NCBI GenBank assembly: GCA_964510585.1
Contig: CAZECW010000075.1
Coordinates: forward strand, 2,696-34,695
Source: an uncultured archaeon
GTDB taxonomy: Archaea > Asgardarchaeota > Jordiarchaeia > Jordiarchaeales > Jordiarchaeaceae
DNA: 32,000 nucleotides
Direction: 5' to 3'
Made by a program: the position numbers and the translations under genes. The first letter of the stretch is position 1. Each line of letters starts with the position of its first letter. The notes beneath the pieces are model-generated. The model was not told where the DNA came from and searched no databases. It was given only the letters and a program-made list of their open reading frames with translations. Below are positions 1 to 32,000 of this stretch, in pieces.

Positions 1-9
1 AATAGAAAA

Positions 10-1350
10 ATGGAGACAATAGATAGAAAGGAGTTGAGGGAGCTTCAGTTTAAACTCGCCAAGAGACAGTTAAAATATGCTTATGAAAATGCACCATACT
101 ATCATGATAGATTCAAAAAGGCGGGAATAAAGCCAGACGATATTAGAGATTGGAAGGATTGGGAGAAAAAGGTTCCCATTACAGTGAAGGACGACCTGCG
201 AAACTATCGTGAAAAAACTAAAGATTCTTTTTACGGTGTGCTTGCACTACCCTGGGAAAAGGTAAGAGACATCTACATAAGTACCGGCACCACAGGTAGA
301 TCCACTTATTGGGCTTTTTCAAAAGAGGATTGGAAATGGATATACGAAATGACCCTGAGAACCGTATGGTCAATGTATCAACTTCGCCCCGGTGACATGT
401 TCTTAGGCAACGCTGGTAGATTTCACGGCGGATTCGAAGTAATGAGAGGACCAGATAGTCTGATGGACATCGGTATAACTGTACTATGGAACGATGTATT
501 ACCTTTACCAATGTTTATGGATAAAATGATTCAATACTGCCAAGATTTCAAAGGCAAAATTAAAGCAATATACTTCCCAGCTTTTCTATCCTGGGCTTTT
601 ATGGGTTACATGAACTCTAAGGGATTGGATCCAGTTGAGGATCTTGGTTTTGACAATATGATAGGAGGTTGGGCTGGAGGAGCGCTCACGACAGCTACAA
701 GAGACATGCTAAAAGACGTTTTCGGCTTCAAAGCAGTTCTGAACATGGCCTGTTTAGGGGACACAATGGTCCCATTGATAGGTTGCCTTGAGGGACAAGG
801 CCTCAAAACGCATGTTTGGGAAGACATACACTTAGTAGAACATGTGGATATGAAAACTGGAGAGCCAATAGAGCCTGATGAAGTGGGAGACTGGGTCATT
901 ACGCCACTGCATAACCACGCGGTGCCTCATATAAGGTGGAGAATGGAAGATTACACAAAAATGGATTTTGAACCCTGTGTCTGTGGCACAACACACCTCT
1001 CAATAACAATACTGGGCAGAGAATCAGACAAAATCACAATTGATGGTAAAATTATACTTCCCCAAATGGTTGAAGAAGTACTCTACAAGATACCCGAAAT
1101 AGGCCCCGGCGGTGCAATGGCTTGCCAAGTGGTTAAAACAGCCCCAGAAAAACAGGACAGCTTAATCATTAGAACAGGGTACATCCAGGATAAAGTAAAG
1201 GATCAGGCAGCTTTCAAAGAAAAAGTGAGAGCTAATGTTCAAGAGAGTTTAGGGGTACCAGTGAGGGATGTGGAGCTTTTAACCCCAGAAGAGGTGGCTC
1301 AAGCAGGAAGCGTAGGATGGAAAATAGCCAGAATACAAAAGAGATACTAA
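10..1350 (+). CDS. Phenylacetate-CoA ligase (PaaK)-family adenylate-forming enzyme; the true start may lie upstream of the window
   Basis: N-terminal ET..R.ELRELQ...YAYENAPYY; P-loop ISTGTTGR; C-terminal IRWRMED, CVCG and GRESD typical of the family. Frame is open back to position 1. Confidence 0.85.
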   Translation: METIDRKELRELQFKLAKRQLKYAYENAPYYHDRFKKAGIKPDDIRDWKDWEKKVPITVKDDLRNYREKTKDSFYGVLALPWEKVRDIYISTGTTGRSTYWAFSKEDWKWIYEMTLRTVWSMYQLRPGDMFLGNAGRFHGGFEVMRGPDSLMDIGITVLWNDVLPLPMFMDKMIQYCQDFKGKIKAIYFPAFLSWAFMGYMNSKGLDPVEDLGFDNMIGGWAGGALTTATRDMLKDVFGFKAVLNMACLGDTMVPLIGCLEGQGLKTHVWEDIHLVEHVDMKTGEPIEPDEVGDWVITPLHNHAVPHIRWRMEDYTKMDFEPCVCGTTHLSITILGRESDKITIDGKIILPQMVEEVLYKIPEIGPGGAMACQVVKTAPEKQDSLIIRTGYIQDKVKDQAAFKEKVRANVQESLGVPVRDVELLTPEEVAQAGSVGWKIARIQKRY

Positions 1351-1395
1351 TAAAAGAGTGGTGTGGGCAAATCCGGTTTGAACCAGTTCCAAATA

Positions 1396-1420
1396 TTATT
1401 TTTTTCCTTTTTAGCTATTT
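1396..1420 (+). terminator. Putative oligo-T archaeal terminator
   Basis: T-tracts about 50 nt after the stop of the ligase gene. Confidence 0.45.
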
Positions 1421-1678
1421 TACTAGGATTTAAAGTCTGCTGTTTTTTAGTACCATATCTTGATTCCACAAAAAGGACAAAATATAACGTGCAGATAAAC
1501 GGCTGAAATGCCCTGAAAAATAGTTATAATTTCAGCTGCTATGTTTATTTGCCAAAGCTTGCAATGAACCATTTTGGCTAAATTCTTAGTCATTGTTTCT
1601 TTTAGATTATAATTATAGTAGGGTAACACAAACATTAAAAGTGATATTAAAAATAGGAATGGTAAGGAGGATAAATGT

Positions 1679-2095
1679 ATGAGTAAGGATATGGAGTATC
1701 TCTGGAAAGCAAACCAGAAGGCTTTAGGACTTACAGATGAACAGGTTGAAATGATGAAAAAGAATCCTAAAGCTGTAAAAATGATTCAGCACAGCCCAGA
1801 CCTTTATAATAAAAAAATAGTGGCGGAAATTGTGAAAACAAAGAACTGCGCCTGTCACAAAGTGGGAGATAAAATCGTTTTCCGAGTAGCAGGAGGCATG
1901 ATAAAGGAGGAATCATGCGAAAACCCGTGCCTTTTCGCCATAGGACCATTAGCAACCCTCGGCTATATAATATTCGACCGTGTAGCATCCGGGTGCGACA
2001 CAAGTGAACTCATGATAGATAGTATCAAATGTATGGATGTAGGACTTGAAAACGGTGGTGTGGGAGAAGTACTAATGAAGATAAGAGTGGAATAG
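1679..2095 (+). CDS. Small Cys-containing conserved protein, TIGR04076-like
   Basis: GGAGG SD upstream; pattern C-x-C-HKVGD...C-x-x-A...C-x-D...V-x-M-K-I. Confidence 0.65.
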   Translation: MSKDMEYLWKANQKALGLTDEQVEMMKKNPKAVKMIQHSPDLYNKKIVAEIVKTKNCACHKVGDKIVFRVAGGMIKEESCENPCLFAIGPLATLGYIIFDRVASGCDTSELMIDSIKCMDVGLENGGVGEVLMKIRVE

Positions 2096-2240
2096 ACCAT
2101 GTATCAATAAAAAGACAATGAGATTTACATCTGAGGCCTAATATCTTAAATTCAATAAAAACCTGCGTAAGCTTCTCTTCTTAGATAATTATGAAAAATT
2201 TTTCATTGCAAGAAAAGTTTTAGTAAAAGGGGCAGCGAAA

Positions 2241-2599
2241 ATGTAATTCCGAAAGTTTGGAAAAACTTGACTGTAAGGTTTCAGCTTTAGGTTTCGGATG
2301 TATGTGTTTACTAACAAATGATGGGGTAACATTGGCGGAAATGTAAATGAAAAAGAAGCGATAGCAATGATTAGTATTCAATCGATCAAGGGGTCAATCA
2401 TATTTATGCATCATATCCGTACAATAATTGGAATGGTGAGATTGTTTTAGGAAAAGCGTTGAAAGACGGGTATAGGTTGAAGGTCAAACCAGCGGCAAAT
2501 TCTCCCGTGTTTTTCCTAAAGAAGATGGAAGATTTTGACACATAACCAAACGCACAATTAAAAAAGTTACAAACAGATCATACTCACTTTTATTTTCTA
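2241..2599 (+). pseudogene. Degraded aldo/keto reductase, N-terminal ~120 codons
   Basis: Manual translation across frameshifts: M*FRKFGK/LDCKVSALGFGCM.../NVNEKEAIAMI/YSIDQGVNHIYASYPY...EIVLGKALKDGYR.KVK...EDFDT*...QLKKLQTDHTHFYFL. Two in-frame stops and about 3 frameshifts. Confidence 0.85.
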
Positions 2600-3055
2600 C
2601 CAGTATTTGAAAATGGAATGTATGTTTGAAACTGGTTGTAGCTGGTAAGCAGCCACCAGAACAGCAGCCACAAACCTAGACTCCACTATCCATTCAAGTC
2701 GATGTCTTCTTTTTGGGAGGATCTTTAGCCCTCCTATCCAGCGAGGCCACACTCATTTACTTGAAGCCAGTTTACGTTATCTCAAACCACCCAAGTCAGG
2801 GGCGTCTGCTTCTTGCACTGGTTCGATTCTTCTTAATCTTAAGTATGGTGGGTGCGATCCTTAAAGAGACGAAGGGATTGGGAACCTTTTGTAATACGCG
2901 TAAGGATTCCCTGCTCTTCTTCCACCGTCTTTTTCTGGCTCTTTCCATCTTGGGGGATCTGCCATCGAAAATCGAAAAATTGTTTGAACAAAAACTGAGG
3001 AGTTGAAAAATATGATACTAGACTAACAAAGCAGGGATACTGATTATAGAGGCGG

Positions 3056-3072
3056 GGAAAATCTATTATAAG
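3056..3072 (+). promoter_or_regulatory. BRE/TATA-like promoter element upstream of ilvD
   Basis: Purine-rich GGAAAA followed by TATTATAA about 50 nt before the ATG. Confidence 0.45.
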
Positions 3073-3117
3073 TGATTACACCTTCTAAATTTATAAACAG
3101 AATTAGGGGGTTAACAT

Positions 3118-4833
3118 ATGTCTAAGCTTCCCGAGGAACTTATGAAAAAGGCGGAAGTTCCACAATTTGTTAAGGATCAGTTGGAAAATGTGGTTATTCC
3201 TCCACTGATATATGGTATGGGGTACACAGAGGAAGATTTGAAAAAGCCTAGAATAGGCATCGCAAACACTTGGAATGAGCTAAATCCTGGCCAAGTGCAC
3301 CTCAACAAGATTGCAGAGAAGGTGAGGGAAGGAATCAGGAGTGCAGGTATGACGCCATTTGAGTTCAGCACAATTGGTCCCTGCGACGGAATCGCACAGG
3401 GACACGAAGGCATGAGATTCATTCTCCCAACTAGGGAAATCATTGCTGCCTCCATTGAGATTATGGCTAAGGTGAACCGGTTCGATGGAATGGTTATGAT
3501 TGGAACATGCGACAAAATTGTTCCCGGAATACTGATGGCTGCTGCAAGGATAAACATTCCCACAGCCATAATTACTGGGGGCTACCATCTTCCATACTGT
3601 TTTCCCGGTAAAATATTTGATGAGGCGGAGGAGTTTGCCCACTACGAGATTGGTAAATTCTACTTCGCATGGCAGAGAGGGGAGATTCCAGAGGAGGAGT
3701 TTAAAAAGGCTCTCCACGGAATAGTAACTGGGCCTGGGGCTTGCCCCATGTTGGGTACGGCAGTAACTATGCAGTGTATGTGTGAAGCCTTAGGAATGTC
3801 TTTACCCTACTCCGGACTGTTACCTGCGCTGAGCAAGGAGAAGCTGGACTACGCTAAAAAGACTGGTGAAGCCCTAAGATACCTAGTTGAAAATAATATC
3901 ACACCATCAAAAATAATGACAAAGGAAGCTTTTGAAAACGCCATCAGGGTTCTCCTAGCAATTGGAGGCTCAACGAATGGCTATTTACACCTTCCAGCCA
4001 TAGCCCACGAGCTTGACATAAAAATAGAATTGGACCTTTTCGACGAATTGAGTGAAACCACACCCCAAATCGTGGCCCTCAAACCTAACGGTCCAAGGGC
4101 AATACAAGCCCTAGATGAAGCCGGCGGAATACCGGCAGTCATGAAAAGCATAAGCAGCCTACTGCATCTGGACGTCATAAACGTGTCTGGAAAAACTCTC
4201 AGAGAAACACTAAAAGATGTAGAAATTAAAGATAAAGAAATTATCAGGCCCATGGATAACCCGTTCAGCCCTGACGGAGGACTCGTGGTGTTAAAGGGAA
4301 ACCTGGCACCAGATGGAGCAATAGTTAAAAAGGCAGGCACACCTCCAAACATGTTCAAATATAGAGGCCCCGCAAAAATTTTTGAATACGAGGAGGAGGC
4401 AATTCAAAACCTGTTCCAAGGAAAAGTGAAGCCAGGAGAATGCGTAATAATCAGGTATGAGGGTCCCAAGGGAGGACCGGGCATGAGGGAAATGGCTGTG
4501 CCGGGACATATAATACAACTCTTAGGGTTGGGAGAATCATGCGCTCTTATAACTGACGGCCGCTATAGTGGCAGCACCTACGGGCTCTGTGTGGGGCATG
4601 TTTCTCCAGAGGCTGCTGAGGGGGGACCATTAGCAATAGTAAGGGAAGGAGACATAATAGAAGTTGACATTCCCAATAAGACTATCAGGTTAGACCTGCC
4701 AGATGAGGAGATAAAGAAGAGACTCGCGCAGTGGAAGCCACCAGAACCAAAATACAAGAAGGGCCTCCTCGCTTGGTACTCTCAGTTTGTAACTTCTGCA
4801 GATAAAGGCGCAATACTGAAACCAAAATTATAA
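3118..4833 (+). CDS. ilvD: Dihydroxy-acid dehydratase (IlvD/Edd family)
   Basis: Motifs PCDGIAQG, GTCDK, GAC, IGGSTN, GNLAPDGA, YEGPKGGPGMREM, TDGRYSG, GHVSPEA. Confidence 0.9.
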   Translation: MSKLPEELMKKAEVPQFVKDQLENVVIPPLIYGMGYTEEDLKKPRIGIANTWNELNPGQVHLNKIAEKVREGIRSAGMTPFEFSTIGPCDGIAQGHEGMRFILPTREIIAASIEIMAKVNRFDGMVMIGTCDKIVPGILMAAARINIPTAIITGGYHLPYCFPGKIFDEAEEFAHYEIGKFYFAWQRGEIPEEEFKKALHGIVTGPGACPMLGTAVTMQCMCEALGMSLPYSGLLPALSKEKLDYAKKTGEALRYLVENNITPSKIMTKEAFENAIRVLLAIGGSTNGYLHLPAIAHELDIKIELDLFDELSETTPQIVALKPNGPRAIQALDEAGGIPAVMKSISSLLHLDVINVSGKTLRETLKDVEIKDKEIIRPMDNPFSPDGGLVVLKGNLAPDGAIVKKAGTPPNMFKYRGPAKIFEYEEEAIQNLFQGKVKPGECVIIRYEGPKGGPGMREMAVPGHIIQLLGLGESCALITDGRYSGSTYGLCVGHVSPEAAEGGPLAIVREGDIIEVDIPNKTIRLDLPDEEIKKRLAQWKPPEPKYKKGLLAWYSQFVTSADKGAILKPKL

Positions 4834-5256
4834 ATTGCTCACCGATAATGGTAAGGTGGTTCGCCACTAAAATTGGAGACGAAAAGCAGCAAAAGGTGTT
4901 AAAAAATACTTCAATCTTTGTTCCTTAAGGGCTCTATTTTTGTCTGCGCGGTCATCTTCGCTTTCCTTCTGGTCTGAGGCCACTTTTTTCTTTTTTTATA
5001 TGGTTTTAGGAAACACCGATTGAAATCATGTTTCTATCGCCAAAGTGGTGGCTAGTGAAGTTTCCTTTGAAACTCAAGTTGTTTCTCTCTCACTTTTATT
5101 TTCGTGAATAAAAATTTGATAAAGTATAATCGGGAAACCGCATCTCTAAGGGAATTTAATTGGATGAAGGATTAAATTAACGCTACTTTTTAATAAATGT
5201 GAACCCATTAAGATGGGAATAATGTAAAATTTGGAGAATTAAATGGAGGGAAAAAT

Positions 5257-6411
5257 GTGTCGTTACCTATTAGAATACCTATTATTTATCACGGAGTAGG
5301 GTCTATTGAGCACCTAAGGAATTTTAGAGAGAAGAGAATTTTGATTGTATCCGACAAAACAGTTATCCAAATGTTTGGCGACAAGCTTTCAGATATTTTC
5401 AAGGATAGAGAGACAAAAATTTTTGACGAGGTGGAGCCTGATCCCAAGGACACAATTATGGTGAGGTGTGGTGATGTTGCCCGTAAATTTAAGCCAGAAC
5501 TTATCATTGGGATCGGAGGGGGATCAGCGATGGACACTGCCAAAGCGGCTTATTTCCTTTACGGGCAAGAATCCCTGAAATTATATGACATAAATGTGTT
5601 GGTGGAGTACAATTTGAGGGAAAAATCCAAACTGGTTTTGATACCAACCACTAGTGGAACCGGTGCTGAACACACGCCGGGATTAGTGGTTACGAATACT
5701 CAAACGGGGCAGAAGGTCTCCCTAGCTTCCTTTGAGTTAATTCCTTGGGCCGTGATTCTTGATCCTGCATTGACTTTAAAAATGCCGCAAAAGCTTACTG
5801 CTGCAACTGGACTTGATGCTTTAACGCAGGCAATTGAGGGGGCTATTAGTAAAATGGGAAGCGATTTCACACAAGCCCTAAATCTGTATGCAATTAAAAT
5901 TCTCTTTAAGTACTTACCGATGGCTGCTGGGGAGGGAGCGGGTGACATTCAGGTTCGTGCAAAGGTTCACTTTGCCGCCTCCATGGCAGGAATAGGCTTT
6001 GGAAACTCGGGTCTGGGTCTCGCCCACTCCTGTGGACATGCACTTGGTGGAGCCTTCCACATCCCCCACGGGATCAGTGTTGGGGTGATGTTGCCATACG
6101 TTATTGAATTCAATAAGCCCGAGTGTAGGGATAAGTACATTGAAATTCTTGAGTGCCTAAACATTATGGGTGTGGAAGATCCTGCAGCTACCTTATCCAA
6201 TATGGTCAGAGATATACTAAGAAAACTGAAGACGCCCCTAAGCATAAGAGGGCTCGGAGTTTCTGAGAAGGATTGGGAGCAGAATTTTGAAAAAATAGTG
6301 AATTGGACTAAGAGCGACATAATTACAATGATAAATCCGAGGATGGCAAGCGAAGAACAGATTAAAAAAATCTTCCAATATGCATACCAGGGAAAACCAA
6401 TAGATTTCTAA
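5257..6411 (+). CDS. Iron-containing (group III) alcohol dehydrogenase
   Basis: GIGGGSAMDTAK, PTTSGTG, GLDAL, GLAHSCGH...IPHG, NPR; GTG start after GGAGG. Confidence 0.92.
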   Translation: MSLPIRIPIIYHGVGSIEHLRNFREKRILIVSDKTVIQMFGDKLSDIFKDRETKIFDEVEPDPKDTIMVRCGDVARKFKPELIIGIGGGSAMDTAKAAYFLYGQESLKLYDINVLVEYNLREKSKLVLIPTTSGTGAEHTPGLVVTNTQTGQKVSLASFELIPWAVILDPALTLKMPQKLTAATGLDALTQAIEGAISKMGSDFTQALNLYAIKILFKYLPMAAGEGAGDIQVRAKVHFAASMAGIGFGNSGLGLAHSCGHALGGAFHIPHGISVGVMLPYVIEFNKPECRDKYIEILECLNIMGVEDPAATLSNMVRDILRKLKTPLSIRGLGVSEKDWEQNFEKIVNWTKSDIITMINPRMASEEQIKKIFQYAYQGKPIDF

Positions 6412-6755
6412 TTAATTTTCTATTAAATTCAGGAAAAAAGGTCTCCGTCAATTAGGTGATATCCATCCAAATTTCCCCATTTTTTTATTTTTTCATTACT
6501 TTTTGGTTCGTAAGTAGATTTCCTTTTAAAGGTCACGAAAATTTTGTCACCGTATTACCTTGCAAAATTTTTCTGTTGAGGGAAGTAAATTTTATGCATC
6601 TTTTTCCCTTTTTTCCTAGGAAGACTATTTTTTTCTTGGTGTATTTTTGAAGGATGGAGGAGTATCTGTTTATTTTTTTGGGAGGTTTGTAGGTAAAGAC
6701 TTAAATATAATTTTGCAGGTAACTACTTTAAAGTTGGTTTTGGAGGGAACATGAG

Positions 6756-7691
6756 TTGATTATTGACGCCCATAGCCATATTGTTGATAAGGATTGGTAT
6801 CCTGAAAGGTGGTGGAGTGAACTAGCTAAAGCCTTTGTTGACCCCGTGAAGCACTTGCTGGGTATGGAATTGACCCCGAAACAAATAGTTGAGCAGATAA
6901 TGCCGACTTTTTACGACCCCACGGGTGAGAAATGTCTTGCCGAGATGGACAAAGCAGGTATCGATATGACTGTTATATGTGCACAGGACTATGGTTTACT
7001 TCTGGGGGATCCCAAAGTATCCATTGAGGAGCAGAACCAGATTTTTGGGGAGATTCAAAAGAAACATCCTAAAAGATTCTTAGCCTTTTGTAGTGTTGAT
7101 CCCCGCAGACCCGGTGCAGATAAACTCGTTAGGCGGTGTTTTGAAGAGTGGAAGATGAGCGGTTTGAAGCTCCACTCATCAACTGGGTTTTATCCCAATA
7201 GCAAGGAAGTCTATAGACTTTTGGACATTGCAAACGAGTTTAAGAAACCGGTCCTATTCCACACTGGACAGATTGTGGCTCCGCTCAGGTCTAAGTACTG
7301 CAACCCCATGTTTCTTGACGACGTCTGCCTTGACTATCCAGACCTCTGGATACAAGCCGCGCATATGGGCTTCGGCTGGCGCTACGAATTATACCATCTA
7401 GGCTCATGCAAAACCAATCTCACAGTGGACTTCTCAGGCTGGCAGGTACTGGCAAAAACAAACTACGCCCGCTTCTGCCACGCACTACGCGAATGCTTGG
7501 ACGAATTCACAGCCGCAAGAGTTCTTTGGGGAACAGACAACCCCTACCTCCGCGCCGCAGTACCAGATAGTGAATGGATACAAATGATAAAAGACCTGCC
7601 AACCAAAGCTCCTGAGGGAATCACATTCACCAAAGAAGAAGTAGATGCTATGCTGGGAGGCAGCGCAAAGAAAATATTCGGAATAAAATAA
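6756..7691 (+). CDS. Amidohydrolase_2-family metal-dependent hydrolase
   Basis: IIDAHSH (HxH), GLKLH, FHTG, AHMG, WGTDNP; TTG start after GGAGG. Confidence 0.9.
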   Translation: MIIDAHSHIVDKDWYPERWWSELAKAFVDPVKHLLGMELTPKQIVEQIMPTFYDPTGEKCLAEMDKAGIDMTVICAQDYGLLLGDPKVSIEEQNQIFGEIQKKHPKRFLAFCSVDPRRPGADKLVRRCFEEWKMSGLKLHSSTGFYPNSKEVYRLLDIANEFKKPVLFHTGQIVAPLRSKYCNPMFLDDVCLDYPDLWIQAAHMGFGWRYELYHLGSCKTNLTVDFSGWQVLAKTNYARFCHALRECLDEFTAARVLWGTDNPYLRAAVPDSEWIQMIKDLPTKAPEGITFTKEEVDAMLGGSAKKIFGIK

Positions 7692-7733
7692 AAAGAGTAA
7701 AAAATATTTTTAGCCTAGAGGCCCCACTCTCTA

Positions 7734-7802
7734 TTTTTTTTATTTATTTATTTTTTTATTTTATTTTGGGAATTTTGGTCTGTCCCGTTCTTTTATTTTT
7801 TT
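7734..7802 (+). terminator. Long T-rich terminator region between convergent genes
   Basis: Multiple oligo-T runs downstream of 7691. Confidence 0.55.
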
Positions 7803-7817
7803 CGAGTTGCTGGTTTG

Positions 7818-8381
7818 TTACTTTTTGGAGAAGCCGTATGTTCCTAGGCGTTTTCCGAGGCTGTGGTATTCGCTTGATATGGGGTTCCAGGTTATGGGTT
7901 TTAGTTTTTCGAAGTTTATGCTTGTGGGTGAATCCATAACGTCCTCGTTTGCATTCACATTTACTATTTCGCCGATGAATAGGTCGTGTGCTCCAAGGTT
8001 GATTATATTTTTAACTTTGCACTCCATGTTCACGGGGCACTCCTCGATTAATGGGGGTTTCACCTTTTTTGCCTTGACTGGTGTGAGCCCGGTTTCTTTG
8101 AACTTGTCCACCTTTTTTCCAGTGACTATTCCACAGTAATCTGTTTCCTTCACAATGTCAGCGGTTGGTACATTCACAACGTATTCTTTGGTTTTACTTA
8201 TCAACTCGTGGGTATAGCGTGAGGGCCTTATGGAAATGCCTATCTGGGGAGGCTCAGAACACACCACTCCCACCCAGGCCAGTGTGCAAACATTGGGCTT
8301 ACCCTTCTCATCTATTGAGGTAGCTAAAATCACCGGGGTTGGATACAAAGCAATACTGGGTTTCATCTCCTTCTTACCCAT
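7818..8381 (-). CDS. Flavin reductase-like FMN-binding protein (flavoredoxin type)
   Basis: P.PV...N..TLAW, PP.IGISI, CG..TG..VDKF, P.I.ECPVN.EC, HDLFIGEI. Confidence 0.9.
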   Translation of the reverse strand: MGKKEMKPSIALYPTPVILATSIDEKGKPNVCTLAWVGVVCSEPPQIGISIRPSRYTHELISKTKEYVVNVPTADIVKETDYCGIVTGKKVDKFKETGLTPVKAKKVKPPLIEECPVNMECKVKNIINLGAHDLFIGEIVNVNANEDVMDSPTSINFEKLKPITWNPISSEYHSLGKRLGTYGFSKK

Positions 8382-8479
8382 TATAATTCCACCTCTGAAA
8401 AGTATTGCAGAAACTATAGTAGTTTATGCCATTTATTTTTATCTCAAAGAGTGTATGTATAGTCAGAAACTATCAGGTT

Positions 8480-9265
8480 TTATGGTTTGTTTAATTTTTT
8501 GGACCGTTTTTGAACCAAGCTGATTCGTACAGTATGGAAAAACATAACTGAGGCAACAAGTATCATCCCTAGAGTTATGGATAAATACGCGTTATCAATA
8601 ATTTGCGGATTCCATACTCCTCCTATGCTGTAACCTGCAAAGATAAAACCGTTTTGAACACCAACGTAAAGCCAAGAAAACTCATAATATACGTGCATCC
8701 AGTAACCATTTTTATATTCGTGTATTTGCATTTCTGATAGTGGCATGAATAGATCGGCCAAGAATTTTTCATATCTATGAATTTCCTGATAATAATGTAT
8801 AGTAAAGTTCACAGGATTTGTAGCATTCTTTTCAAGATAGAGTACCCACTCACTTGTACCATTGTAATATTTTTTCACTTCTACCGTGAAGTTGGCGCTG
8901 CTAACACTGTCCGCTTTGAAAACAGGATTCCTCTCAAACCAGCCCGGTTCTGTAATGTTTATGTAAAAGTTCACTGTATCGTTCACTTCAAGGTACCCTT
9001 TAAGATAGGGAGTAACTGCATGGTTGGAGTTTTTACCATAAAGGCTGTAGTAACTTATGTTAAAAGTATAATTGGGATTCTCGGACGTAAGCACACCAGC
9101 AACCATCTCCTCAGTAGAGTAGGAGGGATATGGTAATAGCACCACTCCCCAGTTGCGACCATATTTGAAAGCAAAGTAGGAACCCAGAAATATCATTGAA
9201 AAACCTACTAGAAGAATGAGGACTATTCCAATTCCCATCTTATTTGTAAACTTCTCCCACACCAA
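8480..9265 (-). CDS. Hypothetical membrane-anchored surface glycoprotein
   Basis: N- and C-terminal hydrophobic helices flank a beta-rich region with 8 N-x-S/T sequons; basic C-terminal tail. Confidence 0.7.
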   Translation of the reverse strand: MVWEKFTNKMGIGIVLILLVGFSMIFLGSYFAFKYGRNWGVVLLPYPSYSTEEMVAGVLTSENPNYTFNISYYSLYGKNSNHAVTPYLKGYLEVNDTVNFYINITEPGWFERNPVFKADSVSSANFTVEVKKYYNGTSEWVLYLEKNATNPVNFTIHYYQEIHRYEKFLADLFMPLSEMQIHEYKNGYWMHVYYEFSWLYVGVQNGFIFAGYSIGGVWNPQIIDNAYLSITLGMILVASVMFFHTVRISLVQKRSKKLNKP

Positions 9266-9886
9266 TTTCTCCCTTTGCCCATATTTTTACTGTTAACAGT
9301 TTTAGTAGAAATTCAAATAAATATTACGAATATCGAAACTCATATTATTGAAAATTTTTCCAGCTTTACAGCTAGTAATATAGACATAAACTGCCGAGAT
9401 AACGAATATGAAATTTAAACCTAAGCATTGCTAGTCCCCATTTCCATAATTGCAGAATAAGTCTCACTGAAACATGTAGTATTCCAGAAGCCTAGTGCAG
9501 CAACCATGTCTCCCAGCGCGAAAAATAATAGGATATCACAACTAGTTTTGCAACCAGAGGTCTGTAAGAAGACATCCATAATCCTCCCAATAATTGTTAT
9601 TCATATTTTTTTATTCTAAACTATATTTCTTTCTTTGTGTGCAAAAGGGGATTGATTTGAATTTTCTATTTTGAGGCTTTTTGAAATGCAGGGGTACGAT
9701 TTTTATTTTCGCTACCCTCCATGTTTGGCTCTTCATGTACGCATCTACATAAAGGAAGCTAAGGCTCAAAAATAGTAGTCAGAATATTCTTAAAATTTGG
9801 ATGGGTTAGACTTTTTATTTGGGTGATACTCTGAATTAAAAAAGGAAAAATCGTATTAGAAATTAAAGAAATGGATGGAGTAAGAT

Positions 9887-11056
9887 TTGAAGAGTGAGAT
9901 TGTGAGAATTGAATTAACTCCTCTGTATGTGCCCTTCAGGCCTGAAGTAAGGAAGGCTATGGAGTCGGGTGAAGGCCAATTGGGAATGGCGATTGGTGCA
10001 GAGGAACCCTGGCTTGGCGGCGATTTTGTCATCTGTAAACTCATATGTGATGATGGTACCACTGGTTTGGGTGAGTCATTTGTGTGGTTGCCTGAAACGG
10101 GCATTTCTCCTGAACAGATTATTTCGACGATTAAGGGAACTTTAGCGAAGTACATTCTGGGTGAGAGCCCCTTCAATGTGGAGCGCATCCAGCAGAGATT
10201 TGATGCAAACATTACTAGAAACGAGGTGGCGAAGGGTCTCTTGGATAAGGCTTGTTATGATTTGATGGGAAAAATTACGGGGCGTCCCGCGTGCCACTTT
10301 ATGGGGGGCCAAACGGTAAACGAAATTCCACTGGCGGCTCTCATACCTTTAACTGATACTGAAACCATGGTGGAACTTGCCAAACTGTTTCACAAGGTGG
10401 GATATCGTGCTTTTCGGCTTAAACTGGGCAAGGGGGTTAAGGAGGATAGGGAAATTGTGGAGAGCTTCCGCGATGCTTTAGGCTCTGATGTGGCTCTGCG
10501 GGTGGACTATAATCAAGCCTATGAGCCACCTGAGGCTGTGCGGGCCATTAGGGCTATTGAGCCCTTTGGTATTGATTTCGCCGAGCAACCAGTTAATGCT
10601 AATGACTATTTGGGTATGGCCTATGTTCAAAAGCGGGTGGATACACCCCTTATGGCTCATGAGGGATGCTTCTCCGTGAGGGACTTTGTTACTTTGGTTG
10701 AACTTGGTGCGGTGGGGGTTCTGGGTTTGAACTCGGAACGCCCAGGAGGGGTTACTAATGCCCTTAAGGTGTTAAATTATGCTGAGTTGCGGGGTATCGG
10801 TGCAGTTTTGCATAATCAGCCTTTGGGGATTGCGTCTGCTATGCATATTCATTTGGCTGCGGCCCGGCCCCATAATTTTTGGTATGAGACTGAGCTCTTC
10901 GGCTACGTGATGTTTGAAGATGACCTCATTAAGGACCCCATAGATTACAGTGACGGTAAGGCCAAGCTGCCACAAGGACCGGGATGGGGAGTTGAACTGG
11001 ACGAGGAAGCTCTAGCAAAATATGCCACGGGGCCCACTACTGTTATAAAGAAGTAG
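9887..11056 (+). CDS. Enolase superfamily enzyme (muconate lactonizing enzyme/mandelate racemase-like) with atypical active site
   Basis: G.TGLGE, D.ACYDL.GK, RLK, RVDYNQ, EQP, AHE, PGG, P.GPGWG. Confidence 0.88.
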   Translation: MKSEIVRIELTPLYVPFRPEVRKAMESGEGQLGMAIGAEEPWLGGDFVICKLICDDGTTGLGESFVWLPETGISPEQIISTIKGTLAKYILGESPFNVERIQQRFDANITRNEVAKGLLDKACYDLMGKITGRPACHFMGGQTVNEIPLAALIPLTDTETMVELAKLFHKVGYRAFRLKLGKGVKEDREIVESFRDALGSDVALRVDYNQAYEPPEAVRAIRAIEPFGIDFAEQPVNANDYLGMAYVQKRVDTPLMAHEGCFSVRDFVTLVELGAVGVLGLNSERPGGVTNALKVLNYAELRGIGAVLHNQPLGIASAMHIHLAAARPHNFWYETELFGYVMFEDDLIKDPIDYSDGKAKLPQGPGWGVELDEEALAKYATGPTTVIKK

Positions 11057-11095
11057 AGAGCATTCTTGAAATATCGATTACGGAGTGTGAATACA

Positions 11096-12766
11096 ATGGA
11101 GATTAGCCTCTTTTATAATTGCACCATTCTAACTATGGACTCTAACGACTCTGAAGCCAGTGCTATGGCTATTTTTCGGGACAAAATCTTAGCCGTGGGT
11201 TCAGAAAAGGAGGTTAGAAACAGCATAGCCCAGTTTAGAGAGAAGAATCGGTTAGAAGGTGGTGAAACGGTTTCTTTACGGGAAATCAACTTGAATGGTG
11301 CTTGTATTGTTCCCGGCTTTATTGATGCCCACATGCATCCGGGAATATACATTTTTTATAAAACACAGAAGAGTCTTTCAGGGGTTAAAGGGTATAAGGA
11401 TTTGGAAAGAGTCCTTGGAGAGGAAGCGAGGAAATGCGGTGAGGGGCAGTGGGTTGTGGGTTTTGACTTGATGGAAGACATATTCGAAAAACCTGAGGAA
11501 CGCCGGTTCCCCAACAGGTACGATTTAGACAAAATATGTTCCGAGCATCCGGTGTTAGTTTTGCGGCACGATGGACATATTTGTGCTGTAAATTCCCTAG
11601 CCTTAAAAATAATGGGAATTGATAAATCCAATGTTGCGGAGAAAACTGTGGAGGCTGGGGAAATTAGAGTGGATGAGAATGGGGAACCCACAGGAGTGTT
11701 TACCGAGGCAGCCACAGCCATTCCTCTGGGGTTTATGCCCCTGCCTGATTTACAGCGTTTCCTAGATGCGGGCAGAATATTTTCCCAAGAGCTGGCATCC
11801 TATGGAATCACCACCTGTGGCGGAGTGGTACAATTAGGGGAAGAGGGACCTGCAGGAAAGGCTGGAACCTTTGAGATACCGCTAATTCAAGGACTAATAA
11901 AGGAGGGGTTAATAGAGCAGGATTTCGTGTTTTACGTTATAACCACCCTGCCTAGTGAGTTAAAGAATGTTGAGAAATCCTTCCAAGAATTGGGTTTAGG
12001 GGAGGGAAGGTTCCAGGTGGGGGGAATCAAAAGATTTGCAGACGGTACATTCGGAGCCTTCACCGCTGCCATGTTTGAGCCGTTTTCAGATTCGCCGCGA
12101 AAGAGTAAGGGCTTCTTTATGACTGATGAGGAGTCTCTCTTCGAAATCATAAAGGAAACTTACAAGATGGGATACCAAATCCTTGTACATGCCATAGGGG
12201 ACAGAGCCAACCGGTGGGTTGTTGACCTCTACAAGCGGGTAGTAAAAACCGTTAAATCGAAGGAAGGGGGCCGACTCCGAATTGAGCACGCATCAGTGCT
12301 TACGCCGGACGTTATCAGAGACGCCGCAGATTTGGGAATAGTTTTGGTCTGTCAGCCAATGTTCATAGATAGCGAGTATACATGGCTTGAGAAACGCTTA
12401 GGCCCCGAGAGGATAAAAAATGTTTATCCATTCCGTTCAATAATTGATGCCGGTATATTTCTAGCAGGGGCTTCAGACGCTCCGGTGGAATCCGCCAGAG
12501 TATTGAAAGCCTTGCAGGTGTGCGTTACCCGAAACGGCTTTGTACCCGAACAGGCTATAACCATAACTGAAGCAATTAAAATGTTTACGTTGAATGCGGC
12601 GTATGCCCTGGGACAGGAGAAAATTAAGGGAAGCCTCGAAGAGGGAAAACTGGCCGACTTTGTAATTCTGGAAAGAAATCCTAAAAGCGTTCCCCCAAAC
12701 CGGATTGCAGACATTAGAATACTGGCAACATATCATCGGGGACGGCTAATTTATTCTCCGCATTGA
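11096..12766 (+). CDS. Amidohydrolase_3 (YtcJ-like) hydrolase
   Basis: PGFIDAHMH, RHDGH, K.FADG, HAIGDRA, RIEHAS, ASDAP, GKLADFV. ATG 11096 after a GGAGTG SD is preferred over TTG 11066. Confidence 0.9.
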   Translation: MEISLFYNCTILTMDSNDSEASAMAIFRDKILAVGSEKEVRNSIAQFREKNRLEGGETVSLREINLNGACIVPGFIDAHMHPGIYIFYKTQKSLSGVKGYKDLERVLGEEARKCGEGQWVVGFDLMEDIFEKPEERRFPNRYDLDKICSEHPVLVLRHDGHICAVNSLALKIMGIDKSNVAEKTVEAGEIRVDENGEPTGVFTEAATAIPLGFMPLPDLQRFLDAGRIFSQELASYGITTCGGVVQLGEEGPAGKAGTFEIPLIQGLIKEGLIEQDFVFYVITTLPSELKNVEKSFQELGLGEGRFQVGGIKRFADGTFGAFTAAMFEPFSDSPRKSKGFFMTDEESLFEIIKETYKMGYQILVHAIGDRANRWVVDLYKRVVKTVKSKEGGRLRIEHASVLTPDVIRDAADLGIVLVCQPMFIDSEYTWLEKRLGPERIKNVYPFRSIIDAGIFLAGASDAPVESARVLKALQVCVTRNGFVPEQAITITEAIKMFTLNAAYALGQEKIKGSLEEGKLADFVILERNPKSVPPNRIADIRILATYHRGRLIYSPH

Positions 12767-12771
12767 GGACG

Positions 12772-13284
12772 CTAAAAATTGTTTTTGTGGGTGTTTTCCT
12801 CTTTATCTTCTTTTATTGTCAGTAGGTTTTCTGAGCCGTCTAGAATTGTTTTGTAGTCTTCGATGAAGCCTCTTCCAATGGTGAGTAATTTATTGTCCTT
12901 GAATGTTGTCACTACTGTTAGGAGAGTTAGAGGCCCCATTTCAACTTTCGCGTAGGAGGATAGTAGTTTTTTCTTTTCCCCCGACACGGTAACTCCCCGT
13001 TGTGAGAAGATGTCTGGAAGCTGACAGTTTTCCAATTTTAGCTCTGTATAAGTTTTCCAGGGTATTAGTATCATTCCGTCGAATCCCGTGTCAAGGAGTG
13101 CAACTATTTCGGTTTTCTCTCCGCTAACAAAGTTTGATATTTTAATCTTGACTGCTGGAGATAAATAGTTGAATCTTTCATCAATGTATGGTTGCTTGTA
13201 TACTACTCTATTTGTAGGCTTGTTCCCCCCAAGTAGATTTCTTTGGGTTGTTTGAGGAATTTTTCCGTAATCCTTATAATTATT
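12772..13284 (-). CDS. Retropepsin-like (clan AA) aspartic protease reading frame; start unresolved
   Basis: The frame of ORF 12772..13074 stays open to a TAG at 13285-13287. It encodes ...PAVKIKI...ALLDTGFDG (DTG at 13084-13092) and a C-terminal IGRGFI...LDG. No ATG/GTG/TTG precedes the DTG. Confidence 0.8.
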   Translation of the reverse strand, partial: NNYKDYGKIPQTTQRNLLGGNKPTNRVVYKQPYIDERFNYLSPAVKIKISNFVSGEKTEIVALLDTGFDGMILIPWKTYTELKLENCQLPDIFSQRGVTVSGEKKKLLSSYAKVEMGPLTLLTVVTTFKDNKLLTIGRGFIEDYKTILDGSENLLTIKEDKEENTHKNNF

Positions 13285-13607
13285 CTATGTTTGACGTCTC
13301 TCGACAGTTTGAGCTCCTCGGCAGAGTCAGCAACTATCGTATTTCCATTCTCAAAGGCCACCCATTTCCCCACGTAGTTTCGGAAAAGCTCATCTTTCAT
13401 CTTTTCAAACGCTAGATTGTTTTTCTCTAACTCTCTGCGATACTCTTCCGCCCCAACCCAGTCATCCAAAGTTCTGTCAACAGCCCTAGAGATATTCCCA
13501 TTACTAGTAGTGGTATTTACAGTTCCCTTAGCTCCTGTCGACTCAGCCTCACCCTTCTTGGTTCCCCAAAAAATGGAAGAGTCTTTAACCCTCGAATGTT
13601 CTATCAA
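13203..13607 (-). CDS. DUF5678-like small protein with low-complexity N-terminal extension
   Basis: C-terminal half ELFRNYVGKWVAFENG..IVADSAEEL resembles the DUF5678 Y.GKWVA...G pattern; TTG start 1 nt after the upstream stop, with GGAGG SD. Confidence 0.65.
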   Translation of the reverse strand: MIEHSRVKDSSIFWGTKKGEAESTGAKGTVNTTTSNGNISRAVDRTLDDWVGAEEYRRELEKNNLAFEKMKDELFRNYVGKWVAFENGNTIVADSAEELKLSRDVKHRIIIRITEKFLKQPKEIYLGGTSLQIE

Positions 13608-13608
13608 T

Positions 13609-13851
13609 TTACTCTTCCTCCTTAGGAGAACTAACAGAGATGACTGTTTGCGACCTCACTAAATAATCTGGCTCACCTGTTAGAGGATCTAAATCATCCA
13701 ACTCGTATACCTTTAAAACAACGGGTTTAACCCGCAAAACTTTTCCATTTTCCAGCCGGAAATCACTCCACTCTTCACGCACAACACGGAATCCCACTTC
13801 GACGCCATTCACTTCTCTCCCGTCCGGAAGCTTTAAACTCATAAACCACAT
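13609..13851 (-). CDS. Small conserved-looking beta-rich hypothetical protein (ATG 13842 is an alternative start)
   Basis: Protein-like EEWSDFRLENG..LRVKPVV..V...DP.TGEPDYLV; tightly coupled to the downstream gene. Confidence 0.7.
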   Translation of the reverse strand: MWFMSLKLPDGREVNGVEVGFRVVREEWSDFRLENGKVLRVKPVVLKVYELDDLDPLTGEPDYLVRSQTVISVSSPKEEE

Positions 13852-14094
13852 CCGTCCAAACCTACACAGTCAACTTCAGACTATCTCAACCCCGAATCGT
13901 ATTTAACTCTTCTCATCTACAATTTCATTTCGCAGAACCCTAAAAAGCGTCCCATCGAATCAAATTGCAGACAATAAAAAATACTGGCAAACTATCATCA
14001 AGATCGACTGATTTATTTCCGAATTGAAAAGTTTTCTGATTAAACCGCTACCCTCTTTTTGAAACACACTTCTTGAACATTTCTTCTTCTGGTT

Positions 14095-14310
14095 TTAATG
14101 GGTGAGGATGGCTTTACATTCTTCGCCTAAGCCTTGGAGGAGATCCCAGGAGTCGTTTTTGGTTCCCTTCGTCTGCATTGTTCTCACGTCTTGGCAAATG
14201 GGCATGATCATTCGTTTAAGGATGTGTTGAGGTGTGGGTTCGTATGGTCTGAGGGAGTGCTCTATGAGTATTTTGAAGTGGCCTAATGTTCTTTTCACAA
14301 TTCTGTTCAA
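14095..14310 (-). CDS. Small hypothetical protein coupled to the upstream RHH gene
   Basis: TTGA start/stop overlap with 14307..14864. Confidence 0.55.
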   Translation of the reverse strand: MNRIVKRTLGHFKILIEHSLRPYEPTPQHILKRMIMPICQDVRTMQTKGTKNDSWDLLQGLGEECKAILTH

Positions 14311-14864
14311 TATAATACCTCCACATGTCCCTCTCTCACAATAACACTGAACCTGTCCCTAGCTAGCTTGATTTTTATACCTAGCTGCTTTAGTAATTTT
14401 TCGGCTATGGAAATCTTTTGTTTCCTGTTCAGAACAGCTTCCAGAAGGAAGCAGCCCCCACCACCCGTATATAAAGAAGCGGTTTCGAGTTCCGCCATAA
14501 AAGTGGGATTCAGAAACACATCCGTCATTTCTCCACATTTTGACCTTGCTAATTCTGCGGGAAGTTTTAACTCCACCTCCTCCTCACCATGCAGATAACT
14601 GTACACAACGTTGCTCGGTTTAAGGACATCTATGAGAATTTCCATCAACTCTGGAACCAGTTTTTCTGGAACTTCGAAACTCATGCCACTTGATGTGGTG
14701 CCCACATACATTTCGGGGTCAGGGCTAAGCCAGTTGAAGAGAGCATTGGTAACTGAACGACTGAGACTCCCTTTCCTTGCCCCGTACAAGACACCTGCCT
14801 TAGACCTCACTTTCTCCTCAAGATCGTCGGGAAGAGCCACTTTGATATACTTCATAAAAATCAT
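14307..14864 (-). CDS. Ribbon-helix-helix (CopG-like) N-terminal domain fused to an unknown ~135-aa domain
   Basis: KYIKVALPDDLEEKVR...YGARKGSLSRSV..AL..WL matches the archaeal RHH pattern. Confidence 0.75.
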   Translation of the reverse strand: MIFMKYIKVALPDDLEEKVRSKAGVLYGARKGSLSRSVTNALFNWLSPDPEMYVGTTSSGMSFEVPEKLVPELMEILIDVLKPSNVVYSYLHGEEEVELKLPAELARSKCGEMTDVFLNPTFMAELETASLYTGGGGCFLLEAVLNRKQKISIAEKLLKQLGIKIKLARDRFSVIVREGHVEVLY

Positions 14865-14884
14865 CCGGTAAATTTCTCAAATAG

Positions 14885-14918
14885 GACATATGACCATATT
14901 CCCATAAATACCTTTTGG
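14885..14918 (-). promoter_or_regulatory. BRE/TATA with overlapping TATG x3 repeats (candidate RHH operator)
   Basis: Minus strand reads AAAAGG-TATTTATG-GGAATATG-GTCATATG; CATA at 14887, 14895 and 14903 on the plus strand. Confidence 0.45.
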
Positions 14919-15161
14919 ACAAATAAACCGTTTCCAATGTAGGGTTATCTTCGAAAGATTATCCTATTGACCCCCACACCTCTACCCTGGAAAGAATCGA
15001 GAAAAGTGAAATAAACCAAAAGATGAGGGTGCAGAAAAGGCTTCTCGAATGAGCTAATAATTAGTCAATTTGAAAGCTGACTCACCCCCTTTTCAGATGC
15101 ATGAAAATCTAAAGTTGTGTATTTATTATGATGATGCTAAAATAGAAAAGGCAAAAATACT

Positions 15162-15602
15162 ATGAAAGCCTATATGGTAGAAAAAATGAAGGAAAGGAAG
15201 GAAAATTACCTTCGCAAAATTCAATTTGCTCAAGATAACATTAAATCCGTTAAAATGTGGCTGACAGGAATAACGCTTGAAAAGTTTTTGGACGATAAGA
15301 AGACACGCTATGCCGTGTTTAAGGCCTTTCAGGAAGTGGTAGAAACCTGTATGGATTTGGCGGCTATGCTGGTTAAAGATCGTGGAATTCCACCCAAAGA
15401 TGATTATACCAATCTGGAGAAGTTAAGAGAAGAAAAGGTAATATCTGGCGAGATGGAGGATATTTTAGCGGAGGCTAATGGTCTACATAAATGGATAATC
15501 CACAGATACAATAAGCTGGATGAAGCAGAAGCCTACAAAGCGATGCTTAGACTCATAACTCCCCTAGAGGGATTCATAGGAGTTGTAAAAAAGTGGATTT
15601 AG
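15162..15602 (+). CDS. HEPN (DUF86/HepT-like) toxin-family protein with degenerate RNase motif
   Basis: A..KAFQE.VE...DL, PKDDYTN, ANGLHKWIIHRYN; overlaps the MNT gene. Confidence 0.85.
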   Translation: MKAYMVEKMKERKENYLRKIQFAQDNIKSVKMWLTGITLEKFLDDKKTRYAVFKAFQEVVETCMDLAAMLVKDRGIPPKDDYTNLEKLREEKVISGEMEDILAEANGLHKWIIHRYNKLDEAEAYKAMLRLITPLEGFIGVVKKWI

Positions 15603-15976
15603 TGGAGAAAATTAAGAGGGATTTCGGATTTCTGACCGATCGCCGTGATGTTCTAGCTGTGCTTCTTTACGGCTCTCAGGCTTCAGGTGAGTCCACTCCG
15701 AGGAGCGATGTTGATATCTGCATTGTAGCCCCGAAAGCAGACCGTGACGAGCTTTTTAGAACAATTTTGAGGCACGTTAGAGAACCTTATGATGTCAAGA
15801 TATTTGAATCTCTACCAATGTACTTGAAAATTCAGGTGATCAAAAACCACATCGTAGTCTATGCAAGAGAGATCCTAGACCTGTACGAATACTTCTACAC
15901 CTACAGGAAACTCTGGAAGGATCAAGAGAGGCGGAATACACTAACAAAAGAAGATATAGAAACCCTCCTCAAATGA
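15593..15976 (+). CDS. Minimal nucleotidyltransferase (MNT/MntA-like antitoxin)
   Basis: LYGSQASGESTPRSDVDICIV (GS-x10-DxD), YDV..F..LP. Confidence 0.9.
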   Translation: MDLVEKIKRDFGFLTDRRDVLAVLLYGSQASGESTPRSDVDICIVAPKADRDELFRTILRHVREPYDVKIFESLPMYLKIQVIKNHIVVYAREILDLYEYFYTYRKLWKDQERRNTLTKEDIETLLK

Positions 15977-16218
15977 AAGTAAACCATTTAACCCACTTTC
16001 CGCACCCATTGGTTTATTCTTTTCTATTTTTGCGAAATTTGTAAGTCTATACGAAGAATGCTGAACTTCAAACAATTTTTGGAAATCTCCAAATGCCCCC
16101 AAGAAAAGGACCAGAAACTGGTAAAAACAAAAAAATAACAAAAAATTCACAAAGGATGCGGAATGTGGGATAACTGAACAAGAAGTTTATTTATTGTTGA
16201 GAGGCTAAATATTTTTTT

Positions 16219-16440
16219 ATGAGTATTTTTGTTCTGGATTCTGATGGGTTAATTAAGCTAGTCAAATCTTCTATTATAGAGCAATTGCTCAAGCGATTTT
16301 CTTGTTTCATATCCAGCGAAGTTTACGAGGAGGTTGTGATCAGAGGCAAGGAAAAGTTGTATGAGGATGCCTTCATAATTGAAAAACACGTTAGAGCCGA
16401 TATTTTAAAGGTTATGAAGACTAAGGAGAATCAGCACTAA
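16219..16440 (+). pseudogene. Truncated PIN-domain (VapC/DUF3368-like) nuclease
   Basis: VLDSDGLIKL...ISSEVYEEVV matches a PIN N-half; stops at 73 aa, before the LG.GE...A..LA and final Asp motifs. Confidence 0.7.
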
Positions 16441-17063
16441 TCCAACCCTCATCTTATACGAAACCGTATCCACCACCATTTGTGCCCTCTGACAAACATC
16501 ATGCCAATATCTTTTTCCACTGGAATCTTAATATACTTTATTTTCGTGGCAAACCACATCCCCGCAATTCTTATAATTAATACATAGAGAATTGGGATTA
16601 AACTTGATAATAATCCCCCGATTTTTTTCATTTTAGTGATTGTAGGTAAGTTTATTATAGCCATCTTACTGAAAGAAATCTTTCAGGCTTATTATATGGC
16701 TGATCCCAGTTTAAAAATAATTTTTCCTAAAATATATTATTGGCTTGGAAGGAAAATCTATGGTTACAGAGGTAGACAACTTTACAATCCAAATACCTAT
16801 GGACTGAAACCCAATGATGTCTGGTTCGTTAGTAAATTGTTTGATAACACGAATAGAGAAATTGCAGGAGAAACACATCCATTAATAGGAAGAAGTTACG
16901 GAGGTAAAAAATTTAGAGGGTGAAAAGGAACCCTGCCCTTATTCACCCTCATTTTCAATAAGTAGGGCTATTATAGATGTAGAGAGAAACACGCGGGTCT
17001 TTATTTTATCTCATACTAAAAAGTGCTCAGCAGTAATACCCCATTAATCGTTCTAGTGTGGCG

Positions 17064-17564
17064 CTAAGTGTATGACGCTACAGCGTAAGGTTGAAGAAAA
17101 GTAACGTGTGTAATCCACGCTTCGACCGTGTAAGAATTAAAGTATTGATGCCTGTCTACATTAGTCCACACCCTATTTGGGGTTCCAGAGACTAAATCTG
17201 CACCGCTTGGTACGGCGTCAACGAGAGTTATCTTGTAGGGTTCTAGTTGACCATCACTCTCTACCGCAGTATACACATACCAACCGTAGCGTGGAATCCA
17301 AGACCCCCATGACCAAGTGTACCAAACCCATTTCAGATACCAGTAATTAGGTGTTACGATTCCCTTACGTCACTTAGTCGCGTATGCGTGTAGGCTATAG
17401 GAGTACTCTCCAGAAACATATTTATAGGCATCTAGTGCATTTAAGTAACCGTGCCCGTGGTTGTGTTCCCATCCAGTGTCTCCGATATCGTGTAGTGCGG
17501 CTGCACGAATAATAGCCGCTCGAACTAATACACCTCTATACTGTCGCAGTTGTATAATCTGAAG
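17064..17564 (-). pseudogene. C-terminal remnant of an S8 (subtilase-like) extracellular protease
   Basis: VRAAIIRAA..DIGDTGWEHNHGHGYLNALDAYKY resembles the subtilase C-terminal DLG.pG.D..yG.G.vnA motif. In-frame TGA at 17370-17372, then a Trp/Tyr-rich beta domain. Catalytic core absent. Confidence 0.65.
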
Positions 17565-17681
17565 TCATATCTTAGTAGCATGGATATGAAAGCTATTGGC
17601 TTAGGTTCAGGTATATTGATAATGGGTATTGCACTTGCTTCAATATACTATATTAGAAAAAGAAGTGTCTTCAAGCATTAA
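17529..17681 (+). pseudogene. C-terminal membrane-anchor remnant of a surface protein (or a tiny 33-aa ORF from ATG 17580)
   Basis: ...SYLSSMDMKAIGLGSGILIMGIALASIYYIRKRSVFKH*: TM helix plus basic tail. Confidence 0.45.
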
Positions 17682-17751
17682 AAAAGTAAGCCCGAATGAT
17701 TCTTTTCCAATTTTTTTCTTGCCAATTCACTTTGTAAATAAAATTGAATGG

Positions 17752-18840
17752 TTAATGGATTCTTTGTTTTTCATATTCTATGATTACGTCTCGGGCTTTT
17801 TCAACGGGTATTTCTTCTTTTACCCTAATCATGGTTATTGCTTCCTTTGGGCATTTGCTGGAACATAGGCCGCATCCGATGCATCTTTCTTCCTCAATTT
17901 TTATCAGGTTATCTGTTAAATCATCATTGTGGGGGTAGTGGTGGTATATTGCTCCCATTGGACATATCTTGATACAGGATTCGCATAGTGTGCATTTTTC
18001 TTTGTTGATTTGGGGTTGGAAGTTTGATTTGGTTAGGGTTCTGGGATTGTTCAGTTCCGTGAGTCCTCTTAGGAAGCCGCAGCAGCAGGGGCAGCAGTTG
18101 CATATGAAGTTTGGTTTCTGCTGTTGATTATTGGTTATGTGTACCAGTCCTGCTTCTTCTGCTTTTTTGAGTATTTCGAGGGCTTCCTCGTAGCTTACGT
18201 ATCTTGCTCCTCGGTGCTTCACCAAGTAGTCTGCGGTGGAGTCGAAGTTCATGCAAACCTCTAGTGGTTTTTCGCAATGGTCAAAGGTTGATCGGCAGAC
18301 ACAGTTGATTACTGCTATGCTGCGGGCGTCTTTGATGTATTGGCTTACCCTCTCGAAAGTTAAAATTTCTGCTTTGGTGTCTAGTTTTTGCTCTACTGGT
18401 ATGACTCTTATGAAGGGGTAATTGGAGGCCCCCAGTTCCATTCCCCAGTACTTGTAGATTTTGTTAAATATTCTCCTTACTTCTCTTCGCTCGTCAGTTG
18501 GTTCTCCTTCCATGAACCATTCGAAAACTCCAGGCACGAAGGGCATCATTGCATAGTACAATTTTTTATCGCTTTTACCTTCAAACTCAAAAATCAGGCC
18601 TTTTTTAGCCGCATCCTCAATAGCTACTTTGATTTCCTCCTTGTCTCGGCCTAGTTTCTCCGCTATTTGTTCCACGGTTTTGGGCTCTATAAATGGTCCG
18701 TCAAAAGCGGAGGAAACTAGTTCTGCTTCTTCGGGTTTAAACATTATTTTGAGTACTCTCAGAGTGTCTTTAGATTTTGGAATTTTAAGAGGCCATTTGT
18801 TTAATTTATTAAATAATTGGTCATAAACTTCATCGCTCAT
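17752..18840 (-). CDS. 4Fe-4S dicluster protein with N-terminal wHTH-like region and Cys-rich middle domain
   Basis: CVCR, CNCCPCCCG, and two CxxCxxCxxxCP motifs (CTLCESCIKICP, CIGCGLCSSKCP). Confidence 0.88.
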   Translation of the reverse strand: MSDEVYDQLFNKLNKWPLKIPKSKDTLRVLKIMFKPEEAELVSSAFDGPFIEPKTVEQIAEKLGRDKEEIKVAIEDAAKKGLIFEFEGKSDKKLYYAMMPFVPGVFEWFMEGEPTDERREVRRIFNKIYKYWGMELGASNYPFIRVIPVEQKLDTKAEILTFERVSQYIKDARSIAVINCVCRSTFDHCEKPLEVCMNFDSTADYLVKHRGARYVSYEEALEILKKAEEAGLVHITNNQQQKPNFICNCCPCCCGFLRGLTELNNPRTLTKSNFQPQINKEKCTLCESCIKICPMGAIYHHYPHNDDLTDNLIKIEEERCIGCGLCSSKCPKEAITMIRVKEEIPVEKARDVIIEYEKQRIH

Positions 18841-19028
18841 AGAAGGTTCGCCTCGGCAAGCTATCTTGAACAGGAGTGTAAGGGAGTTATAAGGTTGAGT
18901 GCTTTATATCTTTCTCCGCTGTGACAGTATTAATTATTTTTGAATTGTATTTTTTAAAAAAATTTTATATAGATGGTTAAAATAATTAACAAGTCATATA
19001 TCTTCTGAAAGTGAAGGAAGGTTGTGGT

Positions 19029-19108
19029 ATGAGTATTGACTTGGGAAATAACCGTCTAAATGTTGGCAACCAGTTGGTTAGAGCAGCTTGGAGGTATCCA
19101 GACAAGGA
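19029..19108 (+). repeat. 80-nt direct repeat, copy 1 (79/80 identical to 22140-22219)
   Basis: Direct comparison shows a single C/T difference at nt 12. Confidence 0.9.
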
Positions 19109-20570
19109 AGCGGTGGTCTGCAAGGGCAAAAGGTTAACCTTTAAGGAGTTGAATTCTAGAGCTAATAGTTTGGCTCATGGAATCATGGATCTGGGTTTAA
19201 AAAAGGGAGACTTTGTTTCTGCTTTAATGATGAATTGTACCGAGTATGTTGAGACTTATTTCGCGTTGGCAAAGATGGGAGCAATTATCGCTCCATTGAA
19301 CTATAGGTTGACCCCCAATGAGCTTGTTCAACTCATCAATCAGTGTGAAGCTAGAGCAATAATTTTCGGTCAAGAGTTCAAAGATTTGGTTAAAAATTTG
19401 CGCCCACATATTGGAACCGTGAAGCATTATATCTGCGTTGGAGAAGAAGTGGTTCAAGACGTTATTCCATATGAGGACTTAGCTACTGGTTACTCTACAG
19501 GTGAGCCGAATGTTGATGTTTTTCAAGACGACGGTCAATTTATGAATACTACTTCTGGTACCACGGGTTTACCCAAGGCGTCCATAATGTCGCATTTTAA
19601 CAATCTCGCAGTGGTTATGCAGATTTCACTTGAAATTGGGTTAACATCGGACAAGGTTTTCATGACCGTTCTTCCACTATTCAACAGAGTTGGGTGGACC
19701 ACAACTCTTACCGCAGTTAGCTGCGGATGTAAGAATGTTATCACAGAGATTGACCCCAAAGCAATACTAGAGGCAATCCAAGAAGAGAAAGTGAACATGG
19801 TGAACTTTGTACCCGTGATAACGAATCTTTTAATGCTTGTTCCCGAATTTGAAAAATATGACACCAGTTCCATGGAGCTCATCATATATGCGGGAATGCC
19901 CCTAACTTCCGAAACCCGAGAGGCAACCTACAAGTACTTTGCACCCAAAATCTCTGAGTATTACGGCTCCACAGAAACTTCCCTAATAACATATTGTAAT
20001 CCTGAAGTAAAGAGAAGGAAACCAACCTCTCTGGGAACTCCAGTATTTGGAGTGGAATTAAGACTAGTTGATGAAAAGGATCAAGATGTACCCCTAGGGG
20101 AAATAGGAGAAATTATTATAAGGTCTCCCGCTCTAAACGCCAACTATTTCAATAATCCCGAAAAAGCGAAAAAAGACATGCGTGGCGGATGGTTCCACAC
20201 CGGTGATTTGGGAAGATTCGACGAAGAACGACATCTATACGTTGTGGGCAGAGTTGAGGACATGATTATTAGTGGAGTTGACAAAATTTTCGCCCCAGAA
20301 GTGGAAGAGGTGATACAGAAACACCCTAAAGTCGGGCAGTGCGCAGTAATCGGATTACCAGATAAATCCCTAGGCAAAGTGGTTACCGCTGTAGTAACCC
20401 CCAAGCCGGGAGAAAATGTGGATGAGAGAGAAATTATAGAGTTTTGTAAGGGTAAAATAGCAGATTTCAAAATACCGAAAAAGGTGAAAACAATAGAAGC
20501 TATTCCAAGAACCCCCACCGGGAAAGCCATAAAGTTCCAACTGGTGAAGAGATTTTCGGAACAAGAGTGA
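19029..20570 (+). CDS. AMP-dependent acyl/aryl-CoA ligase, paralog 1
   Basis: TSGTTGLPK, YYGSTE, FHTGDLG, GR.ED, PRTPTGK; ATG 19029 chosen by alignment to paralog 2. Confidence 0.92.
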   Translation: MSIDLGNNRLNVGNQLVRAAWRYPDKEAVVCKGKRLTFKELNSRANSLAHGIMDLGLKKGDFVSALMMNCTEYVETYFALAKMGAIIAPLNYRLTPNELVQLINQCEARAIIFGQEFKDLVKNLRPHIGTVKHYICVGEEVVQDVIPYEDLATGYSTGEPNVDVFQDDGQFMNTTSGTTGLPKASIMSHFNNLAVVMQISLEIGLTSDKVFMTVLPLFNRVGWTTTLTAVSCGCKNVITEIDPKAILEAIQEEKVNMVNFVPVITNLLMLVPEFEKYDTSSMELIIYAGMPLTSETREATYKYFAPKISEYYGSTETSLITYCNPEVKRRKPTSLGTPVFGVELRLVDEKDQDVPLGEIGEIIIRSPALNANYFNNPEKAKKDMRGGWFHTGDLGRFDEERHLYVVGRVEDMIISGVDKIFAPEVEEVIQKHPKVGQCAVIGLPDKSLGKVVTAVVTPKPGENVDEREIIEFCKGKIADFKIPKKVKTIEAIPRTPTGKAIKFQLVKRFSEQE

Positions 20571-20706
20571 TATAGAATAAGATAAGGTTAAAGATAAGTC
20601 AAATTTCTAATTTGTATAAAGGATTCTTCTTTTTTACTTATAACTTTTGTTGAAGTAAATATTTTTTAGATACCAAAAAATAAAGATGGGAAAGAGGTGA
20701 CTGAAT

Positions 20707-21414
20707 ATGAGAATAAAAATTATTAACCCAAATACGCATTTGGAGGGAACAAAACGCATAGAAAGAGTGGCTAAAGCACATGCCAGAGCAGACACGGAGG
20801 TTATAGCGGTTAGTCCCAAAAAAGGACCGGACGCTATTGAAGGTTCTTACGATGAAGCCTTGGCAGTACCTGGAGTCCTAGAAGAAATAAAGAGGGGGAT
20901 AGAGGATGGCTACGATGGCTTCATAATTGCATGCTTTTTGGATACAGGTCTTTATGCTGCTAGAGAACTGACTGATAAACCAGTTATAGGAATTGGTGAG
21001 GCCTCTATGCACATGGCCTGTATGCTGGGACGCAGATTCTCTATGCTCTTGCCTGCACCGAGATGGGATATAACCTATGTTTTGGCAGAGTTTGTCCGGA
21101 GATACGGTTTAGAGAATAGGTTCGCATCGGCCAGAGGTATAGGATTGGGGGTATTAGACATCGATAAAGACATAGGTAAAACCCTAGAGATTCTCAAAGA
21201 GGAGGGAACTAAAGCCATTCTACAGGACGGTGCAGAGGTTATTTTGCTTGGCTGCGCAGGATTTGCGGAACTAGACAAGAAGCTTGAGAAAGAATTGGGA
21301 GTTCCAGTAATAGATCCCGTTATTGCAGCGTTAAAATTCATGGAAGCAATACTGGACTACGGCAAAAAAACGAGTAAAATCTCCTTCAGGCTGCCAGAGA
21401 GACTGAGAAAATAA
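20707..21414 (+). CDS. Asp/Glu/hydantoin racemase family protein (hydantoin/allantoin racemase-like)
   Basis: IINPNT, IACF.D.G, PVIGIGEAS, LGCAG, GVPVIDPV; two catalytic Cys; GAGGTGA SD. Confidence 0.9.
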   Translation: MRIKIINPNTHLEGTKRIERVAKAHARADTEVIAVSPKKGPDAIEGSYDEALAVPGVLEEIKRGIEDGYDGFIIACFLDTGLYAARELTDKPVIGIGEASMHMACMLGRRFSMLLPAPRWDITYVLAEFVRRYGLENRFASARGIGLGVLDIDKDIGKTLEILKEEGTKAILQDGAEVILLGCAGFAELDKKLEKELGVPVIDPVIAALKFMEAILDYGKKTSKISFRLPERLRK

Positions 21415-22139
21415 GTCAATGAATCGAGATAATCAAAAACCATATCTATAAAAAGTAGTAAGATACTATGAAACTGCAGTTGGTGTTTCCTTTATTTATT
21501 GGGATAGAACCACTTTTCCTTCAATGTCCTTTTTTTCCGTTCTCAAATATTTTGAATTATTTAAATTTTATACGATCCTCAGCATCAAAAATTCTCGGAA
21601 GAATTTAAATATAAGTGATTCTTGTCAATTTACAAAAAACTGTTTATCTTAACTCTCAGGTATAGAGAGATAAGGTTGTTGGGTGAAGAGAGATCCTTCA
21701 GTATTTTAGCATTTGTTAAAAAGTGTTCGAAGAACATCGGGGAATTTGAGTCCTCCAGACTTGATTTGATGTGTATGAAGCTAGCTGGGAATTTTAATCT
21801 GAGGAAGTTGATGAAATAATTTCTTAATTATTGGGAAAGGGCATACTTTTTTAGAAACCTAATAGGGTGAACTCCAACGTAGATACGGAAGGGTACTCTG
21901 CTTTTTTCGATTTATGGTGCTAAAACCACTTTTTGGAATTGGTTAGCATACATAATATTTTATAGCTATACAGGAAATCGTTCTTGAAGCCTGTATCATA
22001 CTGTTTATTGTTTTTTATTAATGGTTTATATAAAAATTCAGAATATTATTGAAGAATGGGAAATATTTAAAACGTGTACATATTAAAATAAGAAACTTAA
22101 ATAGCTAATTTTTGGAAGGAAGAGCGTGGAGGATATACT

Positions 22140-22219
22140 ATGAGTATTGATTTGGGAAATAACCGTCTAAATGTTGGCAACCAGTTGGTTAGAGCAGCTT
22201 GGAGGTATCCAGACAAGGA
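22140..22219 (+). repeat. 80-nt direct repeat, copy 2
   Basis: Matches 19029-19108. Confidence 0.9.
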
Positions 22220-23675
22220 GGCTATAGTTTGTAAGGGTAAGCGTGTTACCTTCAAGGAGCTTAACAGACGAGCTAACAGTTTAGCCCACGGATTGATGGG
22301 TCTTGGAATTAGGAAGGGAGACTTTGTCGCAATAATTCTTATGAACTGTGTGGAATTTGTCGAAACTTACTTCGCTTTAGCAAAGATTGGAGCAATTGCC
22401 GCCCCACAAAACTATAGGCTCACCCCGAACGATATTGAACAACTTATTAATCAGTGCGAAGCAAAAGCACTAATTTACGGTAGTGAGTTTAAGGATTTAG
22501 TCAAAAATTTGCGTTCAAAATTGAAGTCAGTTAAAAACTACATATACGTTGGAGGGGGAGAGTTCGAAGACGCTATCCCCTACGAAGAATTGGCGACAGC
22601 GCATTCAACTGAGGAGCCGAAGGTTGACATTTTCCAAGATGACGGCCAATACATGAATTATACTTCAGGCACTACTGGGTTGCCGAAGGCTTCGATAATG
22701 ACTCATTATAATAATCTTATGGCGGTATCGCAGATAGCTATGGAGGTAGGATTTGACTCAAGCTGGGTCATAATGACAGTATTTCCACTGTTTCACCGGG
22801 TAGGATGGGTAACTGTATTGGCGGGGGTTACATTGTGTTGTAAAAATGTTATAACGGAAATAGATCCAAAGAGTATACTTGAAAACATTGAGAGGGAAAA
22901 GGTCAACTTCGTCAATTTTGTTCCAGTAATAACGAATCTTCTTATGATGGTACCCGACTTTGACAAGTATGATATGAGTTCACTTAGAACAATTGTGTAC
23001 GCAGCAGCTCCGCTAACTACTGAGGTGAGGGAAGCTACTCAAAAATATTTCACAAAGAACATAGCAGAGTATTATGGAAATACCGAGAGTTCTATTCTGG
23101 TTTATTGTAACCCGGAGATGAAAAGAACTCACCCCACATCTGTGGGCACACCTGCATTCGGAGTTGAGCTACGATTAGTTGACGAGAATGATAAAGATGT
23201 GCCAATAGGAGAGATCGGTGAGATTGTCTGTAGGTCTCCAGCATTGAATGCTAACTACTTTAAGAACCCTGAGAAAACAAAACAGGCGATGCGAAACGGT
23301 TGGTTCCATATGGGAGACCTTGGCAGATTCGATGAGGATGGACACTTGTACATTGTAGGAAGGGTGGAGGATCTAATCATTAGCGGTACAGACAGAATTT
23401 TTGCACCAGAAGTGGAAGACCTACTTAGACAGAATCCTAAAGTTCAAGACTGCGCAGTTATAGGGTTACCAGATAAAGTATTGGGCAAAAAGGTCACCGC
23501 AATAATAACACCCAAACCGGGAACACAAGTAAATGAAAAGGAGTTGATAGAATACTGCAAAGGTAAAATCGCCGATTTCAAAATACCTAAGAAGATAATA
23601 ATAAGTGAGATGATACCAAGAACTGCTACTGGAAAAATTCTAAAATACCAGCTTGTGGAAAAATATTCCCATTAA
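22140..23675 (+). CDS. AMP-dependent acyl/aryl-CoA ligase, paralog 2
   Basis: YTSGTTGLPK, YYGNTE, FHMGDLG, PRTATGK; colinear with 19029..20570. Confidence 0.92.
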   Translation: MSIDLGNNRLNVGNQLVRAAWRYPDKEAIVCKGKRVTFKELNRRANSLAHGLMGLGIRKGDFVAIILMNCVEFVETYFALAKIGAIAAPQNYRLTPNDIEQLINQCEAKALIYGSEFKDLVKNLRSKLKSVKNYIYVGGGEFEDAIPYEELATAHSTEEPKVDIFQDDGQYMNYTSGTTGLPKASIMTHYNNLMAVSQIAMEVGFDSSWVIMTVFPLFHRVGWVTVLAGVTLCCKNVITEIDPKSILENIEREKVNFVNFVPVITNLLMMVPDFDKYDMSSLRTIVYAAAPLTTEVREATQKYFTKNIAEYYGNTESSILVYCNPEMKRTHPTSVGTPAFGVELRLVDENDKDVPIGEIGEIVCRSPALNANYFKNPEKTKQAMRNGWFHMGDLGRFDEDGHLYIVGRVEDLIISGTDRIFAPEVEDLLRQNPKVQDCAVIGLPDKVLGKKVTAIITPKPGTQVNEKELIEYCKGKIADFKIPKKIIISEMIPRTATGKILKYQLVEKYSH

Positions 23676-23841
23676 TCTTTCCTTTTTCTTTTATTGCGAA
23701 TTTCTCTCTTGGTAACTTTTCCTTGGGGATGTAGTAAGAAATAAATGCTTTGAATCTTATTGGAATTTGAGATAGTGATAAAGCCTTTGGTATAGATCTT
23801 CCCCAAAGCCATTGGTCCTTAGTTAAATTATTAATTCCCAT

Positions 23842-25212
23842 ATGGATGGAGGATGGTTGGATAAACAGTTATCTAAAAAATTTGTGAAGCAGGTTAAAAA
23901 AAGGATTCCATGGATTGACCATTTGATTGAGGATTATTCTACTGCTTTGGAGTTTAACCCGGAACTCATAGATTATTCTGTGCCTAAGCAGTCTGTCTGT
24001 CTTCTGTGTAGGGGTACAAGGATGTTGTGTGGAAAAAAGAAGTGTCCTCTGCTTGAGCGTTTTTATAGTTATGTTAGGGTGTCGAGGAGTTTTGATGGAA
24101 CTCAGCTGGTTGGTGATTCTCCGCCGAGTGCCTTTGTGGGTAGAAAGGGGTATCCTTATGTTTATGCTGGTCCGATGGTTCCTCCGGAGAGGGGTGACAC
24201 CAGTATTTATGATGTTCCTGAGTTATGGTATGGGAAGGATGTGGAGGAGATAATTGGTTTTAGATGCAAACTGGTGCGGGGTATGTTTATCACAGATGTT
24301 AGGGATGCCAACTCGGATAACAAGTTGCTTAGGGATACCAGGGAACTGGCTCTTGCTGGTGAGCCTGTGGACGCTGAGGTTATATTGAAGAAGAAGCCTA
24401 AGCATCGCCTTTTGCTATCTAGTGAGGTGCAGCCTATGGGCCCCTCCGCGCCCCTTGAGAACATTAACATTGGGTCGTTGAAGGTGCCAAAAATTGTGGA
24501 TAAGGTGTATTTTGACACTGATCTTAAAGCCCTTGATGGGATGTTGATGCTCTACGAGAATGGTTTGCCTGTTACCAGGATACAGCGGATTTTGAGTGTT
24601 GGCGCTATGGGAATTAAAGATAATAGGAAATTGGTGCCCACCAGGTGGAGTATTACTGCTGTGGATAGCAATATCTCCAAATTTTTGAGGGAAAACGTGA
24701 AGGATTTCCCATTGATTAATGATTATTTGGTGTATGAGGCGGATTATCTTGATAACAGGTTTGTTGTTCTTATGATGCCGAGGCCTTGGAGCTACGAGTT
24801 GATAGAGGCATGGTTTCCGGGCACTTTGTGGAACCCTGATAGGGAGCATGTGGGTATGGCTGCGGATTGGGAGCCATATTGGGGTAGAACTACTTATGCC
24901 AGTATTGGGGGATGCTACTACGCTGCTAGACTTGCGGTTACGGAGCATCTTCTTCGGGAGAGGAGGCAGGCATCTGTAGTTATTTTCCGAGAAACGCTTC
25001 CTGGAAATTTGATGCCTCTGGGGGTGTGGCTGGTTAGGGAATGTGTGAGGGATGCTTTAAGAAGGGAACCGGTTAAGTTTCAAACATTGGAGGACGCTCT
25101 TCAACATGTTAAAACTCGGCTTCGCATTGGTATGAAACATTGGTTGCAGGTGAGTGGGGTATTGTCTGAAGTTAGGAAGCAGCGTTTATTAACTGAGTTT
25201 TTAGGGTTTTAA
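23842..25212 (+). CDS. nreA: Nre-family DNA repair protein (PCNA-interacting)
   Basis: CxxCRG...LCG...CP, SPPS.FVG..GYP, LVPTRWSITAVD, GGCYYAARL, GVW.VRE; C-terminal PIP box QRLLTEFL. Confidence 0.9.
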   Translation: MDGGWLDKQLSKKFVKQVKKRIPWIDHLIEDYSTALEFNPELIDYSVPKQSVCLLCRGTRMLCGKKKCPLLERFYSYVRVSRSFDGTQLVGDSPPSAFVGRKGYPYVYAGPMVPPERGDTSIYDVPELWYGKDVEEIIGFRCKLVRGMFITDVRDANSDNKLLRDTRELALAGEPVDAEVILKKKPKHRLLLSSEVQPMGPSAPLENINIGSLKVPKIVDKVYFDTDLKALDGMLMLYENGLPVTRIQRILSVGAMGIKDNRKLVPTRWSITAVDSNISKFLRENVKDFPLINDYLVYEADYLDNRFVVLMMPRPWSYELIEAWFPGTLWNPDREHVGMAADWEPYWGRTTYASIGGCYYAARLAVTEHLLRERRQASVVIFRETLPGNLMPLGVWLVRECVRDALRREPVKFQTLEDALQHVKTRLRIGMKHWLQVSGVLSEVRKQRLLTEFLGF

Positions 25213-25214
25213 CC

Positions 25215-26024
25215 TTGATTGAGGAAGTTAAAGAAGTTTTTTGTAAGGGAATTTTGAGTAGGAGCGGAATAGGTGGTGTAGACTATTCCATTAATCCTTA
25301 TACTGGCTGTTCTCATGGCTGTGCATACTGCTATGCCCGCTTCATGTTGAGGTATGCTAAGACTAGGCAGCCCTGGGGAAAATTTGTCCACGTAAAAATT
25401 AATGCCCCCACGGTATTAATGAAGGAAATTAAGGGTAACATGTGGGGGACGATTCTTTTAAGTAGTGTTTGTGACCCTTATCAGGAGCTGGAGAAAAAAT
25501 ATGAGATTACTAGGAAAATTTTGCAGGTAATTTCCAAGCATAACAATTTTAAAGTTGACATTTTAACCAAGTCAGATCTAATAGTGAGGGATTTGGACAT
25601 AATAAAGAAAATAAAAAATGTTGAGGTGGGGTTCTCCATCTCTCATTTCGATGAGGAGTTTAGGAGAATATTTGAGCCCGGAGCGCCCAGTGTTGAAAAA
25701 AGATTCCATGCCTTAGAAACCCTAAACAAAAGTGGGGTTGACACGTATGTTTTTGTTGCGCCAGTCATTCCACTAATCACTGAGAGGCACATGGAAAGTA
25801 TACTGGAGAGCGCTGAGCGCTGCCATGCGAGGTACCTGTTTTTCGACACACTAAATATCAAGTGCGGGAACTGGAAACCCATTACCGCAGCAATGGAGAA
25901 ATATGAACCAAAGATTCTTCCACGCTTTATAGAAGTGATGGAAAAACCAGAAGGATACTACTCACAATTCAAAGAAAGAATCTTAAATATGTGCAATAAC
26001 TTACCCTGCAGTTTTACATTCTAA
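25215..26024 (+). CDS. SplB/Rv2578c-like radical SAM protein
   Basis: NPYTGCSHGCAYCYA (CxxxCxxC), SS.CDPYQ..E, LTKS.L..RD, FEPGAP...R; starts 2 nt after the Nre stop. Confidence 0.88.
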   Translation: MIEEVKEVFCKGILSRSGIGGVDYSINPYTGCSHGCAYCYARFMLRYAKTRQPWGKFVHVKINAPTVLMKEIKGNMWGTILLSSVCDPYQELEKKYEITRKILQVISKHNNFKVDILTKSDLIVRDLDIIKKIKNVEVGFSISHFDEEFRRIFEPGAPSVEKRFHALETLNKSGVDTYVFVAPVIPLITERHMESILESAERCHARYLFFDTLNIKCGNWKPITAAMEKYEPKILPRFIEVMEKPEGYYSQFKERILNMCNNLPCSFTF

Positions 26025-26416
26025 AATTTTTAAGACGTTTACCCTCCAGAAGCCGATAGGACTACAATATACATTTGCCTTTTTACTCCCCCCTCCAATA
26101 GTAAAAACAAAATCTGATTCCCAAAATCCGCTTTTTGTGCAGAGTGCGAGTTTAAGCTTCTAAAACTTTATTAAGTTTTTCGGAAGTGCCATAAGGAATT
26201 ATTCTAAATGCTGTCATTCAAATTTTCTCTGTCTTGTCACAATCCTATCCACTTATTATGAAGTGAACGACCTCTCTTATGTCTTTAATAACTATTTACT
26301 CTCTTTTTTCCGAAGTGTTATCTGAAGATGCTGGAATATTTATTTAAAAAGGGTTATGTACCTTTTTAATCATATGAGGTATATAGGTTTAGTCTTAATT
26401 GTGGTGTGTATTTGTT

Positions 26417-26767
26417 ATGCTTAAAAAGAACTATCGTGATGTTGCGGAAGAGAATGTTACAGTGGCAGGTTCCACGGGGACAACCATACGTTGGCTTATC
26501 ACTGAGAAGGATGGAGCCTTAAGATACGCTATGCGGCGCTTCGAAATCAAGCCTGGAGGGCATATAGGGCTGCATAACCATCCGGAGGAACATGAGATTT
26601 ATGTATTGTCGGGAAAAGCTAGAATTTTTAATGATAAGGGTGAAGAGTTCATAGCCGGCCCAGGGGATGTTCTATTTGTTCCGCCAAACGAGAAACATGG
26701 ATATGAGAATCTGGGTGGAGAAATTTTCGCCTTCCTATGCATTATTCCCATATTAGAAAAAAAGTGA
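26417..26767 (+). CDS. Cupin domain protein
   Basis: PGGHIGLHNHPEEHEIYVLSG...PGDVLFVPPNEKHGY; ATG 26417 preferred. Confidence 0.9.
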   Translation: MLKKNYRDVAEENVTVAGSTGTTIRWLITEKDGALRYAMRRFEIKPGGHIGLHNHPEEHEIYVLSGKARIFNDKGEEFIAGPGDVLFVPPNEKHGYENLGGEIFAFLCIIPILEKK

Positions 26768-26801
26768 AGTTGTTATTTCCCAATTCTGTTCTGAACCAGT
26801 T

Positions 26802-28322
26802 TTATTCGCTTTTTTCAATTATATGGTTGGCTGCCAGTTTGCCAGTGTACATAGATGTGGGGTAGCCTCCCAGGAACAGTTCACGGGCTGAGGAAATGCC
26901 TACTACTAAAAGGTTGGGGATAGGAGTTTCAATTAGCAGTTTTTTTCCGATTTTGCTTTGTTCCTTAATATTCCATGACCAGCCGGCGATAGAGCCCTGG
27001 TATCGGTTTCCCCAGTCTTGATAGGTTAGGGGTGTAGCTATTTCCATTTTCTCAATGGAGCTTGACAGCCCGGGTAACAAACTTTCCACGGTGTGTATTA
27101 GTTTTTTTGCCAGTTTTTTCTTATAGTTGAGGTAGCCCTCCCTTCTTTTCTTCTCGCCTGTCCTCCACATGGAGAAATGGTCGTAAGGGAAACTGACGCG
27201 TAGAATGAGGGTGGCCTTTCCGGGCGGAGCTGAGTCTGGTGCGTTGGCGGACCATAGGCATATTTCTATTTCTCGGTTGTCAAAATCTTCGGGGTTAAAT
27301 TTTCGTGGGGATTTTATTTCTTTTCTGTAGAAGACGTGTTGGGCTCTCATTTTGCTTAGGTCAATTTTTTGGGGTTCCACTCCCAAGTATACGCAGAGTT
27401 CGGAGCCCGACAATGTGTAGTTTTTAACCCTGCTTAAAAATTGTTGGGGAAGATTATAGGGATTTACTAGTTCTAGGAAGGTTTTCTTATAATCAGCATT
27501 GGATACTACCCAGTGGGATTTGAAGATTTCACCATTAAAGGTTTTAACCCCTATTGCGCGCTTATTTTTGATTAGAATTTCTTTGACTCCCTTTGATAGT
27601 TTCACTTCTCCATTGTTGCTTAGAATGCATTCATAAACTAGTTGGTTTATTCCATGAATGGTGCACGAGGGATACCAGATTCCCCTCATAGTGGTGAAGT
27701 CCCACATGAATGCCAGGAGGGCTAAGGACATTGTGGGTTCATAGGTGCTTTGGGATCCCAGAAAATTCTGCAATATTTTGGTTGATATGTGTTTTTGAAG
27801 GTATTCTTTTGCTGGGACCTGTAGGTTTTCATTCATGATTTCGAGTTCCTTCTTGTGCTTGGGAAGGTTTTTTAGTGCCTCAGTCCTATTTTTGCCCATT
27901 AGGTACTCAGGATGCCATAGATGAATTTTTTTGGTGGTTTTAACTATTTCCCGCAGTTTTTGGATAAAAATGTCGATACCCCGCCTTTCATTTGAAAAAT
28001 ATTTTTTCAAATCTTTTCCCAACTTGTCAAATGATTGGGAGTAAATAATGTCGAAAAAGGGGGTGATTAGCTGAAAATGGTTGCGTTTAAAACGAATTTT
28101 TTCTCTGACTCCAATTTCACTTAATAATTCTTTTACCAAGTCAGGAGAACTGAAGGATAAGGGGCCCATCGGGAAATAGTATGGGCCTCTTCTAAAAATG
28201 TGACTGGTACCACCAATGTGTGGATTTTTCTCCAATAGCAGAACACTTTTGCCATTTTTCGCAAGTTTAGCGGCACAGTACAATCCCCCGATTCCCGCCC
28301 CCACTACTATAGCGTCATACAA
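26802..28322 (-). CDS. FAD-dependent oxidoreductase, phytoene desaturase/CrtI/RetSat-like family
   Basis: DAIVVGAGIGGL, LEK...IGG, VVSNAD, YLGV, ATPLTY...G.I.GW, GGYP....G..AA. Confidence 0.88.
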   Translation of the reverse strand: MYDAIVVGAGIGGLYCAAKLAKNGKSVLLLEKNPHIGGTSHIFRRGPYYFPMGPLSFSSPDLVKELLSEIGVREKIRFKRNHFQLITPFFDIIYSQSFDKLGKDLKKYFSNERRGIDIFIQKLREIVKTTKKIHLWHPEYLMGKNRTEALKNLPKHKKELEIMNENLQVPAKEYLQKHISTKILQNFLGSQSTYEPTMSLALLAFMWDFTTMRGIWYPSCTIHGINQLVYECILSNNGEVKLSKGVKEILIKNKRAIGVKTFNGEIFKSHWVVSNADYKKTFLELVNPYNLPQQFLSRVKNYTLSGSELCVYLGVEPQKIDLSKMRAQHVFYRKEIKSPRKFNPEDFDNREIEICLWSANAPDSAPPGKATLILRVSFPYDHFSMWRTGEKKRREGYLNYKKKLAKKLIHTVESLLPGLSSSIEKMEIATPLTYQDWGNRYQGSIAGWSWNIKEQSKIGKKLLIETPIPNLLVVGISSARELFLGGYPTSMYTGKLAANHIIEKSE

Positions 28323-28418
28323 AGAGTAACCTCCAATATTCTATGAACCAGCAGCATTTATTGGAATCATTTTCAAAATAAAAAAAGGGGGAAGTGGGTT
28401 TGTTTAGTCTTCCACCTG

Positions 28419-29357
28419 TTATAGGAGTGAAAAGAGATATTGTAGTATTTCTCTGTTAATTAGTGCTGCTTGTGATGGCTGGACGAAAAAGGGATATACA
28501 GGCATAATTCCGTAAATTGCTGCGCAGGCTACGATGGCAATCACGTTGCCAAGAAAGAATAGGAGCGAGAAAGCGTAAAAGGGATTTGACCTCACAGTTT
28601 CTTTATCGTTTTCGGTGAAATGTATTTTGCCTCTCCACAGTAGGAGTACCATGACGACAAAGGCTGAGGAGGAGAAAATAATTGTTTCAAATGCTGCTTG
28701 TCCCTCCACCACGCTTACTCCTATTCCCAGGCCGAAGAGTAATCCTAGAAAGCCAAGCAGAGAGTAGTCTAGTTGAGTGAATTTTCTGGTGTAGCCATGC
28801 TGGTTTTGCAGAATGGTCCCCGCAACTATGAAGCCAATAATTCCTAGGTAGATGAACTTGTGGCCAAGTGTTTCGTCAAAGAGATAGTTGAGGTAGTAAA
28901 TATTATTCGTAAAAGTTACAGGGTCTATGGTGAATGGAGTGTAGGGGGGAACCAGCGCAATGTAGTAAGTGAATGTGTGTAATTCGTTTGCTACGTAGCG
29001 CATCCCTAATCCGCTGAGAAATACGAAAATGAATAGCATGAAAATTATTTCCGCCAGGGTTTTGGTCTTTCTTGCCTCTTCGGTTTCTGGAGGTTGAGCC
29101 AGTATCTCCTTGAAAATTAGGTAGAGCATTATGGTTCCAATGCTTCCCAGGAGCAGGAAGCTTAGAAGCCTTCCCACAGAGAGAAAAGCGGTGAACCATG
29201 TGAACGGGTAAAATTCTGGTATGGGAATGGATACAAAGCCGTACACTTCGCCCCAGAACACCTCTAGAACCAGGGTAATAATACTCCAGCTTACAACTAG
29301 TATGAAGAGGTAAATTAGAAGCCGGTTCCGTGTAAAGAAGTCTTCACTCAATTCCAC
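28419..29357 (-). CDS. Multi-pass membrane protein, candidate CLN6 homolog
   Basis: About 7 hydrophobic segments; motifs P..WF....SVG, YLFDETLGH, VEGQ and SN occur in the same order as in CLN6 (compared from memory). Confidence 0.7.
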   Translation of the reverse strand: MELSEDFFTRNRLLIYLFILVVSWSIITLVLEVFWGEVYGFVSIPIPEFYPFTWFTAFLSVGRLLSFLLLGSIGTIMLYLIFKEILAQPPETEEARKTKTLAEIIFMLFIFVFLSGLGMRYVANELHTFTYYIALVPPYTPFTIDPVTFTNNIYYLNYLFDETLGHKFIYLGIIGFIVAGTILQNQHGYTRKFTQLDYSLLGFLGLLFGLGIGVSVVEGQAAFETIIFSSSAFVVMVLLLWRGKIHFTENDKETVRSNPFYAFSLLFFLGNVIAIVACAAIYGIMPVYPFFVQPSQAALINREILQYLFSLL

Positions 29358-29418
29358 AACCTCACAGAATTATTTTTTTAACGAAATAAATTTTGTATTC
29401 ACACTCATCATTTTTCAA

Positions 29419-30561
29419 TTAGTATTGTTCCTTGAGGTAAGGTATAATTTCCCTTGTAAGTATTTGGTAAACATGTTCATATGTGTATGGGTCGGGGTTT
29501 TTTGGGTCTTTTGCTATGTCGTTATCTATCATTAGAACAAAATGTTGAACTCCGCCTTTTATTAGTTTTTCCAATTTTTTGGTAACTTCCTCCTTTGTGC
29601 CCATGAGGGTGGCCTCTCTCACAAAATCGTTGGGAACATCCTTTACAATCTCGCCCAGCACTCCCAAGTCTAACTGGTCAATGCTGTGAAAACTAAGAAG
29701 ACTCAATTTCTCGGGACTAAAGCCCAGTTTTTTATAGAGTTCCCTCTTCTCCTCCTTCCAGTATCCTAATAGCTTCATTTCCTTGGCAAATTGGATGGGT
29801 ATTGAAAGCTTCTTGAGTTCCAAGTATAGCTGCAGCTCCGTTTCATTTTCATGTATAAAGATCCAGTTCCAGTATCCGAATGTGAAGTTTTCCATGTCCC
29901 TATTGTTTTTCTTTAGGCTGTCTTTTACCTCACCCGCCTCTGCCTTGTAGGTGTCTGCGCTTAGGGGGATGGGTATCCAGCCGTCAGCTAGGGCCCCAGC
30001 CAACCATCTAGTTTTGGGACCGTTGGCCGCCATCCAGATGGGTATGGGGTTTTTTATTGGTGGGGGTTCAAATACTGCATCCTTTAGTTCAAAAAATTCG
30101 CCCTTGTGGCTCACTTTTTGTCCTCGGGAGTTCCACAATTTTCTTAAGACCTCTATGAACTCCACCATTTTGGACACCGGCTTATTCTTGTAGGAGAAGC
30201 CATAGGTTTCAAGGTTGAAGGCCTCTCCTGCCCCTAATCCTAGGATGAATCTTCCATTGGAGATGTGGTCTATGGTCATAGAGATTTGTGCCAGTACTGC
30301 GGGGTGGTAGCGGTGGGGATCTGTGACCGCAGTTCCCAGTAAAGGCTTCCTCTTCAGCTCTGCGAATAGACTGAAAATGGGCCAAACATTATAATTCTTA
30401 AAGGGACTTATTGGTGGTAGACCGCCCAGATGGTCCCCTAACCACAGGCTATCCCAAACATTTTCGTCCACTATTTTTACAAAGTTTATGTATCTCTCCC
30501 AGTTCTCAGCTTCGTAAGCTTCTAAACTTAGGTCTATTCCAAACTTGACTCCCTTACTCAC
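29419..30561 (-). CDS. LLM-class (luciferase-like, probably F420-dependent) oxidoreductase
   Basis: DSLWLGDH, GTAVTDP.RYHPAVLAQ...T.D..SNGRFILGLGAGE..N, PIWMAA.GP, ADGW. Confidence 0.9.
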   Translation of the reverse strand: MSKGVKFGIDLSLEAYEAENWERYINFVKIVDENVWDSLWLGDHLGGLPPISPFKNYNVWPIFSLFAELKRKPLLGTAVTDPHRYHPAVLAQISMTIDHISNGRFILGLGAGEAFNLETYGFSYKNKPVSKMVEFIEVLRKLWNSRGQKVSHKGEFFELKDAVFEPPPIKNPIPIWMAANGPKTRWLAGALADGWIPIPLSADTYKAEAGEVKDSLKKNNRDMENFTFGYWNWIFIHENETELQLYLELKKLSIPIQFAKEMKLLGYWKEEKRELYKKLGFSPEKLSLLSFHSIDQLDLGVLGEIVKDVPNDFVREATLMGTKEEVTKKLEKLIKGGVQHFVLMIDNDIAKDPKNPDPYTYEHVYQILTREIIPYLKEQY

Positions 30562-30757
30562 ACTGCAACCTCCAAAATGAAGTTTAATATGGGTAAAATT
30601 AGCGCACTTCCATTATTTATTTAATCCCGATGTGTGTTCAGAGAAATGCGCCATTTTCTTGATTTTTATTGATACAAAATTAATTTTGGCGCATTGAAAA
30701 AGGTTATTACCGCCTCCCCAATTATATATAATATAAGAATATATGAGGTGATAAACT

Positions 30758-31315
30758 TTGATCACTGACGAGGAAATTCAGAAGATCAAAAAAATGAGTA
30801 AGAAGGAAAAGATGAAGTATTTGGAGAGCAGAATCAGTAGAGTGCTCTCAGAGCTTCCAGAGGAAGATAAGAAGATAATCAGAGAAGCAGGATCGCAGAT
30901 TCTGGCTAACTTGTTTTCCGGTGAAGGTATGGCACTTATGGGAAGGCTCATGGAACAAATGTTTTCCGGCATATCTGAGGAGGACATGAAGAATCTCCAG
31001 AATTTGTCTCAAGAATCGGGTGAGCAGGGACCGGAAGACTTCGCCAAAATGATGGAAATGGGTATGGGTGTGATTGAAAAAATGATGAAAAACATGGTTT
31101 CTGGCGAAGGTATGGATCTCCTAGGGAAAATGATGGGCGAAATGGTCGGCGACCCAGACAAAATGCAGTCATTACTCAACCTGTCTGGAGAAACCCAGGA
31201 AAAGCTGCAAGATATGCAAGAGCTCACAAACGCCGTTATGTGTGACTTGACACCAGAAGACTATACAGAATTAACCCAGAGACTTCAAAAGATATACGAG
31301 AAACATTTGGGATAA
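30758..31315 (+). CDS. Met-rich acidic alpha-helical hypothetical protein with internal repeat
   Basis: TTG start after GAGGTGA SD and TATA; 22 Met in 185 aa; SGEGM repeat twice. Confidence 0.8.
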   Translation: MITDEEIQKIKKMSKKEKMKYLESRISRVLSELPEEDKKIIREAGSQILANLFSGEGMALMGRLMEQMFSGISEEDMKNLQNLSQESGEQGPEDFAKMMEMGMGVIEKMMKNMVSGEGMDLLGKMMGEMVGDPDKMQSLLNLSGETQEKLQDMQELTNAVMCDLTPEDYTELTQRLQKIYEKHLG

Positions 31316-31341
31316 AAACAACAGAATAAAAAAACAAAAAG

Positions 31342-31385
31342 TATGCCCTTACATGGGGGACTTGAGGGCGTAACAAACTTTTTTT
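31342..31385 (+). terminator. Hairpin plus oligo-T putative terminator
   Basis: TATGCCCT...AGGGCGTA stem (one G-U pair) followed by a T run. Confidence 0.4.
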
Positions 31386-31770
31386 CACTCAGAATTTTTA
31401 GAAGGTCTAAAATTATAAACTGAAATTTCCGTGTGTATTTGGCTTTTGAAGGTCAATTTGGTGTTATATGATCCCTTTTTCTAGAATGGGGGGCTATTCG
31501 TGTTTCTTTTCCGTATGAGGAGCCCTCGCCAAAAGAGCCTAAAATAAGCCTTCTTTCTAGACTTGGAGACCTACTATCAGTCATTCGATAACAAAAGCTA
31601 AATAAACACAAATTTTAATTGACTTACTCATTCATTGGTAGAGTATTTGGCAAAAATTGCTTATGTCCAGATGGTTTTTGATTCTTGAAGAGCTACATTT
31701 TTTACGAGTAAATCTTGCCCAATACTGGAAGAGTGGTGGTCAGACTCTTCGTACCCGCGGCATAATGTTA

Positions 31771-31920
31771 TAGGTATGTTTTTTGCACAGGGGGTATGTG
31801 TTTTTGTTTGCTGGCTGCCTGTAAAGGAGGCGTTATTAAGCCTTCTTTTCCAAATCTAAGCCCTATTAGGGAAGTTGGACGGAACACTTCCACATACCCA
31901 AAAACAAAAATACATACCTA
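31771..31920. repeat. Imperfect 30-bp inverted repeat enclosing hairpins
   Basis: 31771-31800 vs reverse complement of 31891-31920: 22/30 identical; GGTATGT boxes at 31773 and 31793, ACATACC at 31892 and 31912. Confidence 0.7.
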
Positions 31921-32000
31921 TTACTTTGTGCCAATTTGTATTTACTCCATTTAGCAGTTTATAAACCGCTCCCGTTTGAGATAAAACTAAGTAACTCTAT

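Follow-up and report, generated by a model that had tools for sequence, protein, structure and literature searches.

A predicted seven-helix membrane protein of an Asgard archaeon as a very distant CLN6 relative with a remodelled predicted pocket

Does an archaeon carry a relative of the Batten-disease protein CLN6, and what could such a protein do in a cell whose lipids are set apart from those of bacteria and eukaryotes by the handedness of their glycerol phosphate? The question is raised by a gene in a 32,000-nucleotide stretch of DNA (the window; G000:C75:2696-34695, on contig C75) from a 3.78-Mb, 96% complete genome. The minus strand holds an uninterrupted open reading frame of 312 codons at 28419-29357, in which the first-pass annotation had seen a 312-amino-acid protein with about seven transmembrane (TM) helices; the reading frame was confirmed, and an AlphaFold2 model of the product has seven long helices. 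A GAGGT motif precedes the opening GTG by only 1 nt and a TTG codon at 29351 by 7 nt, and the homolog P0002 (94% identical, 310 amino acids) begins at the residue equivalent to that TTG. Because of this spacing and of the start of P0002, translation probably begins at 29351, giving 310 amino acids.

28419..29357, minus strand: gene for the CLN6-like seven-TM membrane protein, 312 amino acids from GTG, probably 310 from TTG at 29351
29359..29363, minus strand: GAGGT, a putative Shine-Dalgarno-like motif that lies 7 nt upstream of the TTG

The first-pass annotation had allowed for an Asgard host. An initial search returned 18 homologs, all 52-94% identical to the window protein, five of which bear taxon names, namely Freyarchaeota or Jordarchaeaceae/Jordarchaeales; since the named close homologs all belong to Jordarchaeia or Freyarchaeota, the host is an Asgard archaeon.

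The biochemistry of CLN6, called unclear in the first-pass annotation, has since been addressed in two preprints dated 9 October 2026. According to their available text (PMC13692256, the same work as bioRxiv 10.64898/2026.10.07.757477; bioRxiv 10.64898/2026.10.07.757350), CLN6 is a Ca2+-dependent epimerase that converts glycerophosphoglycerol (GPG) from R,S to S,S and acts in the ER, upstream of CLN8 and CLN5, in the synthesis of S,S-BMP. The variants D59A, D131A, D173A, E174A, H178A and E227A gave no rescue, and R62H, H127Y and the double mutant Y182A/Y223A also disabled the protein (PMC13692256; 10.64898/2026.10.07.757350). In the proposed model, a phosphoryl group undergoes 1,3-migration by way of phospho-His178, with two Ca2+ ions taking part; the cavity opens to the lumen, and in it D59 stands opposite the S-glycerol that does not react (PMC13692256; 10.64898/2026.10.07.757350). 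The diester is left intact and the topology is N-in/C-out in the available part of one preprint (10.64898/2026.10.07.757350), and CLN6 is modelled as a homodimer in the preprint material. The strings 'archae', 'bacteri' and 'prokaryot' are absent from the main texts of both (PMC13692256; 10.64898/2026.10.07.757350).

Searched directly, the window protein gave no match in Pfam, NCBIfam or PDB sequences, and the Pfam CLN6 family PF15156 (gathering cut-off, 27 bits) matched neither the protein, nor its genome, nor any of 19 close orthologs (0/19) at E<=1. The lack of a direct Pfam match would suit a chance likeness between hydrophobic seven-TM proteins, as would the nearest ESM Atlas cluster, whose score of 0.89 is a lead only (362 members, 12% with PF15156, 85% bacterial among those labelled). 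The links made by A1, the profile of the protein's orthologs and clade, speak against chance. A1 has matches in 19 of 61 related genomes and, in a set of 1.84 billion proteins, finds 70 representatives with E<=0.001. There it reaches P0077 (E 1.7e-5), and within the genome of locus L013 it reaches that locus's gene (E 2.8e-18); both pass the PF15156 cut-off, with 30.2 and 28.9 bits, respectively. Of 88 relatives found with A1, 15 matched PF15156 at E<=0.01, and 2 of these exceeded the cut-off; a further 63 relatives gave 9 matches at E<=0.001, again with 2 above it (best 40.2 bits); and among 22 hand-picked proteins, two of them not family members, 18 matched and 10 exceeded the cut-off (best 47.3 bits). 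A1 itself scored 41-53 bits against five long-type proteins that pass the PF15156 cut-off and only 11-31 bits against six bacterial-type ones, with shuffled controls at 8.1 bits at most and reversed controls at 2.5 bits at most. An hhalign comparison of A1 with 14 cut-off-passing proteins gave 99.3% and E 1.7e-20 over 207 columns.

The matches also agree on register. PF15156 profile position 144 is the D of a D-E-x3-H motif in 7 of the 7 local matches that start just before the motif, and in these alignments the motif keeps one consistent register relative to the CLN6 profile. Taking position 144 as D173 gives an offset of 29, so that the family's TM2 aspartate would correspond to about residue 83, not 59; the prokaryotic matches begin at profile position 36 at the earliest, and D59 and R62 would lie at positions 30 and 33. 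The homology that the first-pass annotation had proposed therefore stands in two steps, through A1 to prokaryotic proteins that pass the cut-off; the Pfam check that it had suggested gave nothing for the protein itself and a significant result by way of A1. All six of the blocks it had set beside human CLN6 are present on the window side (residues 49-62, 112-125, 155-170, 216-220, 256-263 and 288-294). Their human side is as quoted in the first-pass annotation, and its spacing (H-x3-D, D-E-x3-H-x3-Y, Y-x3-E) fits the residue numbers in the available preprint text. With the two-step links significant, and with the family's invariant residues being those that mutagenesis defined in CLN6, chance likeness is very improbable. 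By profile evidence, the window protein is a real but very distant relative of CLN6, with a homology that is transitive only.

AlphaFold2, run with a 91-row alignment, modelled the window protein with a pLDDT of 92.2 and a pTM of 0.90, as seven long helices with a beta-hairpin between TM1 and TM2. The N-terminus carries 2 lysines and arginines, and loops 2, 4 and 6 carry 4, 2 and 4, against none in loops 1, 3 and 5 and 1 in the tail; this alternation (2/0/4/0/2/0/4/1 from N-terminus to tail) argues for an N-in/C-out orientation. The protein is thus predicted to have seven TM helices in the N-in/C-out topology of CLN6, with its motifs at the outer helix ends.

29178..29243, minus strand: predicted outer-face beta-hairpin between TM1 and TM2, residues 39-60 (AlphaFold2 model)
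29169..29171, minus strand: R63 at the start of TM2, in a column corresponding to about CLN6 residue 83, where 138 of 200 family rows carry an acid (D or E)
28983..29000, minus strand: outer end of TM3, R120-x3-N124-E125, aligned with CLN6 H127-x3-D131, both changed
28848..28877, minus strand: putative catalytic motif D161-E162-x3-H166-x3-Y170, equivalent to CLN6 D173-E174-x3-H178-x3-Y182 by alignment and profile register
28698..28706, minus strand: E218-G-Q220 motif, aligned with CLN6 E227
28476..28496, minus strand: C-terminal Y288-P...Q293-P294 tail, typical of the long-type subfamily by alignment

A Foldseek search with this model gave no match at E<=0.001, and the best result of a VIA fold search (Z 7.7) was to unrelated helical bundles; these searches show neither a new fold nor a different one. 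Structures of the CREST members ACER and PAQR are absent from the fold matches listed. No CLN6 chain or solved CLN6 structure surfaced in the PDB searches, and the sole PDB result obtained with another profile, A3, was a designed protein at E 0.03, which was discarded.

Within 200 non-redundant family rows, E162 and H166 are conserved in all 200, D161 in 198 and E218 in 190, and all four are invariant in 19 of 19 orthologs of the window protein. The conserved D/E/H residues that the first-pass annotation took as a hint of an ancestral enzymatic or ligand-binding role are therefore a near-invariant core that coincides with the residues of the CLN6 mutagenesis. Around it, several positions have changed. 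The H127 column holds H in 186 of the 200 rows and R120 in the window protein; the D131 column holds N in 178, the prokaryotic norm, and D in 18, with N124 in the window protein; Y170, the equivalent of Y182, is kept, and the position of Y223 is V214; and R63 and S66 stand where most relatives carry two acids. Among the orthologs, R120 is found in 18/19, N124 and E125 in 19/19 each and R63 in 17/19. Because the changes are fixed in its clade, the pocket appears to be remodelled, not decayed. At the outer end of TM1 stands an acidic residue, E32 (E or D in 17 of the 17 orthologs with a residue there), which is at most a candidate counterpart of a TM1 residue of CLN6.

An arginine where 186 of 200 rows have histidine, together with the loss of the TM2 acids, would also be expected if the Jordarchaeia copy were a weak or inactive, ligand-binding or regulatory paralog. 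The working enzyme would then be a second paralog with a canonical pocket, encoded on contig C76 (L001:4276-5157), which keeps H..N, D-E..H and E-G-Q and whose ortholog in genome G003 scores 21.7 bits with PF15156; both copies are present in 9 of the 11 genomes of the order. We consider this unlikely, as the four core residues are invariant in 19/19 orthologs and the 100% complete genome G005 has only the window-type copy, in which residue 120 is H. In several Asgard genomes, CLN6-like genes form tandem or near-tandem pairs (L118, L139, L147, L153, L154), and in L118, L147 and L153 one copy of each pair is without the H127 equivalent.

The reading that we favour, with a probability of about two in five, is that the window protein is an outward-facing, phospho-histidine glycerol-phosphate mutase or epimerase that uses a divalent metal, probably Ca2+, and has a remodelled pocket for a substrate other than free GPG. 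By analogy with CLN6, D161, E162 and E218, with N124, would hold the metal; H166 would attack the phosphorus, forming a phospho-histidine; and the primary hydroxyl that is free on the glycerol would take the phosphate back. Such a shift of phosphate between the two ends of glycerol would invert its handedness, in an active site placed at the outer face of the cell. In an ether lipid, the backbone's other primary carbon is ether-blocked, so a 1,3-shift could take place only at the free head-group glycerol. As substrate, we think most likely the free glycerol in the head group of an archaeal ether lipid of the phosphatidylglycerol type, placed in the outer leaflet, or some related glycerophosphodiester. 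That Jordarchaeia have lipids of this type, and with which stereochemistry, is our assumption here, and a literature search on the stereochemistry of archaeal diglycerol phosphate yielded no usable result. The residues weigh on both sides of the proposal. The CLN6-essential D173, E174, H178 and E227 are all matched in the window protein, but H127, D131 and Y223 are altered and D59/R62 have no aligned counterpart, each of them being mutation-sensitive in CLN6 (Y223 together with Y182). The missing D59/R62 match would fit a substrate that has something other than a free glycerol as its non-reacting half, which favours a head-group mutase or epimerase, and the alignment suggests that the substrate differs from free GPG.

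The same metal and phospho-histidine chemistry might instead end with water or a foreign alcohol, in which case the protein would be an outward-facing glycerophosphodiesterase or a head-group transferase, serving to scavenge or remodel phosphodiesters. We rank this second; it is doubtful, with real points in its favour. An invariant catalytic core is combined with a variable substrate pocket, and a patchy distribution with up to four paralogs per genome suits a substrate-diversified family. The search for a GDPD-family enzyme gave 0 matches in the host genome (the control was positive in 11 of 14 genomes). In 18 bacterial loci (L070-L096; Aminicenantes and records labelled Eubacteriales), an Omp85-family barrel gene lies directly upstream of the CLN6-like gene, which points to cell-envelope work. 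Weighing against it, the one relative with a characterised activity, an epimerase, leaves the diester intact, as stated in the available text of 10.64898/2026.10.07.757350, and neither a transporter nor a glycerol-catabolic gene is a recurrent neighbour. The Omp85-linked loci often lie near SDR, B12 radical SAM, ThiL-like and UbiA genes, and this gene group is possibly an envelope-lipid cluster.

The lipid genes of the host bear on another proposal: like CLN6, the protein would be a genuine GPG epimerase, with free R,S-GPG released from bacterial phospholipids as its substrate, and might in this way provide S-configured (G1P) backbones by a bypass. In favour of this, the core residues are conserved, and no G1PDH (NF002022, E<=1e-70) turned up in any genome of certain Asgard families with a CLN6-like gene (f9 0/135, f30 0/14), nor in f25 (0/12), f17 (0/5) and f31 (0/4). 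The host genome itself has G1PDH, however, at 411.7 bits against a cut-off of 413, and the putative active site lies on the outer side, apart from lipid synthesis in the cytosol. Over 400 Asgard genomes, which are related and not independent, 29 have both genes, 31 only the CLN6-like gene, 97 only G1PDH and 243 neither; with no complementarity between them, the idea that the CLN6-like gene stands in for a missing G1PDH is not supported. Free GPG as the substrate is accordingly the more improbable of the two unlikely readings, behind an inactive paralog and ahead of chance likeness alone. Most genomes of the five families without G1PDH are also without a CLN6-like gene. The host genome has two CDP-alcohol phosphotransferases. 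Its GpsA-family matches, only weak Rossmann matches, were rejected, as was its best glycerol-kinase match, which lies below the cut-off. A PlsC-type acyltransferase was not found in this 96%-complete genome, and no BMP-like downstream route is therefore seen. A CLN8/TLC search of the genome likewise gave no match, but its control was silent as well, so this result carries no information.

Gene neighbours lend weak support to a lipid substrate. The gene is flanked on both sides by co-oriented oxidoreductase genes.

29419..30561, minus strand: luciferase-like (LLM) oxidoreductase, upstream and co-oriented; synteny only within the genus
26802..28322, minus strand: CrtI/carotenoid-isomerase-like FAD oxidoreductase, downstream and co-oriented; below all carotenoid-family cut-offs; synteny only within the genus

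In G005 and in the sister family, the neighbours of the CLN6-like gene are different, and around 87 distinct family genes they are varied, clade-dependent and mostly unrelated to lipids. The C76 paralog lies co-oriented upstream of a nucleoside phosphorylase gene and a geranylgeranyl-reductase-family gene, an order repeated in L014 and L022, so that the reductase-family gene stands two genes downstream of a C76-type paralog in three loci. A UbiA prenyltransferase gene directly follows a CLN6-like gene in two other Asgard loci.

Elsewhere in the window, two closely similar AMP-binding (acyl-CoA ligase-like) genes (19011-20570 and 22140-23675) lie on either side of an Asp/Glu/hydantoin racemase gene (20707-21414) and represent a local duplication. 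An overlapping pair at 15162-15976 looks by eye like a toxin-antitoxin module of HEPN/DUF86 and minimal nucleotidyltransferase type, and at 23842-26024 an archaeal gene for the DNA-repair protein Nre precedes one for a radical SAM protein that weakly matches spore photoproduct lyase. Three open reading frames (30758-31315, 8480-9265 and 1679-2095) gave no convincing Pfam or NCBIfam match; the first is Met/Glu-rich and lies at most two genes from the CLN6-like gene in G005 too.

How far the family extends determines what can be said of its ancestry. Profile A3 matches 60 of 400 Asgard genomes, in 36 of 85 genera, and all 11 genomes of the window's order, with up to four paralogs in a genome. 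Seed genomes apart, matches are sparse: 4 in 250 Chloroflexota genomes, one of them weak and incomplete, none in 200 genomes from the phylum of the Thermoplasmata seed, and 1 in 200 from that of the Methanomicrobiales seed. The contrast may be overstated because A3 is Asgard-heavy and few candidates per genome were scored. A pattern scan of 185,579 genomes gave 505 matches, of which 60 loci were confirmed; these are mostly bacterial and come from Dehalococcoidales, Anaerolineales, Aminicenantes, Cyanobacteria and others. A further search added homologs from Zixibacteria and Calditrichia, a few other archaea besides Asgard also carry them, and none of 145 pattern matches in viral contigs was confirmed. 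Bacterial relatives, which the first-pass annotation had thought possible, therefore exist in several phyla. Its suggestion of an under-recognised eukaryotic-signature-like protein fails in its strict form, because homologs occur in bacteria and other archaea and the bacterial ones also pass the CLN6 cut-off.

The phylogeny covers prokaryotes only. Of 365 profile hits, 356 were long enough, and clustering reduced them to 200 rows for FastTree; an unrooted quick tree was made with IQ-TREE (LG+C20 PMSF, SH-aLRT only) from 72 mostly taxon-labelled rows of <50% identity, without the long-branched or unlabelled L126, L121, L124, L125, L101 and L138. The NCBI label of L112 was left out of the non-Asgard occurrences, its placement being doubtful. 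IQ-TREE splits 34 long-type from 38 short-type rows with a support of 96, and FastTree gives a similar split with a support of only 84. Of the long-type rows, the window protein among them, 30 are Asgard, none is bacterial and 4 bear no label; a Y-P..Q/E tail is present in 24 of 34 long-type versus 0 of 38 short-type rows. The window protein falls in a nine-row clade (support 97) with the Hodarchaeota-labelled P0033, in whose three-row subclade (P0033, P0029, L110:5704-6579) an aspartate stands where CLN6 has D131. Long-type proteins score highest with CLN6 (40-47 bits), by a narrow margin over the bacterial type, which reaches 37 bits. The human blocks that the first-pass annotation quoted first and last look similar to long-type features; no profile match extends past position 257. 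One metagenomic member (L126:382-1164, L127:266-1048; 87.6 bits to A3) lies on a contig of 59% GC, has low-complexity flanks and looks eukaryotic. It has a short-type tail, a very long branch and no PF15156 match, and a microbial eukaryote may have acquired it separately.

Asgard enrichment and a subfamily without a bacterial row keep an Asgard ancestry of CLN6 in play. Eukaryotic CLN6 would then descend from the Asgard long-type subfamily, and the archaeal host of eukaryogenesis would already have had a glycerol-phosphate-inverting membrane enzyme on its outer face, the equivalent of the ER-lumen side; the 'archaeal-handed' S,S BMP of lysosomes would be made by an archaeal enzyme, inherited and crossing the lipid divide. 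We put this forward tentatively, as a scenario with perhaps one chance in a few. We found no literature that links CLN6 to Asgard archaea or describes a prokaryotic CLN6, although supplements or subscription journals may list it; the terms CLN6, ceroid and PF15156 are absent from three of the four supplementary files of PMC12962969, and CLN6, ceroid and Batten from the available main text of 10.64898/2026.10.28.762692. Databases already tag some prokaryotic proteins automatically with PF15156.

Inversion of glycerol stereochemistry by 1,3-phosphoryl migration through a phospho-histidine is a rare chemistry, assigned to CLN6 only in October 2026 in the available preprint text. With an Asgard-enriched family that has the CLN6 catalytic core, two matters become open to direct test: whether the handedness of glycerol is inverted by prokaryotes in phosphodiesters already made, and what the origin of the BMP pathway is. 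In structural work, prokaryotic homologs could also take the place of CLN6; canonical-pocket copies would be better suited to this than the window protein, and the subclade with D at the D131 position offers good candidates for an assay of the CLN6 type.

Among known systems, the CREST superfamily (alkaline ceramidase, PAQR) consists of seven-TM metal enzymes with three-histidine zinc motifs. The window protein resembles it as a seven-TM membrane enzyme candidate with putative metal-binding residues near one face; it differs in that no sequence match was found, nor a fold match among those listed, and the three-histidine zinc motifs are not evident. With the uncharacterised prokaryotic CLN6-like proteins, annotated as 'hypothetical protein', it shares the G-x-G-H-x3-N, D-E-x3-H and E-G-Q motifs and the fold class. 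The bacterial or short-type forms (about 245 amino acids) keep the histidine and the TM2 acids and are without the Y-P..Q tail, whereas the window protein belongs to a longer subfamily and has a remodelled pocket. From human CLN6 it differs in falling below Pfam detection on its own, in the changes of H127 to R, D131 to N and Y223 to V, in having no aligned D59/R62, and in a host that makes G1P ether lipids and has no detected PlsC-type acyltransferase. What it has in common with human and vertebrate CLN6 are seven predicted helices in about 310 amino acids, a predicted N-in/C-out topology and a probable non-cytosolic cavity, and, in register with the human protein, the equivalents of D173, E174, H178, Y182 and E227.
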